A stretch of 64,000 nt of DNA, taken from contig CAYHOS010000002.1 in the NCBI GenBank assembly GCA_964358505.1, positions 9,561 through 73,560 of the forward strand, in the 5' to 3' direction. Source of the stretch: an uncultured Candidatus Peribacteria bacterium (lineage in GTDB: Bacteria; Patescibacteriota; Gracilibacteria; Peribacterales; Peribacteraceae). Positions 1 through 64,000 of the stretch are shown here, piece after piece; within the stretch, counting starts at the first letter, position 1; each line of letters starts with the position of its first letter. The notes beneath the pieces are model-generated. The model was not told the origin of the DNA. It saw only the letters and a list, made by a program, of their open reading frames with translations, and did not search any database. Made by a program: the position numbers and the translations under genes.

Positions 1-219
1 TAGGGTATCGCAGCCGATCACCCACGCGCCGGGATTGTCCCGCGCAACTTCCTTTGCCTTGAGTTCCGCCAAGAGCCGCGCGCGGCGTACGGGATCGTCC
101 CACTCCGGATGCCCCCCCTCATCCAACGTGCTCGGGATCACCTCGAAGGACAGCCCGAGGCCCTCGAGAAGCGCCTTCCTTTGCGGGCTGGCCGACGCAA
201 GAATCAGCTTCTCTTTCAT
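1..219 (-). CDS. maf: Maf-like nucleoside triphosphate pyrophosphatase (N-terminal part; gene runs off window start)
   Basis: Own minus-strand translation from ATG at 217-219: MKEKLILASASPQRKALLEGLGLSFEVIPSTLDEGGHPEW..., which fits the Maf N-terminal LASxSPRR signature. Absent from the ORF track because there is no stop in the window. Confidence 0.7.
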   Translation of the reverse strand, partial: MKEKLILASASPQRKALLEGLGLSFEVIPSTLDEGGHPEWDDPVRRARLLAELKAKEVARDNPGAWVIGCDTL

Positions 220-315
220 CGGAATACTACTTGAAGCAAGAAGGAGTATGCCCTCTCCTCGAAGACCCTGAGCGAAGTCGAAGGGCGGGAGAGGACTAGG
301 GTGAGGGTGAGGGTT

Positions 316-1293
316 TCAAAGAAGTCCTACCCTCTCCCTCACCTTCCCCATCGTCTCTTCCGCAATCCCTTTCGCCTTCGCCGCCCCCTCCTCCAGGATC
401 TGCCGGACCGTATCCTTCTTTTTGGCATACTCTTGCCGTTTCTTACGCATCGGCGCGAAGAAGTCCAGGTACGTCCGGAGCAGCTTCTTCTTCCCCTCCC
501 CGTAGGGCAGCCCATTGCGGTACTCCGCCGCCAGCGCTTCCTGTTCACTGTGGGCAAGGAACAGCTTGTGGACCCGGTAGATGACGCAGGTCTCGGGGTC
601 CTTGGGGTCGTTGGCGCCCTTGGAATCCGTCACGATGCCCATGATGGCCTTCTTCGCCGCCCCTGAGCCTGTCGAAGGGCCGTCCCCGAAGAGCGGGATG
701 GTGTTGCCGTAGCTCTTGCTCATCTTCTGGCCGTCGGTACCGGGCACCACCGCCACCTCCTCCCGGATCACCGGTTCCGGCACCGTGAAGGTTCGGCCGT
801 ACAGGTTATTGAACTTCACGGCGATGTCCCGCGCGATTTCCAAATGCTGCTTCTGGTCCTTCCCCACGGGGACCTGGTCCGCCTGGTAGAGGAGGATGTC
901 CGCCGCCATGAGGACGGGGTACGTGAAGAGCCCGGCCGATGCCGCCACCCCCTTCTCCACCTTCTCCTTATAGCTCACCGCCCGCTCAAGCAAGCCCATG
1001 GGCGTGACGGTGGAGAGGATCCACATCAACTCCGTGTGCTGCGGCACCTGCGACTGGCAGAAGATGACCGATGCCGCCGGGTCGAAGCCGCAGCCGAGGT
1101 AGTCCAGCACGATCTCCTCCCGCGCCTTGCGCAGCGTCTCCCCCTTCTGGACCGTGGTGAGGGCGTGGAGATCGGCGATGAAGAAGAAGCCCTGGTCCGC
1201 CTCCCCTTGCAGTTCAAGGTTGGGCTTGATGGAACCGAAGTAGTTGCCCAGGTGGAGCTGGCCGGAGGGCTGGATGCCGGAGAGGACGCGCAT
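316..1293 (-). CDS. trpS: tryptophanyl-tRNA synthetase
   Basis: ORF 316..1329 has GIQPSGQLHLGNYFG (HIGH-class) and KMSKS motifs. Start set to ATG 1293 (MRVLSGIQPSG), which has TACACT 6 nt upstream; the longer start at 1329 is possible. Confidence 0.93.
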   Translation of the reverse strand: MRVLSGIQPSGQLHLGNYFGSIKPNLELQGEADQGFFFIADLHALTTVQKGETLRKAREEIVLDYLGCGFDPAASVIFCQSQVPQHTELMWILSTVTPMGLLERAVSYKEKVEKGVAASAGLFTYPVLMAADILLYQADQVPVGKDQKQHLEIARDIAVKFNNLYGRTFTVPEPVIREEVAVVPGTDGQKMSKSYGNTIPLFGDGPSTGSGAAKKAIMGIVTDSKGANDPKDPETCVIYRVHKLFLAHSEQEALAAEYRNGLPYGEGKKKLLRTYLDFFAPMRKKRQEYAKKKDTVRQILEEGAAKAKGIAEETMGKVRERVGLL

Positions 1294-1344
1294 ACGCGCA
1301 GTGTAGCGATGGTAAGGACTCCGTGCCATGTCGTCCTTGCCATC

Positions 1345-2001
1345 TCAAGTCCTGAGCTTCCCCAACACCTCCTCAAACGCCCCCGGCAACGGCGCCTCCA
1401 CCCTCACAAGCTCCCCGGTGACGGGATGCGGGAAGGCCAGGACGGACGCGTGGAGGAAGAAGCGGTGGTAGCGGTACGCGTGGGAGAATGCCCGGTTGAA
1501 CTTTTCGTCCCCGTAGACGGCATCCAGGACGAGGGGGTGGCCGATCATGGCCAGATGGCGCCGGATCTGGTGGTGGCGGCCTGTGACGATCTCCACCTCC
1601 AAAGAGGTGACGCCGGAGAGGCGCTCCAGGATCCTGTAGCGCGTGAGGGCGTGCGCCTCCCCTCCCCCCATACGCGCCGGCAGCGGCTTGGTGATCTCCC
1701 CCTGATCCGCCTTCATGTGACCCATCACGATGGTACGGTACGTTTTGATCCACGCGCCCTTCTTCTGCTGCGCCATGGCCGCCGCCAGGGCCGCCTTGGT
1801 CTTGGCGAACAGGACGACGCCCGAAGCCTCGAAATCGAGCCGGTTGGCGGGACGGAGGCCTGGATGGCTCTTCTTGAGGAAATCCAGGAGCGGGAGCCGC
1901 TCCACGGGGCCGCTCCCCTTGACCACCAGCTCCCGCGGGAGCTTGGCGACGGCGAGGAAGTGGTCATCCTCGTACAGGATCCGGTCCGGGTGGATGGGCA
2001 T
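1345..2001 (-). CDS. RluA-family pseudouridine synthase
   Basis: ORF 1345..2037 has ILYEDDHFLAVAK and HQIRRHLAMIGHPLVLDAVYG motifs. ATG 2001 is preceded by TACACT-cggggc. Confidence 0.85.
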   Translation of the reverse strand: MPIHPDRILYEDDHFLAVAKLPRELVVKGSGPVERLPLLDFLKKSHPGLRPANRLDFEASGVVLFAKTKAALAAAMAQQKKGAWIKTYRTIVMGHMKADQGEITKPLPARMGGGEAHALTRYRILERLSGVTSLEVEIVTGRHHQIRRHLAMIGHPLVLDAVYGDEKFNRAFSHAYRYHRFFLHASVLAFPHPVTGELVRVEAPLPGAFEEVLGKLRT

Positions 2002-3724
2002 GCCCCGAGTGTACAGACACCGCCTGCCCGAATACATCCGCTGCGGGAAGGCGCCGGGGCAGGATCACGGTGAACGTTGTCCCCTTCCCCTCCCGCGAGA
2101 CGAACATCACCTTGCCCTGGAGGGTACGGACGAGGAGGGAGACCAGGTACAGCCCCAGCCCCGTCCCCTCCGCCAGCGCCCGCACCGCGTTTTCCCCCCG
2201 ATAGAACTTGTCGAACACCTTATCCTGCTCGTGCCGGGGAATGCCGTACCCCTCGTCATGAATATCCAGCCGCACCCGCGTGTTCGAGACGCTCGCCTCG
2301 ATGGCGATGGTCGTGCCTTCCGGCGAATACTTCACCGCGTTACTGAGCAGGTTCATCGCCACTTCGCCGAGGAGCTTGGGGTCCGTGCGGAGCTTGAGGA
2401 CGGAAGGGCAGCGGAAGAGGATGCGCTGCTTGCGCTGCGCGCACTCCGCCTTGAGGGTGTCCTTGACCTGCTGAAGCAGGGAACGCAGCCGGACCTCCGC
2501 CACGGTCAGCGACACCGTCCCCGCCTCGATGCGCGCGATGGAGAGCATGGTATTGATGGTTTCCGCCATGCTCTTCGCGCCCCGGTGCGCCGCGTCCACA
2601 AGCCCCAGGAGTTCCCTGTAGTGGGGTTCCTCCAACGGCATGGCCCTGCGGAGGCGGCCGAGCGCCCAGCGGATGGCGGTGAGGGGAGTGCGGAGCTGGT
2701 GGGAGGCAAAAGACATGAAATCGGACTTCGCCGCGTCCACGCGCTTCTCCCGCGTAATGTCGCGGAACAGGCCGACGCTCCCCCGGTAGACGCCCTCGTC
2801 GAAGATGGGAAGGTAATCACGGGAGATCGTCCGCCCGTCCCTGAGCTGCACTTCCGAACCGCGGACAGGCAGATGGCGCAGGGCATTGTCCACCGTCCGC
2901 TCCACTTCCTCCGGCTGCACGAAGGTCCCCCGGAGCGTTTTGACGAGTTTCCGTATGTGCATGCCGAGGATCGGGTGCCGGCCGCTGAGGCGGAACATGT
3001 CACGATAGTGGTTGTTCACGTGGAGGATCATGCCGTTCTCATCGATGGCAAGCATTCCCACGTGGACATTGTTGATCATGTCATTGAGGCGCTTCAACGT
3101 CGTGCGGTCGCGGTTGCGCAGGATCTCGATTTCCTGCATGCGCTCCTCCACCCTCCGCTCCAGTTCCTCGTTGAGCCGCCGGATCTTCTCCTCCGCAATC
3201 TTCCGCTCGGTGATGTCCATCACCATCCCCACGGAACGGATGATCTTGCCCTTCGCATTGCGGATATGGTGGCACTTCTCACGCACCCAGCGGATTTCGC
3301 GTGTCCCCCTGCGGACGATACGGTGCTCGATCTCGTACGTGTCCTTCCCCTCCCGCAGGGATCCGCTGTAGGCGGCGTCCACGGCCGCGCGGTCCGCCGG
3401 GTGCACCCGCTCCAGGAAGCCTTCATAGGTGGCCTTGAACTGTCGCGGCTTGAGGTTGAAGATCCGGTACACCTCATCGGACCACGTGAGGTCGCCACCG
3501 ACAAGGTCCAGTTCCCAACTCCCCAGGTGGGCGATCTGCTGCGTGCGGGAGAGGCGCCTCTCACTCTCCCGCAGCGCCTTCTCTGTCTCTCTGATGTCGT
3601 GGACGACCATTCCTCCCCGACCTGACCCGTCTTCGCCAAGGCTTCGCCGGGCAGGCGGCCGGGTCCTCCCGGTGCGCGGGTGAACGGCGCGTCTCTTGTG
3701 GCGGCTCTTGAGTGTGGAAGGCAT
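1964..3724 (-). CDS. PAS-domain sensor histidine kinase
   Basis: ORF 1964..3853 has PAS-like repeats, H-box FMSFASHQLRTPLTAI and G-box GTGLGLYLV. The start is uncertain: ATG 3724 has TTTAAT 9 nt upstream, and ATG 3610 is the alternative. Confidence 0.85.
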   Translation of the reverse strand: MPSTLKSRHKRRAVHPRTGRTRPPARRSLGEDGSGRGGMVVHDIRETEKALRESERRLSRTQQIAHLGSWELDLVGGDLTWSDEVYRIFNLKPRQFKATYEGFLERVHPADRAAVDAAYSGSLREGKDTYEIEHRIVRRGTREIRWVREKCHHIRNAKGKIIRSVGMVMDITERKIAEEKIRRLNEELERRVEERMQEIEILRNRDRTTLKRLNDMINNVHVGMLAIDENGMILHVNNHYRDMFRLSGRHPILGMHIRKLVKTLRGTFVQPEEVERTVDNALRHLPVRGSEVQLRDGRTISRDYLPIFDEGVYRGSVGLFRDITREKRVDAAKSDFMSFASHQLRTPLTAIRWALGRLRRAMPLEEPHYRELLGLVDAAHRGAKSMAETINTMLSIARIEAGTVSLTVAEVRLRSLLQQVKDTLKAECAQRKQRILFRCPSVLKLRTDPKLLGEVAMNLLSNAVKYSPEGTTIAIEASVSNTRVRLDIHDEGYGIPRHEQDKVFDKFYRGENAVRALAEGTGLGLYLVSLLVRTLQGKVMFVSREGKGTTFTVILPRRLPAADVFGQAVSVHSGHAHPPGPDPVRG

Positions 3725-3818
3725 CGGAGTGCCATTAAACCCGTTTCCGCGGAAAAGGGAAAGGAAGTCCGCCATCCGCGTGCCTGTCGCCCCCTCACCG
3801 CGTACCATGGGAAAATCC

Positions 3819-4301
3819 ATGTGCGGCGGCATCACGGTCCACTGGCGCAGCATCCCCCAGGAATTGGCGCAACAGTACGGCTTGCTGCCCGTCAGCGTCG
3901 GATCGGAGGAGCGCGTCCTGCGCTTCCACTTCCGCGACCCCGTCCCCCGCCTCCCCGCCCTCTTCCGGGGGAAACTGGGCCTCTACGCATGGGGGAACCG
4001 GGACAATAAGGAATCGCGCCTGCCCAAGACGGGGTGGGCCAAGGCCGAGAGCGTGGACGCCGGCAAATGGAACTGGCTGCATCCCGAGCCCGTGGAGATC
4101 CCCGCCTCGCGGGGGGTGGAGAAGGGCGTGTGGTTCCCCATCGCGGAGGGCATCCGCGGCATCCTGGTGAAGGACGAGAAGGACCTCCCCCACGTCTACA
4201 TGCTCACCCAAGCCGCCTCGCCGAAATACGCTGCCATGACAAAGCACGAGCGTATGCCGGTGTTCCTCACGGGGCAGTACGAACCCCGGACGGTAACATG
4301 A
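3819..4301 (+). CDS. short SRAP (YedK/HMCES)-like protein
   Basis: ORF 3696..4301. An internal ATG at 3819 gives an N-terminus of MCGG (Cys2), and a C-terminal HERMPVFL motif resembles the SRAP HxRMPV motif. TACCAT lies 10 nt upstream of this ATG. Confidence 0.5.
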   Translation: MCGGITVHWRSIPQELAQQYGLLPVSVGSEERVLRFHFRDPVPRLPALFRGKLGLYAWGNRDNKESRLPKTGWAKAESVDAGKWNWLHPEPVEIPASRGVEKGVWFPIAEGIRGILVKDEKDLPHVYMLTQAASPKYAAMTKHERMPVFLTGQYEPRTVT

Positions 4302-4358
4302 ATGCCCGGTACCAGCTGCTCACAAGTCTCGTATCGAAAGGGGGCTTCTTGCCTTTGT

Positions 4359-5351
4359 TCACGAAGCGACTGTTGGGGTTTCGATGTACTTCTTATTCAG
4401 GTAAAAAGCGAGATAGCCGACGGCAATGAGGGCGAAACCGGCGAGCACCAAAGAGAGAGGCCAGCCCAGACCTTCCTTGAAGTACTCACTGGTGATTTTC
4501 AGGATATACAGCATGAGATAGAGGGAGCCGAAGACGAGGAACGATTTGCTCTTGAAATGGATACTGAGAAACATTGCCCCGAAGACCAGGCCGGGGAAAA
4601 TGAGTTCCCAGAAGTAATATTGCCGCGGAGACCACCCGCCAAGGGCAAGCGCCGCTCCCAGAAAACCAAAAATTCCCAATCCATACAAGAATCCCGTAAA
4701 TTCTTCTTTGTCGGAATGCTGGAAATAGTATCCAAGGCAGATGTAGGAAATTCCTGTCACCACAATACGGTAACAATAGAATCTCCACCTCTCAAACAAC
4801 GGATTCGGGCCAAGAAGATAGCTGGTGAAAGCGAAGAACAGCCATGTGGCAAAGAGAATAGTGAACAAGAGGAAGAGATTCTGGCGAAAGAGGAAGTAGG
4901 AGGCGAAAAACATGCCAGTAAGAATGAGGGAGATTACGACATTTGTTCCTGGAGAACTCGTTTCCCATCCCGCCTGATGGAGCGTCACAAAAAGACCAAG
5001 CGGCATCACTAAAGCGGAAATGAAGAAGAAGGCCTGCGCTACTTTCACGAGTCGTTCATCCCGCATGAACAACAGGCCGACGACGTACGCCGCAACACCG
5101 GAGCCAAGCGTCGTGAGAACCTTGGTGAAAACGTTGAAAACGCTCCAGTTCTGCTGAATGAGAATGGCAATGCCGAAAAAGACAATAGCCCCTCCGATGA
5201 AATACATGATCTCGGAGAGCGAAACGCTGTGTTTCGTAGCGTCGCCGGTTGTCGCAACGCCACTTTCATAAGCTCCAAGGACTTCCTGCTTGGTAAGCAC
5301 TTTGTCCTTCGCAAAGGCTGTAATTTGGTCGAGTAGTTCTTGTTTTTGCAT
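4359..5351 (-). CDS. polytopic membrane protein, function unknown
   Basis: 330-aa ORF with about 9 hydrophobic segments and visibly lower GC than its neighbours. Confidence 0.6.
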   Translation of the reverse strand: MQKQELLDQITAFAKDKVLTKQEVLGAYESGVATTGDATKHSVSLSEIMYFIGGAIVFFGIAILIQQNWSVFNVFTKVLTTLGSGVAAYVVGLLFMRDERLVKVAQAFFFISALVMPLGLFVTLHQAGWETSSPGTNVVISLILTGMFFASYFLFRQNLFLLFTILFATWLFFAFTSYLLGPNPLFERWRFYCYRIVVTGISYICLGYYFQHSDKEEFTGFLYGLGIFGFLGAALALGGWSPRQYYFWELIFPGLVFGAMFLSIHFKSKSFLVFGSLYLMLYILKITSEYFKEGLGWPLSLVLAGFALIAVGYLAFYLNKKYIETPTVAS

Positions 5352-5362
5352 AGGAGGAGGGA

Positions 5363-5893
5363 TTACAGAATCCAGCCAAGGAACTTGAAGCGGTTGTAAT
5401 AGGAGGAAGATTCCCCCTCTTTGTGCAGGTCAATATTCCTGCTTACGTTATGGCCTCGCAAATATGTTGCATTGTAATCCCGGCTCCCGACATCGAAGAA
5501 GAAGAGAAAACTACCGCCACCACTACCGCGTGTAATTTCGAATCCGTCAGGTGACGTGGGAGAATTGTCCAATGTGAATCGCTGCGCTTCTTCCAGCGAC
5601 ACCTGGCGGTTGGTGTTATTCCTCACGTCGTAAACCCATAACGTAACACTGCAATATTGCTGACGATAGTTCTGGTTCAATGGGGGAAGGTTCGCTCTTG
5701 GCACGAGATGCTGCCCCTCAACTTCGTAACGCCATTGGCAGGAATACTGAGAAGTATCACCATTCAAATAGAGAAAACCGTACTTCGGTTGCACAAATAT
5801 CCCTGGCAAATAGATGCTAGCCGCGACGAAGAGGATCATCGCCAGAGGGATGGATATGCCAGCGATAAGCGGAACATTCTTTACAGCTTTCAT
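5363..5893 (-). CDS. membrane-anchored hypothetical protein
   Basis: ORF 5363..5968. ATG 5893 (MKAVKNVPLIAGISIPLAMILFVAA, an N-terminal TM) is preceded by TACAAT-acctcctc. Lower GC. Confidence 0.55.
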   Translation of the reverse strand: MKAVKNVPLIAGISIPLAMILFVAASIYLPGIFVQPKYGFLYLNGDTSQYSCQWRYEVEGQHLVPRANLPPLNQNYRQQYCSVTLWVYDVRNNTNRQVSLEEAQRFTLDNSPTSPDGFEITRGSGGGSFLFFFDVGSRDYNATYLRGHNVSRNIDLHKEGESSSYYNRFKFLGWIL

Positions 5894-6076
5894 GAGGAGG
5901 TATTGTAGCGTGGCTGCCCTCTTCTGAAAGTGACTTTTTGAATGACAGAGCCTGGATTGATGTTTCATTCATTGGTGAAGGATGACTGCATCACAAAAGA
6001 AGAGCGCTCTTTCGGCAAACACTGTTCGTCAAATCCACAACAAACACACCCGAAATGAAACGCTTGTCGAGTTGGA

Positions 6077-6152
6077 TGGTGGGCGGCATAGGAGTTGAAC
6101 CTACGACCTTTCGGATGTGAACCGAACGCTCTAACCACTGAGCTAGCCGCCC
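6077..6152 (-). tRNA. tRNA-Val (anticodon CAC)
   Basis: Minus strand reads GGGCGGC-TA-GCTC-AGTGGTTA-GAGC-G-TTCGG-TTCACAT-CCGAA-AGGTC-GTAGG-TTCAACT-CCTAT-GCCGCCC-A-CCA. This is a full cloverleaf with encoded CCA. Confidence 0.9.
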
Positions 6153-6251
6153 AAAGCAATCAAGGAACCAGCTGCCTGCCCTCCGTAGTCCCGAGCGGAG
6201 CGAGGGCGAAGGAGGGAGCTAATCGTCCGAACGGGCGCCACTATAGCATAG

Positions 6252-6283
6252 GGCGTTCCATGCGGTCATGGAACGCCTTTTTT
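6252..6283 (+). terminator. intrinsic terminator-like hairpin with no obvious upstream plus-strand gene
   Basis: GGCGTTCCATG-cggt-CATGGAACGCC forms a perfect 11-bp stem and is followed by TTTTTT. Confidence 0.6.
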
Positions 6284-6391
6284 GGCTTATGGATGAGAAG
6301 AAGTTGATCTCCCCCAAAGTTTCCGTTCGGGGAGGCCTGCTGCCGTGCAGCCTGCACGCTTACAGTGGAAGCGTCTTTCCCCCCTCCCCCC

Positions 6392-7504
6392 ATGCGCGCC
6401 ATAGCAGCCGCACTCCTCCCGTTCATCGTCCTGGGCACCCTCATTGCGGGCACAGTACCGACATACGCCGGCGGCGTTTCCCAGTGCATCCGCATTTCTT
6501 CCCCGCAGAAACCCTTACGGTTTTCCTCTTCCTCCACACCGGCAGCCACCATGAGCCGCAAAGAGAAAGCCGCCGCGCAGAAAGCGGCACGCCTGGCACG
6601 CCGGAAGGGACGTTCAACCTTCCGTTCCGCATCTTCGGCAGCCCCGTCCATCGACGTGGGAATAGTGGTCCACAAGAACGGCGGAGCGCTGTACATCAGC
6701 TCCCTCACGCCGGGGGGCGCCGCCGACCAGGCGGGGTTCCTCTTGGGTGATGAGATCCGCAAGCTGGACGGCAAAGATGCGTACAAGAAATATTCTCCGG
6801 AAGCACTCATGAAAGCCCTCAACGGCCCCGAAGGGAGCAGTGTGACGCTGGAAATCGCCAGGCAGAAGGACGGTGGGATACTCTCGATCACGCTGGTGAA
6901 GAAGAAAGCGGTGGAGAAAGCGGAGTACGCGCTGCAAATGACCGATGGTCTGCTCCTCCTCAAGATCGAAGCGTTCAACGGCGCCACCTCCAAGCCCCTG
7001 CGGGAAGCCTTGGGCGCGGTCCAGTGGAAAGACGTGAAAGGGGTGGCCGTGGATCTCCGCACGCCCCCAACCGGCACCCTGACGGGGATGGATCCCATCA
7101 TCAGCGCGTTCCTCCCCAAAGGGACGCCGTTCGCCACCCTCCAGTTCACAAACGCCCGCAAGGAAACCATGGTGACGGGCGCCGACCCCCTCGTACCCGC
7201 CACCCTCCCCCTCTTCGTCCTGCTGCCGAGCAGCGGGTCCTTCAGCGAGGGCGCCGTCCTCTTCGCCCACAACCTGGAAGAGAAGCGGAACGCCACCCTC
7301 CTGCGGGAAGAGAAAGGCGTCGGCTCTCAACACGCGTACCTCTCCTTCGGGGACATGCCGGCTGGCTTGGAAGCGTTCTGCGCCGACCGCATTGACGTGA
7401 ACCTCTACAACGTCGGCGCAAGGAGCATCGCCGTCACTCCCGTGCCGGGGATGGATTCCGCGGTGGAAAAGGCGAAGTTCTTCATCCAGTATCCCCCGCG
7501 CTGA
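6392..7504 (+). CDS. PDZ-containing S41 (C-terminal processing) peptidase-like protein
   Basis: ORF 6365..7504 has a signal/TM N-terminus, a PDZ-like segment LYISSLTPGGAADQAGFLLGDEIRKLDG, and S41-like VDLRTPPTG plus SSGSFSEGAVLFA. Confidence 0.7.
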   Translation: MRAIAAALLPFIVLGTLIAGTVPTYAGGVSQCIRISSPQKPLRFSSSSTPAATMSRKEKAAAQKAARLARRKGRSTFRSASSAAPSIDVGIVVHKNGGALYISSLTPGGAADQAGFLLGDEIRKLDGKDAYKKYSPEALMKALNGPEGSSVTLEIARQKDGGILSITLVKKKAVEKAEYALQMTDGLLLLKIEAFNGATSKPLREALGAVQWKDVKGVAVDLRTPPTGTLTGMDPIISAFLPKGTPFATLQFTNARKETMVTGADPLVPATLPLFVLLPSSGSFSEGAVLFAHNLEEKRNATLLREEKGVGSQHAYLSFGDMPAGLEAFCADRIDVNLYNVGARSIAVTPVPGMDSAVEKAKFFIQYPPR

Positions 7505-7575
7505 ACGGGCGGCACTGTCTTCCCTTCCCCTTTCCGCCATCCGGGGTACGCCCTGTGCCTACACGACAACGTAAC

Positions 7576-7613
7576 GACAATGTATTGACATTGTCATGAT
7601 CCTCCCCTATCCT
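7576..7613 (+). promoter_or_regulatory. promoter with overlapping palindromic operator upstream of dinJ-yafQ
   Basis: TTGACA (7585-7590), 17-nt spacer, TATCCT (7608-7613), then 6 nt to ATG 7620. The inverted repeat GACAATGT-attg-ACATTGTC (7576-7595) overlaps the -35. Confidence 0.55.
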
Positions 7614-7619
7614 GGATGC

Positions 7620-7892
7620 ATGACTGCCACCATCCAAGTCCGCACGAACCCGGCCACGAAGAAGAACGCGCAGAGGATCCTGGCGAAGTTGGGGTTGGAC
7701 CTCAGCACGGCCATCAATATCTACCTCGTCCGCATCATCGCCACGCGGGGCATCCCCTTCCGGGTGGTGACGGAGAACGGGTTCACGCCGGAGGAGGAGC
7801 GGAAGATCCTCAAGGAAGAAGCGTGGGCGATGAAACATGGGAAGAGATACTCTTCAGTGGAAGAAATGATGAAAGACATCTTGAAAAACTGA
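7620..7892 (+). CDS. dinJ: DinJ/RelB-family antitoxin
   Basis: MTATIQVRTNPATKKNAQRILAKLGLDLSTAINIYLVRI... is a typical RHH DinJ N-terminus, and the gene sits immediately upstream of a YafQ-like toxin. Confidence 0.8.
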   Translation: MTATIQVRTNPATKKNAQRILAKLGLDLSTAINIYLVRIIATRGIPFRVVTENGFTPEEERKILKEEAWAMKHGKRYSSVEEMMKDILKN

Positions 7893-8176
7893 GGAGTTAC
7901 ACACTCAAACCTACGAAACGTTTCCGGAAGGATGTGCGCCGCTTGAAGCGGGCAAACGTCGATCTTCGGAAAATGGAACGCGTCCTCCAAATCCTGGCAT
8001 CCGGCCGAGCGCTTCCCGCAAACTATCGTGACCATGCGCTGCACGGGCCATTGGCGGGAAGGAGGGAGTGCCACATCGCACCGGACTGGCTTCTCCTCTA
8101 CCGGAAAGATGATGACAGGCTCCTGCTTCTCTTGCTACGAACGGGAGACCATCGGAGGGCGTTGGGGGTGGAATGA
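7889..8176 (+). CDS. yafQ: YafQ-family (RelE/ParE superfamily) toxin, non-canonical start
   Basis: Frame of ORF 7616..8176 reads LRSYTLKPTKRFRKDVRRLKR...YRDHALHGPLAGRRECHIAPDWLLLYR...RTGDHRRAL, which matches YafQ motifs. The only start at the homologous position is CTG 7889, which overlaps the dinJ TGA. GTG 7823 is the alternative. Confidence 0.7.
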   Translation: MRSYTLKPTKRFRKDVRRLKRANVDLRKMERVLQILASGRALPANYRDHALHGPLAGRRECHIAPDWLLLYRKDDDRLLLLLLRTGDHRRALGVE

Positions 8177-8181
8177 TTGAG

Positions 8182-8766
8182 TCATGCACCGAACTCCGCG
8201 TCCAGATCCAGACGGCTCTCTTCCGGCATCATCTGCCCCTGGTACTTGCTCCCCGGCTTGCGGTGGTAGGGCGTCTGCGCGGGGCCGGTCATCTGCTCGA
8301 AGGCGATCTGGCACACGCGCATGCCGGGATAGAGGGCGACGGGCATGCGGTTGAGGTTGCTGATCTCCAGCGTGATCGTGCCGGAGAAGCCGGGGTCCAC
8401 GAAGCCCGCCGTGGAGTGCACGATGATGCCCAGCCGCCCCAGGGAACTGCGCCCTTCCACCCGCACCACAAGGTCATCCGGCACGGTGATCTTCTCCCGG
8501 GTGACGCCCAGGATGAATTCCCCCGGCTGCACGATGAACGGCTCCCCATCCCCCACGGTGATGAGGCGCATATTCCCCGTGAACGTCTCGGGATGCTTGG
8601 GGTCCAGCACCGCGAACTTGCTGTGCTCGTAGAGCTTGAACGCGTTGCCCAGGTGGAGATCCATGCTGGAAGCGTGGATGTGCGGGAAGAGCTCGCCCTG
8701 CACCGACTCGATCTTCACCCTGCCGGATTCCAGTGCTTTCTTGATGTCCGAATCGGAGAGAATCAT
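8182..8766 (-). CDS. dcd: dCTP deaminase
   Basis: The C-terminal 194 aa of ORF 8182..9471 read MILSDSDIKKALESG...VEGRSSLGRLGIIVHSTAGFVDPGFSGTITLEISN. ATG confirmed at 8764-8766. Confidence 0.92.
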   Translation of the reverse strand: MILSDSDIKKALESGRVKIESVQGELFPHIHASSMDLHLGNAFKLYEHSKFAVLDPKHPETFTGNMRLITVGDGEPFIVQPGEFILGVTREKITVPDDLVVRVEGRSSLGRLGIIVHSTAGFVDPGFSGTITLEISNLNRMPVALYPGMRVCQIAFEQMTGPAQTPYHRKPGSKYQGQMMPEESRLDLDAEFGA

Positions 8767-8806
8767 AGAGACACAGGGTACCACGTGGTACAATGCGTGT
8801 CCCCTC

Positions 8807-10669
8807 ATGGCCACGTTTCCGAGCGCAGCAACGGCGGAGGATGTTCTCCCTTCCCTTCGAGGTGGTGAGAGGGAGGAGGCGTGGGAGGAGGCGGGGAGGG
8901 AAGATGGCCAGTACCGGGTGCGGGAGCGGATCCGCACGGAATGCCGCGCCGCGCTTGCGGAATGCGCGGCCAACCGTCGCACCGCCATGAGCTGGGAGGA
9001 CGTGCAGGAGTACGAGCGGACGGGGCTGAGGGAAGAGACCCTGGCGTTTACGCAGTCGGAAGAGGAGAAAACGCAGGTGCTCCTCCAGCATAAGGCCGAG
9101 TACGTCCCCCTCTTCATCCGGCAAACGGAGGAAGCGGGCGCCAAGGCCCTGGCCTCCATCGATGAGGCAGTGGAGAAGAAATGGATCACCGCGGAGAGCG
9201 GCAGGCGGTGGGGAGAGCGCCTCAAGAGCGGCGGCGCCGGATGGCTGGAGAGGCGGCACTTCATCGAGAACCAGCTCCCACAGTTCGTGCAGAACTGGAA
9301 AGCGGTCGCGGAGGACTGGAAGAACATGGAGAAGCTGGCGCAGGAGCTGGGGGTGACGGCAAAGGAGTGGGAAAACGTACCGGAGTTGGCAACGCTGAAG
9401 GGGAAGGACTTCACCGAGAAGCACTTCCACCTCCGCCGCGGTGCGCTGGACAGGGCAATCGCGTATCTCAACGCGCTCAGGAAGGATGGGGGGAAGGGGG
9501 TGGAGGGGGAGACGCAGCGGCTCTACAAGATTGCGGAAGCCAAGCTGACGCGCGCGGCGCAGAACGGCTTCCTGGCAAACTGGAAGGTGGGCACCTGGCT
9601 GCGACGCATCTTCCAGAGCGAAGCAAGGCAGGACCTGATCAGGAAGTTCGTCGAGGGTGGGAAGAAGGACGGGACCACGCTGGAAAAGCTCATCGACAAC
9701 TGGGCGAAGGTGAGCATGGAGTACATGGACATCGAGGAGACGCGCAAGGAGAAGGGCACCCCCCGCAGCTTCCACTTCGTGAAGCTGGAGGTGTTCCTGG
9801 GATGGGATTACGAGAAGCGCAGGGCATACGTGCGGGAAGCCAGGAACCGCTTCTCCGACCCCGAACAGGAACGGGAAGGCTTCTTGTACATCCGCCACGC
9901 ATTGGACACGAAGGATTGGGAGGAAGCCGAAATGATGCTGGCCGAAGAGCGGAAACACCTGGAGGAAATGACGCCCGAAGAAGTGCAAAAATTCCACTCA
10001 TTGGAGCAATTCCTGCACACGCACCGGCTGGCCGGATCCCCCTCGAAAGAACAGAACAACCCCTCGGACCGCGAAATCGTCGAGCAGGCGCGGGAGCTCG
10101 TGGGGCCTCTCCCCGTGTCATTGCAGCAACTCTACATCCATTGCATGCAGTACGATTACGGGACGTTCTGGCGGTTGACGAGCATCATCTACAACCGCGT
10201 ATGGCTCCGCCGCCACAAAGGCGTGGATACGAAGCGGGAGATGCAGTGGCTAGAGGAAGCGGAGCTGTTCACGGCTCAGCGGGCCAAAGAGGGGCATGGG
10301 AGGGGATTGGAAGCGAACGATACCCGGGGAACCAACAGCAAATCGAGTTCCATCCGCGACCAGGAACGATTGGTTGCCCCCCAAATACTGGTGATGGGCG
10401 CCGATGAAGGAAGTGCGCGGCTGAACGCGCAGACCATCCATCGGAATACCTGGTGGAGTTACTGGTACTGGACCAACGGCCTCCCCGTGGAGAACGGCGT
10501 GCCGCTTGCCTACGGCAGGCAGGAAGAGATCGTGGACAGCGTCAATCCGCAACTCAAGCGCCTGATGCGGGAAACGGAAAAACGTGGGATCCTCTACACC
10601 CAGAGCGGGGATATCCGGTACAAACCTACGGGTAAGGCAAAGCCTCTCCCTACCCCATCGCTGAATTGA
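8807..10669 (+). CDS. large (621 aa) soluble hypothetical protein, no recognisable domain
   Basis: ORF 8636..10669. ATG 8807 lies just past the divergent dcd start and has TACAAT 12 nt upstream. The protein is charged and Trp/Glu/Lys/Arg-rich, with coding-like composition throughout. Confidence 0.6.
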   Translation: MATFPSAATAEDVLPSLRGGEREEAWEEAGREDGQYRVRERIRTECRAALAECAANRRTAMSWEDVQEYERTGLREETLAFTQSEEEKTQVLLQHKAEYVPLFIRQTEEAGAKALASIDEAVEKKWITAESGRRWGERLKSGGAGWLERRHFIENQLPQFVQNWKAVAEDWKNMEKLAQELGVTAKEWENVPELATLKGKDFTEKHFHLRRGALDRAIAYLNALRKDGGKGVEGETQRLYKIAEAKLTRAAQNGFLANWKVGTWLRRIFQSEARQDLIRKFVEGGKKDGTTLEKLIDNWAKVSMEYMDIEETRKEKGTPRSFHFVKLEVFLGWDYEKRRAYVREARNRFSDPEQEREGFLYIRHALDTKDWEEAEMMLAEERKHLEEMTPEEVQKFHSLEQFLHTHRLAGSPSKEQNNPSDREIVEQARELVGPLPVSLQQLYIHCMQYDYGTFWRLTSIIYNRVWLRRHKGVDTKREMQWLEEAELFTAQRAKEGHGRGLEANDTRGTNSKSSSIRDQERLVAPQILVMGADEGSARLNAQTIHRNTWWSYWYWTNGLPVENGVPLAYGRQEEIVDSVNPQLKRLMRETEKRGILYTQSGDIRYKPTGKAKPLPTPSLN

Positions 10670-10724
10670 GACAGCTTGAGCCGGAGCCGATTCCCCACTA
10701 GAATACGCCCTCTTCCCCCTTTTC

Positions 10725-11309
10725 ATGCGCCGCGGCATCCTCCTCTCCCTCCTCCTGCTGCCCCTCGCCTCCTGCACTGCCCCGCGGGGGACGGCGATAC
10801 AGGACGTGGACCGCGACCACCTGATGCGCAACCCCCTCTACGCCGAGCGCTACTGGGACGACCTCACGGACCGCATGGTGGAGATCGTGCTGGAAGAGAA
10901 GGATACATTGGACGCGCGCGCCATGGCGGCCGTGGACGAGGTGCGCCGGGGAGCGCTGCAGCAAGCCCAGGAAGCATCCCGCCGCAAGCGCGAGGGAATA
11001 TTCGGTTCCTTCGTCTCCATCAAGGAAACCACCCTGGGCATCGCGCTCCTGCGGGGACGCACCGTGTCGCTCTCACCCGATTTCGAAACCTCCCCCGGCC
11101 CCAACCTCCACCTCATCCTCACCACCATGCTCGACCCGCGCGATGGCGAGTTCCCGGACAAGACGAGCGTGGACGCGGGAGGCTTGGAATCGCCCTACGG
11201 CGCGCAGGAGTACGCCCTTTCGGAGAGCGCGACAATGGAAGGTTTGCGCACCGCGGTCATCTACGATACCAAGTTGAAGCGGATGTACGGGTTTGCGCAA
11301 TTACAATAG
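10725..11309 (+). CDS. lipoprotein, possible DM13-like beta-sandwich domain
   Basis: Signal peptide with lipobox LLLLPLASC. The C-terminal segment LSPDFETSPGPNLHLILT resembles a DM13 motif (recognised from memory). Confidence 0.55.
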   Translation: MRRGILLSLLLLPLASCTAPRGTAIQDVDRDHLMRNPLYAERYWDDLTDRMVEIVLEEKDTLDARAMAAVDEVRRGALQQAQEASRRKREGIFGSFVSIKETTLGIALLRGRTVSLSPDFETSPGPNLHLILTTMLDPRDGEFPDKTSVDAGGLESPYGAQEYALSESATMEGLRTAVIYDTKLKRMYGFAQLQ

Positions 11310-11318
11310 GGGGTTCGT

Positions 11319-11942
11319 TCACAGACGCCTCCCTTCCTCCCGCGCCAGCGCGTCCGTGATGGCCTTCTCCACCACGGCCAGGTCCAGCGTCTCCAGAGGA
11401 ACCTTGACGCCGTTGACGAAGAACGTGGGCGTGCCCTGCACTTCCAATTGCCGGCCCTGCTCGAACTCTGCCATCACCGCGTTCTTCTTGATACGGGAGT
11501 CGGTGCAACGCTTGAAGAGAGCGAGGTCCAGGTTGAGGTCCTGCGCCCAGGTGGTGATGTCGGCCGGCGCCACCTTCCGTTCCTCCTGGTCCATCTCCAG
11601 CTGCCGCTCGAAGGCCATGTCCACGAACTCCCAGAACTTCCCCTGGTCCGCCGCGCACTCGGAGGCTTCCGCCAGCGGCAGGGCGAGTTGGTGGATGGTG
11701 AGGAGCGGGAACTGGCGGAACGCGAACTGCACCGTATCCGCGTACTTCTGCTGGAGCGGCTTGAGGATGAGGACGTGCGCCGCGCGGCACGCGGGGCACT
11801 CGAAGTCGCTGTACTCGGTAAGCGTGACCGCTGCGTTGGGGTTCCCCTTGGGCGGCTTACTGGACTCCGCCGAAAGGCCCGTAGAGTCCACGCAGGCAGT
11901 AAGGAGAAGGAAAAGGGATGAGACGATGAGGAATTTTTTCAT
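11319..11942 (-). CDS. DsbA-family thiol:disulfide oxidoreductase lipoprotein
   Basis: Lipobox LLLTAC and a thioredoxin-fold active site, FECPACR. Confidence 0.85.
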   Translation of the reverse strand: MKKFLIVSSLFLLLTACVDSTGLSAESSKPPKGNPNAAVTLTEYSDFECPACRAAHVLILKPLQQKYADTVQFAFRQFPLLTIHQLALPLAEASECAADQGKFWEFVDMAFERQLEMDQEERKVAPADITTWAQDLNLDLALFKRCTDSRIKKNAVMAEFEQGRQLEVQGTPTFFVNGVKVPLETLDLAVVEKAITDALAREEGRRL

Positions 11943-12138
11943 AGGCGGCTATGATGACAGAGCTTGGGCCGGTGATCAATGAAACCATGAACGGAGGATG
12001 CCGAGGAGTCCGAGGATAGTGGAGAAGGATATCATGCTTTCCACTATCTCTTCGTCGGCATCGTCGGATCCTTCGGAATCCTCCCTCGAGAACCAACAGC
12101 TATACACTCCTCCTGAAACGACGCTATACTTCTCCCCC

Positions 12139-13659
12139 ATGTCCCTCTACCGGAAATACCGGCCCCAGACCCTCGCCGACATGGTGGGCCAGGAACACGT
12201 GGTAAGCACGCTGGAGCACGCCATCACGCAGGGGCAGGTTGCCCATGCGTACCTCTTCGCCGGATCCCGTGGCACGGGGAAGACATCCGTCGCGCGCATT
12301 CTCGCAAAGCATCTGCTCACGAAGGGAATGGCAGACGAAGCGCTCCGGCGGCAGACGGAGAACGGCGTCATCGAGGGGACCATCGTGGACCTGGTGGAAA
12401 TCGACGCCGCAAGCAACACCGGCGTGGACAACATCCGTGACTTGATAGAGAAAGTGCAGTTCTCGCCCGTGGTTTCCAGTGCCAAAGTCTACATCATCGA
12501 CGAGGTGCACATGCTCTCCAAGGGGGCGTTCAACGCCCTCCTCAAGACCCTGGAGGAGCCCCCGCCCTATGCGTACTTCATCCTGGCAACGACCGAGCTC
12601 CAGAAGATCCCCTCCACCATACAGTCGCGCTGCCAACGCTTCTCGTTCCACCAGATACGGGAGGAGGACATCATCCGCCGGCTCCAGTACATCGCGGACC
12701 GCGAGGGCATCGTAGCCGACCGCGCCGCCCTGCGCGCCATCGCCCGCCATGCGCAGGGAGGGATGCGGGACGCCATCTCCCTCCTCGACCAACTGCGCTC
12801 CCTGGAGACCGTGACAGTGGAGGAGGTGCAGCGGCGGCTGGGGGAATCCGGCCAGGAACACGTGCTCCCCCTCCTGCAGGCGTTGGAGGATGGGAACCGC
12901 GAGGAGATACTGCGCATCGTGCAGCACTTGGAGGAAGCCGGCATCGCGCTGGAAACATTCGTCCGTCAGCTCCTGGGCGAAGTGCGCACGCGGCTCCATA
13001 CCGCCGTGGAGGCGCGCGGCCCCGTGGAAAGCCAGGTTGGGCTGATGGACACGCTCCTCAGGGCAATCCGCGACATCCGCATCGCCCCCGTGCCGGGGCT
13101 GGTGCTGGAATCCGCACTCCTCCGCCTGTGCGGCGCGCAGGAGGAAGAAGCCCACCCGCCCAAGAAGGAGTTCCACCTCCTCAGGAAGCCCAAGGAAGAA
13201 CAAGCGGAGGGGAAGCCGGCGCCTTCCAGGAAGGAAGCGCGCACGGAAGCAGTGGAAGAAGCCAAGAACCAGGCGCTGCGCGCCGATTCATGGCAGGCCA
13301 AGAACCAGGCACTGGGAAAGGAGAGCCTCATTGAGGCACCGGAAGTGTCGCTTTCCGCCGTGGCAGCCGCCTGGCCGGAGATCGCAGCCCAGGCTTCGCC
13401 CGCCGCACTCAAGATCTCCCTCAAGAACGGGCGCGTGATGGCCGTGGCCGGCAGAACCGTGACCCTCAGCTTCGCCAGCAACTTCCACCGGGAGCGCGTA
13501 GCGCAGAAGGAAGGCCTCCACATGCTGGAGAAGCTCCTCTTCGACCACTTCAAGCGCCCCCTGCGCCTGGAGTGCGTACTGGACGAAGAGAAGGACGTGC
13601 GGCCGATGGCGGACGAAGCGCTTGTGGACCTGGCGGAGGCGGTGAATGAGATCTTCTGA
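12139..13659 (+). CDS. dnaX: DNA polymerase III subunit gamma/tau
   Basis: MSLYRKYRPQTLADMVGQEHV...FAGSRGTGKTS...IIDEVHMLS. ATG 12139 is preceded by TATACT-tctccccc. ORF track start is 11998. Confidence 0.9.
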   Translation: MSLYRKYRPQTLADMVGQEHVVSTLEHAITQGQVAHAYLFAGSRGTGKTSVARILAKHLLTKGMADEALRRQTENGVIEGTIVDLVEIDAASNTGVDNIRDLIEKVQFSPVVSSAKVYIIDEVHMLSKGAFNALLKTLEEPPPYAYFILATTELQKIPSTIQSRCQRFSFHQIREEDIIRRLQYIADREGIVADRAALRAIARHAQGGMRDAISLLDQLRSLETVTVEEVQRRLGESGQEHVLPLLQALEDGNREEILRIVQHLEEAGIALETFVRQLLGEVRTRLHTAVEARGPVESQVGLMDTLLRAIRDIRIAPVPGLVLESALLRLCGAQEEEAHPPKKEFHLLRKPKEEQAEGKPAPSRKEARTEAVEEAKNQALRADSWQAKNQALGKESLIEAPEVSLSAVAAAWPEIAAQASPAALKISLKNGRVMAVAGRTVTLSFASNFHRERVAQKEGLHMLEKLLFDHFKRPLRLECVLDEEKDVRPMADEALVDLAEAVNEIF

Positions 13660-14296
13660 AGAGGATGTCAAAGATGTCGACGAACCACTACCCTCTTTCT
13701 CCCCCGTGACGACCGTTGAACAGAAACATGCGTTGCGGCAGTGCATCTCCATGGAACTCTCCCGTCTCGATGCGCGGCGGAAGGACGAGGAGAGCACTGC
13801 GGTTTGTGGACATATCCTTCCATCGTTTCCACCCGAGAGTGCAGGGATCTGCGCCTACGTCCCCCTTCCCGACGAAGTCGATCTCCGGTCAGCGATGGAG
13901 GAAATCCTCCGCCGCGGGATTCCCCTGTTCCTCCCTCGATTTGACAACCACGAGGTGACGTTCCACCGCGTGGATTCCTTCGAAAGCCTTCAAACCGGCA
14001 CGGGGGGCATCCTCGAGCCGCCTCCGGATGCGCCGCAGCCTGATCCACAGAAGATCACCGTTGTCCTCGTCCCCGGGCGCGCGTTCGACCGTCAAGGGAA
14101 CCGTTTGGGGCGCGGCAAAGCGGGGTACGACCGGTGGATCGCGGAGCATCGGAAGGCGAACCCCTCCACGCGGTTCTGGGGCATCGCCTTTGCGGAACAA
14201 TTGGTTGACCGCGTGCCGGTGGATGGGCATGACGAAAGGATGGATACAGTTGTCACGCCGGAGGGAATGCTGGATGTGGAAGAGTCCGTGCGCTAG
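13646..14296 (+). CDS. 5-formyltetrahydrofolate cyclo-ligase
   Basis: VLVPGRAFDRQGNRLGRGKAGYDR motif. Overlaps the dnaX stop by 14 nt. Confidence 0.8.
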   Translation: MRSSEEDVKDVDEPLPSFSPVTTVEQKHALRQCISMELSRLDARRKDEESTAVCGHILPSFPPESAGICAYVPLPDEVDLRSAMEEILRRGIPLFLPRFDNHEVTFHRVDSFESLQTGTGGILEPPPDAPQPDPQKITVVLVPGRAFDRQGNRLGRGKAGYDRWIAEHRKANPSTRFWGIAFAEQLVDRVPVDGHDERMDTVVTPEGMLDVEESVR

Positions 14297-14323
14297 TCTT
14301 GAAGCCCTTCACCATTCCACCCC

Positions 14324-15589
14324 ATGACCCATTTGCCCGCATTGCAGCAGACGGATCCCGAGATCCACGGCATGATCATCGGGGAAGAGCAGCGGGAATG
14401 GAACACCATCCGCCTCATCCCCTCTGAGAACTACGCATCCGATGCAGTCCTGGAGGCTTCGGGGAGCGTCCTCACGAACAAGTACTCGGAAGGCTACCCG
14501 GGGAAGCGGTACTACGAGGGACAGCAGTTCACGGATGCCATTGAGACGCTGGCTATTGAACGCGCCAAGAAGGCGTTCGGTATGGACCATGCGAACGTCC
14601 AGCCGTACTCCGGCAGCCCGGCGAACATGGCCGTGTACCACGCACTCCTGCAGCACGGGGACACCATCATGGGGCTCACGCTGCCCCATGGCGGCCACCT
14701 GACGCACGGCTGGAAAGTGAACTTCTCGGGGAAGACCTACCATTCGGTTCCCTACGAGCTGGATCCCAAGACGGAAACGCTCAATTACGAAGACCTCTGG
14801 AGGCAGGCGAAGGAAGCGAAGCCGAAACTCATCGTGGCAGGGTATACGGCGTACCCCCGCATCATCGATTTCGCCAAGTTCCGCGCCATCTGCGACGACG
14901 TGGGGGCGTACTTCCACGCCGACATCTCCCACATCACGGGATTGATCCTGGGCGGTGTCCACCCCAGCCCCTTCCCCGCGGCCGACACCGGCATCACCAC
15001 GTCCCACAAGACCCTCCGGGGGCCCCGCGGCGCCCTGATCGTCTGCAAAGCGCAGTACGCGCAGGCCGTGGACAGGGCGATCATGCCGGGCTTGCAGGGG
15101 GGGCCGCATAACCACACCACCGCGGCCATTGCCGTGGCATTCAAGGAAGCGGAGAAGCCGGAATTCAAGGCCTACGCGACGCAGATCGTGAAGAACGCCA
15201 AAGCGCTCGCCGAGCGGTTGAAGAGCCACGGCTTCCGCCTGGTTTCCGGCGGTACGGACAACCACCTCATCCTCTTCGAGACGACGAAGAGCAAGGGCAT
15301 CCCGGGGAAGGAAGCCGCCAAGGCCTTCGACAAGGCGGGGATCGAGACCAACTACAACACGATTCCTTTCGATGACAGTCCGCCGGCCAACCCGGCGGGC
15401 GTCCGCATCGGCACCCCCGCCGTCACGAGCCGCGGCATGAAGGAAGCGGAGATGGCGCAGATCGGTGACTGGATGAACGATGCAGTCGCCAACGCCAAGG
15501 ACGACAAGGTACTCGCGCGGATCAAGGGTGAAGTGACGGAGCTCTGCAAGGGCTTCCCCTGCCCGGGCATCCATCCGAGCGATTGGTAG
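14324..15589 (+). CDS. glyA: serine hydroxymethyltransferase
   Basis: 421 aa with LIPSENYAS, GYPGKRYYEG and TTSHKTLRGPRG (PLP-lysine region). Confidence 0.95.
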   Translation: MTHLPALQQTDPEIHGMIIGEEQREWNTIRLIPSENYASDAVLEASGSVLTNKYSEGYPGKRYYEGQQFTDAIETLAIERAKKAFGMDHANVQPYSGSPANMAVYHALLQHGDTIMGLTLPHGGHLTHGWKVNFSGKTYHSVPYELDPKTETLNYEDLWRQAKEAKPKLIVAGYTAYPRIIDFAKFRAICDDVGAYFHADISHITGLILGGVHPSPFPAADTGITTSHKTLRGPRGALIVCKAQYAQAVDRAIMPGLQGGPHNHTTAAIAVAFKEAEKPEFKAYATQIVKNAKALAERLKSHGFRLVSGGTDNHLILFETTKSKGIPGKEAAKAFDKAGIETNYNTIPFDDSPPANPAGVRIGTPAVTSRGMKEAEMAQIGDWMNDAVANAKDDKVLARIKGEVTELCKGFPCPGIHPSDW

Positions 15590-15617
15590 GGCAGCACGGA
15601 TCCGCTACACTCTCCCC

Positions 15618-16205
15618 ATGCATCATCCTCTCTCCCACTTTACCCTGAGATTCGTCGAAGGACTCCTCTCCACGACGGTCCTTGTGACGCTCCTGGCTCC
15701 CTCCGCGGGCTCGGCGCGCCGCATCGATTCCCTTCCCGGCGCCAGTTCATCGTCGTCCTCCAGCACCAGCGGTGCGGTGAAGACCACGGGGCGGCAGACC
15801 AGCCACCGCGCCGTACTACGCGCGAAGCGGCTGGAGTGGAAGGAACGCGCGGAAGGGAAACGGCCCCTTCCCTCCTCCAGCTCCTCCGCGAAGGCCGGTT
15901 CGTATGTCTACGCGCCGTTCGCGGAAGGGGTGTTGGGCAGGGGGGAGAGCGCGCTCCTGTATTTCTGTAGCAACTGGTCACGCCAGTGCCAGGGCTTGGA
16001 TACGATTCTCGAGGAATGGTCGGAAGCCCGCAAGTTCGTGATCCCCGTGTACCACGTGGAGTACGACACCTCCAGGGAACTCCGCACCACCTACGGCGTG
16101 AAGCATGTCAACACCTACGCGCACGTGGACGGCAAAGGGAAGCTCATCCGCCTCTACCGCAACCCGCCGGAAGCGGCGGTGCGGCACATTGCATACGATG
16201 AGTGA
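15618..16205 (+). CDS. secreted thioredoxin-fold protein with degenerate active site
   Basis: N-terminal hydrophobic segment and Ser-rich linker. The C-terminal Trx-like domain has FCSNWSRQC where WCxxC is expected. TACACT-ctcccc-ATG. Confidence 0.5.
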   Translation: MHHPLSHFTLRFVEGLLSTTVLVTLLAPSAGSARRIDSLPGASSSSSSSTSGAVKTTGRQTSHRAVLRAKRLEWKERAEGKRPLPSSSSSAKAGSYVYAPFAEGVLGRGESALLYFCSNWSRQCQGLDTILEEWSEARKFVIPVYHVEYDTSRELRTTYGVKHVNTYAHVDGKGKLIRLYRNPPEAAVRHIAYDE

Positions 16206-16345
16206 GATGACTGCCGCGTGATGTCCCTACCCCATCACGGATTGCCCTGTATGTCCAAGATGGAAATACAGAGAGACAATCTTTTTGCACAATAGTGTTT
16301 TTTTTGGCTTTTGCATCACCTATTTCATTAGTCCATATTTGTACT

Positions 16346-16912
16346 CATATTGTATTCGAGTCATACCCTGTCGCATACGCCACTCCAGCTAGTTGCTTGA
16401 TCCTGTGTGTTCGATAAGATGACATGATTTCTGCCGATGGCAGGAATCATCCTCACACAAAGGAGAGACAAACACCCACAGTACCCCGGGGTACCTACTC
16501 TCCCGCTCCTTCCCACCACCGTTCCACACACGTAGAGAGGAGGAAAGCCATGGACTAGCTAAACGTTCCTCCCGGCCACAATTCGCTTCACTTGCGCTTT
16601 CTGGGCACAGTGATCGTCTTGGCTTACCGTGGCTTGCCTCCTCTCTGCTCTGCAAAATCGCTTTCCCGTGCCGAGGACGCACGGGAAGTCGTCCCCCTCT
16701 TCCTCCCCTGTGCCTCCTCTGATCCCTCAGGGATCGTATGGCTGGCCGTCCCGGGGACCTCGTTCGGTTGCGAGGCTAATCAAGAACCATCGCAGGGCAG
16801 CAGAAGAAGCTCCTCCTTCACTCCTTCACTCTGTCGTTTCCGAGGCCAAACGAGCCTGCTTAAACACAGAGACAAACAGAGAGAAGACCGAACCTCACCG
16901 TTCGGTCTTCTC
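16346..16912 (+). ncRNA. candidate large structured non-coding RNA, unclassified (paralog 1)
   Basis: 730-nt gap between convergent genes with no credible ORF. Promoter-like TTGCAT-17-CATATT (16311-16339), many strong hairpins, and a 22-position long-range helix 16542-16563/16627-16648. Shares ordered blocks and covarying helices with the minus strand of 47068-47740. Confidence 0.45.
16881..16912. terminator. 13-bp hairpin downstream of convergent transcription units
   Basis: GAGAAGACCGAAC-ctcacc-GTTCGGTCTTCTC. On the minus strand it is followed by the T-rich tctgtttgtctctgtgttt, 22 nt after the stop of the 16935..18302 gene. Confidence 0.6.
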
Positions 16913-16934
16913 TTCATCTACAGAGCCAAACAAC

Positions 16935-18302
16935 TCATGCGCCTGGCACGGTGATCAGCCTCAGGGCGGTGAAAGGACCGGTCCGGTTGTCGCGCACGAT
17001 GATCTCGTCCGTTTCGTCCACCAGCGTGTTGCGGTCGAAGTCGTAGCGGTCGTCCATCGGCGCGGGGTCGGACGATGCGCGCGGATTGTTGCGCACGCCG
17101 ATCTCGTCGGTGGCATTCACCAGCGCGTCGGTCGCCGAGTTGCCCGCTTCCCCCACGGCATTGCCGGCGTACCACACGTCATCCGCCGCGAGTCCCGTGT
17201 TCTCCGTGGCCAGCAGCGTCACCTGGAGCCAGGAATTGCGGATAGCCCCGTCGGTCCAGACGAGCGTGATGCGATCGCTGCCGCCTTCACCGGCTCCCGC
17301 ACGCACGGAAATGCTCACCGGGGTTGGGGCTGCGGTCCACGCGGACAGGTTGTTCGCGTTGCCGGCCTTGAAGGTGAAGTCGCCGGCCGTGGGAGTGCCC
17401 GGCAAACCGCGGACGTCGATCATCAGGCCGTTGATGCCCTTTGCGTAGCCGGTGTAGTTGACGAAGGAGGCGGTCTCACCCGGCAAGAGCGGCGTTTTGT
17501 CGGGGGCAATGGCGTTGTCGTCGAAGGCATTGGCAGTCGGGTCGCCCTCGGGGAAGCCGGTGTGCGCATCCCACGTGGAGTTGTTGTAGAACATCCGGCG
17601 GCTCACAACGGTGCTGTACGCGGGGCCCCTAGGCGCGGTGTCCCGGACCCGTGAAGGCTGGTCGTCAGGGACATTCCCTGACGGAAGGTTCCGCTGCACT
17701 GCACTGGAGGATGAAGCCCCGACGGATGCCGACGAGGACTGGGAGGACGAAGAGGCTTGGGAAGATGAGGAGGAAACTGCGGAGGAGGAGGAACTTTGAG
17801 ACGGTGCTGTTCCGAGCGATGAAGAATATCCGGACGAAGAAGAACCGGAGGAATCAGCCGAGGAGACGTTGAATGTCTCGGAACAAGCCTGCCCGAACGC
17901 CTCCCCTCTTTCATTGAACATCTGAACCGTGAGCGTATGGGCGCCCGCGCCCTGGGGGATTCCTGACCGCAGGGTGAAGGTGACGGGCTGGCGCGGCCGT
18001 ATCGCCCGCCGGCGAAGGGAAACCTTGGTGGCGGAACCGGAGGAAACGTCATCCCAGGAATACGCGAGTGCATGCGTGCCGTTCTTCCAGACGGTTTTGC
18101 CGGTGTTCTTCAGTTTCATGCGCGCAACGAGCAATGCAGGCTCTTTCGCATCCACGAAGATGCGTTGCAGTACGCATACGGCATCTTCCCGCTGCAAACG
18201 GGAGATTGGGATGGTTTGGGAATCCGCCGCAAGGGCGGGAGTTGTGCTTGCGATGGAGAGAGCGCACAAACCGAAGGAAACAAGGCGTTTTATGCTACGC
18301 AT
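16935..18302 (-). CDS. secreted protein with long Ser-rich linker and C-terminal Asp-rich (dockerin-like) segment
   Basis: Signal peptide MRSIKRLVSFGLCALSIASTTPALA and a poly-Ser/Gln/Ala tract of about 60 aa. The C-terminus has DFDRNTLVDETDEIIVRDN. TTGACA-16-TATAGT promoter upstream. Confidence 0.65.
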   Translation of the reverse strand: MRSIKRLVSFGLCALSIASTTPALAADSQTIPISRLQREDAVCVLQRIFVDAKEPALLVARMKLKNTGKTVWKNGTHALAYSWDDVSSGSATKVSLRRRAIRPRQPVTFTLRSGIPQGAGAHTLTVQMFNERGEAFGQACSETFNVSSADSSGSSSSGYSSSLGTAPSQSSSSSAVSSSSSQASSSSQSSSASVGASSSSAVQRNLPSGNVPDDQPSRVRDTAPRGPAYSTVVSRRMFYNNSTWDAHTGFPEGDPTANAFDDNAIAPDKTPLLPGETASFVNYTGYAKGINGLMIDVRGLPGTPTAGDFTFKAGNANNLSAWTAAPTPVSISVRAGAGEGGSDRITLVWTDGAIRNSWLQVTLLATENTGLAADDVWYAGNAVGEAGNSATDALVNATDEIGVRNNPRASSDPAPMDDRYDFDRNTLVDETDEIIVRDNRTGPFTALRLITVPGA

Positions 18303-18405
18303 AGACAGAATGGTAAGAGTATGCGGTGACTATACAAGCTTGCAAAGCATTGTCAATATGATTTGACATTGTGGGGTTTGTACACGAGCGGAACGCCCCT
18401 CGCTT

Positions 18406-21096
18406 CTACATTTTCGCCGCCATCATCGTTTTGCTCGGTGGGGGCACGCCACCCGACTCGACTAATTTCTTCTCCAGATCGGAGAGGTTCTTCTGTTCTT
18501 CCACCGTCAACGTCTCCCCCACGAACTGCTTCTTGCGCAACGCATTGAACTCGTTCGTCCAAAGCTCCCTATCCCTCCACTTGCGGTACTGCGCCAGGCT
18601 CATCCCCTTCTTGCGGGCTTTCTTGAGCTCTTCCTCCTCCTTCTCCTTGGCCTTCCCCTCCGCCCTGGCCTGCGTCTTGGCCGCCTTGCCGGAGGCCAGC
18701 CATTTGGCGATCTTCTCCTCCACCACGGAAACGCGCTCGGTGTAGCGCTCCCGCGAGAGCTTGCGGATCACGTCCACGCGCTTGGGATCCTCCTCCGCTT
18801 CCGGAGGCGGCAGCGTGCTCACGGAGAAGGGCTTGCTTGGCACCCCGTGGATCATGAGGCGGAGGTAGGCGTGGTACTTGGGGAGGCTGAGGATGTCCTT
18901 GGGCAAGACGACTTCTTCGAACTGCTCGCTGAGCGGCTCGGCGTCGTCGGAGCCGATCTGGAAGCACAGGAGCGAGCCCACGTTGCCGAAAATGGCGTCC
19001 TTGAGGGTGGTGTTGTTCCTCTCGCCGAAGAGGAGCTGGTTCACGTATTGGTTGGCCATCGTCAAATTGAGGCGGTACTTCCGCGCCTCGGAGAGGATGG
19101 TGGCAAAGGACTCCGTGGCGAAGTTCTGGAACTCGTCCACGTAGAGGTAGAAATCCTTCCGATCGCTCTCGGGAACGTCCGCCCTGCTCATGGCGTCCAG
19201 CTGGAACTTGGTGACCATCATGGAGCCGAGGAAGGCGGCGTTATCCTCCCCCAGCTTCCCCTTGCTGAGGTTCATGAGGATGATCTTCCCCGTATCCATG
19301 GCGTGGCGGATATCCAGTGTGGAGGTGACCTGGCCCACGATGTTGCGGACGAGGGGCGTGGAGACGAGCTGCCCGATCTTGTTCTGGAGCGCCGCGATGG
19401 CCTCGGTGCGGTACTTCTCGGACCAGTTTGTATACTCGTCCTCCCAAAAGCTCTTCACCAGGTGGTTCGTGGTCCGCTCCAGGATCTTGGCCCGGAAGGG
19501 GTCGTCCACGAAGATGCGGAGGATCCCCAGCATGGAGTTGTTCTCGGCTTCGATGAGCGCAAGGAGCGCGTTGCGGAGGATGTACTCCATGCGGCCGGAG
19601 AAGGCTTCCGGCCACAGCTTCTTGAAGATGCTCATGAGGCCGGAGGCCACGAGCGCGTGCTGCTCGGGGTTAGGGCAGTTGAGCATGTTGAAGGAGACGG
19701 GGAACTCGCGGTCCGCGGGGTCGAAGAGGATCACGTCGTTCGTGCGGCTTGAGGGGATGCACCGCAGCGCCGCGTCCACCAGATCCCCGTGGGGATCGAT
19801 GACGGCAACCCCTTTCCCCGCAAGGATGTCCGAACGGATCATGTTCTCCAGGAGGACGGACTTGCCCATCCCCGTCTTCCCGATGATGTACATGTGGCGG
19901 CGGCGGTCATCCGTGCGGATGCCGAACTTCTTGCGTTCCCCGCGGAACACCGCCTCCCCAAGGACCGTGAGTTCAGGATCCGGTACGTCGCCGACGATGG
20001 GGAGATCCACGGGCGGCTCCGCCTTGCGGTATGCCACCCAGTCGAAATTAGGGGTTTTGACGAGGATATTGGGCACGTGCCAGAGGGTGGCAACCTCCTC
20101 CACCGAGAGGACATACGGCCGCTCGCGGAAGCCGTGGGGTAAGCTGGAGACGTTCCGCGTGGCCCCTTCTTGGAAGCCGTTGGACTGGGGGAGGGTGAAG
20201 GGGCGGAAGCTGGAGATGATCTCGTCCGCCTTCGCCTCCGCCTGGGCATGCGCCTCCGCGGGCGCCATCACGCTCACGCGGACGTTGGCGAGGAAGAGGA
20301 GCCGGTTCACCTTGTCCACGGCGGCCGTCTCCGCGTCCTCCCGCTCGTGGCTGCGCATGCTCACCCGGTGGTCCTCGTCCGCTTCCGCCGCGTGGGCATC
20401 TTCTTCCGTGAGCGTTGCCAATGCCATGGGATTGATGAACCAGGTGCGGAACCCTCCCATGACCATATCGAGCGGAAAGAGGAGGAGCCGCCGCCAGCCC
20501 CGGGCAAGGTGGACGGAGCAGAAGAGCTTGGCGTACCAGGGGAAGTGCTTGGGGAGCCCTTTGACGAGGAACGGGATGAACGCCAGCGCCCGACGGCGGA
20601 AGCGCGGCCCCAGCGGCTTGATGGCCACTTGGATGTGGCCGCGCATGCCCGCGGCGGGGTAGCGGACGAGGGAGGAGGCCATCCCCGCGATGGTGTCCAC
20701 GTGCTGCCGCGTCACGAGGTCGATGAACTGCGGATAGCGCTTGATGGGCTGCACTTCCGGCCCCGTGGGCAGCAGATCGCAGAAGACCGCTGTCTCCCCC
20801 TCTTGGGGATCCAGGAGCCCCGCGGGCACCTCTTCGATCTCCGCGTCGGGATACTGCGCGTAGAGCTGGCTCTCGATGAGGGCGGCGGCTTTGCGGCTGG
20901 AGCGGACGTAGAGCGAGATCTTCCCCTCGCTCACGCCCATTTCCAGGCATACCGTCCCGTCCGCTCCCTTGAGCGAGTGCACAGCCGAGAGCACGGCCTC
21001 CATCATCAGGGGGCCGCGCGCGGCGCTCAGCGTATCGTCCGGATCGGGAAGGGAGGGGCGGATTCTCAGGAGAACTTCTTTCGGGCGTGATGCCAT
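18406..21096 (-). CDS. VirD4/TraD-like (type IV coupling protein family) P-loop ATPase, orphan
   Basis: Walker A IIGKTGMGKSV, Walker B FYLYVDEFQNF, an N-terminal domain of about 390 aa of unknown function and a Lys/Glu-rich C-terminal tail. ATG 21096 is preceded by TATACT-acccattg. The ORF track start at 21174 is a TTG. Confidence 0.8.
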   Translation of the reverse strand: MASRPKEVLLRIRPSLPDPDDTLSAARGPLMMEAVLSAVHSLKGADGTVCLEMGVSEGKISLYVRSSRKAAALIESQLYAQYPDAEIEEVPAGLLDPQEGETAVFCDLLPTGPEVQPIKRYPQFIDLVTRQHVDTIAGMASSLVRYPAAGMRGHIQVAIKPLGPRFRRRALAFIPFLVKGLPKHFPWYAKLFCSVHLARGWRRLLLFPLDMVMGGFRTWFINPMALATLTEEDAHAAEADEDHRVSMRSHEREDAETAAVDKVNRLLFLANVRVSVMAPAEAHAQAEAKADEIISSFRPFTLPQSNGFQEGATRNVSSLPHGFRERPYVLSVEEVATLWHVPNILVKTPNFDWVAYRKAEPPVDLPIVGDVPDPELTVLGEAVFRGERKKFGIRTDDRRRHMYIIGKTGMGKSVLLENMIRSDILAGKGVAVIDPHGDLVDAALRCIPSSRTNDVILFDPADREFPVSFNMLNCPNPEQHALVASGLMSIFKKLWPEAFSGRMEYILRNALLALIEAENNSMLGILRIFVDDPFRAKILERTTNHLVKSFWEDEYTNWSEKYRTEAIAALQNKIGQLVSTPLVRNIVGQVTSTLDIRHAMDTGKIILMNLSKGKLGEDNAAFLGSMMVTKFQLDAMSRADVPESDRKDFYLYVDEFQNFATESFATILSEARKYRLNLTMANQYVNQLLFGERNNTTLKDAIFGNVGSLLCFQIGSDDAEPLSEQFEEVVLPKDILSLPKYHAYLRLMIHGVPSKPFSVSTLPPPEAEEDPKRVDVIRKLSRERYTERVSVVEEKIAKWLASGKAAKTQARAEGKAKEKEEEELKKARKKGMSLAQYRKWRDRELWTNEFNALRKKQFVGETLTVEEQKNLSDLEKKLVESGGVPPPSKTMMAAKM

Positions 21097-21116
21097 CAAT
21101 GGGTAGTATACAGGAA

Positions 21117-21209
21117 ACGGACTTCGGACATCGGACTTCGGGCTAGACACTAGGTGGCCAAAGACCGCCTTCAAGAAACTTCAACCGAAGTCCGAATGCC
21201 GAAGTCCGT
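21117..21209. repeat. inverted repeat of GAAGTCC-type heptamer words (family A)
   Basis: acggacttcggacatcggacttcgg (21117-21141) pairs with ccgaagtccgaatgccgaagtccgt (21185-21209). The arms are 25 nt and near-perfect, with a spacer of about 43 nt, between the hrcA stop and the ATPase promoter. Confidence 0.8.
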
Positions 21210-21210
21210 C

Positions 21211-21924
21211 TCACGCCGCCCGCCGCAGCATGTCCGCCACCAGTTCCAGCGCCACCGTGTTGTACGCGTAGTCCATGCGCAGCGGACCCAGGATCCCGAT
21301 GGCCCCCCCGTTCCCCCGCAGCCGGTACGCCGTGACCATCAGGCTGCAGCTCTGGAGCTGGGGGAGGATGTGGTCTTCGCCGATGTAGTAGCGCGTCTTC
21401 TCGTCCACGTCCACGATGTCCAGGAGGTCCGTGAGGCGCTTCTCCAGTATTTCGATGACGCCGGCGGCCAGCAGAGGATTCATTTGGAAATCGGGTTGGC
21501 GCAGCGCGTTGGCCAGGCCCATGAAGTACACGCCCGGCTTGTGGGGGACCGTGACGAAGGCGACGTTGGGGATCATGCTGGAGAGGAGCGCCACGGCTTC
21601 GTAGGCGTACTCCTGGTCCTTGCGCTGGAAGTACTGCTCCCGCAATCCATCGAATTTCTGGCGCACCTTCCGCTCCGTCGCCGTGGGCTCCATGAACTCC
21701 TTCACGAAGGCGCGGTAGCCCTTGGCGGTGGGGATGCGCCCGGCGCTGATGTGGGGCTGCTCCAGGTACCCCTCGTCCTCCAGCACGCCCATCTCCGTGC
21801 GGATCGTTGCGGAGGAAACGGCGAAGTCCCCGCATTCCAAGAGCTTCTTACTGCCTACCGGAAGCGCCGTGTGGATGAATTGGTCGATGATGGCCGCCAG
21901 AAGCCTGCTTTGCCGGTCATTCAT
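21211..21924 (-). CDS. hrcA: heat-inducible transcription repressor HrcA (short form, 237 aa)
   Basis: MNDRQSRLLAAIIDQFIHTALPVGSKKLLE...SSATIRTEMGVLEDEGYLEQPHISAGRIPT is the HrcA winged-helix N-terminus. A CIRCE element lies directly upstream. Confidence 0.85.
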   Translation of the reverse strand: MNDRQSRLLAAIIDQFIHTALPVGSKKLLECGDFAVSSATIRTEMGVLEDEGYLEQPHISAGRIPTAKGYRAFVKEFMEPTATERKVRQKFDGLREQYFQRKDQEYAYEAVALLSSMIPNVAFVTVPHKPGVYFMGLANALRQPDFQMNPLLAAGVIEILEKRLTDLLDIVDVDEKTRYYIGEDHILPQLQSCSLMVTAYRLRGNGGAIGILGPLRMDYAYNTVALELVADMLRRAA

Positions 21925-21933
21925 GCGGAAAGC

Positions 21934-21960
21934 GTAGCACTCCGCAGAGTGGAGTGCCAG
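21934..21960. promoter_or_regulatory. CIRCE operator
   Basis: gTAGCACTC-cgcagagtg-GAGTGCcag compared with the consensus TTAGCACTC-N9-GAGTGCTAA. It lies 10 nt upstream of the hrcA ATG. Confidence 0.8.
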
Positions 21961-21975
21961 CAAGGGGCGTCCTTC

Positions 21976-22485
21976 CTACCTCCGAACGCAGGCAACCGCC
22001 GTGGTCACGGCGGACCGGTTATTCCCCTCGTCCCCGTCGTGCCCCCGCTCGCCTTGCACCAGGACGGTATTGGCAAGCGTGATGCGGCAGCCTGCGGCTG
22101 CGGGAACCGTGAAAGCCACCGCGAATTCCCTCTCCTCGCCGTTCCCGAGCGCGAATCCCTTCCCGTCCCGACCGTTCCCGCAGAAGACGATACCCTCCGA
22201 GACAACGCAGGAGGGATCGGACTGCCCGGCATCGAACCGGAGGCCGGGGGGGACCACGTCGCTCAGGACCACGCCCGCCGCGGCATCCGGCCCCCCGTTG
22301 CGGACGAGGATCGCATAGATTGCCGTCCCTCCCGGCGCCACTTCCTCGGGCCCTTCCTGGCTGACGGAGAGATCGAACCGCTGCAGGATCACCTGCGCGG
22401 AGAGGAACGCCCTCCTGCCATAGAGGAGAGTGAGGACGAGGAGGAACAGGAGGAGCACCCAGAACAGCGCGCGCGGCCGTGCCAT
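21976..22485 (-). CDS. membrane-anchored DUF11/CARDB-like repeat protein
   Basis: N-terminal TM followed by APGGTAIYAILVRNGGPDAAAGVVLSDVVPPGL, which is typical of the DUF11 conserved repeat. Confidence 0.6.
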   Translation of the reverse strand: MARPRALFWVLLLFLLVLTLLYGRRAFLSAQVILQRFDLSVSQEGPEEVAPGGTAIYAILVRNGGPDAAAGVVLSDVVPPGLRFDAGQSDPSCVVSEGIVFCGNGRDGKGFALGNGEEREFAVAFTVPAAAGCRITLANTVLVQGERGHDGDEGNNRSAVTTAVACVRR

Positions 22486-22575
22486 GGGGAGAGGGGGAGG
22501 AGACCATCCCGCATTCTACGGTGCACACTGCAAAACACAATTGCGCGGCCGCGCAGGACATCCCTGCTGCACGAT

Positions 22576-24090
22576 CTACCGCTCCATCACGAACGGCAGC
22601 TCCCGCGTGAGGATGTTCTTGGCCACCACGACGTGGAGCATCTTCGGCTCACCCCGGAAGAACGCCTGCACCGTGCCCTCGTTTTCGTTCCCGCCGGCAG
22701 TGAAGCCGTCCACGGGGACCACCTGTCCCTTGCCGTCGAGCCCCAGTATGAACACGTTCTTGTAGCTGACCCCCTTGATCGCGAAGGACGCGCCGCTCCC
22801 CCCCTCGGTGAGCGCCACCTCGGCGTTCCCCACCGTCCGCGCTGCCCCCGCTTCCCCCGCCTCGAACGACGCGACGTTCATGCCCACGGGAAGCCGGACG
22901 ACCACATCCCCTTCCGCCTTCCCGATCTCCGCATCCTTCACCTTCCGCAGGAGCCGGACGTTCCCGTACGTCCCCTCGAACGCACCATCGCGTGCCGTGA
23001 AGTCCTCCACCTCGTTGAATATCTCCTCACGGAACTTCTCGGTCTCCGCCATCTCCTGCCCCTGCGTATCCTGCACGCTCCGAACGGTGACGAGGACGGT
23101 AGCCATGTGGCGGACCGCCGCGGGGAGGAAGGGCGCCATGCGCACGGTGATCCCGTGCCGCGCGGAGGTTCCCCACAGGAGCGGCTTCAATTGCAGGGCG
23201 AATGGCCCCGCCTGGCCGCGCAAACCGTCCGTGAAGGGCAACGCGGGCACGGCGAGCATTTCCTCGTAATCCGCAACGCTGATGCCCGGCAGGGCGGCGA
23301 GGTTGATCACTTCGGACGTTTCTTCTTCCTCGGAAAACTCCTCCCCCTCCCGGTTTGGCAATACCTCCACGGGTTCGTGGAAGAGGGAGGTGGAACCGAG
23401 CCACTTCTCCAGGAAGGGAAGGGCGCCCCCTTCTTCACCGAGAACCTCCACCAGCCCCTTCCCCAGCGTGCGCTGCATCTTCATGGATGCCATCGTACCG
23501 CCCCCCGCGCCCAAGCCCCCGAAGAGGATGAGGAGAAGGAGGAACGCCGGCCAGAACCGGGACTTGCGGTAGGAGAGAACGTAGCACCCGGCGATCTTGT
23601 CGTGGAGGCCCTGCTTGCGCTCCGTCATACCGATCATCAGGTACCCGATGCCGAAGAGGAGCGTGGAGAGGATTTTGGCGAGGGTGCGGAAGAAGGAGCG
23701 GAAAAAGGAGAGGCGGGCGCCCGCGCTATTCGTCACCCGCACGCCGGAGATCCACTTTCCCGCCGTCCCCTGTATGGGTGACCATTCCATAAGGAAGAAA
23801 TAGGGAATCGGAATGACGCAGAGCGCGACGACGAACGCCACCGTCTGCCCCAAAGACGGCGTGAACGGCCCCAGGAACACCACGATGGCGGCGATGCCCA
23901 TGATCAGGGAGAGGAGGAGGCAGTCTACAAGGTACGCCCCCAGGCGCAGCCAGAACCCGGCGTATTCCAACTCATACTCCTGCCCCTCCGGCTTGGACGG
24001 AGGATGGGAAGGCAACACAACCTCTGGCCTTTTCTTGGCCTCAGGCTGCGCGGATTCCGGCTTCTGCGTGAGGAGGACGGAGTGGAGCAT
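22576..24090 (-). CDS. RDD-family membrane protein with large C-terminal extracytoplasmic domain
   Basis: The YAGFWLRLGAYLVDCLLL...RKQGLHDKIAGCYV segment is an RDD domain, followed by a TM and about 300 aa of unknown domain. Extended -10 TGGTATAAT upstream. Confidence 0.7.
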   Translation of the reverse strand: MLHSVLLTQKPESAQPEAKKRPEVVLPSHPPSKPEGQEYELEYAGFWLRLGAYLVDCLLLSLIMGIAAIVVFLGPFTPSLGQTVAFVVALCVIPIPYFFLMEWSPIQGTAGKWISGVRVTNSAGARLSFFRSFFRTLAKILSTLLFGIGYLMIGMTERKQGLHDKIAGCYVLSYRKSRFWPAFLLLLILFGGLGAGGGTMASMKMQRTLGKGLVEVLGEEGGALPFLEKWLGSTSLFHEPVEVLPNREGEEFSEEEETSEVINLAALPGISVADYEEMLAVPALPFTDGLRGQAGPFALQLKPLLWGTSARHGITVRMAPFLPAAVRHMATVLVTVRSVQDTQGQEMAETEKFREEIFNEVEDFTARDGAFEGTYGNVRLLRKVKDAEIGKAEGDVVVRLPVGMNVASFEAGEAGAARTVGNAEVALTEGGSGASFAIKGVSYKNVFILGLDGKGQVVPVDGFTAGGNENEGTVQAFFRGEPKMLHVVVAKNILTRELPFVMER

Positions 24091-24174
24091 GGCAGATAGT
24101 GTCTTGTGTATATTATACCATTTTTTTAACTAATTGTATACTCCCTTCTATGACCTGCCTGTCACCATGTTCCT

Positions 24175-24966
24175 TCATTTTTCTCCCCCTCCTTTCCGAA
24201 CCGCCATTCTCTCCACGATCCATCCCTCCAGATCCCATCCGGTCCAGCGCTCGAAGCGATGGAATACGCGCCGGACCATTTCATCCCTGTGCTCTTTCCT
24301 CTCCGTCTCCTTCGTCGGTTCACAGATGCGGATCGCGTCGATGAGAAACTTTTCATTCGGCTGGACCTTTGGACCCCGGATATCCCACGCCCGCGCGATC
24401 TCGCTTGGGGTGAGGACTGTTGGCTTTGCTTCGCCTTCGCGCTCCGCGAGATATGCTCCGATCATTGCAGCGCGACGTTGGTGGTACGGATGCGTGACGG
24501 CGGATACCGCATGGAGATTCTGCTCGTGTGCAATACGCAGCGCCTGTGCACATTCATCACGGGTACGTTTCGTAAGGCGTTCGACATGCGGCTGGAGAAG
24601 CTCACAACGAATGTCCAGGGGAACGTTGCCGTAGATGGTTTCTGCAATTTCCGCGCCATACCGCCATTGGCCGTCCCACATCCACTGGCATCCCTCCAAG
24701 AACAACGGCCGTGCGCGCGTACCCCTGTCGTCTCTCCTGAGGCCTAGCCCGTGCAACGCCGCCGCGAACACGCGCGCCACGTTCTCCGCCACTTCTCTCT
24801 GCACTGCAACGACTTGCTGAAGAACCTCCAGGTATTGTGTCCTCTCCATAGGCTCCCCCGATACTGTATCGATCCCCCGGATCGCCTTCCTGAGGAGGCT
24901 TTGCTTCTGCGAATCCAGCACCGGGGGAACATCCCTTTTGAAGAGCGGAATGACACCGATTTTCAT
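24175..24966 (-). CDS. hypothetical protein, possibly YdcF/DUF218-like
   Basis: AVTHPYHQRRAAMIGAY resembles the DUF218 TsxyHmxRa motif. Lower-GC segment. Confidence 0.45.
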   Translation of the reverse strand: MKIGVIPLFKRDVPPVLDSQKQSLLRKAIRGIDTVSGEPMERTQYLEVLQQVVAVQREVAENVARVFAAALHGLGLRRDDRGTRARPLFLEGCQWMWDGQWRYGAEIAETIYGNVPLDIRCELLQPHVERLTKRTRDECAQALRIAHEQNLHAVSAVTHPYHQRRAAMIGAYLAEREGEAKPTVLTPSEIARAWDIRGPKVQPNEKFLIDAIRICEPTKETERKEHRDEMVRRVFHRFERWTGWDLEGWIVERMAVRKGGGEK

Positions 24967-24994
24967 AGAGATGGTATGGATATGTAAACTGACC

Positions 24995-25219
24995 TCACCC
25001 CTTCGGCTTGGGGGACCCGGCAGCCATCCTCTTCCTGAACCGTTCCACCCGTCCGCCGCGCGCTTCCTTGTTCGCCTTTCCGGTGTAGACGGGGTGGCAG
25101 CTGCGGCATACTTCCACGCTCTGCTCTTTGACCGTTGAGGGGATCAAATACACCGTCCCGCAGGTGGAGCAGGTCGTTTTTGCGTCCTTGATCATTGCTG
25201 GATGGATACCGGATTTCAT
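24995..25219 (-). CDS. rpmE: 50S ribosomal protein L31
   Basis: The C-terminal 74 aa of ORF 24995..25453 read MKSGIHPAMIKDAKTTCSTCGTVYLIPST...CRSCHPVYTGK. TACACT-actcccatc-ATG. Confidence 0.9.
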   Translation of the reverse strand: MKSGIHPAMIKDAKTTCSTCGTVYLIPSTVKEQSVEVCRSCHPVYTGKANKEARGGRVERFRKRMAAGSPKPKG

Positions 25220-25333
25220 GATGGGAGTAGTGTAACAGAGTACTGGTATACGAGAATACGGGATTACGGGTATGGAGGAAAGTGCATTGTTATTGATTTT
25301 GACTCCAAATGCAAGTACTGACATAATCCTTCT

Positions 25334-25972
25334 ATGAGCCCGCGTAAATACCCTTCGGACAACAACCAAAACGAATTCGAACGGCAACGATGGAACGGCG
25401 GTGCCGAGGTGGAACTCTCGGTACTCCTGCAGCAACTCCAATCCATAGGCCATTCTCCTACCGAAATCGACCTCATCATGAATTTAGCTTCCACTTCTCT
25501 GGCAGCCGAGGGATATCATTATGCGCTGCAACAACAGAGCTGCGCTACCACTGTGATCCGACTCCTGGAAGAGCACAAAAAATGCAGAATATGTGCTTAC
25601 GAAATTATACCAACTCTCCAGCATATACATTCCCTGGACGTCCAGAAAGCGCAAGCACATGCCACAGCATGCGAGGAAGGCCACTACGATACGCTCAAGC
25701 AACTGTCAGATCTTCTCTCCTATCAAGTATCGCCTGATGAAGTTCCTCTGAAGCCGGGAGACATGGAACGATTCGCGGGATGTCAGCACCTTCAACAAGC
25801 ACAAACCCTCCTGGATTCATGTCGGTCAGGCTCAACATTCATGAACGGCCGCGAACTTTGGCAATGCGTGTGCCAGTACAAGATATCACCGGAATCTATC
25901 GGCTCAACGCCGGAGGAAATCCAACAGCTTGCCGATGCGTCCTTCCACTTCGGCATCAAGGGAAACAACTAG
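25334..25972 (+). CDS. hypothetical protein (212 aa), no recognisable domain
   Basis: Full promoter TTGACT (25299-25304), 17-nt spacer, CATAAT (25322-25327), then 6 nt to ATG 25334. Lower GC. Confidence 0.5.
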   Translation: MSPRKYPSDNNQNEFERQRWNGGAEVELSVLLQQLQSIGHSPTEIDLIMNLASTSLAAEGYHYALQQQSCATTVIRLLEEHKKCRICAYEIIPTLQHIHSLDVQKAQAHATACEEGHYDTLKQLSDLLSYQVSPDEVPLKPGDMERFAGCQHLQQAQTLLDSCRSGSTFMNGRELWQCVCQYKISPESIGSTPEEIQQLADASFHFGIKGNN

Positions 25973-27063
25973 AAAAACTCCACTTCGCCTGCAGGCGAAC
26001 CACAGGAATGAGATTCACTCCGTTTTGTAAGAGCTGGTCTCAAGCCCTCATTCTTCTCCAATCCGAAAAGGAGATTCATATTCTGCACTGCTTGGCCGGA
26101 TGCGCCTTTCCGGACATTGTCTATAACGGATATGAGCTTGATAGCCCCGTCCTGGACCCATGCTGCAATTTGGCAGAGATCCGTATGGATGACATCGCGC
26201 ACGTCCGGCTCATGGTCAACCACCTGGATGAGTCTTTCGCCGGCATATGCCTGCTCCAACACATCCCGCACTTCACCCTCCTCGATCCGCCTTTTCGGTT
26301 GGACGGTGACGTGCGCTTCGATGCCGCGTTCCACGTCATCATTGATGTGGGGAGAAAAGAGGACTCGAATTTCCCCGCTTACGTCTTGCCGTTGCAGGGC
26401 TACATAGTCGTTGCATATTTGTTTGATCTCCGGCCGATGCCGATGCTCGGCGGTCTTGTAAGGACGCACACCATGCGTAGGTTGATAACTGCCTCCGGCT
26501 CCGGAGTACCCGCTGATGGCCACCACCCCGATGGCTTGCCGGGTATCGACAATGCCACACTTGAGTAAGGGTGAAACGGCAAGCAGGACTGCCGTAGGAT
26601 AACAACCGGGATTGGCGATGAGCCGTGCCTTCCGAATCTGATCCGGGAACAGTTCCGGTTGTCCGTAGACGGCCTGTGCAAGCACTTCCCGGTTGGTGTT
26701 CTTGTACCACTGCTCGGCCAACGCGGGATCCCTCAGGCGGAATGCGCCGCCGAAATCGATGAATTTCTTTCCGGCAGCAAGCGTCGCAGGCGCATAGTCC
26801 ATTGCTACAGCATCTTCGGCACAGGAAAACACCACGTCGCCCTTGTCCGCAGCATCTTGAGGATCAAGGTTCTCGTACTGCACGGCCAAGCCGTCGAGGG
26901 TCCCTGCGGGTAAGCCGACTACGGCACGGCTGCTCCGAAGACCCGTCAACCGTACGTGCGGATGTTTCTTGAGGATCGAGATCAGTTCGACAGCGGTATT
27001 CCCGCTGCCAAGGACGACTGCTTTGACCTCCCTTTTTTCTTGCGTGGGCAATGCATTGAGCAT
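25969..27063 (-). CDS. argC: N-acetyl-gamma-glutamyl-phosphate reductase family (ArgC/LysY)
   Basis: VVLGSGNTAVELISIL (NAD-binding) and the catalytic LIANPGCYPTA motif. ATG 27063 is preceded by TTGTCA-18-TATAAA-gcgtgcct. Confidence 0.85.
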   Translation of the reverse strand: MLNALPTQEKREVKAVVLGSGNTAVELISILKKHPHVRLTGLRSSRAVVGLPAGTLDGLAVQYENLDPQDAADKGDVVFSCAEDAVAMDYAPATLAAGKKFIDFGGAFRLRDPALAEQWYKNTNREVLAQAVYGQPELFPDQIRKARLIANPGCYPTAVLLAVSPLLKCGIVDTRQAIGVVAISGYSGAGGSYQPTHGVRPYKTAEHRHRPEIKQICNDYVALQRQDVSGEIRVLFSPHINDDVERGIEAHVTVQPKRRIEEGEVRDVLEQAYAGERLIQVVDHEPDVRDVIHTDLCQIAAWVQDGAIKLISVIDNVRKGASGQAVQNMNLLFGLEKNEGLRPALTKRSESHSCGSPAGEVEFF

Positions 27064-27122
27064 AGGCACGCTTTATAGAGCATCTTGCCTATCATTGACA
27101 AGTCATAAAGATACACTTCCCG

Positions 27123-29759
27123 TCACTTCTTCGCCGCCTCCGCCTCTTTCGCCGCCGCCCGTGCCGCGCGTTTGACCTTCCTCTCCTCCTTCTCGATCGC
27201 CTCCACCTCTTCCACGCGGAGCTCCGCCGCCGCCTGGAGCACCGCCTCCTCGGCCTCCTTGTCCTCCATCACCACGCTCATGGTGGCCACTTTATCCCGC
27301 GCGTTGAGCCGCATGACGATCACGCCCTGCGTGGCGCGGCCGCGGCTGGGGATATCGGAGAGGCGCATGCGGATCATTTGGCCTTGCTTGCTGATGCAGA
27401 GGAGGTCGCCGTCCGTCCCCTTCTCCAGCACGAACCCGCCCACAATGTCTCCCGTCTTGGGGGTGAGCTGCGCGGCCTTGACGCCCGTGCCGCCGCGTCC
27501 CTGGAAGCGGTACTCCGTCACCGGCGTCATTTTCCCAAGGCCGTTCTCCATCACCACCAGGAGCTGGCTCGTGGAAGGGGTTTGGATGAGCGCCGCCTCC
27601 ACCACAAAGTCGCCCTGCCCCAACAGGATGCCGCGCACCCCCGCCGCCGCGCGCCCCATGTCCCGCACGTCGTCCTCCTTGAAGCGGATCGCCTTGCCCT
27701 TGCGCGTGAGGAGGAAGATCTCGTCCTTGCCGCTCGTTGCCACCACCCACTTGAGCTCGTCGCCCGGGGGCAGCTTCTGCGCAATCAAGCCTGACCGGCG
27801 GATGTTTTCGAATTCCGCGGAGGCGGTGCGTTTCACCGTGCCCTTGGACGTGGCCATGAAGAGGAACTTCATGCCGCTCATGTCCGCCTTGAGCATGGCC
27901 GTGATGCGCTCTTCCGGCTGGAGCTGCAGGAGGTTGACGATGGCCTGCCCCTTGGCCGCCCGGCTGGTCTGCGGCAGCTCGAAGACGGGGAGCTTGAACA
28001 CGCGCCCCGTGTTGGTGAAGTACAGGATATCGTCGTGGTTCATGGCATGGAGGAGCGAGAGCACCTCGTCGTCGTCCTTCGTCGTCATGCCCTTCACCCC
28101 CTTGCCGCCGCGGTGCTGCGCGCGGAACTGCACGGGGCTGAGCCTCTTGACGTACCCGCCCATCGTCAGCGTGACGATCATGGGGGCGTTGGGGATGGTG
28201 TCCTTGGCGGAGAATTCCCCCACCGCGCCCGGCACGATGGTCGTCCGGCGGCCGTCGTCGTAGGAAGCCTTGAGCTGCAGGATCTCCCCCTTGATCTGCA
28301 GGTCCATCTTCTTCTGGCTCTTGAGGAGCGCCTCGCACTCCGCGATGAACTTGCGCTTCTCCGCCAATTCGTCCTCGATCTTCTTGCGCTCCAGGCCGGC
28401 GAGCGTCTGCAGGCGCATTTGGAGGATGGCGTCCGCCTGGATCTCCGTGAGCTTGAACTTCTTCACCAGGTTCTCCTTGGCGATCTCCTTCGTCTCGCTC
28501 TTCTTGATGGTCTGGATGACGGCATCGATGTGGTCGAGCGCTTTCTTGAGCCCCTCCAGGATATGCGCCCGTTCCTTGGCACGCGCGAGGTCGAAGGTGA
28601 TGCGGCGGCGGACCACCACGCGGCGGTGCTCCACGAAGATCTCCAGCAGTTCCTGCAGGTTGAGGAGGCGCGGCTGCAGGCCGTCCGCGAGCGCGATCAT
28701 GTTGTAGCCGAAGCTCGTCTGCAGGTCCGTGTGCTTGAAGAGCTGGTTGAGGACTTTCTGCGGGTAGGCGTCCTTCTTCAACTCGATGATCACGCGCACC
28801 GTCTGCTCGCGGTCCGATTCGTCCCGGATGTCCGCAATCCCCACGATCGCCTTGTCGTTCACGAGCTGCGCCATGCGCTCGATCATGGCGGACTTGTTGA
28901 CCTGGTACGGGATCTCGCTGATGTGGATCCTGTAGCGGCCCTTGTCCTCCTCGATCTCCGCCTTGCCGCGGATGACAACGCTGCCGCGCCCCGTGAGGTA
29001 GGCCTGGCGTATGGCTTCCGTATTGTAGACGATGCCTCCCGTGGGGAAATCCGGCCCCTTGACGAACTGCAAGAGGTCTTCCACGGTTGCATCGGGGTTG
29101 TCGATGAGGTGGACGGCGGCATCCACGATCTCGCCAAGGTTGTGGGGCGGGATGTTCGTCGCCATTCCCACGGCGATCCCCACGCTGCCGTTGACGAGGA
29201 GGTTGGGGAACTTGGCGGGGAGCACCGTGGGCTCCAGCCGGGTGTTGTCGTAGTTGCCGATGTAATCCACGGTGTCCTTCTCCAGGTCCTGCAGCATCTC
29301 CTGCGCCACTTTGGACATTTTCGCTTCCGTGTAGCGCATGGCGGCGGGCTGGTCCCCGTCGATGCTCCCGAAGTTCCCCTGCCCGATGACGAGCGTTGAA
29401 CGCATGGAGAAGTCCTGCGCCAGGCGCGCGAGGGAGGGGTAGACGATCGCCTCGCCGTGCGGGTGGTAGTTGCCGGAAACGTCGCCGCAGATCTTTGCGC
29501 ACTTGCGGAACCGCCCTCCGGGGCTGAGTCCCAGGTCGTTGAGCGTGACGAGAATGCGGCGATTCACCGGCTTGAGGCCGTCCCGGGCGTCGGGAAGGGC
29601 ACGGGCCATGATCACGCTCATGGCGTAGCTCAGGTAGCTCTCCTCCATTTCCGTCACGATGGGCCGGGGCGCCAGGCGCCCGATGCTGGAAATACTCTCC
29701 CCTCCTCCGGAGAGGGGCTGCTGCTTGGGGTTCTCGGAATTCGCGTTCTTGTCGGCCAT
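27123..29759 (-). CDS. gyrA: DNA gyrase subunit A
   Basis: 878 aa with [31 protein letters not shown] and C-terminal beta-pinwheel repeats. Confidence 0.97.
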
Positions 29760-29831
29760 AAGGAAAACGGCTGGGGAAGGGTTTCTGATGCATCATAGCG
29801 AATTTCCCGGTTAATGGAAGGGGGTGTGAGG

Positions 29832-29870
29832 ACGTTTCTTCGTTGATTCGTTTATGGGTTTATTCGTATA
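29832..29870. repeat. CGTTTATT-type word repeat (family E)
   Basis: acgtttcttcgttgattcgtttatgggtttattcgtata uses the same words as the inverted arrays at 34591-34691. Confidence 0.6.
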
Positions 29871-29984
29871 TCATGTCCCTATGCTCTCCATCGTCGCCAC
29901 ACCCACCCTTCGGCTCGTCCGCCTTGGCGGACGCGCCCAGGGTGGGCTTCCCTGTTGCCCCTCTCCTCTCTAATCCTCACGTCT

Positions 29985-30728
29985 ATGTTATCGATAGTCG
30001 CAACGCCCATAGGCAACCTGGGTGATATCACTCTCCGCGCCATCGAGACGTTGAAACAGTGCGATGCGATCGTGTGTGAAGACACCCGCGTGACGGGGAA
30101 CCTCCTCAAGCAGTTGGACATCGCAGCGTGTCATGGTGAGCCCCGTCGAACCATGGCACGCGTATTCCCCCTCGACGGGGCTCGGGGTGACACGCCTCGC
30201 AAGCCTCTCCTCAGCTTCCACGGCCACAGCGATCCAGGAACAGTCGAACACATCCTTAATCTTCTCAAAGCGGGAAAGCACCTCGCGCTCGTTTCCGACG
30301 CCGGCACGCCGGGCATCAGCGACCCGGGATATGCGATTGTCAAACGCGCGCGGGAAGCAGGGGTGAAGATTGAAGCGGTGCCCGGGCCTTCCGCTTTCCT
30401 CGCCGCCCTCTCCGTCTCCGGCCTCCCCATCAACCACTTCGTGTATCTGGGGTTCCTCCCGCTCAAGAAGGGGCGGAAGACGCTCCTCGATTCGTTCAAG
30501 GAAGAAGAAAAGACGATCGTCTTCTACGAGTCCGTCCACCGTATCGGGAAGACATTGACGGAACTTGCGGACGCGCTGAAGGACCAACCGGAGCGTCCCG
30601 TGGCGATAGCGCGGGAACTGACGAAGCTTCACGAGGAAGTTGTGCACACAAATGTGTCCTCAATTCCCCAGGTCCTCCCCCGCCTCACGCAGAAAGGTGA
30701 GTTTGTGGTCATCATCGGCGCACGATAA
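29985..30728 (+). CDS. rsmI: 16S rRNA (cytidine1402-2'-O)-methyltransferase
   Basis: MLSIVATPIGNLGDITLRAIETL...CEDTRVTG...LVSDAGTPGISDPG. It contains an extra segment of about 26 aa (see repeat 30126-30198). Confidence 0.88.
   Translation: MLSIVATPIGNLGDITLRAIETLKQCDAIVCEDTRVTGNLLKQLDIAACHGEPRRTMARVFPLDGARGDTPRKPLLSFHGHSDPGTVEHILNLLKAGKHLALVSDAGTPGISDPGYAIVKRAREAGVKIEAVPGPSAFLAALSVSGLPINHFVYLGFLPLKKGRKTLLDSFKEEEKTIVFYESVHRIGKTLTELADALKDQPERPVAIARELTKLHEEVVHTNVSSIPQVLPRLTQKGEFVVIIGAR
30126..30198. mobile_element. double-hairpin repeat element inserted in frame inside rsmI (family F)
   Basis: gtgtcatggtgagccccgtcgaaccatggcac...ccccctcgacggggctcggggtgacacgcc aligns block for block with the reverse complement of the intergenic element at 57270-57347. 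Confidence 0.65.
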
Positions 30729-30765
30729 ACAACGAGGAGGCTTGCGCCTCCCCGCTTCTGATCAT

Positions 30766-31017
30766 TCAGGACGGCAGTGTTTTCCGCCTGGCGGAATAGA
30801 ACAGCGCCATGGGTAAGAAGATCATCACACCAAGACCAAAGGACAGCGCGGCTGCGGGCGATGGTTTCGCCCAGCTTTGCCACACAAACAATGCTGTGCA
30901 AGCGATCAAGATCATGAAGCCTGCAATGTATATCACGACGTTTCCGTCGCGCAGGGCCATGAACGCGCCAAGCGTTGCCATTGCCCCCACGATGGCCCAA
31001 CAGACGATCATCAGCAT
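30766..31017 (-). CDS. small membrane protein (83 aa)
   Basis: MLMIVCWAIVGAMATLGAFMAL... has three hydrophobic helices. This is one of the few genes here with a canonical AAGGAGA 7 nt upstream of the ATG. Confidence 0.45.
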   Translation of the reverse strand: MLMIVCWAIVGAMATLGAFMALRDGNVVIYIAGFMILIACTALFVWQSWAKPSPAAALSFGLGVMIFLPMALFYSARRKTLPS

Positions 31018-31110
31018 AGTGTCTCTCCTTTCATGAATGGAAATGATCAGTGCGCCGTTTATAGCACTGTAAAGTTTTTTGAACAATACAAACTTCTCCT
31101 CATCCGTCTA

Positions 31111-31138
31111 ATTCTTCATTCTTCATTTTTCATTTCAC
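31111..31138. repeat. CATTCTT-type heptamer array (family C)
   Basis: aattctt-cattctt-cattttt-catttca, between two minus-strand genes. Confidence 0.6.
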
Positions 31139-31165
31139 ATCTCAGTTTTCCTTTTCCCATGCCGC

Positions 31166-32461
31166 CTACGGCAGGACGCTCAGCGGATTGATGTTCGTGC
31201 CGCTCTTGATCACTTCGAAGTGGAGATGCGGACCCGTGGTAAGGAGGCCCGCGCCCGGGGTGCCCGGCTGCCCGCCCGAGAGGCCGATGGCCTGCCCTTG
31301 CGCCACGTCATCCCCCGCCGTGACAACCACGGAGGAGAGGTGTCCGTAGAGCGTGGCATAGCCGTCGCGGTGGGCGATGAGGACGTAGGTGTACCCCTTG
31401 GCACCGCCATCGCGGACGAGGAACACCACGCCGTCCGCCGCGGCATGCACGGGCGACCCCTGCGGCTGGGCGATATCCGTGGCGTAGTGGGGAACCCCGA
31501 AGCGCTTGCGGTACGCGCCGTCCTGGAACCCCGCCGTGATGGGTCCGAACACCGGCCACGTGAAGCGCAGCTTGGCGAGCCGCGGCACGCCCGCGGAACC
31601 GCCCTGGCGGGGATCCATGAGGCCCTTCTCGATGAGGTCGCGCTCCGCCTTGGCGCGGATGCGCGCGTCGAACCGCGCCATCTCCGCCTGGAGCCGCAGC
31701 ACGTCCGCCTGCACGCGCGCCATCTCCGCCTTGTATGCCAGAAGTTTCTCTTCGCTCACCAGAGCTTCCTTCTCCGCTTTGTCGTAGACCTTGTCCGCCT
31801 CGCGGTACTGGGCGATGAGCTGCTCGTGGCGTACGCGGAGCGTGGCGAGGTCTTCCTCCGCCGTCACGCTCTCCCTGCGGAACACCGCCAGGCGGCCTTC
31901 CGCCGATTCCCTTGCTCGCAGGAGCGAGACGAGGAATTCCTCCCGCGCGCGCGCGACGAAGCTCTCCTGGAATTCCCGCTCCACCCCCGCGCCCAGCGAA
32001 AGGCTGAGGAGGCGGCGGAAGAGGAACGTGATGCCGCCCTGCTGCCGGACCGTGACGAAGGCCTGCAGCTTGTTGCTGCGCAGGAGCGAGAGGAAGCGCT
32101 CTTCATCGGTCTGCGCGATGCGGTCCAGGCGGTGCTGCTCCGCCTCCACCTTGGCGATGCTGTTGCGCAGCGCTTGCAGTGTGGCGCGCGCCCGCACGAT
32201 GGCGTACCGCACACGCTGCTTTTCCTTCCCCACCGTCACGAGCTGCTTCCCGGCCTCCGCTGCGGTCTGCTGCGTCACCTTCTGGGCCGTATCCACGCCC
32301 CTCCGCTGCAGGTAACTGGATTTTGCGCGTGCCAACACCTGCTCGAACTCCCCCTGCATCTGCCCCCGGATATCCGCCCGCAACATGGCCGCGCCGCCCG
32401 TGAACGAGGCGGTCGCCACGCAGAGGATGAGGAGCGTTAAGAGACGGCGGCGGAAGTGCAT
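31166..32461 (-). CDS. M23-family metallopeptidase with coiled-coil N-terminal region (EnvC-like)
   Basis: Signal/TM MHFRRRLLTLLILCVATASF, long coiled coil, and M23 motifs HYATDIA...HLHFEV. Extended -10 TGGTATAAT lies 12 nt upstream of ATG 32461. Confidence 0.85.
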   Translation of the reverse strand: MHFRRRLLTLLILCVATASFTGGAAMLRADIRGQMQGEFEQVLARAKSSYLQRRGVDTAQKVTQQTAAEAGKQLVTVGKEKQRVRYAIVRARATLQALRNSIAKVEAEQHRLDRIAQTDEERFLSLLRSNKLQAFVTVRQQGGITFLFRRLLSLSLGAGVEREFQESFVARAREEFLVSLLRARESAEGRLAVFRRESVTAEEDLATLRVRHEQLIAQYREADKVYDKAEKEALVSEEKLLAYKAEMARVQADVLRLQAEMARFDARIRAKAERDLIEKGLMDPRQGGSAGVPRLAKLRFTWPVFGPITAGFQDGAYRKRFGVPHYATDIAQPQGSPVHAAADGVVFLVRDGGAKGYTYVLIAHRDGYATLYGHLSSVVVTAGDDVAQGQAIGLSGGQPGTPGAGLLTTGPHLHFEVIKSGTNINPLSVLP

Positions 32462-32520
32462 GTTTGTATGGTTATTATACCATGTTTTTGTGATTATTGG
32501 TAGTTGACCGGATCGTGAAA

Positions 32521-32613
32521 GAAACCGAGGTAACCGAGAAAGCCGAAGAAACCAAAGAATGACTGACGATCTCCCCCTAGGTTTCCTCGGTTTCATCGGA
32601 TTCCTTGGATTCC
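32521..32613. repeat. inverted arrays of a 9-nt word, GAAACCGAG / CTCGGTTTC (family B)
   Basis: Left: gaaaccgag-gtaaccgag-aaagccgaa-gaaaccaaa (32521-32556). Right: ggtttcctc-ggtttcatc-ggattcctt-ggattcc (32580-32613). Confidence 0.8.
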
Positions 32614-32670
32614 TTCCCCAAGCCCTTCAACAGCTTCCTCTCGCTCCGACGGATCTGCTACCCTCCCTCC

Positions 32671-33249
32671 ATGATCTCCCATTTGAGAGGAACGGTGCAG
32701 AAGCTCGGCGTCGGCGAGGTGATCATGGACGTGCAGGGCGTGGGGTACCGCGTGAGCGTGCCGCTGGACGCGTGGGAGAAGTTGCAGGACTTCACCCCGG
32801 GGAGCCTTTGGATCTCCTCCTACATCCGCGAGGACCGCTTTGACCTCTACGGCTTCCTGGACCGCGCGGGGCTCTTGCTCTTCGAGGAACTCCTCAAGGT
32901 TTCTGGCATCGGGCCGCGGCTGGGGCTGGAACTGTGCGCCGTTCCCAAGGCGCTCCTCCAGCGCGCCGTGCAGGAACAGGACGGGGGGATGCTGAAGAGC
33001 GTGAAAGGCGTGGGGAAGAAGACGGCGCAGAAAGTGCTGCTGGAGCTCAAGTCCCTCCTGGAGAAGAACCCCCTGCTCCTGGGGCAAGCCTCGGCGGAGG
33101 AACTGCCCCATGAGTTCGACCAGGACGCCATCGCCGCGCTCACCTCGCTCGGCTACGACGCGCCCGCCGCCACCCGCGTGCTGCGCGACCTCCCCCCGGA
33201 CCTGCGGACGACGGAGGAACGCGTGGCGGCCGCTTTACGTGCGTTGTGA
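32671..33249 (+). CDS. ruvA: Holliday junction branch migration complex subunit RuvA
   Basis: MISHLRGTVQKLGVGEVIMDVQGVGYRVSVP... with HhH region KSVKGVGKKTAQKVLLEL. TACCCT-ccctcc-ATG. Confidence 0.9.
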   Translation: MISHLRGTVQKLGVGEVIMDVQGVGYRVSVPLDAWEKLQDFTPGSLWISSYIREDRFDLYGFLDRAGLLLFEELLKVSGIGPRLGLELCAVPKALLQRAVQEQDGGMLKSVKGVGKKTAQKVLLELKSLLEKNPLLLGQASAEELPHEFDQDAIAALTSLGYDAPAATRVLRDLPPDLRTTEERVAAALRAL

Positions 33250-33302
33250 CGGTTACCGGACATGGGTCGCGCCCCGACCCCTGGAGGTATACGATGTGAC
33301 AC

Positions 33303-34586
33303 ATGCTCCACCTCGACGTCTCGCAAACGCTCGCCAAGTCCATCACGCCCTCCATGGGGATCCCGGACCAGGAGATCGCCGGGTTGCGCAGTCCCGTGCG
33401 CCGCTACGCGGAGGAGTGGCTGGCGGAGCGCGGGCGGGGTGAGCACGCGTGGTCCATGGACCCCTACAACAAGCAGATGGTCGAGCGGGTGAAGGAGGCG
33501 GCCATCCGCGTGAAGGCGGAGGGGATAGAAACGGTGGTGTGGATCGGCATCGGGGGATCGGGATTGGGGCCGCGGCTGATCCAGGAGGCGTTCGAAGGGC
33601 CGAACACCGTGGAGTTCATCGTTCTGGACACGCTGGACCCCGCCGTGCTGGATAACTACCTCTCCATCATCAACTGGAAGGCTACCCTCCTCGTCATCGC
33701 CAGCAAGTCCGGCGACACCCTGGAGCCCATGAGCATCTTCTTCCTGTGCTGGGAGCACTTGCAGAAGGCGCGGCGCGAGCGGGCGGCCGAGCGCGTGATC
33801 GCCATCACCGACCCCGAGCAGGGGTTCCTGCACGGCTTCTGCCTGGATAACGGCATCCAGATGCTCCCCATCCCGCCGGGGGTGGGCGGCCGCTTCTCCA
33901 TCTTCACCCCCATCGGACTCCTGCCGCTGGGGCTTTTGGACGGGGACTTGGACAGCTTCGCGCGGGGGGCGAAGGAGATGGATACGCTCTGCCAGCAGCC
34001 GATCCTGGACGAGAATCCCGCCGCCCTCCTGGCCAGCATCCAGTACCTATTGGACATGAAGCGCGGCTACAACGTGCGCGTGATCATGCCGTACGGCCAG
34101 AGGCTGGCGCAGCTCGCGCGCTGGAACCAGCAGCTCATCGCCGAGAGCCTGGGGAAGAAGGAGACCCTGAACCCCATCCCCCTCGCCGCCGTGGGCACGC
34201 AGGACCAGCACTCGCTCCTGCAGCAGTGGATGGCCGGCCCGCGCCGCACGTGGCACCTCTTCGTGCGGGAGCTGGAGAAGCCCCGCCTGTACCTGCCGGA
34301 GAGCCTCCCGGGCCCCTGGAAGTACATCGCGGGCAAGACCACGGGACAGCTCCTGGATGCCTGCTACGAGGGCACCAGCCGCGCCCTCACAAGCGTCAAA
34401 CGCCCCCATGCCACCATCTCCCTCACCCGCCTGGACAGCTACCACCTGGGCCAGCTCTTCTTCCTGCTCCTCGCGGAGGTGGTGTTCCTGGGCAAGCTCT
34501 ACCGCCTGGACCCCTACGGCCAGCCGGCGGTGGAGGCCGGGAAGCAGATCACCAAGGAGATCCTTTCCCGGGGGAGAGAGGATTGA
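33303..34586 (+). CDS. pgi: glucose-6-phosphate isomerase (short SIS-type)
   Basis: VVWIGIGGSGLGPRL and LVIASKSGDTLEPM motifs, 427 aa. Confidence 0.9.
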   Translation: MLHLDVSQTLAKSITPSMGIPDQEIAGLRSPVRRYAEEWLAERGRGEHAWSMDPYNKQMVERVKEAAIRVKAEGIETVVWIGIGGSGLGPRLIQEAFEGPNTVEFIVLDTLDPAVLDNYLSIINWKATLLVIASKSGDTLEPMSIFFLCWEHLQKARRERAAERVIAITDPEQGFLHGFCLDNGIQMLPIPPGVGGRFSIFTPIGLLPLGLLDGDLDSFARGAKEMDTLCQQPILDENPAALLASIQYLLDMKRGYNVRVIMPYGQRLAQLARWNQQLIAESLGKKETLNPIPLAAVGTQDQHSLLQQWMAGPRRTWHLFVRELEKPRLYLPESLPGPWKYIAGKTTGQLLDACYEGTSRALTSVKRPHATISLTRLDSYHLGQLFFLLLAEVVFLGKLYRLDPYGQPAVEAGKQITKEILSRGRED

Positions 34587-34590
34587 ATGA

Positions 34591-34691
34591 CGAACGAGAA
34601 CGTTTATTGGTTTATTCGTTTCTTTGTTCTTGAGCACAGAACGTCTGCAGCACGAAGACGAATAAACGAATCAACCAATAAACGAGAAACG
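34591..34691. repeat. inverted arrays of 8-nt TTTATTSG words forming a long hairpin (family E)
   Basis: Left: tttattgg-tttattcg-tttctttg (34603-34626). Right: cgaataaacgaatcaaccaataaacg (34658-34683). Lies between pgi and trxA. Confidence 0.75.
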
Positions 34692-34750
34692 TCTGTTTGG
34701 AAAACCAACGGCTTCCACCTATACTCCTACTCCCATCTTCTCCCCACTCC

Positions 34751-35071
34751 ATGCCCCACGACATCACCGATGCGCAGTTCGAAGGCGAAGTCCTCAAGTC
34801 CCCCGTCCCCGTGCTGGTGGACTTCTGGGCTCCCTGGTGCGGCCCCTGCAAGGTGATGGGCCCCGTGATCGACGAGCTTTCGGCGGAGTACGGCCCCGCG
34901 GTGAAGTTCGTGAAGATGAACGTAGACGAGAACGGCGACGTGGCCGGCATGTTCAGCGTGATGAGCATCCCCACGTTCATCCTTTTCAAGGGCGGCCAGC
35001 CGCAGAAGGCGTTCATCGGCGCGCGGCCGAAGGAAGATATGAAGAAGGAGATCGACGGAGCGATCGCGTAA
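34751..35071 (+). CDS. trxA: thioredoxin
   Basis: VLVDFWAPWCGPCKVMGPVIDEL active site, 106 aa from ATG 34751. Confidence 0.93.
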   Translation: MPHDITDAQFEGEVLKSPVPVLVDFWAPWCGPCKVMGPVIDELSAEYGPAVKFVKMNVDENGDVAGMFSVMSIPTFILFKGGQPQKAFIGARPKEDMKKEIDGAIA

Positions 35072-35109
35072 GTTGATTCACGACCCTCCTTCCGGAATGA
35101 TACGTTCCG

Positions 35110-35367
35110 ATGGGCATCATCTTCCCCATCATCGGCATCGTCGCCTCATTCTTCCTCCTCAAATACCGCGAGAGGGTTGGCGACATGGTCGGTGAAGGCG
35201 AGTGGATGAAGAAGATCGGAGGCGTATACATGGTGGTCATCGTTGTTGCGGTCTTCCTCTTCTTCTGGAGCGTGGCGGAACTCACGGGGACCACGGACAT
35301 CCTCTTCCGTCCGCTCACACTCCTCATTCCGGGCTACCGACAGCCGGAGGTCCCGCCCGCTTTTTGA
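35110..35367 (+). CDS. small membrane protein (85 aa)
   Basis: Two hydrophobic helices, MGIIFPIIGIVASFFLL and VYMVVIVVAVFLFFW. Confidence 0.5.
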   Translation: MGIIFPIIGIVASFFLLKYRERVGDMVGEGEWMKKIGGVYMVVIVVAVFLFFWSVAELTGTTDILFRPLTLLIPGYRQPEVPPAF

Positions 35368-35387
35368 ACGTATCAGAAACCTTCCAT

Positions 35388-35415
35388 GTCATGGTTCGAC
35401 GGAGCTCACCATGAC
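35388..35415. repeat. REP-like hairpin (family F, solo copy) between convergent genes
   Basis: GTCATGGT-tcgacggagctc-ACCATGAC. The 27-nt core atggttcgacggagctcaccatgacac is identical at 57319-57345. Confidence 0.8.
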
Positions 35416-35425
35416 ACACTTTCCC

Positions 35426-35698
35426 TTACGCGGCGAAAACTTCCGTCCCTTCCTTGACGGGCATATCCACCTTCATCCCCACCTGGTCGCCCTTCTTGGC
35501 CTTGTCCACCTGTGCGTGCTCGACCTGCAGCGACGTGACCGGCTGCGTGAATTCCTGTTCGCCGCGGCGGAACACCACGGCATCACCCACCTTGAGGGGG
35601 GCCTTGAGTTCCACGATGGCCACGCCGATGCGGTCGAAGTAGTGATCGACGGTGCCGATGATTTTTTCCTTCTTCTTGGCGGGGGTTGTTGCTGGCAT
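35426..35698 (-). CDS. small EF-Tu domain-2-like beta-barrel protein (90 aa)
   Basis: The C-terminal part of ORF 35426..36028 reads MPATTPAKKKEKIIGTVDHYFDRIGVAIVELKAPLKVGDAVVF...GDQVGMKV. Confidence 0.5.
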   Translation of the reverse strand: MPATTPAKKKEKIIGTVDHYFDRIGVAIVELKAPLKVGDAVVFRRGEQEFTQPVTSLQVEHAQVDKAKKGDQVGMKVDMPVKEGTEVFAA

Positions 35699-35849
35699 GG
35701 GAGAAGGGGGGAAGCAACCTGGCATTGTACTCTTCCCCTTGCCCCGCAAAAAGAATGGACGTTTTCCGCTTCGGATGGCCATGGAATTGAAGGGTACGGA
35801 GCAAGAAGAAGATCGAGCAGATTGGAGCATCTTGTGGTATACCATCACC

Positions 35850-36059
35850 ATGCAGCACCCTCCGTCAGCAGCAGAGCAATGGGCGGAATTCTTGAAGAAT
35901 CCTATGGTCCAGAACACCCTTGAGAGTGCATTGAGTGACACAAGCAGCGAACGTCCAGACGTACAGCCGGCTTCCGACTGGACCGAATTCATCAGTGACC
36001 CGGCGGTGCAAGAGTTCCTTGCACGCAATCTCCCCTACGAGGGGAAAGAGAAGGTTTGA
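35850..36059 (+). CDS. possible small protein (69 aa) with an internal WxEF(L/I)xxPxVQ duplication
   Basis: MQHPPSAAEQWAEFLKNPMVQNTLE...SDWTEFISDPAVQEFL. TATACC-atcacc-ATG upstream. Confidence 0.3.
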   Translation: MQHPPSAAEQWAEFLKNPMVQNTLESALSDTSSERPDVQPASDWTEFISDPAVQEFLARNLPYEGKEKV

Positions 36060-36083
36060 TGATGGCAAGCCTCCTGCGAAGGT

Positions 36084-36159
36084 TGGTGGAGCATGCCGGA
36101 TTCGAACCGGCGACCTTCTGGTTGCAAACCAGACGCTCTACCAACTGAGCTAATGCCCC
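36084..36159 (-). tRNA. tRNA-Ala (anticodon UGC)
   Basis: GGGGCAT-TA-GCTC-AGTTGGTA-GAGC-G-TCTGG-TTTGCAA-CCAGA-AGGTC-GCCGG-TTCGAAT-CCGGC-ATGCTCC-A-CCA. The G3:U70 identity pair is present. Confidence 0.92.
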
Positions 36160-36293
36160 GATCGCCATCCAATTCTACCTCATAGGGGCCTGGTAAGAAC
36201 AAGATAATTTACGCGTGTCCGACGAATGTACGCCGATCCTTCCATCATATTTATGTATTGCATTCGTATGACAATTGATATACACTTTACCCG

Positions 36294-36572
36294 ATGCCCA
36301 AGCGCCCCACCACTATCCGCCTCGATCCCCTTCTCTACAAAAAAGTGCTACGGGAAGGGAAGAAAGCGGGGTTGAGTTTCAGCAACATCGTACAGCTGCT
36401 CCTCGGTGAATTCGCTGCGGGATCGCTCCGCATCGGCGTGACGAGGTACCCCCAGGGATATCTGAGGAAACTGGAACGGGAAGCCGAAGAACTCCAGCGC
36501 CTCTACCGTGCGGGAAAAGTGAAGGGCTATACATCCGCCAAGGAAATGTTTCGTGATATACTTGGGGAGTGA
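36294..36572 (+). CDS. RHH (CopG/RelB-like) antitoxin
   Basis: MPKRPTTIRLDPLLYKKVLREGKKAGLSFSNIVQLLL is an RHH N-terminus. The stop overlaps the toxin GTG in a GTGA arrangement. Confidence 0.7.
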   Translation: MPKRPTTIRLDPLLYKKVLREGKKAGLSFSNIVQLLLGEFAAGSLRIGVTRYPQGYLRKLEREAEELQRLYRAGKVKGYTSAKEMFRDILGE

Positions 36573-36874
36573 CATACGTGGTCATCCCTTCACGTCATTT
36601 CCGCAAGATCCTTCTCAAAATCCGAAGGAGCGGTAAGACACATCTTGTCACGACTTTGACTGAAGTCATTGATCTCCTCGCGGCGCATGATCAACGGGCG
36701 CTTTTCGTCCTCAGCAAACGATGGCGGGACCACGTCTTGCAGGGGAGTATGGAAGGCATCCGCGAACTGCATCTGGATCAAGACGATCTCCTGTTGTACT
36801 CCGTGAATGAACAACACGGCCTGATCAAGCTCCTGGACATCGTGAGCCACGAACAGCTTCGAAAAAAGCGGTAA
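36569..36874 (+). CDS. YafQ/RelE-family toxin
   Basis: RHFRKILLKIRRSG...WRDHVLQGSMEGIRELHLDQDDLLLYSV. GTG start at 36569. Confidence 0.75.
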   Translation: MTYVVIPSRHFRKILLKIRRSGKTHLVTTLTEVIDLLAAHDQRALFVLSKRWRDHVLQGSMEGIRELHLDQDDLLLYSVNEQHGLIKLLDIVSHEQLRKKR

Positions 36875-38047
36875 TCACGCCACAATCTCCCCCACTCTTC
36901 CTTCCTCCACCGCCTTCCGTATTTCCATCCCCACGCGTTCCCCCACGCTCATGGATTGGCCGTAGAGGTACCCGGAGTACGGGGTTGCCATGATTCCGGG
37001 GGAGCCGGGGATGCGGAGGCTGACGTCGAAGATCACGATGTCCTCCTTCCCCTCCTCCGCCACCACCGCCCCCTGCAGAGCGAACGGCCCGATGATCCCC
37101 TTGCCGGAAGGGTCGAGCTCCGGATGCTTGGCGTGGAGGTCCTGCGTGGCTTTGACGAACTTCTCCCCCAGGTCGAACGCCTTCTCCAGGAGCGACTCCT
37201 TGACGGTGCAGGCGATGTGCCCGGTTTCGATCATTTTCAGGTCCACGTGCGCCAGCGCTTTGGCCTGCTCCCTCGCCGTCATGCGGAGGAAGCCGTCCAG
37301 GTTCGTCTGCCGGCGCGTATCCGTGCCGAGCAGTTCCAGCTCCTTCGTGAGCGGCGAGTAGAAGAAGTTGAAGTTGACGGGCGCACCCACAACGAACTCC
37401 TCCAGGGGGGCCTGCCGCCACTTGGCCGTGACCTTCCCCTCTTTCTCCAGGCGGGACCCCTCCGCTTCCCATGAATGCCGGTCCTCCACGAGGAAGAACG
37501 CCCTCTCGTACCCCCGCTGCGCTTCGCTGGCCTTGACGAGGACGGGGCGGTCAATCTCCTCGGGCTTTGCGAAGATCGTGGGCGTGCGGATGCCGGCGTC
37601 CCTCAGGAGATGGTACTGGTTGTACGGTTGGTCACGCTCCTCCAGCTTGAGGAGCGTCCGCGACCCGAAGATCGGCACGTTGAACCCGTTCTCGACCTTC
37701 GAAAAATCATCGAAGTAGACCCAGAAGTAGCGGTTGTGGACGAAGATCGTACTCATCTCCCGCAGCTTCTTCTGGACATCGTCCCGCAAGACATCGGCAA
37801 ACTTCTCCACGAGAATCACCTCATCAATACAACCCTTGGAAATCCCTTCGTCCGAAGTCCGAGGTCCTAATTCCTTCGTCCTAAAGTACTCCGTATACGT
37901 CCTCTCCCTCCCCTTGCGCGCCACGCAGAGCGTCCTGAACCCCCACTGCCTGGCGCCGTGGCACACGTCCAGGGCGCTATGGCCGCCGAGGACGCCGATG
38001 GCGAGGTTCTGCAAATCGTAGCCGGAGAGGAGATCCTTTGTATTCAT
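36875..38047 (-). CDS. purP: PurP-like ATP-grasp enzyme (archaeal-type FAICAR synthetase family), paralog 1
   Basis: IGVLGGHSALDVCHGAR...PEEIDRPVLVK...EEFVVGAPVNFNFFYSP...GPFALQG. TACAAT-ctctcc-ATG at 38047. Confidence 0.85.
   Translation of the reverse strand: MNTKDLLSGYDLQNLAIGVLGGHSALDVCHGARQWGFRTLCVARKGRERTYTEYFRTKELGPRTSDEGISKGCIDEVILVEKFADVLRDDVQKKLREMSTIFVHNRYFWVYFDDFSKVENGFNVPIFGSRTLLKLEERDQPYNQYHLLRDAGIRTPTIFAKPEEIDRPVLVKASEAQRGYERAFFLVEDRHSWEAEGSRLEKEGKVTAKWRQAPLEEFVVGAPVNFNFFYSPLTKELELLGTDTRRQTNLDGFLRMTAREQAKALAHVDLKMIETGHIACTVKESLLEKAFDLGEKFVKATQDLHAKHPELDPSGKGIIGPFALQGAVVAEEGKEDIVIFDVSLRIPGSPGIMATPYSGYLYGQSMSVGERVGMEIRKAVEEGRVGEIVA
37852..37874. repeat. family-A heptamer repeat embedded in frame in purP1
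   Basis: ccgaagtcc-gaggtcc-taattcc compared with ccgaagtcc-gaagtcc-taagtcc at 56184-56206. It encodes KELGPRTSDEG, which the adjacent paralog lacks. Confidence 0.65.
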
Positions 38048-38108
38048 GGAGAGATTGTAATGCAAAATGGATAATGAAGAACGCAAAAAGTGAGGAGCTC
38101 GATCGCCC

Positions 38109-39167
38109 CTATCCCAAGATCTCCCTGAGCCTCCCCTTCTCTATCGCCTGCTTGATGTCCCGCGCGATGCGCCTTCCCGTACTCATGGGAACGTCATACT
38201 TGAGCGCCGTATAGGGTGACCCTTCGATGAAGGGATTGGTGCCGGCCACGATGCGGGCGGAGATTTCGAACACGTAGATCTCCAGCTTGCGCGTGATGAT
38301 GGCCTCCAGGCAGAAGGGGCCGTAGAGGCCTTTGCCCGCGCCCTTGAGCGTCTTGCTTACCTTCACCACCTTCTCCCCCATCCGGAAGAGCTGCGGCAGT
38401 AGGGATTCGCGGACGACCACGGGGATGTTGCCCACGATGGTGTACGACGTATGGATGTTGGCGGCCAATTGGTCTTCCGCGCGTATGCGCCCGATGGAGT
38501 CGGCGTTGCTCTCGTACCGCTTGTCCATGCTCATGATCTCCAGTTCCCTGGTGATCGGGGAATAGAAGTAGTGGACGTAGAGCGGCGCCCCCACGATGTA
38601 CTCCTGGATCACGAAATCGTTCTCCTCGGGGTACTTGCGGTTCTTCACCTCATAGAACTGCTCCGCGGACTTGACCACGAAGTACCCGAACCCCCCGCCC
38701 GCGCCGTGGAACTTGATGATGACGGGGCGGTCGATCTCCTCCGGTTTCTCGAACACCTTGGGGAGCAAAAGCCCGGACTTGAGCAGCCACTCGCGCTCCA
38801 TGTCCCGGTCGCTCTCCCACTCCAGGATCTCCTTGGCGCCGTAGTACAGGGCGCGCATCTTCTTCACGCGCTCGTGGCCGAGGTACGCGATGAAGGAGCC
38901 GTGCGGGATGAGGATGGCCTTGCGCTTGATCAGTTCCTTCTCCAGCCCTTCGTCCCATTCGCTCCAGTCCTCCACGGTGATGACCTCGTCGGCCACGGGG
39001 AAGCGCTTGTAGATCCGCTCCGTCCCCTTCTTGCAGATGACGAGGTTGCGCATCCCCTCGTCCCGCGCCCCCTTGAGGATCTGCAGCGCCGAATGGCTGC
39101 CCATGGTGGCAATGACGAAGTTTTCGGGGTTTTTGGTAGCCGGTATCTTGAAAGACGGGCGCGGCAT
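38109..39167 (-). CDS. purP: PurP-like ATP-grasp enzyme, paralog 2
   Basis: IATMGSHSALQILKGARDEG...PEEIDRPVIIKFHGAGGGFGYF...QEYIVGAPLYVHYFYSP...GPFCLEA. Confidence 0.85.
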   Translation of the reverse strand: MPRPSFKIPATKNPENFVIATMGSHSALQILKGARDEGMRNLVICKKGTERIYKRFPVADEVITVEDWSEWDEGLEKELIKRKAILIPHGSFIAYLGHERVKKMRALYYGAKEILEWESDRDMEREWLLKSGLLLPKVFEKPEEIDRPVIIKFHGAGGGFGYFVVKSAEQFYEVKNRKYPEENDFVIQEYIVGAPLYVHYFYSPITRELEIMSMDKRYESNADSIGRIRAEDQLAANIHTSYTIVGNIPVVVRESLLPQLFRMGEKVVKVSKTLKGAGKGLYGPFCLEAIITRKLEIYVFEISARIVAGTNPFIEGSPYTALKYDVPMSTGRRIARDIKQAIEKGRLREILG

Positions 39168-39226
39168 GGTATTTGGGAGACTGTAGCAGAGGGAAAGCGT
39201 GGTTTCAAATGAGGAGCGAGATATTT

Positions 39227-39300
39227 GGCCAAAGAAACTGTAGAATCCAAGGATAGAAACCTCCTTGGTTTCTTCGGATTCCTCGGTTTCTTCGGATTCC
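39227..39300. repeat. inverted arrays of the 9-nt GGWTTCNTC word (family B, second locus)
   Basis: Right arm ggtttcttc-ggattcctc-ggtttcttc-ggattcc (39267-39300) matches 32580-32613 at 28 of 34 positions. The left arm contains gaatccaagg...gaaacc. Confidence 0.8.
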
Positions 39301-39879
39301 CTAAATCCTCGACTGCTTCGAGGGCGTGGGGTACGGGCGCCCTGCGTTCTCCTCGATCTTGCAGGTGGTGTAACGTGCCGTCTTCACACCGTACTGCTCG
39401 CACTTGTTGTCCACGGGCTTTGCGGAGCTTTGGACGGAAGAGCGGGATGAGGAAGACTCAATTGCGCAGTAGTCCTTGATCACCCGTTGCACGGTGCCGA
39501 GCAAGCCCTCGCGCATGCCCGAGGACTCGAAGTCGCGGGGGATGTGGCGGTCTACCGCGGCCGTGAAGGTGGCGGCAATTTCGGTGGCCACGGCACATTC
39601 CGTCTTCACGGGAATGGCGGGGGTGGAAGAGGTGGAACTTGATGCGGCGGATGCGGCGGAAGAAGCGGGGGCCGTGAGGGAGGTGGAACCGGGACGGCGC
39701 AGCGCGTCGGCGCGCTCCATCACGCCGTCGGGGCGTACGTCCCACCGCATGGCGAAGATATCGCTTAGCGTGGTGGCACTGAGGGGGGCGTTGCCCGTGA
39801 GAAGCGTTCCCGCCGTGAGGATCACTCCCCCCACGAGGCTGCAGAGGGCAATGGTGACATCGCGCTTATGGTTGGGCAT
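39301..39879 (-). CDS. membrane-anchored secreted hypothetical protein
   Basis: MPNHKRDVTIALCSLVGGVILTAG (TM), a Ser/Ala-rich linker and a Cys-containing C-terminal domain. TATAAT promoter upstream. Confidence 0.5.
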   Translation of the reverse strand: MPNHKRDVTIALCSLVGGVILTAGTLLTGNAPLSATTLSDIFAMRWDVRPDGVMERADALRRPGSTSLTAPASSAASAASSSTSSTPAIPVKTECAVATEIAATFTAAVDRHIPRDFESSGMREGLLGTVQRVIKDYCAIESSSSRSSVQSSAKPVDNKCEQYGVKTARYTTCKIEENAGRPYPTPSKQSRI

Positions 39880-39997
39880 GGAACAGGCGGGAAGGGATGT
39901 TTGTGACACCACTATTATAGGACAAAACGGCTATTCCTACAATGGATGGAAAGATACCGAAGTATCCTTCCATACCATTTTTTGCTGAATGCAATCC

Positions 39998-40444
39998 TCA
40001 GTGCGACTGCCGCATGAGCCTCAAGATCCCCTCCGCAGCCTGGCGTATCCCCTCTTGGACCGAAGACTCATGCGCCTCCGCCTCGCGGTGCAAGGCAGTG
40101 ATGATCGCTTCCCCCTCTTCCCGCTGGGGAGGCCATTTGTCCCTGAAGTGCCTCGCAAACACACGACTGGCAATCGCTGCATTCCTCTCGCTTTCTCCGG
40201 GAAAATGATCCGGGAAATGCGGCGGGAGATCCATGGTCCCCACGATGATCCCGGCAATCTGCCTGGCGATCTGTTGCGCATCCGCAGGTATCGCTCCGTC
40301 ATCAAGGGGAGCACTGCGTTCCGCTTGCCCGGCATAGAGTGTCCGCGACTGTTCAAGCATCGCCTGTTCCGTCTGATCGTAGGTGGCATAGCGGCGTTCA
40401 CTTTCCGGAATGCCTCCGGCATGCGGTTCAAAAGGATGGGACAT
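39998..40444 (-). CDS. hypothetical protein (148 aa)
   Basis: Part of ORF 39998..40519, starting at ATG 40444 (MSHPFEPH...). No motif recognised. Confidence 0.45.
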   Translation of the reverse strand: MSHPFEPHAGGIPESERRYATYDQTEQAMLEQSRTLYAGQAERSAPLDDGAIPADAQQIARQIAGIIVGTMDLPPHFPDHFPGESERNAAIASRVFARHFRDKWPPQREEGEAIITALHREAEAHESSVQEGIRQAAEGILRLMRQSH

Positions 40445-40779
40445 TGTTGAAAGGGGAATAGAAATGAAAAACCTACGCCACCTCGGGGAAGGGGCGCACG
40501 TGTGCGAAGACATTCTCACACGCGGGACCCTTCCGCCCTAAGGCAAGGAAGAAGGCCGAGAGTGAGGAGTGGTGAGCGCATGACGCGGCCTAGTGTTGCG
40601 GAAGCAAGGGGGGAACGTCAAAAAAATAGGAAGAAGCATGTGGATTGTGGCTTCCATTCCAAGGAATATTTGGATCGTCATATACATGTCCCATGAATAT
40701 TCCCTTGTGACGCTGGCTCAACATCCATTGCCCTTCAGTGCGCGGGAAAAATCCCTATACTGAGACGCGCAGGTATGTC

Positions 40780-40854
40780 CGGTGCCGTAGCCAAGGAGTA
40801 AGGCAGGGGTCTGCAAAACCCCCATACGTGGGTGCAATTCCCACCGGCACCTCC
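40780..40854 (+). tRNA. tRNA-Cys (anticodon GCA), atypical T-loop
   Basis: GGTGCCG-TA-GCC-AAGGAGTAA-GGC-A-GGGGT-CTGCAAA-ACCCC-CATAC-GTGGG-TGCAATT-CCCAC-CGGCACC-T-CCA. The U73 discriminator fits Cys. The T-loop has G where U55 is expected. Confidence 0.8.
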
Positions 40855-40859
40855 AATTT

Positions 40860-41444
40860 TCATTCCGTTTGTGACTCTGGCTCCACGAACGTGAGGGACT
40901 GCACCATGGCCAGCTCCTGGTTCTCCAGGGTGGCGGTGACGGAGAGGGGCGCGAACGCCGTGACGGTGTAGCCGGCGCCCGAGGGTGACACGGCGCTCGC
41001 CTGGGTGAAGCGCGTCTTGGGCTGGTCCGCGGCCGGCTGGGCGGTATAGGTGTGGAGGTTCGATTCCTGCTCATCGATGCGGATGGGACGGGTATCGATG
41101 AGTTCGTACCCAGGAAGCACGCTCACGGCCCGCACGTTCGCGCGGCTGTAGACCGGGGTCTCCATGGGCTGCGCCAGGGGCTCCTCGGTGATCACCACCG
41201 TGGGGTACTGGCCGGAGACGGGCTTCTCCGCCTGGAACGCCGCCACCACGTCCTGCGGGATTCCCTGCTGGTCCAACCGCTCCCGCTCCACTACCGCCCA
41301 CCCGTCGGGAAGGCAGATGCCCACCTGCCCGTTCCAGAACTGCTGCGTACACACGGTCTTACCCCCCCCGCCCCCGCAGGCGGCGAGGAGCAGGAGGAAC
41401 GCGAGGGGGAGGAGGCGGGAGAGGATCGGGGTGGGGGTGTTCAT
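40860..41444 (-). CDS. lipoprotein, function unknown
   Basis: MNTPTPILSRLLPLAFLLLLAACGGGGG (lipobox). TATCAT-acctcc-ATG at 41444. Confidence 0.6.
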   Translation of the reverse strand: MNTPTPILSRLLPLAFLLLLAACGGGGGKTVCTQQFWNGQVGICLPDGWAVVERERLDQQGIPQDVVAAFQAEKPVSGQYPTVVITEEPLAQPMETPVYSRANVRAVSVLPGYELIDTRPIRIDEQESNLHTYTAQPAADQPKTRFTQASAVSPSGAGYTVTAFAPLSVTATLENQELAMVQSLTFVEPESQTE

Positions 41445-41591
41445 GGAGGTATGATAGCCATTTGTGAAGGGAGGGAATATTCGCAGCCCAATGGGCAGGG
41501 GAAAAGTTCTGGACACTCTTCATTTCACAATTCTAATACTAGTCATAGGATTGAGGAAATGGCCGTTTTTTGGTAGGATAGTAGGAAACAC

Positions 41592-43979
41592 ATGAACACC
41601 ATTTCCCGGACCCTGGCCTTCCTGGTCGCCTTGGTGCTGCCGCTCCAGGCCTTGAGCGCGGTGGCGGACTCCGCGGACTACGGTTCGCTACGCGTGGACG
41701 ACTCCATTGCGGGGTTGGGATTGGACGCGGAGGTGGAGGGATTCTCCGCCATGGGGAGCGTGGACATCGTGGTGATCCCCCCCGCGAAGAACTTCCTCAT
41801 CTTCCCCGCCACGCTGGACCGCACGGGGAGCGTGCGCATCCGCGTGCCAGGCACGAGCGCGGAGGAAGCGGGGACGTACCACGCCTTCGTGGGGAAGAAC
41901 GGCAAGCGCCTCTCGCCCGAGACATCGTTCGAGGTGCTGCCGGACACGGTGGATCCCCGGGCTTCCACCCTCAGCGTCCTCAACCCCTCCGTCCTCGCCG
42001 ATGGCAGGGATACGGCCGGCGTGCTGGTGACAGTCACTGACCGGTACGGCAATCCCCTGCCGGGCCGCCCCGTGGAACTGCGGAGCGACGACGCCGGCGC
42101 CGTGGTGACGGCGGACGCGGAGGGGACGGATGCGGAAGGAGCCGTGCGCTTCACGGTGGCGGCGACGCGGGCGGGGACGGTGACGCTCCGCGCCGTGGAC
42201 CTCCTCACCGGCATGGCGCTGGCGCAGGAAGGGACGGTGGCGGCCGGGGGCGCCATGGGCGGTTCGCCCTACGCCGCGCAGTTGATCGGCCCCGCGTACG
42301 CCGCGGATCCCGCGTTCGATGCCGCCGACCGCTTCGAGGTGACCCTGACCGACACGGTGCTCGCCGTGCACGACATCACCGGCATCACCATCCGCGCGGT
42401 GGACGCCAGCGGCAATACGGCGCAGGACTACACCGGCACCGTGCGCATCACCACCACGGACCCCGGCGCCACCCTCCCCGGCCTCAGCGGCATGGACGGC
42501 GTGGGGCAGGCGACCTTCACCTCCCGCCACCTGGGGACGCGCTTCATCCCCTTTTCCGTGAGCTTCAAGGCCACGGGCAGGCACACGGTCACCGTGGAGG
42601 ATGCCGCCAACCCCGCCCGCGTGATCACCGGCAAAGCCACGGTCGTGGTGTCGAGCAGCACGGGACCCCTGGTGCAGCGCCTCACGGTGACGTCCCCGCC
42701 GCAGAATGGCACGGTGAACGGCGCAAGCGTGACGGTGGAGGGCGCCACCCAGCCTTACACGAACATCCAGGTGAAGGGCGGCGTCCAACCCGCCACGGGC
42801 GAGAGCGACGACGCCGGCCGCTTCGCCATCGCCGTCCCCCTTGACCCCGCCTACAACGAATTCACGCTGCTCGTGACGGATGACGGCGGGGGCGAAGTGA
42901 CCCTCCACCTCGTGCGCGACACCGACCCCCCCGTCATCACCGCCGCCAAGCTCTCCCCCGAGCGGCCGCAGGAAGGCGAGAACGTCCTCCTCGTGGTCCA
43001 GAGCGAACCTGCGCTCAAGGGCATGGAACTCAAGCTGGGCGACGAGCGGATCCCCCTGCAGGAGGATTCCTCGCGCCCCGGCACCTACCAGGCGCTCTTC
43101 ACCGCGCCGCGCGGTGGCGAGTACCAGCCCGCCGTGGAAGCCAAGGACCAGGCCGGGAACACCGCGAACTTGCTCGTCCCCCTCGCCGTGACGGCCAGGA
43201 AGCTTGCCGTCCTCACGAACCTGCGCGCCCAGCCGAAGAACGGCGCCGTGGAACTGCAGTGGGACCCGGCGGAGGAAGCGGTGGACCTCTACCGCGTCTA
43301 CGTGGGGGAGAAGCCGGGAGAGTACGCCTATACCTTGGAGACGCCTGATGCCTCCCGGTCAGCGGCCACCGTGACGGGCTTGAGCACAGGCATGCCCTAC
43401 GTCTTCGCCGTGACCGCCGTCCAGGGGGACCGCGAGAGCGAGAAGAGCATCCCCGTGAGCGCGCATGTGCTGGGAGTGCTCCTGGAGGTGACCCCACAGG
43501 ACGAGGCGCTGGCCGTCGAATGGTCCCTCCCGGTCGACATCACCTTCCAGTCGTTCCTCGTGGAGTACGGCGCGGAACCCGACCGTATGACGGAGAAGCG
43601 GACGGTACCGGGCGGCGACATCAAGGCGGAGGAGAAGCGCGCGCTGGTGCTGCGTGACCTCCTGCCCGGCATCACGTACTTCGTGCGCATCACGCCCGTG
43701 GACACCACGGGGGAAGCGCGGGAGGACCTGGTGGCCACGGGGCAAGGCACCCCCGGCGGCGATGGCGCGCACTACGCCGCCCCCGACCAGATTCCGCCAT
43801 TCCAAGAGGACCCCGATTTCCGCCCCCCCCGCCAGACCGGGAGCGGGCTCCCCCATCTCTCGTGGTGGATCGCGGGGAGCGTGGCGCTATTCCTCCTCCT
43901 GCTCCAATGGCACAGCCGCAGGAAGCTCCGCCGGGCGCATCAGTTCCTACGGATGATGGAATCACGGTACCATCGGTAA
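41592..43979 (+). CDS. large cell-surface protein with Big_1/invasin-like Ig and fibronectin-III domains and a C-terminal TM anchor
   Basis: Signal peptide, VTDRYGNPLPGRPVELRSDD...VRFTVAATRAGTVTLRAVD (Big_1-like), FN3-like LQWDPAEEAVDLYRVYVGE, and C-terminal WWIAGSVALFLLLLQW. Confidence 0.75.
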   Translation: MNTISRTLAFLVALVLPLQALSAVADSADYGSLRVDDSIAGLGLDAEVEGFSAMGSVDIVVIPPAKNFLIFPATLDRTGSVRIRVPGTSAEEAGTYHAFVGKNGKRLSPETSFEVLPDTVDPRASTLSVLNPSVLADGRDTAGVLVTVTDRYGNPLPGRPVELRSDDAGAVVTADAEGTDAEGAVRFTVAATRAGTVTLRAVDLLTGMALAQEGTVAAGGAMGGSPYAAQLIGPAYAADPAFDAADRFEVTLTDTVLAVHDITGITIRAVDASGNTAQDYTGTVRITTTDPGATLPGLSGMDGVGQATFTSRHLGTRFIPFSVSFKATGRHTVTVEDAANPARVITGKATVVVSSSTGPLVQRLTVTSPPQNGTVNGASVTVEGATQPYTNIQVKGGVQPATGESDDAGRFAIAVPLDPAYNEFTLLVTDDGGGEVTLHLVRDTDPPVITAAKLSPERPQEGENVLLVVQSEPALKGMELKLGDERIPLQEDSSRPGTYQALFTAPRGGEYQPAVEAKDQAGNTANLLVPLAVTARKLAVLTNLRAQPKNGAVELQWDPAEEAVDLYRVYVGEKPGEYAYTLETPDASRSAATVTGLSTGMPYVFAVTAVQGDRESEKSIPVSAHVLGVLLEVTPQDEALAVEWSLPVDITFQSFLVEYGAEPDRMTEKRTVPGGDIKAEEKRALVLRDLLPGITYFVRITPVDTTGEAREDLVATGQGTPGGDGAHYAAPDQIPPFQEDPDFRPPRQTGSGLPHLSWWIAGSVALFLLLLQWHSRRKLRRAHQFLRMMESRYHR

Positions 43980-43982
43980 ATC

Positions 43983-44990
43983 ATGGCCATGAAGCAACCC
44001 CATGTGATGACCGTCGGCGGCGCGACCTTCGACCTCTTCGTGCGGACGGGAGGGGCCGTCGCAACGGGGGAGGGCGGACGGAGCCTCTGCTTCCCCGTGG
44101 GGGCAAAGATCGGCGTGGAGCAGATCATCGAGACGTGCGGCGGGGGGGCCTCCAACACCGCCGTGGGGCTGGGCCGCCTGGGCTGCGCCGCCGCCTTCTG
44201 CGGCGTCGTGGGTAATGACCAATGGGGCGAGCGCATGCTCCGGAACCTGCAGGAGAATGGCGTGGATGTTTCCCCCGCGACCGTCGTGGAGGGCGAGAAC
44301 AGCAGCTCCTCCATCATCCTCTCCGTGGGAAGCGGCGAACGCATCATCCTCTACAACGCGGGCAGCAACATCCACCTGCACGACGTGACCTTCGACAAGG
44401 CGAAGGCGCAGGAACAGGACTGGATCTACCTCACGCACCTCCAGAAGCTCAGCAGCCAGATCCTGGATGACCTGGCGGCATTGACGGAAGGGAATGACCG
44501 CATCGGCATCACGTGGAATCCCGGCGGCACGCAAGTAAAGGCCGGATGGGATGCGGCGGACATCCGTCCCCTCCTGGCCCGCACGGATATCCTCCTCCTC
44601 AACAGGGAGGAGGCACTGGGCTTCACTCATTCTGCATCGGTGGACGAGGCTTTGAAAACCCTCCTCGGCGCGGGCGCGAAGACCGTGTGCGTGACGGACG
44701 GGAGGGAGGGCGCCACGGCGACGGACGGCACGCAGGTGTTCCACTGTCCCCCGCTGGAGGACGCCGAGGCGGTCGATACCACGGGCGCCGGGGACGCCTT
44801 CGGCACCGGCCTCACGTGGGCACTCCTGACCGGTTTGGACTTGTCAACCGCGCTCAGAGCAGGTACGATAAACGCTACAAGCGTCCTTGGATCTATCGGC
44901 GCGCAGGCAGGCCTCCTCACCAACACCGAGATGACGAAGCGGCTCTCCTCCCTGGACCTTCCTGTGCAGTCACGTCCATTGCACGCGTGA
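43983..44990 (+). CDS. PfkB-family carbohydrate kinase
   Basis: GGGASNTAVGLGRLG and DTTGAGDAFGTG motifs. Confidence 0.85.
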   Translation: MAMKQPHVMTVGGATFDLFVRTGGAVATGEGGRSLCFPVGAKIGVEQIIETCGGGASNTAVGLGRLGCAAAFCGVVGNDQWGERMLRNLQENGVDVSPATVVEGENSSSSIILSVGSGERIILYNAGSNIHLHDVTFDKAKAQEQDWIYLTHLQKLSSQILDDLAALTEGNDRIGITWNPGGTQVKAGWDAADIRPLLARTDILLLNREEALGFTHSASVDEALKTLLGAGAKTVCVTDGREGATATDGTQVFHCPPLEDAEAVDTTGAGDAFGTGLTWALLTGLDLSTALRAGTINATSVLGSIGAQAGLLTNTEMTKRLSSLDLPVQSRPLHA

Positions 44991-45010
44991 TATCCATCCC
45001 CTCACCCGCC

Positions 45011-45628
45011 ATGTCCGACGACTCCCTCGTGCACGTTCAGGAACTCATCGATAGCGCGATGTCCTCGCTCAAGACCGCCCACGCCATGCTGCGGGAGATG
45101 ACGGGCGTGGTGGATTCCTCGCGCGAGCGCCACATGATGCGCGCCAACGCCATCTCTTCCGCCGGCCCCGTGAGCGGGCGCGTGGTGGAGGGCGTGTTCG
45201 ACGGGCAGAACATGGTGGATGCCAACGGCCAGACATACCCCGTTCCCGCCAACTACGCCAGCAAGAGCAAGCTCGTGGAGAGCGACGGCATGAAGCTCAC
45301 CATCACCGACGAGGGGAAATTCATCTACAAGCAGATCGCCCCCGTCCCCCGCCGCACCGCGCTGGGCGTGCTCATCCAGGAAGACGGCCAGTACAAGGTG
45401 CTCGCGGAGGGCAAGGCGTTCCGGGTGCTGCTCGCTTCGGTGACGTTCTACCGCGCCGAAGTGGGCGACCAGGTGACGATCCTCCTGCCCCAGGGCGTTG
45501 ACGCAAAATGGGGCGCCGTGGAGGCCGTGATCCCCAAGCACATCGCCGAGGCCGCCGCCCGCGCCACGGTGGAAGGCGGGACGACGCACGGGGAGGATGG
45601 GGAGATGAGCCCGTCACTCGGGAAGTAA
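45011..45628 (+). CDS. conserved-looking hypothetical protein (205 aa)
   Basis: ATG 45011 within ORF 44513..45628 (MSDDSLVHVQELIDSAMSSLK...). The C-terminal half is beta-rich. No motif recognised. Confidence 0.55.
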   Translation: MSDDSLVHVQELIDSAMSSLKTAHAMLREMTGVVDSSRERHMMRANAISSAGPVSGRVVEGVFDGQNMVDANGQTYPVPANYASKSKLVESDGMKLTITDEGKFIYKQIAPVPRRTALGVLIQEDGQYKVLAEGKAFRVLLASVTFYRAEVGDQVTILLPQGVDAKWGAVEAVIPKHIAEAAARATVEGGTTHGEDGEMSPSLGK

Positions 45629-45735
45629 GGACACGGCATGCCGCGTCCTTACGATGATCCATGGAGCCATGCTTTTCTGCATGTCATGGGAAGCGCGGTA
45701 GCGCTTCCCCCCGCCCTGCGCTACCCTCAGCCCAC

Positions 45736-47031
45736 ATGAAGGTCGCCCGCGTCCTCCTCCCCCTCACCCTCGCCCTCCTGCTCGTGGCGGGGTTGCTTGC
45801 GTACCTGTGGCTGAACCTGGGCAACGCCGCGCAGGCTTTTCGCGTCCGCCCCATCCAAAACCCCCTCACCGCCAGCGTCCAGGACTTCTCCCCGGATGCC
45901 GGGGAAGGGACGGAAGGCGCCGCGCTCACGCATGTGCGGGAAGGCGACCGCAGTGCGCTCGCGGGGGATTGGAAGGGCGCGCAGGAAGCGTACGAGGCTG
46001 CCGTGGCCGCGGACGGCGGCGTGACGGCGCTCAAGAAACTCGCCCTCGCGCAGCTCCAGCGTCGTGACCTCAAGGCCGCTTCCCACACCGTCGAGCGCCT
46101 GCGGCGGGAGGGCGCCCGCGCGGAGGACATCCTCCTCCTGTCCGTCACCCTCGCCCTGCACCAACAAGACCTCACCCGGGCGGCAACGCTCCTCGGCAAG
46201 GCCGGCGAATCCCCGCACCGCCACTACGCCTCCGCCCTCCTGGCCATCGTGCAGGGGGAGCATGCACAAGCCCAGGCGGAGCTGCGCCTGGCCATGGACG
46301 GATGGGATCCGGTATTACGCACCTACGCCCGCACACTCCTGGACGCCTACGAGGAGTACGCGCTCTTCCCCCAGAGCCCCCCCATCCACCTCTCCACCCT
46401 CCTCGCCCGCAGCCTGGCGCAAGTGCAGGAATGCGCCCTCGCCCTCCCCTTCCTCAGCCGGGTGACGCAGCAGCAGGATGACTACCGCGACGCGTGGATC
46501 GTGCAGGGCTACTGCCAACTGGTCACGGAACGGACGCAGGAAGCACTGGCCTCCTTTGAGCGGAGTTACACCCTGGACCCCCAGAAGCCGGAGATCCAGT
46601 ACTTCCTGGGACGGACGTACGGCGCCATGGAGGACCACAAGAACGCCCTCACCTTCCTGCAGTACGCGCTCATGAACGGCTTCAATCCGGAGAAGGACGT
46701 GCGCCGCGCCATCGCCGCGGAGGCGGAGAAGGCAGGGAACGTGCAGCTGGCATTCGAGCAGGAGAAGATCCTCGCCACCGCTTCCGGCTCCGACCTGGCT
46801 TCCATCGCAGCGTTCGTCGCGTTGGCCCTCCGGGCGGAGCGGCAAAATGACGCCTTTGAAGCCGCGGAGAAGGCCACCCTCCGCTGGCCCGATTCCGCGC
46901 AGGCGTACGCCCTCCTGGGCTCCGCCGCGGAGGCCGCCGGGAAGAAGGATGAGGCGCGTTCCGCCTACGGGCGCGCGCTGGAGCTGGATGGCTCCCTGGA
47001 CGAGGTGAAGGAAAAACTCCTGAACTTGTGA
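45736..47031 (+). CDS. membrane-anchored TPR-repeat protein
   Basis: MKVARVLLPLTLALLLVAGLLAYLW (TM) followed by multiple TPR-like repeats. TACCCT-cagcccac-ATG. Confidence 0.75.
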   Translation: MKVARVLLPLTLALLLVAGLLAYLWLNLGNAAQAFRVRPIQNPLTASVQDFSPDAGEGTEGAALTHVREGDRSALAGDWKGAQEAYEAAVAADGGVTALKKLALAQLQRRDLKAASHTVERLRREGARAEDILLLSVTLALHQQDLTRAATLLGKAGESPHRHYASALLAIVQGEHAQAQAELRLAMDGWDPVLRTYARTLLDAYEEYALFPQSPPIHLSTLLARSLAQVQECALALPFLSRVTQQQDDYRDAWIVQGYCQLVTERTQEALASFERSYTLDPQKPEIQYFLGRTYGAMEDHKNALTFLQYALMNGFNPEKDVRRAIAAEAEKAGNVQLAFEQEKILATASGSDLASIAAFVALALRAERQNDAFEAAEKATLRWPDSAQAYALLGSAAEAAGKKDEARSAYGRALELDGSLDEVKEKLLNL

Positions 47032-47067
47032 TACCAGCATGCAATGGAAAGTGGTGTGCTGACGAAC

Positions 47068-47105
47068 AAAAAGACCGGCTTTCACCGATCTTTTTGTTTT
47101 TGTCT
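47068..47105. terminator. bidirectional intrinsic terminator
   Basis: AAAAAGACCGG-ctttca-CCGATCTTTTT followed by tgtttttgtctttt. The A-tract and T-tract allow termination in both directions. Confidence 0.7.
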
Positions 47106-47740
47106 TTTCCTCCCTGCGGACTATCAACGCCGAGTCACATGAGTCGAGCGCTGAGCCCCGTAATTGGAGAGGAGGACAGTGGGGGGAGGAGCCCCCGCTC
47201 CCTGCCTTGCTCGGGTTTCTTGTTTCTCCTCGGAACCCTCCGAAGTCCCCGTACCGGCCTGCCGCGAAGTGACGTGAGTCTCTTGGGAGGCACTGGGGAG
47301 AAGCAGGATGCACGCCGCTGGAGCGTCCTCACTTCCGCGGCGTGACATTGCAGAGCAGAGAGAATGGTAGCCGCTTGGTGTCCCGGGCACGCCCGCGCAT
47401 GCGGACGATACCGGAGGACAGGAACGGTCCGCACATCCCCGGATGCGCGGAAAGTCTTGAGCTTATGGGAAGGGACGGACCTCGGGAGCACAATGGATTG
47501 TGCGGAGGAGCGTGTTCCAGCCAGGGTGCCGTTTGGGACGGCCACCACCCTCTCTGCGGGAATCAGGGATCGATCCGCTCTCTCTTTCCGATTCCTGATT
47601 CCTTTCCTGTGTGTGTCAATGATCTGTTTTTGGGTTCTGTTTCCCTCTGTTTGTGCGCCCCGGGGCGCTTGTGTGTTTGTCTGTTTCTGTTGGTGATTTG
47701 CTCCCCACCCTTCGTTGGTACTCCAGGCGAGGAACAAATC
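47068..47740 (-). ncRNA. candidate large structured non-coding RNA, unclassified (paralog 2)
   Basis: 830-nt gap with no credible gene. Minus-strand promoter-like TTGCAC-16-TACGAT (reverse complement of 47746-47773). 18-bp helix 47540-47557/47355-47372 with 3 G-U pairs on the minus-strand reading. Block-wise homology to 16346-16912. Confidence 0.45.
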
Positions 47741-47865
47741 TGGGCATCGTACTCCGTATTGGATAACGTGCAAGATTTTGCGCTGGCGTAGAGCGGTGTA
47801 TTGTTTCACGAATACATTTTGTATTCAGGGAGACAGGAACCGATTATCCGCTAGAATCCCACAAA

Positions 47866-49263
47866 ATGACCGCTCCCCCACGCCTCCCGCGCCTCCTCCT
47901 CCCCCTTGCCATAGCCCTCCTCTTGGCTGTGTTGGGAACGGCACTCGTTTTCGCGGCTTTTCTCTTCCCTTCCAGGCAGAAGACGACGGCTGAGCTCCTG
48001 CCGGCGCGTGAAACCGTTGCCCTCTTCCACAATCTCACGACGGAGGATGCCGAGCGCTTCGCCCCGCGCTTCCCCATCCTGCAGGAAATCCCCCTCCCCC
48101 GGGAAGGCGGAACGGACGTTGCCATTGTGCGGCACCAGAACGGCAAGTACGGCTGGGTGGTGTTCCTCACGGGTGAGGCGGCAAAGGCCGTCAGCTCGCG
48201 CTTCCCGCTCGATACCGAGGACCTCGTGGTACGCGGCTCATCCGGCGCCCTTGCCCTGCTCGCAAGGCCCAATGTCCCCTCCCTCGCGAAGCTTGCAGAT
48301 TACCGAACACTCGTCCGGCTGGCGCCGCAGGAGAGGACGTGGCTGTTCCTCTCGGGCAACGTGATCCTTTCCGGGATCACGGAGGAGGACCGGCAGCTGC
48401 TGCAGCGCCTCAAGGACCATCCTTCCCTCCTCATCCAATGGGAGGATACCCGCGCCACCCTCTCCTTCGTGTCCCCCGCCTTGGGCGCCGTCCGGCTCTC
48501 CATGCCGCCCCCCGCGCTGGAACCCTCCCCCTCGTTCTCCGCCGCATTCACGCATCCTCAGAGGACGACGGAAGACCTGGCTTCCCTGTTCTCCCCTGCC
48601 GCCTCCCTCCTGTTGGAGGGGATAGTGCAACGGGAATGGGAACGGCTCATAGGAACGGAGGCGAGCGGGCGCTACGACCTCCTCCCGCTGCTGGGGAGGG
48701 AAGCCTCCGTGAGCGTCCTGCGGAGCCAGAGCGGGAGCCTGCGCTTCCTCCTGCAAACGCACACGCAGGACCCGGATGCGGCCAAGCGCATCGACCGCCT
48801 CCACCGCAGCGTCAAGCAGGCGCTCTCCACGCAGCGCATCGTGAGCCGGAACCTCCCCGAAGGCTTCGCGGTGACCACGATCGAGGATGACCCGGCGGTG
48901 ATCAACGAGGTACGGTCGCAATCGGGTGCATGGGCGATGCGGATGACGCGCCGGACGGACACGGGGGAGGGACTATGGACCGCTACGAACGGCCGCCGCC
49001 TCTTCCTCTCCAATGATCCTGCATGGTTGCTGCAGGTGATGATGAGGAATCCCGTCCCCTCCCTCACCCTCTCCCCGGGGCCGGGCACGCCGACCATGGG
49101 CGGGATCGTGGAGCGCACCGCTCTCCGGGGCTTCTTCAAGAACACCCTCAACCTCACCCTCCCCTCCACCCTCCTCTCCACCTTCGGCCCGCAGGGCGAC
49201 CGGTTCCTCTGGTCCGTTTCCCACACAGGGCTTGTGGCGACGGTGACGGTGGAAGGCGAATGA
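47866..49263 (+). CDS. membrane-anchored hypothetical protein (465 aa)
   Basis: N-terminal TM LLLPLAIALLLAVLGTALVFAAFLF followed by a large extracytoplasmic domain. TAGAAT-cccacaaa-ATG. Confidence 0.65.
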   Translation: MTAPPRLPRLLLPLAIALLLAVLGTALVFAAFLFPSRQKTTAELLPARETVALFHNLTTEDAERFAPRFPILQEIPLPREGGTDVAIVRHQNGKYGWVVFLTGEAAKAVSSRFPLDTEDLVVRGSSGALALLARPNVPSLAKLADYRTLVRLAPQERTWLFLSGNVILSGITEEDRQLLQRLKDHPSLLIQWEDTRATLSFVSPALGAVRLSMPPPALEPSPSFSAAFTHPQRTTEDLASLFSPAASLLLEGIVQREWERLIGTEASGRYDLLPLLGREASVSVLRSQSGSLRFLLQTHTQDPDAAKRIDRLHRSVKQALSTQRIVSRNLPEGFAVTTIEDDPAVINEVRSQSGAWAMRMTRRTDTGEGLWTATNGRRLFLSNDPAWLLQVMMRNPVPSLTLSPGPGTPTMGGIVERTALRGFFKNTLNLTLPSTLLSTFGPQGDRFLWSVSHTGLVATVTVEGE

Positions 49264-49413
49264 ATTCGCATATTCAGATGCCCGGTAGCCGGCGGTTTAC
49301 CTGCCCACCATAGCCTTGGCGAAGGTGGGAACCGCCGGCTACCGATGGCACGGGGCCGGGAATTCATTCCCATAGCTAGCAATATCGCCCGGGAACCGTT
49401 ACTCTCCTCCCCG

Positions 49414-50316
49414 ATGTCATTCCAACGCCTCTCCCTCTTCGCCCTGATCCTCTCCGCCCTGGCGGTCGTGGCCTCGGGCATCCTCCTCTTCAAGCCCGGC
49501 CCCAAGTTCAGCATCGAGTTCACGGGCGGGACATTGATGGAAGTGGAACTCCCGGCGGGGGAGACCAAGGCCGACCTTTCCACGGCGATGGCCGCCTATG
49601 TGCCCAAGGACGGGGAAGGGACGGGGCAGTATGCCGTCTCCGCCGTGAAGAGCGTGGGCGGCGGGAGCTCCTTCGTCATCCGCATGCGCCCCATCGATAA
49701 CGAGGAACACGTGGCGCTGCTCGGGCACCTGGGGCAGGCGTTCCCGGGGATGAAGGAACTGCACTTCAACACCATCGGGCCGAGCGTGAGCAAGAGCCTG
49801 AAGAACAAGACCTTCCTGGCCATCGGCGTGGCGTCCGTGGCCATCATCACCTACCTCGCATTCTCCTTCCGCAAGCTCCCCCGCAGGCTCAACCCCTGGA
49901 AATTCGGCTTCCTGGCCGTGGTGGCCTTCATCCATGACGTCATCGTGACCGCGGGCGTGTTCGTGGTCATCGGGCAGTACACCAGCTTCGAGTTCGATAC
50001 CCTCTTCGTCACGGCCCTCCTCACCATCCTCGCCTACTCCACGAGCGACACCATCGTGATCTTCGACCGCATCCGCGCCAATCTGGGCTACGAGAACCGC
50101 TCGGAGAGCTTCGCCACAACGGCTGCCCGCGGCCTCAGGGAGAGCGTGGCGCGCACCATGGGGACGGGCATCTCCACCCTCATCATGCTCACGGCCCTCT
50201 TCTTCCTGGGCGCGGAGAGCATCCGCTGGTTCATCCTCGCCCTGATCTTCGGGATCATCATCGGGACGTACTCCTCGTACTTCGTGGCGTCGGCCTTGTT
50301 GATACGATGGAAGTGA
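49414..50316 (+). CDS. secF: protein translocase subunit SecF
   Basis: FSIEFTGGTLMEVEL followed by a six-TM SecF topology. ATG 49414. Confidence 0.85.
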   Translation: MSFQRLSLFALILSALAVVASGILLFKPGPKFSIEFTGGTLMEVELPAGETKADLSTAMAAYVPKDGEGTGQYAVSAVKSVGGGSSFVIRMRPIDNEEHVALLGHLGQAFPGMKELHFNTIGPSVSKSLKNKTFLAIGVASVAIITYLAFSFRKLPRRLNPWKFGFLAVVAFIHDVIVTAGVFVVIGQYTSFEFDTLFVTALLTILAYSTSDTIVIFDRIRANLGYENRSESFATTAARGLRESVARTMGTGISTLIMLTALFFLGAESIRWFILALIFGIIIGTYSSYFVASALLIRWK

Positions 50317-51578
50317 AGAAACTCCCCGCCGGCCGCACCCAAGCGATGATCATGTTCGGCGAGAACGAGGTGACGCAGGCGGAGGAAATCGCCCTCAAGC
50401 GCAGGGCTGCGGGTGTTACCGTCCCCGGCTTCCGCCCCGGCAAGGCTCCGCTGGACGCGGTGCGGACGAAGACCGACCCGGAGGACGTTTTCGATGACGT
50501 CGTGCGCTCCCTCGTCTCCCCCTTCCTCCGCACCATCGCGGAGGAACACAAGCTCAAGCCCATCATCCCCCCTTCCGTCACGGTCGAGACCGTCAAGCCG
50601 CTGAAGGTGACCCTGACCTTCGTGGAGCGCCCCCCCGTGAAGGTGAAGGGCGGCAACAAGATGACAGTCAAGAAAACGGAACCGAAAGTTGACGGGAAGG
50701 ACGTGGAGCGGATGGTGCAGTACCTGCTGGAGCAGGAACGGACCTTCACGCAAGTGGACCGCGCCGCCAAGGAAGGCGACCAGGTGACCATGGACTTCCA
50801 CGCCACGGACAAGGAGGGCGCCGACGTGCCGGGCACGCGCGCCAGGGGCTACGCGAACATCCTCGGGAGCAAGACGCTGCTCCCGGGCTTCGAGGAGGCG
50901 CTCCACGGCCTCAAGAAAGGCGGGAAGAAGAGCTTCCCCCTCACCTTCCCGGAGAAGTACCACGCCGGGCACCTGCGGGGGAAGCCCGTGACATTCCACG
51001 TGGACGTGACGAAAGTGGAGGAGACGCACACGCCGGAGCTCAACGAGGAATTCGTGAAGAAGCACGAGTTGGGCAAATCACCCGAGGACTTGAGGAAGCG
51101 CATTGAGGACTCCCTGCGCGCGCAGGAGGAGGATGCCGAGCGGCACCGCCGCGAGCGGGAGCTCTACGACGCCATTGTCAAGGCCACCCAGGCGGACCTG
51201 GCGCCGGAACTGGTGTCCCGGGTGGAACGCTCCCTGTCGGCGGAGATGGAGGAGGAGCTGGGGAAGAAGAACACGACCCTCCGGGACTGGATGGAGAAGA
51301 CGAAGAAGACGCCCGAGGCGCTGCACAAGGACCTGGAGGAACAGGCCAAGCGCCGCTTGCTCCTGCGCTTCGGCATCGAGCAGCTGATGGAGGAGCGGAA
51401 GATCACGGTGGAGGATGGCGACGTGGAAGCGCTCGCGGGGGAGATCCTGGCTTCCGTCCCCCCGGAGCAACAGGAAGAGGCTAAGCGCCGCCTGGCGAAA
51501 GGGGGCGAGGAATACGAGCAGCTGCGGTGGAAGAAGATGGTGGAGAAACTTATTGAAGAGATGCTCAAGGCGAAATAA
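50307..51578 (+). CDS. tig: trigger factor
   Basis: VTVPGFRPGKAP motif, an FKBP-like middle domain and a helical C-terminal domain. Overlaps the secF stop. Confidence 0.9.
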   Translation: MEVKKLPAGRTQAMIMFGENEVTQAEEIALKRRAAGVTVPGFRPGKAPLDAVRTKTDPEDVFDDVVRSLVSPFLRTIAEEHKLKPIIPPSVTVETVKPLKVTLTFVERPPVKVKGGNKMTVKKTEPKVDGKDVERMVQYLLEQERTFTQVDRAAKEGDQVTMDFHATDKEGADVPGTRARGYANILGSKTLLPGFEEALHGLKKGGKKSFPLTFPEKYHAGHLRGKPVTFHVDVTKVEETHTPELNEEFVKKHELGKSPEDLRKRIEDSLRAQEEDAERHRRERELYDAIVKATQADLAPELVSRVERSLSAEMEEELGKKNTTLRDWMEKTKKTPEALHKDLEEQAKRRLLLRFGIEQLMEERKITVEDGDVEALAGEILASVPPEQQEEAKRRLAKGGEEYEQLRWKKMVEKLIEEMLKAK

Positions 51579-51701
51579 TGCCACCACCCGCACAAAAGAG
51601 GCAGGCATCCGAAACCCTCCGAAGCTTTCCCCCGGTTTACTCGGTGTCACCGCTGCCTCCAGAGGAAAGCCATCAGGGGCGAAGGAGGGTTGAGGAGATG
51701 C

Positions 51702-53414
51702 TCAAAGGTTGACATCCTCGATCTGCGGAACCTTCCGCAGGATCTCCTCCCGGAACTCCGGGTTGAACTCCATCACGCGCATGTACTCCTGGAGCCCCTC
51801 CCGGTACATCCCCTTCTTGCCGTAGGCATCGGCCAGGTTGATGCGCGTCTGCGCGAAGTTGGGCTTCACCTCCAGCGCCCCGCGGAACGCCGCGATGGCG
51901 CCGTCCAGGTTCCCCCGGTCCTGCAGCAGGCTCCCCAACGCGTTGTAGGCGGCAAGGAAGCGCGGATCCGCTTCCGTGGCCTCCCGGTACAGCGCCAGGG
52001 CGCGCTCCCCATCCCCCGTCGCCTGAGCCAGTTTCCCCAGGCCGTAGAGGGCCGGGGCGAACGACGGGCGGACGCGCAGCGCATCCTCGTACCGGCCTCG
52101 CGCACCCTCCAAGTCCCCGTCCTCTTCCCGGAGAATGCCCATATTATTGCGCAGTTCGGCGCTCGCGGGATTCCGCGCCAGTGCGGCTGTGAAGAGTGTT
52201 TCGCTATCGTGCCACAGGAGGCTCCGACGCCATGCTCCCCACCCCGCGATGATGAGGACGGTCGAAACGGCAGCCGCGGTGATGCCCCGGACGGTACGGG
52301 AGGAATGGAGAAGGCGCATGAGGAGGATTCCCAGCAGGAACAGGAAGCCGACCTGCGCCAGGTACATGTACCTGTCGGAGGTGACGTACACGGCGCCGGC
52401 CTTGGAGAAGTTGGCGAAGGAAGGGAGGAGGAAGAGCGCCGCAATCCCCAGACCGAACGCGACATCCCTCGTGCGACGGAGAGACCACCGGACGGCCACG
52501 GTGACGGCGAGAAGAAGGAACAGCGGGAGGAAGAATTCCGCGGAACGGAGCGCTACCGGCGTCGCCTGGAGGAAGAGGAGGGAGAAGCGCGGGAAGAGGA
52601 AAAGGGAGGTGGAGAGGACGGTGCTCTTCGCGGAAAGGAGGGCGGTCTGCAGGAGCGTGAGGGACTGGATATTCTCCGCCTTCCCGAAGAACCCGATGGC
52701 CAGGAAGACGCTGCTGAGGAAGAAGAACGGGAGTGCCTCCTTCAGCGCCTTTCCCTTCGGCGATGTTCCCTCGCGCCAGTGCAGGAGGAGGAAGACGAAG
52801 GGAAGGACCATTGCCGTCGGCTTTGCGAGGAGCGAGAGGAGGAGGGCTGCGAAAGATCCGCGGAACGCCGCGCGCGACCCCCCTTCCCGGAAGCGGAGGT
52901 AGAGGAACAGCGACACGAGCGCCAGCGCCCCGCTGAGCACGTCTTTCCGCGCGCTCGCCCACGCCACGGCCTCCGCGTTGAGCGGATGGACGGCGAAGAG
53001 GAGCGCGCAGAGGAGGGCCGCGATCTCCACCGTGCCTTCACTCCCGGATGCAGGCTTTCTATGACCATCGGGTGCGGGCCTCCGGCCAGCGGAAAGCAGC
53101 ATGCGCAGGACCAGGAACACCAGAAGGGACGCGACGCCATGCAGGACGAGGTTCGTGAGGTGGAAGAAAAACGGCCGGAAGCCGAAGAGCGCGTGCTCCG
53201 CCTGGAACGTGAGCGTTGTGAGCGGCACGTAGAGTTCCGGGTCGTAGGAGGTGAAGGCCGCGCGCACGGCGGAGCGCGAGAGGGACCGGACAATGGGGTT
53301 CTCCGTAATGAGCTCATGGTCATCCCACAGGACGAAGCCGTTCCCCAGCGACTGGCCGTACACGAGAAGCGCGGCGAGCGGCGGGAGCAACGGGAGCAGC
53401 CTGTGACGCGTCAT
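51702..53414 (-). CDS. polytopic membrane protein with C-terminal TPR repeats (TMTC/PMT-like putative glycosyltransferase)
   Basis: YGQSLGNGFVLWDDHELITENP N-terminus, about 10 TM segments and about 5 TPR repeats at the C-terminus. Confidence 0.75.
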   Translation of the reverse strand: MTRHRLLPLLPPLAALLVYGQSLGNGFVLWDDHELITENPIVRSLSRSAVRAAFTSYDPELYVPLTTLTFQAEHALFGFRPFFFHLTNLVLHGVASLLVFLVLRMLLSAGRRPAPDGHRKPASGSEGTVEIAALLCALLFAVHPLNAEAVAWASARKDVLSGALALVSLFLYLRFREGGSRAAFRGSFAALLLSLLAKPTAMVLPFVFLLLHWREGTSPKGKALKEALPFFFLSSVFLAIGFFGKAENIQSLTLLQTALLSAKSTVLSTSLFLFPRFSLLFLQATPVALRSAEFFLPLFLLLAVTVAVRWSLRRTRDVAFGLGIAALFLLPSFANFSKAGAVYVTSDRYMYLAQVGFLFLLGILLMRLLHSSRTVRGITAAAVSTVLIIAGWGAWRRSLLWHDSETLFTAALARNPASAELRNNMGILREEDGDLEGARGRYEDALRVRPSFAPALYGLGKLAQATGDGERALALYREATEADPRFLAAYNALGSLLQDRGNLDGAIAAFRGALEVKPNFAQTRINLADAYGKKGMYREGLQEYMRVMEFNPEFREEILRKVPQIEDVNL

Positions 53415-53448
53415 GGCGGGATTCTACACTGCGGGACTTCCGTCGGTA

Positions 53449-55404
53449 TCACGGGCGCTTCTGCTTCCTGCGCATTGCGGAGGCTGTCGCCTTCCGGACA
53501 GGCACGGCTTCCTCCTTCTCCGTCCGCCACCAGACGTTAATCCGCCGGTCGGGATTCGCCTGCCGGACCATGCCGCACGCCTTGCGGTGGACGATCACTT
53601 CGCCCTTGCGGGAGATGGAACCGACGATGTCTTCCCTGGCCCCTTCCTGGGGCTTGCAGCACTTGGCGAAGCGGATGGGCATGGGGACGCCCCCTTCCAC
53701 TTCGATCGAAACCAGGGACGGCCGCGCCTGCCCCACACGCCGCGGCATGTGGAGGGCGCGCACCCGCTCCAGCGCGTCAACGTGCAGGAGCATGGCTCCC
53801 GTCTTCTCCGACCCTTGCCCCACCTTGAGGAGCAGGTCCTCCCGCTCGGTGAACGGGAGCTCCCGCCCGTCGTAGAGCTTGAGGAGCGTAAGGTCGTTAT
53901 CCAGCGGCGACTGGCGCCACTTGCGGAGCTCCTCGTTGACGGCCTCGCGCCCCCGCGCCACGTACTCCTCCCGGTGCAGGGCGTACAGGTACCGCTTGAG
54001 GCGGGAGCGGGAGGAAGCCATCTTGAGGAGCTGGAGCCACTCTTCCGAAGGCTGCGGCACGCGGTGCGTGGCGATGTCCACCACGTCGCCGTTCTCCAGC
54101 TCGTACGAGAGGGGGACGATGGAGCCGTTCACGCGCGCACCCTTGAACCCCAAGCCCAAATCGGTGTGGATCTGGAACGCGAAATCCAGGGGAGTCGCCC
54201 CTTCCGGCAACTCGACGATATCCCCCTTGGGCGTGAGGACGAAGATGTGGTCGGCCAGCTGCGGTTGCGTGCCACCCCCCTCCAGCGCCTGCTGTTGGGT
54301 GAGCACCTGGTGGAGCTGCAGGCGCTGCATCGCTTGCGCCGCCGTGCCGCCCTCCTTGTAGCTCCAGTGCGCGGCGATGCCGAACTCGGCCTCGCGGTGC
54401 ATGGCGAACGTGCGCAGCTGCACCTCCACCAGCACCCCCTCTGGGACGCCGTGGAGCTTGGCGAGGGTCGTGTGGAGGCTGCGGTACCCGTTGGGCTTGG
54501 GGAAGGCGATGTAATCCTTGAAGCGGTTGGCCATGGGCACCCCCATGCGGTGGAGGAACCCGAGCGTCTGGTAGCACTCTTCCTCGGTGTGGACGAGGAC
54601 GCGCAAGCCGAAGAGGTCGGGGATGCGGTCCGCCTGCGACATGGCTTTGATGCGCATCTTATGGAAGACGCTGTACGGCTGTTTCTCCCGCGCCGTCACC
54701 TCCGCGGCGATCCCCTGCTGCGCCAGCGCGGCCTGCAGGCCCTCGGCCGCCGAGGGGAGGAACATGCCGTGTTTTTTTCGCACCTGCTGCAGCTGGACAT
54801 TGATGGCCTCCGCATCATCGGGGTACACCACGGGGAACGCCAGGGCCTCCAGACGCTGCTTGAAGGTGTGGATACCCAGGCGGGCGGCCACGGGCGCAAA
54901 CAGGTTGAGCACGTCGCGGGCGAGGTGCTTCTTCTCGTCGGGGGGGAGGAGGAAGAGATGGTCAAGCGCGTACTGCCGCTCGGCGAGCACCACCAGGATC
55001 ACCCGCACGTCGTCGCTCACGGAGACGAGCATCACGCGCAGGTCCTCCACGGAATTGCGCTTGCCGCGCATGGTGACGTGGGAGAGGAGGTGGATGCCGG
55101 AGACGAGGTGGCGCACGTCGGGGCCGAACTGCTCCTCGATCTCGGAGAGGGAGATTGCGCGCGTCTGGAGCGCATGCTGCAGGAGGCAGGCGATGATGGT
55201 GTCCTCGTCCGGCCCGAAGGGCGCCAGGAGCTGCGCCACGCCCAGCGCGTGCGCCACCAGCGGCACCTCCGTCCAGTGCTCCCTCTCCCTGTAGAGCTGC
55301 TCGGCCAGCTGGAAGGCGGATTGGAGCCTGGCTTCGTTGTACGTCACTCCGGGCCCATTGAGCTTCTTGAGCAGGGGCGCAACGGTGGAAAGCCAGAGTG
55401 ACAT
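53449..55404 (-). CDS. relA: bifunctional (p)ppGpp synthetase/hydrolase, RelA/SpoT family
   Basis: HD domain (LVAHALGVAQLL...CLLQHAL), synthetase motif GYRSLHTT, TGS domain (IFVLTPKGDIVELPEGATPLDFAF) and an ACT-like C-terminus. Confidence 0.92.
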   Translation of the reverse strand: MSLWLSTVAPLLKKLNGPGVTYNEARLQSAFQLAEQLYREREHWTEVPLVAHALGVAQLLAPFGPDEDTIIACLLQHALQTRAISLSEIEEQFGPDVRHLVSGIHLLSHVTMRGKRNSVEDLRVMLVSVSDDVRVILVVLAERQYALDHLFLLPPDEKKHLARDVLNLFAPVAARLGIHTFKQRLEALAFPVVYPDDAEAINVQLQQVRKKHGMFLPSAAEGLQAALAQQGIAAEVTAREKQPYSVFHKMRIKAMSQADRIPDLFGLRVLVHTEEECYQTLGFLHRMGVPMANRFKDYIAFPKPNGYRSLHTTLAKLHGVPEGVLVEVQLRTFAMHREAEFGIAAHWSYKEGGTAAQAMQRLQLHQVLTQQQALEGGGTQPQLADHIFVLTPKGDIVELPEGATPLDFAFQIHTDLGLGFKGARVNGSIVPLSYELENGDVVDIATHRVPQPSEEWLQLLKMASSRSRLKRYLYALHREEYVARGREAVNEELRKWRQSPLDNDLTLLKLYDGRELPFTEREDLLLKVGQGSEKTGAMLLHVDALERVRALHMPRRVGQARPSLVSIEVEGGVPMPIRFAKCCKPQEGAREDIVGSISRKGEVIVHRKACGMVRQANPDRRINVWWRTEKEEAVPVRKATASAMRRKQKRP

Positions 55405-55505
55405 GGCGATAGGAAATCGGGGGGAGACGGGCATTCTAGCATGCTCCGGAAAAGGAGAGACAGCAGAGTAGGGGCTTTTTAGAATCCCCCTGTACTCCTG
55501 TACTC

Positions 55506-55955
55506 CTATTCATCCGTATCCAGAACTATCGTGACCGGCCCGTCATTCACCAAACCCACCTCCATCATCGCCCCGAACTCCCCCGTTTGCACCTTGGGAA
55601 CACCCAGGGAGCGCAGTTTCTCCACGAAGTAGCCGTACACCCTCTTGGCCTCCTCGGGCGCCGCGGCGGCGGTGTAATCCGGCCTGCGGCCTTTCCTCAA
55701 ATCCGCCGCCAGCGTGAACTGCGAGACGACCAACGCCTCCCCGCCCACGTCCAGGAGCGACCGGTCGTTGACCTTGCCATCGGGACCATCGAACAGCCGC
55801 AAGCCCGTCACCTTCTCTGCCAGCTTCTCCGCTTCCGCGACCATGTCCCCCTTCATCACGCAGAGGAGGACCAGGTACCCCTTGCCGATCGTGCCGATGA
55901 CGGAACCGTCGACCGTGACGGATGCCCGGGAGACGCGCTGGAGGACGAGGCGCAT
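55506..55955 (-). CDS. dtd: D-aminoacyl-tRNA deacylase
   Basis: MRLVLQRVSRASVTVDG...LVVSQFTLAAD...NDGPVTIVLD. ATG confirmed at 55953-55955. Confidence 0.92.
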   Translation of the reverse strand: MRLVLQRVSRASVTVDGSVIGTIGKGYLVLLCVMKGDMVAEAEKLAEKVTGLRLFDGPDGKVNDRSLLDVGGEALVVSQFTLAADLRKGRRPDYTAAAAPEEAKRVYGYFVEKLRSLGVPKVQTGEFGAMMEVGLVNDGPVTIVLDTDE

Positions 55956-55982
55956 GGGGGGAGTATAGCGTGATGAATCCTC

Positions 55983-56010
55983 TTGACATACAAACCGAGA
56001 GGGATACACT
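55983..56010 (+). promoter_or_regulatory. promoter of the rplJ-rplL operon
   Basis: TTGACA (55983-55988), 16-nt spacer, TACACT (56005-56010). Confidence 0.6.
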
Positions 56011-56160
56011 GCCCCTGTCCGAAGACCGAGGGCACAAGGCCGCAGGCCGAAATAAGCCCCTCCGAGGAATACAGCATCGGTCACTCGGCCCCGGCTTGGT
56101 GCTTCGTGCCGTGTTCCTCGCTGGTCTCCCGGACAAAGAAGGGAGACCTTTTTTTATCCC
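56011..56160 (+). promoter_or_regulatory. rplJ leader with transcription attenuator (L10-leader-like)
   Basis: Leader of about 210 nt ahead of rplJ. It contains an intrinsic terminator at 56123-56155, the arrangement known for L10(L12)4 autoregulatory leaders. The family assignment is not verified. Confidence 0.5.
56123..56155 (+). terminator. leader terminator/attenuator upstream of rplJ
   Basis: GGTCTCCC-ggacaaagaa-GGGAGACC followed by TTTTTTT. Confidence 0.75.
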
Positions 56161-56185
56161 GCAACTTCCCCATCCTCTCATTCCC

Positions 56186-56226
56186 GAAGTCCGAAGTCCT
56201 AAGTCCTAATCCCCAATCCCTAACCC
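56186..56226 (+). repeat. six-unit heptamer array abutting the rplJ start codon (family A)
   Basis: GAAGTCC-GAAGTCC-TAAGTCC-TAATCCC-CAATCCC-TAACCC, then ATG 56227. Confidence 0.85.
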
Positions 56227-56766
56227 ATGGCCCTCACCAGAGACCAAAAGGCAGCCCAGCTCACGGACCTCAAGGACAAGCTCTCCAAGTCCCAATCCGT
56301 CATCTTCACCCACTACATCGGCCTCACCGTGGCCGAGGCGAGCGACCTGCGCAAGAAGCTCAAGGACGCCGGCGCGGAGATGAAGGTGGCCAAGAAGACG
56401 CTCATGGCGATCGCCGCCAAGGAACAGTGTTTACCGGAACTGCCGGCAACGATGATGGCCGGCCCCGTGGCATGCATCTTCAGCTACAGAGACCCCCTCA
56501 CGGGAGCGCAGGTTGCCTTTTCGTACGCCAAGGACCACCCGCAGGTGGCGTTCGTGGGCGGCTTGTTCGAAGGGAAACTCCTCTCCCAATCCGACGCCAC
56601 CACGCTGGCCAGGATCCCCGGCCGCCAGGTGCTGCTGGCGCAGTTCGCGGGCATGATCCGCTCCCCGCTCGTCTCGTTCGCGAGCATGTGCTCCTCTCCC
56701 CTCTCCGGCTTCGCCCGCGCCCTCTCCGAGAAGGCGAAGAAGATGGCCCCCACCCCAACCGCCTAA
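56227..56766 (+). CDS. rplJ: 50S ribosomal protein L10
   Basis: MALTRDQKAAQLTDLKDKLSKSQSVIFTHYIGLTVAEASDLRKKL... Confidence 0.93.
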   Translation: MALTRDQKAAQLTDLKDKLSKSQSVIFTHYIGLTVAEASDLRKKLKDAGAEMKVAKKTLMAIAAKEQCLPELPATMMAGPVACIFSYRDPLTGAQVAFSYAKDHPQVAFVGGLFEGKLLSQSDATTLARIPGRQVLLAQFAGMIRSPLVSFASMCSSPLSGFARALSEKAKKMAPTPTA

Positions 56767-56770
56767 CCTG

Positions 56771-56819
56771 TCATCCTTCATTCTACATTCTTCATTCTAC
56801 ATTCTTCATTCCCCCTCCC
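56771..56819 (+). repeat. seven-unit heptamer array upstream of rplL (family C)
   Basis: TCATCCT-TCATTCT-ACATTCT-TCATTCT-ACATTCT-TCATTCC-CCCTCCC, then catc and ATG 56824. Confidence 0.85.
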
Positions 56820-56823
56820 CATC

Positions 56824-57228
56824 ATGGCAGACGCAACCATTACCCTCGGCGCCGACGAGCAGGCGGTGATCTCCGCCCTCGAGAAGCTCAACGTTATCCA
56901 GGTCAATAACGTGGTGAAGTACATGGAAGAGACCTACGGCATTTCCGCCGCCGCCCCCGTTGCCGTTGCCGCCGCTCCCGCCGCAGGCGGAGGGGCCGCA
57001 GCCGCCGACGAGGAGAAGACCTCCTGGAACGTGGAGCTCACGGATTCCGGCGCGCAGAAGATCGCCGTGATCAAGGTGGTCCGCGAGATCACCGGCCTCC
57101 CCCTGGGCGAAGCCAAGGCCAAGGTGGATACCCCGCCCCAGGTGCTCAAGGAAGACGTGCCCACCGACGAGGCGAAGAAGATGAAGGAGAAGCTGGAGGC
57201 CGCGGGTGCGAAAGTCGCCCTCAAGTAA
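56824..57228 (+). CDS. rplL: 50S ribosomal protein L7/L12
   Basis: Ala-rich hinge followed by KIAVIKVVREITGLPLGEAKAKVD...KEKLEAAGAKVALK. Confidence 0.95.
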   Translation: MADATITLGADEQAVISALEKLNVIQVNNVVKYMEETYGISAAAPVAVAAAPAAGGGAAAADEEKTSWNVELTDSGAQKIAVIKVVREITGLPLGEAKAKVDTPPQVLKEDVPTDEAKKMKEKLEAAGAKVALK

Positions 57229-57269
57229 TCTTGTATCTGCTGAGAGCATGCTGAAGAAGTCAAAGCCAG

Positions 57270-57347
57270 CATTTGTGTCACTCCGAGCATCGTCGAGGAG
57301 CGACACAAATGCGGGTGTATGGTTCGACGGAGCTCACCATGACACCC
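57270..57347. mobile_element. intergenic double-hairpin element (family F, full-length copy)
   Basis: CATTTGTGTCACTCC-gagcatcgtcga-GGAGCGACACAAATG (57270-57311, 14 of 15 bp) followed by GGGTGTATGGT-tcgacggagctc-ACCATGACACCC (57313-57347). Confidence 0.7.
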
Positions 57348-57360
57348 TTACCATCCTCCA

Positions 57361-57389
57361 TTGACATACACACCCAATACTCCTACAGT
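57361..57389 (+). promoter_or_regulatory. promoter for the zinc-ribbon gene
   Basis: TTGACA (57361-57366), 17-nt spacer, TACAGT (57384-57389). The leader is about 75-80 nt, pyrimidine-rich and ends in a T-rich run. Confidence 0.6.
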
Positions 57390-57469
57390 CTCCCCAGCAA
57401 TTCCTTCACCCCCCGGTCAAACAGCCTGGAAGAAGGAAACTGCGACCTTTATTCTTTTTTCTTCTTTCT

Positions 57470-57760
57470 ATGGCTGACCAGCAGCTACAGTGCCGCGATT
57501 GCGGCGGTTCCTTCACCTTCACGGACGGTGAGCAGGAATTCTACAACTCCCGTGGCCTCAGCGCCCCCCAGCGCTGCAAGGACTGCCGCCAGAAGCGCAA
57601 GAACGAGCGCCTCTCCACCCGGCAGATGTACCCCGCCGTGTGCGCCAAGTGCGGCAACCAGTGCGAGGTTCCCTTCAAGCCGCGCCCCGTGGAGGAGGGC
57701 GGCAAGCCCGTCCTCTGCAAGGACTGCTTCTTCAAGGAGAAGGACGCGATGGCGTCGTAA
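57470..57760 (+). CDS. zinc-ribbon protein (two CxxC pairs x2, zf-trcl-like)
   Basis: CRDCGGSFTFTDGEQEFY...CKDCRQKRK and CAKCGNQCEVPF...CKDCF. Confidence 0.7.
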   Translation: MADQQLQCRDCGGSFTFTDGEQEFYNSRGLSAPQRCKDCRQKRKNERLSTRQMYPAVCAKCGNQCEVPFKPRPVEEGGKPVLCKDCFFKEKDAMAS

Positions 57761-57804
57761 TTCAGCTTTCAGCTCCCAGTTGTCAGCTATCGGTACGCGC
57801 AAAG

Positions 57805-57830
57805 AAAGCCCCGTCGAAAGGCGGGTTTTT
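57805..57830 (+). terminator. weak intrinsic terminator after the zinc-ribbon gene
   Basis: AAAGCCCcgtcgaaaggcGGGTTTTT has a short GC stem flanked by an A-tract and a T-tract. Confidence 0.4.
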
Positions 57831-57872
57831 CTTGTGGAAGCCAATTTCATTGAATTGACTTTCTATCAATTA

Positions 57873-58406
57873 ATGTATTATTATATCAAAGTTTCCCCCC
57901 CTCCCTTGAACTACCTGGAACAAAGAGAAAACCGCAAGGCGGAACTCTACATTTCCATCCTGGAAGCGATACCCAAACTCCAGCAATTGATCAAAGTAAG
58001 AGGAAAGGACAGCGAGGGATACGTTGTGAAGGACCGTCTATACGTCGGGAACATGCGCGTGGAACTCGTTGCCTCCTTCCTGAATCGTCTCCGATCCCTC
58101 ATGGGAGGACACGTTGCATCCAAACAACTCAAGGTGAGTGGGGTCGAGGGGAATGATATGAATGAAGTCACCCTGAGTACGTGGGAAGGCCCGAAAAGCA
58201 GCGGCATACTGTATACGGATCCGCAAGGCGTCCGACACACTGCAGTGGGAATGGAACATGTTGAGATTCTCTTGCCGGCACTGCAGAAGATCATCCGGGA
58301 GTTGGATATGCTCTTGGAAAGGCATGAGAATGAACAATACAAGATCCAGAACGTGATCCAGGAATCAGTGGCACAGAGTATGAGGGATACATTCGGTCAT
58401 CACTGA
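57873..58406 (+). CDS. hypothetical protein (177 aa), low-GC segment
   Basis: The tail of ORF 57273..58406 starting at ATG 57873. No motif recognised, and the start is uncertain (in-frame TTG at 57906). Confidence 0.45.
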   Translation: MYYYIKVSPPPLNYLEQRENRKAELYISILEAIPKLQQLIKVRGKDSEGYVVKDRLYVGNMRVELVASFLNRLRSLMGGHVASKQLKVSGVEGNDMNEVTLSTWEGPKSSGILYTDPQGVRHTAVGMEHVEILLPALQKIIRELDMLLERHENEQYKIQNVIQESVAQSMRDTFGHH

Positions 58407-58507
58407 TTGCTCATGCGACGAAAACCCTCCATCCTCGGGGGGTTCTTGTCGTTGCCGGAATGATATTCGTTTAGACGCCCCAACGCGACAACCCTACAAT
58501 GCCTCCA

Positions 58508-59254
58508 ATGGCCATGAGGACAGACCGCTATCTCGAACTCGACCTCCTCCGCACGATCGCGATCGTGATGATGGTCATCTACCACGCCGCCTTTGACCTC
58601 TCCTTCTTCTTCGAGTTGCCCCTCAACGCCCTTTCCGGCGGCTGGTTTCTTCTCCAGCGCATGACGGCCAACCTCTTCCTCCTCCTCGTGGGCGTCAGCT
58701 TCGCGGTATCGTACGGGCGGATGGAGGCGAGGGGGGCTTCACGGAGGGAAATCTTGATGAAGTATGCGCGGCGGGGAGCCTTCGTCTTCCTGTGCGGCAT
58801 GCTCGTCACCGCCGTGACGGCATACGTCGTCCCCGACGCGTACGTGCGTTTCGGGGTGCTCCACCTGATCGGCGTCTCCATCGTGCTCCTCCCCTTCCTC
58901 ATGCCGCTGCGGGAAGGGAACATCCTCGCGGCCACACTCGTCTTCTTGATCGGACGCTTCACCGGTACCGCACCCACGAATGGGTGCAGCTTGTGTGTAC
59001 TTCCGTTGGGATGGATGCCTTCGGGCTTCGTCTCGGTGGATTACTATCCCCTCTTCCCCTGGATGGCAACGATCCTCCTCGGGGTAGCGGCGGGGAATGC
59101 GTTGTACAATCGGGGATGGTTACGGTGGCATGTGAGGGAGAGCCGGTGGATGCGGATGATGACGGCGCCTGGGCGGCACGCGCTGGCGATCTACCTGATA
59201 CATCAACCGGTTCTGCTGGGAATCCTCGGGATGATATTTGGCCCGCGTGGATGA
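58508..59254 (+). CDS. DUF1624 (heparan-alpha-glucosaminide N-acetyltransferase-like) membrane protein
   Basis: RYLELDLLRTIAIVMMVIYHAAFDL... with multiple TM segments. TACAAT-gcctcca-ATG at 58508 (ORF track start is 58499). Confidence 0.75.
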   Translation: MAMRTDRYLELDLLRTIAIVMMVIYHAAFDLSFFFELPLNALSGGWFLLQRMTANLFLLLVGVSFAVSYGRMEARGASRREILMKYARRGAFVFLCGMLVTAVTAYVVPDAYVRFGVLHLIGVSIVLLPFLMPLREGNILAATLVFLIGRFTGTAPTNGCSLCVLPLGWMPSGFVSVDYYPLFPWMATILLGVAAGNALYNRGWLRWHVRESRWMRMMTAPGRHALAIYLIHQPVLLGILGMIFGPRG

Positions 59255-59306
59255 GACGCGGCATGCCGCGTCTCTACGAGGACGGCTATTCCGGCATCGA
59301 TGACTG

Positions 59307-59349
<43 letters not shown>

Positions 59350-59352
59350 CCG

Positions 59353-61038
59353 ATGTCTTTCCAGACACGTCGGATTGGCGATGCCGAGAAGCCGCCGCGC
59401 TCGTTTTCCAGGCTGCGCCACGTAGGCGGCAGCTTTACGTGGCTGCGCTACCTTTCCCCATGGCGCATTGCAGGCACGGTGGGCTTCCTCCTGGCCTCCC
59501 CCCTCCTCTACGTCCTGCACAAGCGAAAAGAACGGCAAGAACAGGCCGAAGAGCAGGAAAGGCGCACGGGGGTGCTCAAGCGCACCTTGGTCATCCTGCT
59601 GGCCGTTTTCCTGTGCCTGGCGGTGCTGGCAGGCGTGGCCAAGGCGCTCGTCGCGCTCGACGTGGTGAACGTCCGCACTATCCTGAACGTTGCCGGCGCG
59701 GACCTGCCGCGGGATGGGGACGGCTTCACGAACTTCCTCCTCCTGGGGAAGGGCGATGACGACCACGACGGCATTGATTTGACGGATACCATGATGGCGG
59801 CGAGCGTGGACCCCAAAACCAAGAGCGTGGTGCTGCTCAGCATCCCGCGCGACCTGTACGTGAAGTCCGCCGTCATGGGGGAAGGGCGCATCAACACCCT
59901 CTACCGCGATTACAAGGCTTCCCTCGTCCGCAAGCAGGGGATGACGAAGGAGGAGGCGTCCAAGCAGGCGCTCCGGGAACTGCTGCGGGAAGTGGGGCAC
60001 AAGCTGAACGTGACGCTCCACCACGCCGTGATGGTCAATTTCAGCGGCTTCGTGGACGTGGTGGACGCGCTGGGGGGGCTGGACGTGGAGGTGCCTTACG
60101 ACATCGTGGACACGCAGTACCCGGGACCGGACTGGACGTACCAGACGTTCTCCATCGGCGCGGGGCTGGCGCACTTGGACGGTGAAACGGCGCTCAAGTA
60201 CGCCCGCAGCCGCCATACCACGAGCGACTTCGGGCGCAGCGCGCGCCAGCAGCAGCTCATCCAGGCGCTGGGGGAGCGCGCGAAGAGCGTGGGCATCGCC
60301 AAGAGCCCCCGCAAGATCCTGGCGCTCCTGCGCATCCTCTCCGAAAACGTGGAGACGACGATGACCGGCCAGGAGCTCCTGGGTGCGGCCAAGCTTGGCG
60401 ACCGCATCGAGCGCTCCCGCATGGTTTCCATGCAGCTCAACGACGTGAACGGCGTGTACACCGGCTTCGTGGAAGCCGGCGGCTTCCTGTACACCCCTCC
60501 GCGCGAGGAGTTCGGGGGCGCCGCCGTGCTCCTGCCCATCTCCGCATCGGCTCTGCCGGGCAGCAGTACCGGGCTTGCCCGGCGCAGTCCCGCGGAGCGG
60601 GACGAAGACGGGTGGCGGCAGATCCGTCTCTTCTTCTCCCTGCTCACCCACACCCGCACCCTGTACCTCCAGAACCCCCGCATTGCCGTGCTCAACGCCG
60701 GCGCCAAGACGGGGTTGGCCGGGCGACTGGCAACGGAACTCATCCGCTACGGATTCACCGTGGAGAGGGCCGAGAACGCCGAACTCCCTCCCCCGCCCGA
60801 TTCCACCGCCAAGCGCGCCTCGCTGCCCGCCTCCTCCGTCTCCCCCCAAATTCCGGAAGACCCGACCGCGGCGGCCTTCTTCTCTGCCCTCCTCAACCTC
60901 CCCTCCGCTCCCCTCCCCACGGACCTGCCACTGGAACAGCAAGGCCAGGTGACGATCTTGCTGGGGGAGGACTATACTTTCCAACCCTTTCATGAATTAC
61001 TGAGGGAGCCGGGATCCCCTTCCTCCTCCGTTCCATGA
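59353..61038 (+). CDS. LytR-CpsA-Psr (LCP) family protein with LytR_C-like C-terminal domain
   Basis: N-terminal TM, FLLLGKGDDDHDGIDLTDTMMAASVDPKTKSVVLLSIPRDLYV and ETALKYARSRH. Confidence 0.88.
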   Translation: MSFQTRRIGDAEKPPRSFSRLRHVGGSFTWLRYLSPWRIAGTVGFLLASPLLYVLHKRKERQEQAEEQERRTGVLKRTLVILLAVFLCLAVLAGVAKALVALDVVNVRTILNVAGADLPRDGDGFTNFLLLGKGDDDHDGIDLTDTMMAASVDPKTKSVVLLSIPRDLYVKSAVMGEGRINTLYRDYKASLVRKQGMTKEEASKQALRELLREVGHKLNVTLHHAVMVNFSGFVDVVDALGGLDVEVPYDIVDTQYPGPDWTYQTFSIGAGLAHLDGETALKYARSRHTTSDFGRSARQQQLIQALGERAKSVGIAKSPRKILALLRILSENVETTMTGQELLGAAKLGDRIERSRMVSMQLNDVNGVYTGFVEAGGFLYTPPREEFGGAAVLLPISASALPGSSTGLARRSPAERDEDGWRQIRLFFSLLTHTRTLYLQNPRIAVLNAGAKTGLAGRLATELIRYGFTVERAENAELPPPPDSTAKRASLPASSVSPQIPEDPTAAAFFSALLNLPSAPLPTDLPLEQQGQVTILLGEDYTFQPFHELLREPGSPSSSVP

Positions 61039-61042
61039 CCCC

Positions 61043-61133
61043 CCAAGGATCAAGGACCAAGTACCCAAAACCAAGATCCAGTGACCGAACCCTGATGACA
61101 TCATTGATCATTGGTACTTGGGATTTGGTACTT
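61043..61133. repeat. inverted heptamer arrays CCAAGGA / GGTACTT (family D)
   Basis: Left: CCAAGGA-TCAAGGA-CCAAGTA-CCCAAAA-CCAAGAT-CCAGTGA (61043-61084). Right: GATCATT-GGTACTT-GGGATTT-GGTACTT (61106-61133). Confidence 0.8.
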
Positions 61134-61159
61134 GCCTCCCGCTTCCCATCGCATCCGTC

Positions 61160-62065
61160 ATGACTCCTCGAGAAATCATCGCCGAAGCCTGGGCCATCAC
61201 CAGGCGGGAGAAGCCTCTCCGCCGCTGGGGCATCGCCTCATCATTTTTGGAGACCCTCTTCGCCACCAAGCTCCTCATCTACCAGGTGTGGTTCCTCGTC
61301 TCCTACCTTCAGGGAAGGCCCATCGGCTTCTTCGATGACTTCCTGTGGCTCAGCGCGCACGTCTCCACCACGGCGCTCGTGACCATCGTCACCGTCTTCC
61401 TGGTACTCCTGGCCATCGAGTGGATCTTCCCCAACCTCGCCCGCGGCGCCATCATCGGCCTCGCGGCAAAATCCCACCGGAAGGAGGAAGTGAAGGGCGG
61501 CCTGGTGCTGGCGATCTACAACTTCTTCCCCATGCTGGGCCTCCACGAGCTCTTCGTCCTTGCCAGCCTGGCCAACACCGTCACCATCGTCTCCCTCATC
61601 CTCCGCTACATCACCGGGGACGTGAAGTTCGCCATGATCGGCTTCGTGGCGTTTTTCTGGCTCATTTCCAACGTCCTCAAGTTCATGGCCAGCTTCGCGG
61701 AGCCGGCCGTGGTGGTGAAGCGCGTGAGCATCTTCGCGGGGCTCGGCTCCAGCTTCAAGATGATCCTCAGCTACTTGAACCACGTGATGTTCCTGTGGCT
61801 CCTGCTCCTCGTCATCACCATCCGCGTGGCCTTCAACGCACTCCTCGTCCTCCTCATCCCCGCCATCGCGGTGGGCATCGGCATCCTGTTCGCGCACATC
61901 CTCTCCCCCCTCTACGCCCTCCTCATCGGCATCGGCATCGGCGTCATCCTCCTCTTCGTCGCCAGCTACTTCTTCGCCTACCTCCACGTGTTCAAGGAAG
62001 CCGTGTGGACCGTGACGTACTTCGAACTGAAGAAGCACCGGGACCTGCTGGTGATTGAGGAGTGA
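61160..62065 (+). CDS. polytopic membrane protein, function unknown
   Basis: MTPREIIAEAWAITRREKPL... followed by about 7 TM segments. Confidence 0.6.
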   Translation: MTPREIIAEAWAITRREKPLRRWGIASSFLETLFATKLLIYQVWFLVSYLQGRPIGFFDDFLWLSAHVSTTALVTIVTVFLVLLAIEWIFPNLARGAIIGLAAKSHRKEEVKGGLVLAIYNFFPMLGLHELFVLASLANTVTIVSLILRYITGDVKFAMIGFVAFFWLISNVLKFMASFAEPAVVVKRVSIFAGLGSSFKMILSYLNHVMFLWLLLLVITIRVAFNALLVLLIPAIAVGIGILFAHILSPLYALLIGIGIGVILLFVASYFFAYLHVFKEAVWTVTYFELKKHRDLLVIEE

Positions 62066-62077
62066 GGGACGAAAGAA

Positions 62078-62152
62078 CCAAGTACCAATGACCAATGACC
62101 AATCTTCGCAAGACGAATGACGGTGGTCATTGGATATTGGTCATTGGTCATT
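62078..62152. repeat. inverted heptamer arrays CCAATGA / GGTCATT forming a hairpin between convergent genes (family D)
   Basis: Left: CCAAGTA-CCAATGA-CCAATGA-CCAATCT (62078-62105). Right: GGTCATT-GGATATT-GGTCATT-GGTCATT (62125-62152), then tt. Confidence 0.85.
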
Positions 62153-62158
62153 TTCCCT

Positions 62159-62953
62159 TCAATACTCCGCCAATAAGTACCGATCCACCATTGCGAATCC
62201 CAAGGATTGATACAGCCGTTGCGCAGGAATGTTCTCCTCCGCCGTGAAGAGGATCATCTTTTCGATTCCTGCATCGAAACATTTCTTGCACAGCGCGCTC
62301 ACGCACCGGCGGCCGTACCCGCGGCGGCGGAAATCCGGATGCGTGACAACGCCGCCGATCTGGCCGTAGTGGAGGGAACGCCCCGCCAGGATGGCCTTCG
62401 CCACGACCCGTCCCTCTTCGTGCATGACGAACGTTTTTCCCGGAACCGCGCGCTGCCTCTCCGCTTCAGTGAAGGGATCAGCCAGCGGCTGACGATGGAG
62501 AATCCTCTGGAGCACCATCAATGCTACAACATCTTCCGGACACGCCGGCACAGCCTGGCTCTCCGCCGGCCGGAAAGCCTGTGGAGAGAGAAGAAGGACG
62601 AGGGAGGGCTCCAGGCGCCGGGGGATGAAACCATGGGCTCTGAACCTGTCCACAGCGGGTTCCGCAAAACGCCGGAAGGCGGGAATGGCTTTCAAGGGCA
62701 ATGAGAGAGGCACGATGAAATCCACAAGCGCCTGAACGGTCTCCTCTTCCCCATGCGCGATAAAAGATCCCCAGAGGTCGAATGATACCGCAAGCCCCTT
62801 CATTTCCCCTCCCTCGAAGGCTCCGAAGTAGCGGTTCTCCCCGAAGGGGCGCGTTCCATTGAAACTCTCGATGATGAACATGTTCTCCGCCTCCTGCCTG
62901 TAGGCATAGGAGAGGATCTTTTCCCGATCCGATGGTCCACATTCGCGGATCAT
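62159..62953 (-). CDS. GNAT-family N-acetyltransferase
   Basis: QIGGVVTHPDFRRRGYGRRCVSAL is an acetyl-CoA-binding motif. TATACA-atcccgcc-ATG at 62953. Confidence 0.8.
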   Translation of the reverse strand: MIRECGPSDREKILSYAYRQEAENMFIIESFNGTRPFGENRYFGAFEGGEMKGLAVSFDLWGSFIAHGEEETVQALVDFIVPLSLPLKAIPAFRRFAEPAVDRFRAHGFIPRRLEPSLVLLLSPQAFRPAESQAVPACPEDVVALMVLQRILHRQPLADPFTEAERQRAVPGKTFVMHEEGRVVAKAILAGRSLHYGQIGGVVTHPDFRRRGYGRRCVSALCKKCFDAGIEKMILFTAEENIPAQRLYQSLGFAMVDRYLLAEY

Positions 62954-63013
62954 GGCGGGATTGTATACCAATACGGACTCTCCCCTGAGTCCCGGGGGAA
63001 ACACGCAAGGAGA

Positions 63014-63280
63014 TCAGGAACGTGTGATCCTGGAAAGCGTTGCCGCATGCTTGCCCTGAACCCGCATGGTGGCTTCCAGGTCATCCTGCAACGCCTGGCG
63101 GTGCAAGCGGGCATCCTCAAACCCCTGGCGCATCTCCTGGGCAAGGTTCGTGAATTGCCCTTGCAGTCCATTCTCCACACCATCGATCCGTTGCCGCAGC
63201 CCGCCTATCTGCTCCTGCAGGTCATTCTTCATGCCCTGCATGTGCTCTAACAGAATCGTATTGGTGATCTCATCGGCCAT
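63014..63280 (-). CDS. small coiled-coil protein (88 aa)
   Basis: MADEITNTILLEHMQGMKNDLQEQIGGLRQRIDGVENGLQGQ... TACCAT-gtgcctccc-ATG at 63280. Confidence 0.45.
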   Translation of the reverse strand: MADEITNTILLEHMQGMKNDLQEQIGGLRQRIDGVENGLQGQFTNLAQEMRQGFEDARLHRQALQDDLEATMRVQGKHAATLSRITRS

Positions 63281-63456
63281 GGGAGGCACATGGTAGGGAA
63301 GAGAGGATGAAGATGCAATCGCGGGGATGGGACAGGACTGAAGATTCCGACGAAGAGATGGAAAGGAACCCATGAGGTTCTCCCAACTATCTTCGGAATC
63401 CTCTCCTCTATTCCACCCATATACAACGATCCCACAAGTCGATCTGTGCGATGGTA

Positions 63457-63485
63457 TTGACTGTGTACACTCGTACACCTATGAT
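63457..63485 (+). promoter_or_regulatory. lexA promoter with candidate operator palindrome in the spacer
   Basis: TTGACT (63457-63462), 17-nt spacer, TATGAT (63480-63485). The spacer contains GTGTAC-actc-GTACAC (63463-63478). Confidence 0.6.
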
Positions 63486-63543
63486 GGTGGACGATTGTCC
63501 AGCACCCATTGGCATAGATGCTGGACACGTCCCCTCTCCCCCT

Positions 63544-64000
63544 ATGGCCGATATCACCCCCCACCAACGGACCGTCCTCAGCTACATCCGGGAATTCCAG
63601 GCCAAGCGCGGGTACTCCCCTTCGCTCGCGGACTTGGCCATCGCCTTCGGCGTACGAAGCAAGAACGCCATCGCCAAGGTGGTCAACGCCCTCACGCGGG
63701 GCGGGCACATAGAGAAGGACCCCAAGGGGCGCATCAAGATTCTGGAGCAGGAGGGCACGGGTCCCCTCCTTCTCCCCCTCTTCGGCCCCATCGCCGCCGG
63801 CTTCGCGGCTCCCGTGGAGGAGCAGGCGGAGGAGACGGTGACGCTGGATGACTACCTGGTGCGGGACAAGGCCTCCACGTTCCTCCTGCGCGTGAAAGGC
63901 GACAGCATGATCGACGCGGGCATCAACGAAGGCGACATGGTGATCGTGGAGCGCGGTGCGGAGCCGCGGACGGGGGACATCGTGGTGGGGGTGCTGGACG
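63544..64000 (+). CDS. lexA: LexA repressor (N-terminal about 152 aa; runs off window end)
   Basis: Own translation from ATG 63544: MADITPHQRTVLSYIREFQAKRGYSPSLADLAIAFGVRSKNAIAKVVNALTRGGHIEK...LRVKGDSMIDAGINEGDMVIVE. Confidence 0.88.
   Translation, partial: MADITPHQRTVLSYIREFQAKRGYSPSLADLAIAFGVRSKNAIAKVVNALTRGGHIEKDPKGRIKILEQEGTGPLLLPLFGPIAAGFAAPVEEQAEETVTLDDYLVRDKASTFLLRVKGDSMIDAGINEGDMVIVERGAEPRTGDIVVGVLD

Follow-up and report, generated by a model that had tools for sequence, protein, structure and literature searches.

Two loci in a Candidatus Peribacteria genome probably represent an undescribed family of large structured non-coding RNAs

Two related intergenic loci in the window, the 64-kb stretch of Candidatus Peribacteria DNA analysed here, are best explained as paralogous genes (A and B) of an undescribed family of large, independently transcribed, structured non-coding RNAs, a reading that comparison of homologous sequences makes likely. 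On the same footing, the existence of a real and new structured RNA family appears very likely. Members of the family have their own promoter and terminator, lack a conserved ORF, and show compensatory helix changes across species, as is generic for structured RNA genes. Newness here means that there is no match to a known RNA family or mechanism; a loose category of "large ornate bacterial ncRNAs" already exists.

Results

Two related non-coding loci lie on opposite strands of the window

A sequence-only reading had described eight ordered blocks (a–h) shared between the plus strand at 16.4–16.9 kb and the minus strand at 47.1–47.7 kb, and we recovered all eight with their order kept. The palindromic hairpins that it named, GTACCCCGGGGTAC at 16481–16494 and GCGCCCCGGGGCGC at 47655–47668, sit where it placed them; the identical 15-mer at 16641–16655 and 47348–47362 has no other exact match in the window; and the GAGGACGC hairpin motif is found at 16673–16680 and 47323–47330. 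Its long-range helix was right in the 3' strand (16627–16648) and off by 10 in the 5' strand, which lies at 16532–16553, not 16542–16563. The gap between convergent ORFs (16206–16934) and the terminal hairpin of copy 1 (16880–16913) are also present as described. The cores of the two copies are 61% identical, and a profile HMM trained solely on the 12 external homologues gave two matches in the 64-kb window, which are the two loci (E 1.9e-29 and 6.7e-49). MFE z-scores are -7.2 for copy 1 and -8.3 for copy 2. The similarity of the two loci thus exceeds chance. A candidate third copy at 24795, matching the 15-mer with one mismatch, was rejected as a chance match because it lies within an ORF and is recovered by neither the HMM nor the covariance model (CM). 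The features of the two loci are as follows.

Copy 1 (type A)
16341–16357, no strand: upstream inverted-repeat box GTACTCATATTGTATTC, from its fixed distance before the -35 element and a PWM scan
16393–16420, plus: promoter in the family-wide arrangement, TTGCTT (16393–16398), 16-nt spacer, TAAGAT (16415–16420)
16426–16919, plus: predicted transcript, about 490 nt, with a promoter-based start and an end at the hairpin and U-rich tail
16424–16450, plus: 5'-terminal hairpin AUGAUUUCUGCC/GGCAGGAAUCAU, corresponding to the GAUUU...AAUC stem at members' 5' ends
16481–16494, plus: palindromic hairpin GUACCCCGGGGUAC with CCGG centre; equivalent palindrome in 8/14 members
16509–16521, plus: conserved single-stranded motif CUUCCCACCACCG, from a reading of the 14 sequences (consensus UUCACAYCAYC)
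16532–16648, plus: clamp helix P-a (16532–16553 with 16627–16648), with a 73-nt insertion domain inside
16641–16825, plus: conserved core, from a match to CM R1 (144 bits, E 1e-36) and covariation
16649–16653 with 16792–16796, plus: P-b, part of core
16657–16692, plus: P-c, part of core, loop GAGGA at 16673–16677
16704–16757, plus: P-d/e/f, part of core
16758–16775, plus: P-g, part of core
16776–16791, plus: A-rich joining strand, part of core, which also contains GGCAG
16803–16819, plus: P-h, part of core, loop UCCUC at 16811–16815
16880–16919, plus: terminator hairpin and U-rich tail, matching the hairpin-plus-U-run ends of all members

Copy 2 (type B)
47810–47826, no strand: upstream box, a perfect 7-3-7 palindrome, GAATACATTTTGTATTC
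47746–47773, minus: promoter, TTGCAC (47773–47768), 16-nt spacer, TACGAT (47751–47746)
47065–47740, minus: predicted transcript, about 675 nt, from the promoter and the terminator at 47095–47065
47655–47668, minus: palindromic hairpin GCGCCCCGGGGCGC
47355–47557, minus: clamp helix P-a (47557–47539 with 47373–47355), dG -41.9 kcal/mol, with a 149-nt insertion domain inside
47175–47362, minus: conserved core, from a match to CM R1 (204 bits, E 2e-52); includes P-b
47348–47308, minus: P-c, part of core
47299–47246, minus: P-d/e/f, part of core
47245–47228, minus: P-g, part of core
47227–47211, minus: joining strand AGAAACAAGAAACCCGA, part of core
47210–47202, minus: GCAAGGCAG, part of core
47196–47182, minus: P-h, part of core
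47119–47157, minus: 3'-tail element, GGCUCA-hairpin-UGAUAGUC, common to most type B members and L024

The family is found in Candidatus Peribacteria at two syntenic positions

So far the family is confined to assemblies of Candidatus Peribacteria/Peribacteraceae (CPR), the source of all 14 members. In 185,579 species genomes, a pattern scan found three true matches, each in Candidatus Peribacteria, and a metagenome scan gave a second genome with both copies; synteny-guided retrieval raised the membership to 14, drawn from at most 10 genomes, some closely related, and all metagenome assemblies. Further pattern matches (L001–L004, L007, L009–L012 and L015) were rejected as being at chance level and unconfirmed by nhmmer or the CM. 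Within the window, the SHMT is 100% identical to a protein of a Patescibacteria MAG. Members occupy one of two conserved positions: type A genes are found downstream of glyA, and type B genes are flanked by a TPR gene on one side and the gene for a 460-aa protein or secF on the other, with a thioredoxin-like gene and a HerA-like ATPase also among the surrounding genes. Types A and B co-occur in four genomes. This recurrence of one paralogue pair at matching syntenic sites in all four strengthens the argument that two diverged copies are unlike a single-copy housekeeping RNA. The type B copy is absent from its usual site in three related genomes (L018, L020 and L021), and the RNA may therefore be dispensable. 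Gene neighbourhoods of the family loci point to no partner protein. The flanking 455-aa and 465-aa proteins, considered as possible paralogues, are unrelated to one another. We found no description of the family in the literature on non-coding RNAs of Peregrinibacteria, Peribacteria, Patescibacteria or CPR.

The first description had judged the element to be non-coding, and this holds across the family, whose members share no conserved ORF. GC-rich members do have long stop-free frames (for example, 224 codons at 47135–47809), as a decayed protein gene would; however, the frames differ in phase and strand and shrink to 56–85 codons in lower-GC members. There are no Pfam matches, the synteny holds across genomes whose flanking proteins are only ~50% identical, and the helices evolve through compensatory changes. 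A decayed gene, an IS or intron remnant, or another mobile element is thus an extremely improbable source of the two loci, and the possibility that the shared blocks are debris of an IS element or pseudogene was not borne out. Searches of the RNA loci for similarity to phage, plasmid and viral contigs gave no match, and IscB, TnpB, Cas and reverse-transcriptase domains were not found among the neighbours; the positions are syntenic, and an association of the HEARO/omega-RNA type is not seen.

Family members share a promoter, an upstream box and a terminator

All 14 members have a sigma-70-type promoter, TTGCnn-16/17-TAnnAT, followed by gNNNNGAUUUG. In copy 1 this promoter lies at 16393–16398 and 16415–16420, indicating that the RNA starts at about 16426. 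The promoter originally proposed for this copy, at 16311–16339, is not the conserved one, and the start given with it, 16346, falls within a conserved upstream DNA box, outside the transcript. This palindromic box, with consensus GAAYACA-N3-TGTATTC, is present in 14/14 loci, always at a fixed 42–43 nt before the -35 element, and in a PWM scan of 285 kb every match of at least 27 bits was one of the 14 family sites. The box is probably a transcription-factor site, to judge from its sequence and placement. At type B loci it adjoins the promoter of the divergent 460-aa gene.

An intrinsic terminator, consisting of a hairpin and U-run, ends all members. The terminal hairpins are bidirectional and adjoin convergent genes; that of copy 1 probably also ends the convergent gene at 16935–18302 (minus strand). 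Scans with consensus promoter and terminator models were uninformative, since they overlooked the conserved promoter (8/12 matches) and the bidirectional terminators. The gene that follows the RNA is convergent at both window loci, at type B loci L016, L017 and L019, and at type A loci L023 and L024. At L025 a same-strand gene follows.

The position of the RNA relative to its neighbours bears on whether it acts in cis, as a riboswitch or leader, a long 3' UTR of the upstream gene, an antisense regulator or a bidirectional terminator region. The two-way terminal hairpins next to convergent genes, the same-strand gene at L025, and the proximity of the type B box to the 460-aa gene promoter would each fit such a role. 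By contrast, the RNA has its own conserved promoter and terminator, it does not overlap the flanking ORFs, and the A and B neighbours are wholly different while the core is the same. Moreover, because the next gene is convergent at both window loci and at five external loci, there is no downstream gene to regulate there, which does not fit a riboswitch or 5' leader. We consider a cis-acting element very unlikely, and favour an independent transcription unit.

Compensatory changes support a multi-helix RNA with a core of constant size

A 5'-terminal hairpin starting GAUUUG is found in 14/14 members, its GAUUU stem closing with AAUC. It is followed by a variable CA-rich 5' domain, often with a CCCCGGGG palindromic hairpin. 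In 8/14 members a CCGG-centred palindrome of 10–14 nt occupies the equivalent place, with outer pairs that differ; it is missing in the remaining 6/14. Because palindromes of 10 nt or more are frequent in shuffled sequences, we discounted palindrome length and gave weight to the conserved position and CCGG centre. Palindromic tetraloops were not enriched overall (3/53, about chance). Downstream, the clamp helix P-a has duplex energies of -25 to -48 kcal/mol in 13/14 members; its inner half covaries, and the enclosed insert ranges from 4 to 149 nt. The core that follows is nearly constant in length (182–189 nt in 14/14). P-b directly adjoins P-a and closes a four-way junction, from which P-c, P-d/e/f and P-g branch and whose joining strands are nearly invariant; on the 3' side of the core come hairpin P-h, a variable tail and the intrinsic terminator.

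The helices drawn in the sequence-only reading, together with further ones, are backed by covariation in homologues. On a structure-blind MAFFT alignment of the core, 83.6% of cells are paired, compared with 42–50% when partners are slid, and the covariation score is 0.396, compared with ~0.12 when slid, a level reached by 0/500 shuffles. Double-sided (compensatory) changes occur at 34/51 pairs on this alignment, compared with 7–18 when slid, although shared ancestry inflates these counts, the 14 sequences representing no more than 10 genomes of which some are close relatives. A CM-fitted alignment gave 86% paired cells and a score of 0.447. The P-b helix of L025 provides one example, with three pairs changed together (UCUGC/GCAAG to UACAC/AUGUG). 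G-U pairs outnumber A-C cells (60 versus 28–37), consistent with the annotated strand. The secondary structure is partly ambiguous, since CUCUGC can pair with either the 5' GYAGAG or the 3' GGCAGRG.

All 14 members have, without variation, GAGG in the P-c loop and the complementary CCUC in the P-h loop, and the fifth pair flanking them is AU in nine, GU in one and UA in one. These invariant bases and the single compensatory change are compatible with a loop–loop contact, but are not proof of one. By eye, the complementarity between the 5' UUCACAYCAYC motif and the P-g and P-c loops is 3–5 nt and inconsistent, and we claim no pairing.

The family matches no known RNA family

The original inability to assign copy 1 to a standard RNA family was reproduced with Rfam 15 (4227 covariance models, judged by the gathering threshold of each family), which assigned neither locus to a known family at gathering score or at E ≤ 10. 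Across the window the only matches at threshold were three tRNAs, and across 12 homologous loci one tRNA, located 6.5 kb away in L014. Relaxing the cutoff to E ≤ 10 for copy 1, copy 2 and L022 gave scattered sub-threshold matches, such as Thr_leader on the terminator (28 bits, compared with a threshold of 55), and no match to the RNase P models RF00010, RF00011 and RF00373. ARAGORN reported three tRNAs and no tmRNA in the window, and there was no Rfam tmRNA match.

CPR lineages are divergent and have unusual RNAs, so the family could in principle be a highly divergent member of a known family that covariance models miss (RNase P, SRP, tmRNA, 6S, OLE, GOLLD, ROOL, raiA or HEARO/omega). Two superficial resemblances point this way: ACAAGAAACCCGAGC, in copy 2 only, is like the RNase P CR-V motif ACAGAACCCGGC, and AAGGCAG occurs as in 4.5S RNA. 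Neither is conserved across the family. No Rfam family scored either on three members searched with relaxed filters at E ≤ 10 or on 12 loci judged by gathering score; there is no tmRNA and no association with IscB/TnpB, prophages or tRNAs; and two paralogues, with type B absent from its syntenic site in related genomes, are unlike a universal single-copy RNA. We regard a missed known family as highly improbable.

Comparison with individual families suggests likeness in general form only. The family's large size, predicted action in trans, long-range helices, A-rich joining strands and GGU loop recall RNase P RNA, but it has no P4 pseudoknot, the CR-I (GAGGAAAGUCC) and CR-V (ACAGAAnnCGGCUUA) motifs are absent from the family consensus, and it occurs as two paralogues of which type B is absent from its usual site in three related genomes. 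OLE RNA shares a length of ~600 nt, a vertically inherited chromosomal gene at a conserved position, and many helices and junctions; however, the OLE model (RF01071) gave no match, OLE belongs to Firmicutes rather than CPR, and OLE is co-transcribed with oapA whereas the new RNAs are solitary units, two per genome, and no conserved protein partner is encoded close by. Prophages and sites beside tRNA genes are the typical settings of GOLLD and ROOL. These two RNAs resemble the new ones in size (500–800 nt), in a variable 5' half and a highly conserved multi-junction 3' half, and in complementary loops, yet their models gave no match, and the new RNAs lie in housekeeping regions of conserved synteny, where neither phage or viral similarity nor an adjacent tRNA is seen. 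The complementary loops of GOLLD and ROOL make quaternary kissing contacts (PMC12286853). Finally, raiA motif RNA is similarly a stand-alone, abundant-type RNA with a multi-stem core of ~200 nt (188 nt in the new family), but its model gave no match, and it is a Firmicutes/Actinobacteria RNA, usually encoded by a single gene, without a long clamp helix or variable 5' domain.

Discussion

Sponge, catalytic and scaffold functions

The new family resembles CsrB/CsrC, RsmY/Z, CrcZ/CrcY and 6S-1/6S-2 in having a diverged gene pair per genome, with a separate promoter and terminator for either copy. A single regulator appears to act on the two copies, as is the case for CrcZ/Y and RsmY/Z. Sponge RNAs, CsrB/C and CrcZ/Y among them, typically come as pairs of paralogues. 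The RNA could be a decoy like CsrB/RsmZ or CrcZ, or a Shine-Dalgarno/anti-Shine-Dalgarno mimic, in which CA-rich stretches (AGACAAACA near both ends) or CCUCC/GAGG would titrate an RNA-binding protein, mRNA leaders or the 30S subunit, and the folded core would mainly display the titrating motifs. Most members carry CA-rich linkers and AGACAAACA-like motifs repeatedly, both within the 5' domain and immediately ahead of the terminator; the P-h loop, (C/A)UCCUC or CACCUC, resembles the 16S anti-SD, and the P-c loop is GAGG. On the other hand, the linkers vary in number, length and sequence, the 2–3 AGACAAACA-like motifs present besides them are also variable in number, and GAGG and CCUC, being mutually complementary, may simply pair with each other. 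What defines sponge and 6S RNAs is the repetition of short protein-binding motifs, or a rod that opens into a central bubble, whereas the best-conserved part of the new RNA is a single four-way-junction core of constant length, with invariant joining strands and no repeat array. We regard a sponge function as unlikely.

The same invariant junction strands, CUCUCUGCUCUGCAA, AGAAACAAGAAACC and GGCAG, might instead form a catalytic centre, acting on the RNA itself or on, for example, tRNA. The unpaired nucleotides are very highly conserved within a compact core of constant size, and the P-g loop of 13/14 members contains a GGU resembling that of RNase P L15, which binds CCA. Three nucleotides are nevertheless weak evidence, no known ribozyme family in Rfam matches, and neither a processing site nor a substrate is evident. 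A ribozyme seems a distinctly poor prospect.

Our preferred functional reading, which we put at about even odds, is a trans-acting scaffold or binding module. Such an RNA would work in trans as a folded molecule. P-a and P-b would stack coaxially, and the constant-size core would be the functional module, where a conserved partner (protein, RNA or small molecule) would bind to a surface or pocket, or which could be a catalytic centre. A GAGG:CCUC loop–loop contact could fix the fold or bridge molecules, the 5'-terminal and terminator hairpins may give the RNA a long life, and one dedicated transcription factor would govern the A and B genes through the upstream box.

The sequence features that would suit self-assembly are the CCGG-centred palindrome (8/14) and the invariant complementary GAGG/CCUC loops. 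OLE, ROOL and GOLLD assemble into homo-oligomers of RNA alone, joined by kissing loops and palindromic loop sequences (PMC12286853). By analogy, the new RNA could use its palindromic hairpin and complementary loops to build dimers or larger complexes (A-A, B-B or A-B), although we think self-association of the new RNA rather doubtful. A broader proposal, less likely than not, is that the family is a new class of large ornate RNA, present as two co-regulated paralogues in ~1 Mb genomes, whose core and loops would drive assembly or form a new catalytic or ligand-binding fold.

Significance

To our knowledge, bacterial RNA classes that exceed 300 nt and have complex conserved folds number only about a dozen. 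Most proved to be ribozymes, RNP scaffolds or self-assembling cages, and large structured bacterial RNAs without an assigned function are rare, hence the interest of the family. The family yields an alignment and covariance model for finding further members, its compact 188-nt core suits structure determination, and the upstream box is a testable regulatory site. CPR/Patescibacteria have minimal genomes and a largely unknown biology. The retention in this lineage of two RNA genes of ~500–700 nt, each with its operator, promoter and terminator conserved, implies an important and so far unrecognised function. If the proposal of a new ornate class is true, CPR bacteria would have their own counterpart of OLE, ROOL and GOLLD, unrelated to these in architecture and served by a dedicated transcription factor.

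Two paralogous loci match no known RNA family

Copy 1 (type A) lies in a 729-nt gap between convergent ORFs at 15618-16205 (+) and 16935-18302 (-), and copy 2 (type B) lies between ORFs at 45661-47031 (+) and 47866-49263 (+), its blocks being read on the minus strand. We found all the ordered blocks described in the sequence-only reading in both gaps, in identical order, and its exact 15-mer at 16641-16655 (+) and 47348-47362 (-) and nowhere else in the window. Comparison of fold energy with shuffles gave z = -7.2 and -8.3 for the two stretches, and the two 3' conserved modules (cores) are 61% identical.

No Pfam match was found for ORFs inside either stretch, and a coding role was rejected: stop-free frames vary in phase and strand among members of the family, and in those of lower GC they dwindle to 56-85 codons. 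This inconsistency among members also argues against a decayed gene, which we rank lower. A divergent known RNA likewise ranks lower: the Rfam check named in the earlier reading assigned neither locus to any Rfam 15 family, the element reached no gathering score either in the window or across 12 homologous loci, three members gave nothing meaningful at E<=10, and ARAGORN detected no tmRNA. We could assign the element to no known RNA family, and our literature searches turned up no description of this RNA. Comparison with phage and plasmid records and with viral contigs showed no similarity. Paralogy of the flanking 455-aa and 465-aa proteins was rejected; they are unrelated.

Homologues and genomic context

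We scanned 185,579 species, one genome each, for the pattern CTCTGCTCTGCAA-N8-38-GAGGACGC. Of the ten loci recovered, three are true homologues, all titled Candidatus Peribacteria, and the remaining seven equal the number expected by chance. The same pattern in metagenomes identified a 105-kb contig with both copies, of which one shares 87% identity with copy 1 and the other 95% with the 3' half of copy 2. We fetched 11 further loci via homologues of the TPR protein and SHMT, and nhmmer detected the RNA in seven of them, giving 14 members in total, all from metagenome assemblies. When a profile was built from just the 12 external cores, it hit the 64-kb window at these two loci and no others (E 1.9e-29 and 6.7e-49). 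A 'Patescibacteria group bacterium' MAG encodes an SHMT identical to that of the window, whose nearest relatives carry the names Peribacteraceae or Peregrinibacteria.

Both types have syntenic flanks: type A follows glyA in the same orientation, and type B has a convergent TPR gene on one side and a divergent 460-aa gene, then secF and tig, on the other. Both types occur together in four genomes (the window; loci L013 and L014; L023 and L017; L025 and L022). Type B is not universal at its site, because it is absent there in three related Peribacteria-like genomes (L018, L020 and L021), where the next gene directly follows the TPR gene and the covariance model of the core gave no match. There, the order TPR, 430-aa gene, secF, tig is kept, with no space for a type B gene (L018 5305-5469, L020 5302-5335, L021 5302-5427). 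Type A is missing from L026, a more distant glyA locus. In the window and at five external loci the element faces a convergent gene downstream, ruling out a role as leader or riboswitch at these places and putting a cis element lower among the alternatives.

Just past the type A locus, several genomes encode an 890-920-aa HerA/TrwB-like ATPase with DUF87, TrwB_AAD_bind and DUF8128 domains (window 18406-21174 (-); L023 8416-11094; L024 8108-10786). Elsewhere in the window, an ORF with DUF1246 and DUF1297 domains (36875-38086 (-)) lies near tRNA-Ala (36084-36159), and a 152-codon ORF (24995-25453 (-)) has a ribosomal protein L31 domain at residues 79-142 only; it has either an internal true start or an N-terminal extension.

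Type B evolves slowly (97% identity, window versus L014) and type A faster (78%, window versus L013). In the most distant genome, type A (L025 8250-8431 (+)) and type B (L022 6082-6267 (-)), on the same contig, cluster together at 65% identity, share derived compensatory states and do not group with their positional counterparts, suggesting gene conversion or co-evolution with a common partner.

Promoter, upstream box and transcript ends

All 14 members carry TTGCnn, a 16-17-nt spacer, TAnnAT and then gNNNNGAUUUG. The window elements are:

16341-16357, upstream box of copy 1, inverted repeat
16393-16420 (+), promoter elements of copy 1, conserved in 14/14
47810-47826, upstream box of copy 2, perfect 7-3-7 palindrome
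47773-47746 (-), promoter elements of copy 2, conserved in 14/14

From the promoter positions we infer starts at ~16426 (copy 1) and ~47740 (copy 2). The promoter proposed earlier at 16311-16339 is not conserved among the 14 members, and the 5' boundary proposed for copy 1 was wrong; apart from these and one helix coordinate, the interpretation as a pair of structured non-coding RNAs was right.

The upstream box had been missed. All 14 loci carry an inverted repeat, TTGAATACA-AAA-TGTATTCATATA by consensus (in summary form, GAAYACA-N3-TGTATTC), which always precedes the -35 by 42-43 nt; outside the window it is present in L005, L006, L008, L013, L014, L016, L017, L019 and L022-L025. A weight-matrix scan of 285 kb scored the 14 box sites at 27-38 bits and the best unrelated match at 16 bits; within these 285 kb the box was seen only before these RNA genes. 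A dimeric transcription factor devoted to these genes probably binds it. A promoter-like GAGACA-16-TAGAAT for the divergent 465-aa gene (47830-47857 (+)) is kept in type B loci; because it directly adjoins the box, the divergent promoters may share a regulator.

At the 5' end of each RNA is a hairpin with a stem opening in GAUUU, and at the 3' end a second hairpin and then a run of U; these hairpins would stabilise the RNA. An A-rich tract precedes the terminal hairpin in most members, implying a bidirectional terminator.

A core maintained by compensatory evolution

A variable, CA-rich 5' domain is followed by the motif UUCACAYCAYC and then by helix P-a, whose 5' strand in copy 1 is at 16532-16553, ten positions from its earlier placement. 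Thirteen of the 14 members form P-a (duplex energy -25 to -48 kcal/mol), and the insert that it encloses measures 4 to 149 nt; the sequence of the helix's inner half is wholly different among members, with pairing retained. The remaining 3' core is 182-189 nt long in all 14. The elements, P-a first and then those of the core, are:

P-a, GYAGAGAG.../...CUCUCUGC, long helix
P-b, UCUGC/GCAAG, directly adjoins P-a and closes the four-way junction
P-c, hairpin with loop ..GAGGA..
P-d, UCCCC/GGGGA, leads to P-e and the variable hairpin P-f
P-g, hairpin with loop nGGUnn
Joining strand, A-rich and near-invariant, AGAAACAAGAAACC
GGCAG, core element after the A-rich strand
P-h, hairpin with loop (C/A)UCCUC

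P-a and P-b, being directly adjacent, are probably coaxially stacked.

In a MAFFT alignment made without structure, 83.6% of cells form a standard pair, 34 of 51 pairs are changed on both sides, and the covariation score is 0.396; the corresponding values are 42-50%, 7-18 and ~0.12 for a slid-partner control, and 86%, 35 and 0.447 for the CM-fitted alignment. None of 500 shuffles attained the observed value for either alignment. P-d changed from C-G to U-A at two different pairs in two lineages, P-e changed from GCCUCC/GG-AGGC to GUUCCC/GG-GAAC or GAUCCC/GGGAUC, and three pairs of P-b changed together in L025. A homologue search and covariation analysis, along the lines suggested by the sequence-only reading, yielded 14 members with helices kept by compensatory changes, and the core is maintained by compensatory evolution. 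The excess of G-U pairs (60) over A-C cells (28-37) agrees with the annotated strand.

None of the 14 members departs from GAGG in the P-c loop or from the complementary CCUC in the P-h loop, making a loop-loop contact plausible; as a fifth pair nine members have A-U, one has G-U and one U-A, and three have none. This contact would lock or bridge the fold. CUCUGC can pair with 5' GYAGAG (P-a) or 3' GGCAGRG (extended P-b), and RNAalifold favours extended P-b once the 5' strand is omitted; this dual pairing may reflect alternative conformations. CUCUGC occurs near-tandem as CUCUCUGCUCUGC (16641-16653, with 16532-16537 and 16796-16802; in copy 2, 47362-47350, with 47557-47552 and 47206-47200), and the region might act as a conformational switch or undergo three-strand exchange.

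A CCGG-centred palindrome of 10-14 nt occupies an equivalent place in the 5' domain of eight members, including both window copies, with varying outer pairs (GUACC/GGUAC, GCGCC/GGCGC, GGACU/AGUCC); L024 has a hairpin with a CUUAAG centre there. Palindromic and kissing loops assemble OLE, GOLLD and ROOL into RNA-only dimers and cages (PMC12286853), and by this analogy self-association is a testable idea. We do not claim it, because palindromic tetraloops are not enriched overall (3/53) and the CCGG hairpin is absent from six of the 14 members.

We conclude that the finding is real, and the comparison of members identifies a conserved gene with its own predicted promoter and terminator, whose product combines a four-way-junction core of constant size with a long helix that clamps it. 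The RNA would work in trans as a folded molecule. Its invariant joining strands and loops would form a surface binding a conserved partner, or would possibly be catalytic; a ribozyme ranks lower, as does a decoy RNA aimed at an RNA-binding protein or at SD/anti-SD sequences. A single transcription factor would govern both paralogues.

Follow-up and report, generated by a model that had tools for sequence, protein, structure and literature searches.

A probable REP-like palindromic repeat lies in frame within the methyltransferase gene rsmI of a Peribacteria bacterium

The window, that is, the whole 64,000-nucleotide stretch of Peribacteria DNA that we analysed, carries on its forward strand the gene rsmI (29985-30728), which encodes the 16S rRNA C1402 2'-O-methyltransferase, a protein of 247 residues with the insert described below. 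The assignment is based on matches to solved structures in the PDB and on the family model TIGR00096, to which the open reading frame aligned with an E value of 1e-67 and 228.5 bits, exceeding the cutoff of 167.9. RsmI is a conserved protein, yet it is not essential in E. coli. Upstream of rsmI, on the opposite strand, lies gyrA, and the synteny of the neighbourhood is kept in five related contigs. An exact copy of the protein is present in a public collection (P0001) under the label Patescibacteria, and its nearest relatives are labelled Candidatus Peribacteraceae.

The best solved relatives of the window protein are the E. coli RsmI structures 5hw4 and 9pzg. The HMMER alignment to them fell into two blocks and left query residues 47-74 unaligned, where E. 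coli has three residues. The sequence-only reading, an earlier inspection of this DNA by itself, had proposed about 26 extra residues in RsmI. An alignment of orthologs confirmed the extra segment and corrected its size, which is exactly 24 codons relative to the closest orthologs with an empty site. The in-frame insert is the 72-nt sequence ACHGEPRRTMARVFPLDGARGDTP, at positions 30126-30197 of the forward strand; it consists of two inverted hairpin units and is missing from the empty-site orthologs and from E. coli RsmI. We found that both the extra segment and the repeat are missing in about 110 of the 120 best RsmI matches. Every ortholog with the segment also has the nucleotide repeat, and the converse pattern, a segment conserved in orthologs without the repeat, was not observed.

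The same insert is carried by two orthologs from other species, L103/P0002 and L105/P0004. In all three genes it stands after ATC-GNN and before AAG AAG GAA, with identical junction, orientation and frame, and at this junction the closest empty-site ortholog, L108/P0006, reads ATC GGG, AAG AAG GAA. The site is also empty in P0005 and in most of the 120 best matches. The insert measures 72 nt (24 codons) in the window, 75 nt (25 codons) in L103 and 99 nt (33 codons) in L105, the last of these being 75 nt plus a nested piece of 24 nt inside a decayed unit 1. No stop codon occurs in any of them. Because the three lengths are all multiples of three and stop-free, the segment appears to be translated. 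No target-site duplication and no consistent target sequence were found at the junction.

In an AlphaFold2 model derived from 32 orthologs (mean pLDDT 83), the insert is predicted to form a disordered surface loop between helix 34-43 and strand 75-77, with residues 50-69 below a pLDDT of 50. Foldseek searches with this model returned RsmI structures as the top matches with probability 1.0 and global TM-scores of 0.42-0.46, low values that we put down to how the predicted model positions the two domains against each other. The cryo-EM study of the 30S-RsmI complex reported that the N-terminal domain of the E. coli enzyme touches C1400 and G1401 via D45, T46, R47 and H68, and it names no contact residue among 54-61, the stretch that matches the insertion site (PMC13037946). 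The insert loop, which leads from a helix into a strand, probably lies on the face away from the substrate, as is usual in such folds.

The two halves of the insert are related units. Unit 1 (30126-30161, forward strand) reads GCGTGTCATGGT-GAGCCCCGTCGA-ACCATGGCACGC and forms a 12-bp stem, including one G-T pair, around a conserved loop of 12 nt. Unit 2 (30162-30197, reverse strand; nhmmer match at 30164-30193, E = 4e-6) is inverted and keeps the loop GAGCCCCGTCGA. The claim that both hairpins are retained in the rsmI copy therefore holds for the first, which is intact, and fails for the second, of which only the 4-bp inner stem CCCC/GGGG is left. The consensus of a unit is a GTGTCA head, four variable bases, the loop GAGC-NNN-GTCGA, the complement of the four bases and, often, TGACAC. 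Units are 30-36 nt long, and in a complete element two of them, inverted relative to each other, are separated by a short spacer. Such doublets are found at 30126-30197 and 57269-57348 in the window, in L103 and in most of the copies from a groundwater assembly described below.

Three copies of the 25-mer GTCATGGTGAGCYCCGTCGAACCAT are present in the window, at 30130 on the forward strand and at 35391 and 57319 on the reverse strand, with 0 occurrences expected from 100 shuffles. The 25-mer is found both in the insert and in the solo unit at 35385-35418 (reverse strand, between convergent open reading frames ending at 35367 and 35426), which bears out the proposal that these two share the first hairpin. 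The third occurrence belongs to an intergenic doublet at 57269-57348 (reverse strand), which begins 41 nt past the stop of the open reading frame 56824-57228 and has GTAAG before its unit 1. The insert had been said to match the reverse complement of this element, and the alignment to 57269-57348 indeed spans the full length of the insert. In a formal test of this similarity the second half alone scored 33, against a shuffle mean of 10.8, a score reached by 0 of 2000 shuffles.

A profile search of the window with nhmmer returned five strong units (the rsmI pair, the pair at 57.3 kb and the single unit at 35.4 kb) together with a clear solo unit, GACCCT-GAGCGAAGTCGA-AGGGC, at 259-292 of the forward strand (E = 0.002; 264-288 in a narrower delimitation), about 28 nt downstream of the trpS stop. 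These six clear units were accompanied by two weak matches. One of them (658-685, forward strand, E = 0.002) lies within trpS, which is encoded on the opposite strand; it encodes GPSTGSGA, and TrpRS has 5 extra residues at this place. This candidate may be due to chance, a loose regular expression for units giving about 0.4 matches per shuffled window. The other is a very weak and degenerate stretch at 15640-15668 (forward strand, E = 0.01), at the N-terminus of the open reading frame 15618-16205. The copies at 35.4, 57.3 and 0.27 kb, together with a solo unit between convergent genes in locus L088, form a small sample in which all lie near gene 3' ends or between convergent genes. Searching the whole window against Rfam at the gathering score revealed only tRNAs, and a search of 30080-30250 with E values up to 10 gave best E values of 1.4 and 2.4, far under the gathering scores.

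We then considered how the copies would fold. The minimum-energy fold of the rsmI copy is a single long hairpin that pairs both units (-42.4 kcal/mol, z = -3.4). Two adjacent hairpins are formed by the copy in L103 (-46.6 kcal/mol, z = -6.3) and by the 57-kb copy (-43.0 kcal/mol, z = -4.9), and these outcomes were unchanged under DNA parameters. In 0.84 Mb of collected loci there are 243 matches to the loop core, a distribution that was not selected for pairing. At least 7 of the 10 flanking positions are paired in 187 of them, and ten inner-stem sequences occur among the matches, each of them complementary. These results indicate that the hairpin is a real constraint on the repeat family.

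The sequence-only reading had likened the in-frame insertion to the behaviour of Rickettsia palindromic elements (RPE), and further in-frame copies in GC-rich relatives agree with this: they lie in miaA (L010), in mpg (L127) and in the gene of a TPR membrane protein (L125). The miaA gene of L010, a Peribacteria contig, encodes 45 extra residues after the P-loop helix, and this insert combines three units with the duplication of a host segment (AEVVNGDSR / AEIINGDSR). A metagenome scan with an extended form of hairpin 1 found 18 loci, 17 of which come from one Hainich groundwater assembly at equal coverage. In 90 kb of this assembly there are 19 copies, mainly doublets, and two of these copies are in frame within real genes. 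One gene is mpg, whose product, a methylpurine DNA glycosylase (Pur_DNA_glyco, 9.5e-57), is longer by about 52 residues and uses the same frame, CHGEPRRTMAR, as rsmI. The other encodes the membrane protein, which has C-terminal TPR repeats. On inspection, other frames spanning Hainich copies had the look of GC-rich alternative-frame noise. In this sample, roughly one copy in ten is coding.

The family extends far beyond the Peribacteria. With one free position, the 25-mer matched more than 102 stretches among species-representative genomes, in Mucilaginibacter and other Bacteroidota, rabbit-gut Clostridia MAGs, Peribacteria, Caldithrix, Longimonas, a Thermomicrobiales MAG and a deltaproteobacterial MAG. 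Since the head and loop are fixed and only the inner stem varies, identical 25-mers across phyla are expected of a very large family, and recent transfer need not be invoked. When the open reading frames within 2 kb of 112 copies (102 loci) were clustered, the recurrent neighbour was an open reading frame of about 100 residues with a GIY-YIG domain, at 3 Bacteroidota loci, and no other recurrent neighbour gene was found. A search for cargo between inverted units 250-2500 nt apart yielded a single case, the GIY-YIG open reading frame of the Flavobacteriaceae locus L078. Searching the literature for the translated motifs and DNA words of the repeat returned no relevant paper, only coincidences with primers.

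On this evidence, we consider the rsmI insert to be, probably, a REP/REPIN-like, non-autonomous dispersed palindromic repeat that is tolerated and translated. The analogy to Rickettsia palindromic elements was right as to behaviour; as to the closest class, REP/REPIN is nearer, and intragenic REP dimers provide the precedent (PMC3733652). In a survey of GTAG- and CGTC-tagged REPs (Di Nocera et al. 2013, PMC3733652), several phyla were reported to have REPs wholly inside open reading frames whose function is known. Over half of these intragenic REPs form dimers or groups, which encode 20-30 residues, and the genes concerned include some for enzymes that modify tRNA and rRNA. The same survey places REPs at gene 3' ends and between convergent genes, as is the case for the intergenic copies in the window.

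[quoted passage not shown] They differ in having a GTGTCA head instead of a GTAG or CGTC tag, and in a long loop (11-12 nt), which is conserved more strongly than any other part; both loop and head recur across phyla. Furthermore, in the window and about 1 Mb of loci no RAYT was seen flanked by units of this family. A CGTC-tagged REP was considered, since CGTC is present in the loop, and was rejected: that family has stems of 8-9 bp starting with A/T, loops of 4-5 nt and a terminal tag.

The likeness to RPEs (Ogata et al. 2000, 2002, as reported in PMC10969869 and PMC3733652) lies in the in-frame position within conserved housekeeping genes, at a place that the fold permits, in the translation of the element, in the additional intergenic copies of the family and in the small, streamlined host genome. 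The host here is a GC-rich member of the Patescibacteria/CPR, and the element is 72-78 nt long, compared with about 150 nt for RPE-1. It is a dimer of REP-like units, and it differs from RPE-1 to RPE-10 of Rickettsia in host, GC content and size. With MITEs (Correia/NEMIS, ERIC, RUP and Nezha) it has in common that it is small, non-coding, dispersed, with inverted ends and occasionally fused in frame to an open reading frame; a review of MITEs notes that in-frame fusions are not unusual. Unlike for MITEs, neither a target-site duplication nor a parent IS sharing its ends was found, and its ends are autonomous hairpins that also occur alone. An integron attC site, a CRISPR repeat, a tRNA-like element and a ribozyme were dropped on sequence, their defining motifs or arrays being missing.

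How might such an element have come to lie in rsmI? A doublet of two inverted imperfect palindromes of about 30 nt would have entered the gene in an ancestor of a small Peribacteraceae clade, and would since have been transcribed and translated together with it. It may persist because its length is a multiple of three, the frame used is free of stops, and additional residues are tolerated in the N-terminal domain where helix alpha2 is joined by a loop to strand beta3. A HUH/Y1 transposase acting in trans, of the RAYT type, would move the units as hairpins of single-stranded DNA, and the insert would be a passenger without a role in RsmI catalysis. By analogy with REP singletons and REPIN-like dimers, whose movement is due to RAYT enzymes where the system is known, a RAYT is the most likely mover, a tentative choice that we hold at well short of even confidence.

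In the ortholog L109, a RAYT-like open reading frame lies directly downstream of rsmI. Its match to NF047646, the REP-associated tyrosine transposase model of NCBIfam (1e-14, 54.6 bits), is below the curated cutoff of 80, and it is interrupted by masked tandem repeats; its sole PDB match is the E. coli TnpArep structure 4er8, with the HUH motif aligned. This open reading frame is flanked by GTAG REPs, a family distinct from the units in the rsmI insert. No transposase was found in the window or beside any copy in about 1 Mb of collected loci. Similarly, tblastn searches with IS200 TnpA and E. coli RAYT (approximate query sequences) and with the L109 RAYT matched only L109. The left flanks before GTGTCA are varied and A-rich, with GTAAG only at the 57-kb copy and GTAG only in a chimeric element of L109.

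This chimera is one of several repeats in the same loop of RsmI. Inserts in the loop are present in 6 of the 120 best RsmI matches and comprise four repeat types; only one other internal length difference was seen in the aligned RsmI proteins. In the sister ortholog L107/P0003, a GTAG-tagged palindrome, GTAGGGACGTCCCGGCGGGACGTCC, occupies the same place on the minus strand, and more copies of it occur elsewhere on that contig. In L109/P0045, two codons further on, one unit of the rsmI-insert family is enclosed in a GTAG-tagged REP stem. The loop of L110/P0056 contains a 9-nt tandem repeat, TCCTCGGAA-like, which resembles the repeats at 32580-32613 and 39258-39300 of the window.

The history of the insert can be read in two ways, either as one gain followed by a precise loss or as a site that was struck twice. 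The neighbour-joining tree of RsmI unites the carriers with three non-carriers in a clade of six, which fits one gain and one loss, though with weak support (bootstrap 19). Within the tree the window protein is sister to P0003 (bootstrap 99), and this pair groups with the empty-site proteins P0005 and P0006 (bootstrap 87), away from P0002 and P0004, which form a separate pair. The identities of GyrA agree with the RsmI tree, being 86.9% between the window and L108 and 80.0% between the window and L103. These relationships raise the possibility that the window lineage and the L103/L105 lineage gained the insert independently, with the element or its enzyme targeting the site. Consistent with this, the subtypes of unit 2 differ (CCCC and CCCT stems), each also being found as free copies elsewhere, hairpin 1 is pristine, and at least four repeat types have entered the loop. 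Against it, the junction, orientation and frame of the inserts are the same to the codon, and other insertion sites show no conserved target motif. We regard independent gain as a minority possibility, a doubtful though serious one.

The insert is conserved at the nucleotide level. Hairpin 1 is identical in 36 of 36 nt between the window and L103, whereas rsmI outside the insert is 70% identical, with 50% identity at third codon positions and the same codon used for 53% of identical amino acids. The difference between the two rates argues for a constraint on the nucleotides rather than on the protein. Furthermore, where the window has CCCC/GGGG as the inner stem of unit 2, L103 and L105 have CCCT/AGGG, so that pairing is kept while two amino acids are altered (F to L and Q to R). 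These observations are compatible with an insertion that was recent or happened repeatedly, with ectopic gene conversion between copies, or with selection acting on the hairpin. They speak against a neutral passenger of long residence: had the insertion taken place before the window and L103 diverged, such a passenger would not be expected to show identity in 36 of 36 nt.

Selection on the hairpin would mean that it acts in cis as a nucleic-acid element and that the peptide is a by-product. Such an element could be an mRNA structure that slows the ribosome, a target through which an RNase adjusts RsmI expression or a protein-binding site in the DNA. The unchanged 36 nt beside third codon positions at 50%, the double change that preserves the stem, and the strength of the folds (z from -3.4 to -6.3) all point in this direction. 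However, the identical sequence is also found in unrelated genes and in intergenic DNA, about 110 orthologs manage without the insert, the L105 copy is decayed and interrupted, and the loops of L107 and L110 hold other, unrelated repeats. A pristine sequence is also expected from ectopic gene conversion or recent insertion. We therefore judge a cis-acting role in rsmI to be unlikely.

An exhaustive search with the 30-residue insert peptide against 1.84 billion representative proteins returned only two unrelated repeat proteins, and a concatenated query gave no matches; lacking real relatives, the insert is not a protein module. An ordinary lineage-specific loop, or an assembly artefact with a chance resemblance to the repeat, can be dismissed with near certainty: loop lengths do vary among orthologs and nothing further speaks for it, and it is refuted by the exact 25-mer matches where 0 were expected, by the significant second half of the insert, by the lack of relatives of the peptide and by carriers in separate NCBI, JGI, ENA and Logan assemblies, which exclude an artefact.

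The REP/REPIN-like reading of the insert leaves room for a broader and rather improbable idea: the hairpin, with its GTCA head, its covarying 4-bp stem and its GAGC-NNN-GTCGA loop, might be an ancient DNA module shared across phyla, whose loop is recognised by a trans-acting enzyme other than a GTAG RAYT and which is actively maintained inside coding regions of streamlined CPR genomes. The identity of 36 of 36 nt and the paired change between CCCT/AGGG and CCCC/GGGG hint at this. If true, the upkeep in the CPR would proceed by ectopic gene conversion or selection on pairing, and the module would repeatedly give rise to new surface loops in proteins, at preferred sites of which the alpha2-beta3 loop of RsmI is an example.

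In-frame REP dimers are already known outside Rickettsia. The novelty lies in the family of repeats, in the group of hosts, in the use of one loop four times over and in the nucleotide-level conservation; this last, inside a coding region, is the only feature not accounted for by a simple passenger model. The searchable literature contained no paper linking REP, RAYT or REPIN with the CPR. For annotation the family is a warning, as a hairpin core present across many phyla yields spurious short open reading frames and apparent lineage-specific inserts. With this finding, the Candidate Phyla Radiation joins the groups in which palindromic repeats have colonised conserved genes in frame. A single surface loop of RsmI that holds four kinds of repeat DNA in related species is a clean natural experiment, and it bears on how mobile DNA gives rise to variation in protein length in very small genomes.

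We found that the loop of RsmI between helix 34-43 and strand 75-77, which carries the in-frame doublet of GAGC/GTCGA hairpin units in the window, holds a different element in the sister ortholog P0003. There, a GTAG-tagged REP, GTAGGGACGTCCCGGCGGGACGTCC, is inserted in frame on the minus strand (locus L107, 10208-10232), and it recurs in the same locus at 7171, 7199 and 13279. In the rsmI ortholog P0045 (locus L109, 2340-2387), one GAGC/GTCGA unit is enclosed by a GTAG-REP stem. In the ortholog P0056 (locus L110, 1571-2332), the same loop contains a Ser-rich insert built from 9-nt tandem units resembling TCCTCGGAA. Units of this kind are also present in the window at 32521-32613 and 39258-39300, in direct and inverted orientation, and the copies at 39258-39300 are intergenic.

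The GAGC/GTCGA unit family was also found in other genes. In a miaA gene (locus L010, 4960-5110, minus strand), three units make up an in-frame insert of 45 residues in MiaA, the last of them being bracketed by two copies of a host segment (AEVVNGDSR and AEIINGDSR). This duplication may have been left behind by the mechanism of insertion or recombination. In one Hainich groundwater population, in which 90 kb contain 19 copies of the family, two genes have units in frame: one for a methylpurine DNA glycosylase (locus L127, 91-846), which is longer by about 52 residues, and one for a TPR membrane protein (locus L125, 1547-3457). In the window itself, a weak unit-like stretch at 658-685 in trpS (316-1329, minus strand) codes for GPSTGSGA, at a site where the window TrpRS is five residues longer than two solved homologs. 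The stretch represents an in-frame unit that has decayed, or else the resemblance is due to chance.

The window RsmI (29985-30728) and the 223-residue Peribacteria orthologs stop at the end of the E. coli core domain and, in contrast to E. coli RsmI, lack the 42-residue C-terminal domain, which the E. coli enzyme requires to recognise the 30S subunit, as found in a 2026 cryo-EM study (PMC13037946). The AlphaFold2 model of the window protein (m2cc2c1c06cab) matched RsmI structures with a probability of 1.0 and a global TM-score of only 0.42-0.46 (rmsd 13 A), probably because the two domains are oriented differently relative to each other in the model.

The window contains further repeats. At 45625-45652, GTAAGGACACGGCATGCCGCGTCCTTAC is a perfect palindrome with a GTAAG tag on both strands, representing a second REP-like family; its TAA provides the stop codon of the ORF at 44513-45628, and near-identical copies occur at L107 3853-3880. 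An A/T-rich motif resembling TTCATTTTTCATTT (repeat finder family D4) is found at 31108-31151, 56770-56827 and 59304-59361. Units resembling CCGAAGTCCGAAGTCC occur at 21114-21212, 37843-37874 and 56182-56213, those at 21.1 kb including a local inverted pair with 28-nt arms separated by 43 nt.

Directly 3' of the P0045 rsmI lies a RAYT-like ORF (L109 2912-4040; NF047646, 1e-14, under the cutoff). GTAGGGGCGTCACACGGTGACGCCC repeats flank this ORF, and its sequence is broken up by masked Ns as well as by tandem repeats of 21 nt. At 3 of 102 loci, all three from Bacteroidota (L078 1-900, L001 1595-1992 and L079 3200-3454), unit arrays contain or adjoin small GIY-YIG ORFs (95-103 aa; PF01541, 1.4e-17), and that of L078 sits between inverted units. 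With so few loci, the association of GIY-YIG ORFs with unit arrays is suggestive only.

Follow-up and report, generated by a model that had tools for sequence, protein, structure and literature searches.

How does an array of short tandem repeats come to lie in frame inside an enzyme of purine synthesis, and where did it come from? The question is raised by a 64-kb stretch of DNA (hereafter the window) from a Peribacteraceae bacterium, a member of the CPR with a small genome. Its PurP1 gene (36875..38047, minus strand) encodes a 390-residue ATP-grasp protein of the FAICAR-synthetase family, hosts an array of heptanucleotide units and retains an intact reading frame. The assignment to this family is supported by two Pfam domains, PF06849 (117 bits) and PF06973 (176 bits), both above their curated cut-offs, and by a match to the archaeal enzyme M. 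jannaschii PurP (PDB 2R7K; E = 5.8e-57). An AlphaFold2 model of PurP1 (overall pLDDT 80.6) also superposes on PurP 2R7L (TM 0.78/0.85, E = 1.8e-31). PurP1 is predicted, from sequence and model, to be a FAICAR synthetase that carries out the formate- and ATP-dependent formylation of AICAR. We recovered 120 orthologs at 67-81% identity, several of them labelled at source as Candidatus Peribacteraceae.

PurP1 stands in tandem with a paralog, PurP2 (38109..39167, minus strand; 352 residues), which carries both PF06849 and PF06973, lacks the loop insert and has orthologs of constant length (350-351 residues). The intergenic leader between the two genes (38058..38102, minus strand) shows a degenerate 7-nt periodicity, and in many relatives the same stretch between the genes is occupied by strong heptamer arrays or by arrays in inverted pairs (loci L003, L013, L049, L066, L067 and L072). 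In six loci, L067 among them, PurP1 at first seemed to be split or frameshifted. The unusual tblastn span proved to cover PurP2 plus PurP1, and every copy is intact.

The initial annotation had placed a heptamer repeat in frame within PurP1 at 37852-37874. The repeat is indeed there, and the tract proved larger, extending over six degenerate units from 37841 to 37884 on the minus strand, with the 23-mer at 37852-37874 as its core. Read on the sense strand, the units are AGGACGA, AGGAATT, AGGACCT, CGGACTT, CGGACGA and AGGGATT. The core, ccgaagtccgaggtcctaattcc on the forward strand, encodes ELGPRTSD from the minus strand, inside the ...YF-RTKELGPRTSDEGISK-GCIDEV segment of the protein. The array as a whole covers most of the loop formed by residues 56-71 (RTKELGPRTSDEGISK; codons 37835-37882). 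How long the insert is depends on the reference. The approximately 17 extra residues originally claimed hold against PurP2, to which PurP1 is 31% identical by BLASTP with a 17-residue gap exactly at the insert, but shrink to approximately 10 against orthologs with a short, six-residue loop.

Tandem Repeats Finder (TRF) describes the tract as 3.1 copies of period 14, and a 16-nt direct repeat recurs within it at a spacing of 28 nt, or four times seven. Taken alone, its periodicity is modest: 21 of 37 positions match at lag 7, a level reached by fourteen regions of the window versus 2.4 in shuffles. The decisive support for a repeat origin is comparative. Neither an inverted partner nor a local hairpin of the array was found within 37500-38200.

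Within the window, the 23-mer has three further matches at three or fewer mismatches, at 56184-56206 (2 mismatches), 56191-56213 and 21119-21141 (minus strand), against 0.00 expected from shuffles. The two-unit pattern GARGTCCKARKTCC matches seven times, against 0.36 expected. These counts rule out a chance match, and they bear out the earlier proposal that the PurP1 word series is the same as that in the leader of a putative rplJ and in a hairpin at 21185-21209. The leader array (56184..56220, forward strand) reads CCGAAGTCC followed by GAAGTCC, TAAGTCC, TAATCCC and CAATCCC, stops 8 nt short of an ATG at 56228, the putative rplJ start, and is identical to the PurP1 23-mer at 21 of 23 positions. 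It also contains AATCCCC, the antisense of the Nostoc heptamer GGGGATT. The hairpin is intergenic. One arm (21118..21141, minus strand) consists of CGGACTT, CGGACAT and CGGACTT followed by CGG; the complementary arm (21185..21209, forward strand) reads CCGAAGTCC, GAATGCC, GAAGTCC and G, and ends 2 nt before 21211, the stop (low-coordinate) end of a conserved minus-strand ORF (21211-21963). Folded as RNA, the region 21105-21220 (minus strand) has a minimum free energy of -57.6 kcal/mol (z = -5.8).

More broadly, the window holds eight strong arrays of period 7 versus zero to three at other periods. The unit of another array, ATTGGTC at 62124-62152, is by rotation TTGGTCA, which we take to be the STRR2 unit. 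A scan of the window against Rfam at gathering thresholds returned three tRNAs only, with no known structured RNA under the arrays. The gene rsmI had been named earlier as a first enzyme with an intergenic repeat family in frame. It is no case of the heptamer family, as the rsmI inserts are GC-rich palindromes and contain no heptamer arrays.

The wider pattern emerges from a comparison of the window with 80 related species, represented by approximately 20 kb per genome (1.27 Mb in all, window included). Among 78 Peribacteria PurP1 sequences, the loop varies from 6 to about 31 residues, and the corresponding loop in PurP2 and archaeal PurP (2R7K) is shorter still than the six-residue form. Across relatives, the loop carries heptamer arrays built from at least 12 unrelated units, some of them perfect. 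The window's own unit occupies the identical site in L011, as a perfect (CGGACTT)x4 tract of approximately 4.7 units, and in L081, as (CGGACYT)x11, so that copy number ranges from 4.7 units in L011 through about six in the window to 11 in L081. Elsewhere the loop holds four copies of CGGACAG (L005), GTGGAAA (L016), CAAAGCT (L009) or AGTCACA (L066), or arrays of CAAATCC/CAAGTCC (L003), AAGCGGT (L082) or TGAAAAT (L008). Half of the species have no array in the loop. Short loops of the KTRGEK type occur in every major branch of a neighbour-joining tree, which carries no support values, and are interleaved with array-bearing loops. Further, PurP1 proteins that are 95% identical outside the loop can have unrelated loops or none (P0010/P0011, P0024/P0065 and P0036/P0065). 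Judged from these sequences, array gain at this site appears to be recurrent.

The loop is a hot spot. PurP1 contains 17 of the 21 strong arrays found inside conserved ORFs, yet makes up 9.5% of the conserved coding DNA. Within the protein, extra residues are present at the loop in 40 of 78 sequences, whereas other sites have them in three sequences or fewer, except for a one-residue indel in 12. A conserved feature of PurP proteins is rejected as an account of the insert, which is absent from PurP2, archaeal PurP and half of the Peribacteria orthologs. With the insertion variable and the nucleotide match significant, the original proposal that an intergenic repeat family has come to lie in frame within an enzyme is supported. 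Taken together, the heptamer array in the window's loop and the genome-specific arrays in the loops of its relatives mark this position as one where selfish-looking repeat DNA has landed repeatedly.

The structural model places the insert in a loop between helix 49-54 and strand 76-80, where confidence falls to a mean pLDDT of 51 over residues 61-70 and below 50 at residues 63-66. The loop is modelled as disordered, at the surface of the N-terminal domain. Its variability and predicted structure suggest that the insert is probably neutral for the enzyme.

Short heptamer arrays abound in Peribacteria genomes. Strong arrays in the 1.27 Mb number 104 at period 7, compared with 29 at period 9, 22 at period 8, 12 at period 12, nine at period 6, five at period 4 and three at period 10. 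Most of the period-7 arrays (83 of 104) are intergenic, 72 have a start or stop codon within 80 nt, and 43 of 104 have an inverted partner no more than 130 nt away. Their units are mostly genome-specific, and they take the form of single tracts just upstream of starts and of inverted hairpin pairs between genes.

The loop arrays share units with these intergenic arrays of the same genome. Two-unit words from the loop recur outside PurP1 at 15 sites in their own loci, against an expectation of 1.64 derived from other species. This test used 14-mers with one mismatch allowed, excluded the window, left out a self-match of the L042 loop, and treats sites as independent without correction for base composition. 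Eight of 26 loci account for the sharing; in the other 18, the loop unit does not recur within the approximately 20 kb sampled. Most of the shared sites belong to inverted pairs of arrays between genes. For example, a 25-mer from the L003 loop recurs 5 kb away with one mismatch, and a 20-mer from the L046 loop has an exact copy 2.2 kb away, each in an intergenic hairpin arm; at comparable stringency, no other species yielded either of them. The longest exact substring common to a loop and the rest of its locus was not discriminating. Loop and intergenic copy share the order of unit variants in the window (21/23 positions), L003 (24/25) and L046 (20/20). The preservation of this order in three genomes points to copying rather than to independent slippage.

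We consider it probable that the insert at this clade-wide hot spot in PurP1 derives from the heptamer family of its own genome (GGACTTC/GAAGTCC), as a tolerated in-frame copy that has since decayed. Loop arrays may have arisen partly through local slippage seeded by native Arg-Thr codons, (A/C)GGACG, and partly as ectopic copies of arrays in the same genome, made by template switching, gene conversion or some mobilising activity. Only versions that kept the frame, lacked stop codons and encoded hydrophilic peptides would have survived. Survivors would then expand, contract and decay through point mutation, and the copy in the window would be a decayed tract that is no longer prone to slippage.

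A purely local origin would dispense with copying between sites altogether. Arrays would arise in situ by slippage from the native Arg-Thr-Arg/Lys codons, and their likeness to intergenic arrays would reflect a preference of the machinery for 7-nt periods and particular units. All units of the window's lineage do contain GGAC, the core of the native codons (A/C)GGACG, and it is exactly at those codons that the arrays there start. Polymerase-linked 7-nt slippage was also proposed by Mrazek and colleagues for the excess of heptamers, according to the summary in PMC4679880. Indeed, (A/C)GGACNN units could stem wholly from slippage at the native AGGACGA, which leaves the direction of copying ambiguous in the window's lineage. 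However, loop units that bear no relation to the native codons (CAAATCC, AATTCCA, AATGCAA and AGCGGTC) recur in intergenic arrays of the same genome, the order of variants is shared between loop and intergenic copies in the three genomes above, and insert lengths are not the multiples of 21 nt expected from simple in-frame slippage. We regard a wholly local origin as unlikely. An element acting at the level of RNA or DNA is a good deal less probable again. Here each genome would have its own factor that binds the arrays, whether a protein or a transcript of a complementary array, and PurP1 would be controlled jointly with genes bearing leader or hairpin arrays. The loop unit is that of the same genome's leader and hairpin arrays, intergenic arrays are concentrated near gene boundaries, no more than 80 nt from a start or stop, and regulator binding has been suggested for the TAACTGA heptamers of Beggiatoaceae (PMC4679880). 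The intragenic array lies about 165-210 nt into the coding sequence. Yet half of the species lack it, the window copy has decayed, no array-binding factor is known, and orientation to the gene differs, the loop having GGACTTC in the sense direction and the leader at 56184-56220 having GAAGTCC.

The array could also be imagined as a contingency locus, with gain or loss of 7-nt units switching PurP1 on and off and PurP2 serving as a back-up. Seven is not a multiple of three, long perfect tracts do exist (11 units in L081, four in several species), and a paralog always adjoins PurP1. Against this, the window's tract is degenerate, its adjacent units are never identical and it is thus no perfect, uninterrupted tract; the frame is intact in all 80 genomes and the window, as judged from 81 consensus sequences. 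PurP1 proteins that are 98.9-100% identical differ by point changes in the loop, not by copy number, and half of the species lack the tract. A phase-variation switch is therefore very improbable. Least credible of all is an adaptive protein feature, in which the extra residues would serve PurP1, for instance by forming a flexible lid or a surface for interactions. The inserted peptides are consistently hydrophilic or charged, and even the short PurP1 loop exceeds that of PurP2 and archaeal PurP. But a hydrophilic bias is expected from survival filtering of any stop-free heptamer array, close relatives have loops of unrelated sequence and length, many lack the insert, and predicted confidence at the loop is low. 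A decayed copy of the genome's own heptamer family thus remains our preferred explanation.

For decades, heptameric repeats have been recognised in bacteria. Published examples of heptameric simple sequence repeats (SSRs) include the cyanobacterial STRR sequences, GGGGA(C/T)T in Nostoc and GGGAATC in Xanthomonas (PMC4692102), and TAACTGA repeats in Beggiatoaceae and cyanobacteria (PMC4679880). The Peribacteria arrays resemble these in their excess of tandem 7-nt units over other periods, in their mostly intergenic position near start or stop codons, in their frequent length of about four units, and in occasional inverted pairs and copies within ORFs. Some units even coincide with those of window arrays, as does Nostoc GGGGATT. 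Long SSRs, however, have been linked mainly to large genomes (PMC4692102), whereas the host here is a small-genome CPR bacterium. Its clade has many, largely genome-specific units with no single dominant one, most of which cannot form G-quadruplexes, and its arrays recur in frame at one enzyme loop in dozens of species. A limited literature search found nothing relevant on Peribacteria repeats, the PurP1 heptamer unit or its peptides.

Other systems offer partial parallels. Rickettsia palindromic elements are selfish repeats found in frame within protein-coding genes (reviewed in PMC10969869). They too form a dispersed family that is intergenic as well as in frame in unrelated housekeeping enzymes, adding a fold-compatible peptide segment while function is apparently kept. 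They are, however, palindromes of approximately 100-150 bp with a conserved peptide, whereas the PurP1 inserts are 20-85 nt of tandem 7-nt units without an inverted repeat in the inserted copy, strike one site repeatedly and encode a peptide that differs in every genome. Like REP/REPIN sequences (PMC3116915), intergenic members of the heptamer family are short, genome-specific and form hairpins as inverted doublets, but their arms are internally periodic and the PurP1 copy is a single arm. Like the phase-variable contingency loci of pathogens, the PurP1 tract is a tandem repeat within a gene, with a unit length not divisible by three. It differs in being degenerate, in having no out-of-frame alleles among the 81 consensus sequences, and in residing in a cytosolic biosynthetic enzyme rather than a surface or restriction-modification gene.

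We also speculate, with considerable doubt, that heptamer arrays might constitute a hitherto overlooked class of self-propagating DNA rather than products of slippage alone, with a unit family of its own in each genome, copied across phyla to leaders, intergenic hairpins and favoured intragenic targets, the PurP1 loop among them. On metagenome contigs from unrelated bacteria, (GGACTTC)n likewise lies in the reading frame of PolA, LpxB, IspG and a GT1 glycosyltransferase. LpxB among these genes and the GC contents of the contigs (0.37-0.70) suggest an origin outside the CPR.

The PurP1 loop represents a natural experiment, in which one enzyme loop has been colonised repeatedly across dozens of small-genome CPR species, each time with the species' own unit, and in which close sister species keep the empty site. 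Three questions thereby become testable: whether arrays spread by copying from site to site or originate where they stand, at what rate they turn over, and how protein sequence is newly made from repeat DNA. In practice, variation in protein length and low-complexity segments in CPR bacteria can be repeat insertions, rather than errors of annotation or assembly.

The insert in PurP1 is probably a decaying, tolerated, in-frame member of this genome's heptamer-array family, lodged at a clade-wide hot spot. PurP1 (36875-38047, minus strand; 390 residues) contains both PurP domains, PF06849 and PF06973, and matches the M. jannaschii FAICAR synthetase 2R7K (E = 5.8e-57). Directly upstream lies its tandem paralog PurP2 (38109-39167; 352 residues), which is 31% identical to it by BLASTP and has orthologs of constant length. 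Opposite the PurP1 segment FRTKELGPRTSDEGISKG, the BLASTP alignment leaves a 17-residue gap in PurP2, as the initial annotation had held, and the same gap occurs in 2R7K. The best 120 PurP1 homologs share 67-81% identity with it; those named at source are Candidatus Peribacteraceae or Peregrinibacteria, so the window comes from a CPR genome.

The 23-mer described in purP1 at 37852-37874 is present there (ccgaagtccgaggtcctaattcc on the plus strand), within a longer periodic tract (37841-37884) of six sense-strand units: AGGACGA, AGGAATT, AGGACCT, CGGACTT, CGGACGA and AGGGATT. The tract includes a 16-nt direct repeat at a spacing of 28. Taken alone, its periodicity is modest, with 21 of 37 lag-7 matches, a level attained by 14 window regions against 2.4 in shuffles. 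A chance match was excluded: the full 23-mer, with at most three mismatches, has three further window sites against 0.00 expected, and the two-unit pattern GARGTCCKARKTCC, with at most one mismatch, has seven matches against 0.36 expected. Two of the three sites, 56184-56206 (21/23 identical) and 56191-56213, lie in the spacer before an ATG initially called rplJ, and the third is at 21119-21141 on the minus strand. The array in that spacer (56184-56220) ends 8 nt before the ATG, with no obvious Shine-Dalgarno sequence in the gap.

Period 7 is the commonest short-period class in the window, with eight arrays; other periods of 4-12 give zero to three. Further heptamer arrays lie at 56771-56811, 59307-59344, 62073-62103 / 62129-62152 and 31111-31135, with the units CATTCTW, ATTTTYC, GACCAAT with its inverted partner ATTGGTC, and ATTCTTC. 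We take ATTGGTC to be, by rotation, the cyanobacterial STRR2 unit, and AATCCCC, also in the window, is by rotation the Nostoc GGGGATT unit on the opposite strand. Spacers also carry arrays of octamers (CGTTTATT and, as its complement, ACGAATAA) and of nonamers (AAAGAAACC, TTCCTCGGA, TTCTTCGGA), at 29833-29871, 34601-34628, 34658-34685, 32518-32615 and 39262-39300, one of them about 95 nt upstream of PurP2. At gathering thresholds, Rfam found nothing in the whole window besides three tRNA genes (6080-6152, 36087-36159, 40781-40852).

The rsmI-like gene (plus strand), which the initial annotation had cited as another case of an intergenic repeat family in frame inside an enzyme, is of a different kind, its inserts being palindromic rather than heptamer arrays. 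Its first eight codons, MLSIVATP, are duplicated (29881-29904 and 29986-30009), and the roughly 80 nt that separate the copies contain a palindrome rich in GC, CCCACCCT...AGGGTGGG. Deeper in the coding sequence (30138-30183) is an in-frame inverted repeat with perfect 12-bp arms, GAGCCCCGTCGA-N22-TCGACGGGGCTC.

Across 120 aligned homologs and PurP1-flanking DNA from 80 Peribacteria species and seven further contigs, the loop between TY..YF and GC(I/V)D ranges from 6 to about 31 residues, and about half of the species have a 6-residue, KTRGEK-like loop. In many species, the loop DNA is an obvious heptamer array: (CGGACTT)x4 in L011, (CGGACYT)x11 in L081, (CGGACTT)x3 together with (GCGAAGC)x3 in L083, (CGGACAG)x4 in L005, (GTGGAAA)x4 in L016, (CAAAGCT)x4 in L009, (AGTCACA)x4 in L066, CAGGTCA units in L072, CAAATCC/CAAGTCC in L003, AATTCCA/AAAACCA in L010, AAGCGGT in L082, TGAAAAT in L008, and AGGACNN in L025, L046, L085 and L087. 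Since relatives carry perfect CGGACTT arrays in the same loop, the window tract is, judged by its sequence, a worn version of these. Together with the family matches in the window, the arrays at this loop in orthologs support the original proposal of an intergenic repeat family in frame inside an enzyme.

In a neighbour-joining tree with the loop masked and no support values, short loops occur in every major branch, mixed among array loops with unrelated units. Several protein pairs are about 95% identical outside the loop, yet have quite different loops: P0010 and P0011 have loops of equal length built from AAGCGGT versus CAAATCC, and P0024 and P0036 have array loops while their close relative P0065 has six residues. 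These patterns suggest that loop arrays were gained independently many times and turn over fast. In two other species, the loops (L083 703-721, L086 5187-5206) hold a GC-rich GGGGCCYGCCCCGCGRAGC, encoding GPAPRS, which adjoins or replaces heptamer arrays and may be a second small element using this loop. Nested insertions are seen in L071 (6768-6836) and L049 (10166-10258), where an unrelated segment of 24-36 nt splits the heptamer array.

Extra residues occur at the loop in 40 of 78 sequences and at other PurP1 sites in at most three each, except for a 1-residue indel in 12. A census of 1.27 Mb (80 loci and the window) found 104 strong arrays of period 7, with periods 9 (29) and 8 (22) next commonest, then 12 (12), 6 (9), 4 (5) and 10 (3). 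Most period-7 arrays (83/104) fall between genes, usually no more than 80 nt from a start or stop, and for 43 of the 104 an inverted partner lies at most 130 nt away. Conserved ORFs have 21 internal arrays; 17 of these, counting that of L042, lie in PurP1, which accounts for 9.5% of conserved coding DNA. A second in-frame PurP1 site, near residue 160 (window numbering), carries (AGCGGTC)x4, encoding ERSAVSGQRS, in the sister species L015 (1882-1912) and L018 (636-666); in L018 the AGCGGTC unit also forms an array between genes, at 4938-4959. Elsewhere among the 80 loci, the sole clear strong heptamer array deep in a conserved ORF (about 845 codons) is at L058 3492-3526, and two upstream arrays in that locus (14298-14329, 20016-20077) are built from its unit, ACGCCCT, as well.

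Ectopic copying between arrays probably contributes to the arrays at this loop. Two-unit loop words from 27 loop-bearing loci were sought in all loci, on both strands and in all rotations, with at most one mismatch. Leaving out the window and one L042 self-hit to the loop itself, loop units recurred in their own locus outside PurP1 at 15 sites, in 8 of 26 loci, against 1.64 predicted from the rate in other species. These sites are mostly inverted array pairs between genes (L046 12340-12425; L003 15185-15260 and 17260-17330; L010 17235-17305; L042 14010-14075). Their window counterpart has GGACTTC-family arms at 21118-21141 / 21185-21209, in a hairpin (21105-21220, minus strand) between two minus-strand genes with an RNA minimum free energy of -57.6 kcal/mol (z = -5.8); many related genomes have comparable array-built hairpins with other units. 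Pure local slippage, by which the PurP1 array would have arisen in place, is less well supported. Within the lineage of the window itself, units carry the GGAC core of native Arg-Thr codons, where the arrays also start, so local seeding is likewise plausible there. Loop and another site have the same order of unit variants in three genomes: the window (with 56184-56206), L003, whose loop 25-mer has a second copy 5 kb away with one mismatch, and L046, whose loop 20-mer has an exact copy 2.2 kb away; across the other 86 loci, the L003 and L046 words are essentially unmatched. This shared order points to copying of DNA from site to site, and not solely to independent slippage at each.

An AlphaFold2 model of PurP1 from 45 orthologs (pLDDT 80.6, pTM 0.81), which superposes on PurP 2R7L with TM 0.78/0.85, places the insert in the N-terminal domain between helix 49-54 and strand 76-80. 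Mean pLDDT is 51 over residues 61-70, and residues 63-66 score below 50, as would be expected of a surface loop that is disordered and tolerated. An adaptive loop is less well supported, as are phase variation through the heptamer tract and a regulatory role of the array at the RNA or DNA level.

In-frame heptamer arrays appear to reach beyond the Peribacteria, since (GGACTTC)n also lies in frame in proteins of other metagenome contigs, evidently from other phyla. Exact (GGACTTC)3 matched at least 120 contigs; in the 80 analysed among the matches listed, GC spans 0.37-0.70 and in 26 the array is situated well within an open frame of at least 300 codons. Pfam-checked hosts on four contigs are DNA polymerase I (twice), a GT1 glycosyltransferase, LpxB and IspG/GcpE; arrays also occur inside ORFs resembling UvrA, UvrD and a Ser/Thr kinase with WD40 repeats. 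Such loci are L165 (1394-1414, 1741-1761), L164, L137, L111, L159, L127 and L143 (GC 0.37-0.63).

An excess of heptameric repeats placed between genes near starts and stops, with a bias towards about four units and with inverted pairs among them, is documented in Nostoc and Xanthomonas (PMC4692102) and, in the case of TAACTGA, in Beggiatoaceae and cyanobacteria (PMC4679880). Rickettsia palindromic elements, whose hallmark is insertion of a dispersed repeat in frame in housekeeping genes (PMC10969869), are alike in this respect, but the PurP1 copy differs in that no palindrome was found when looked for. The intergenic hairpin doublets of heptamer arrays recall REPINs (PMC3116915). The literature collection searched yielded no report on Peribacteria repeats or the GGACTTC unit. 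Unlike the known heptameric systems, the one described here resides in a small CPR genome and has many, genome-specific units, and one loop of one enzyme has been colonised repeatedly. The main interest lies in this comparative pattern, through which the origin of heptamer arrays becomes testable.
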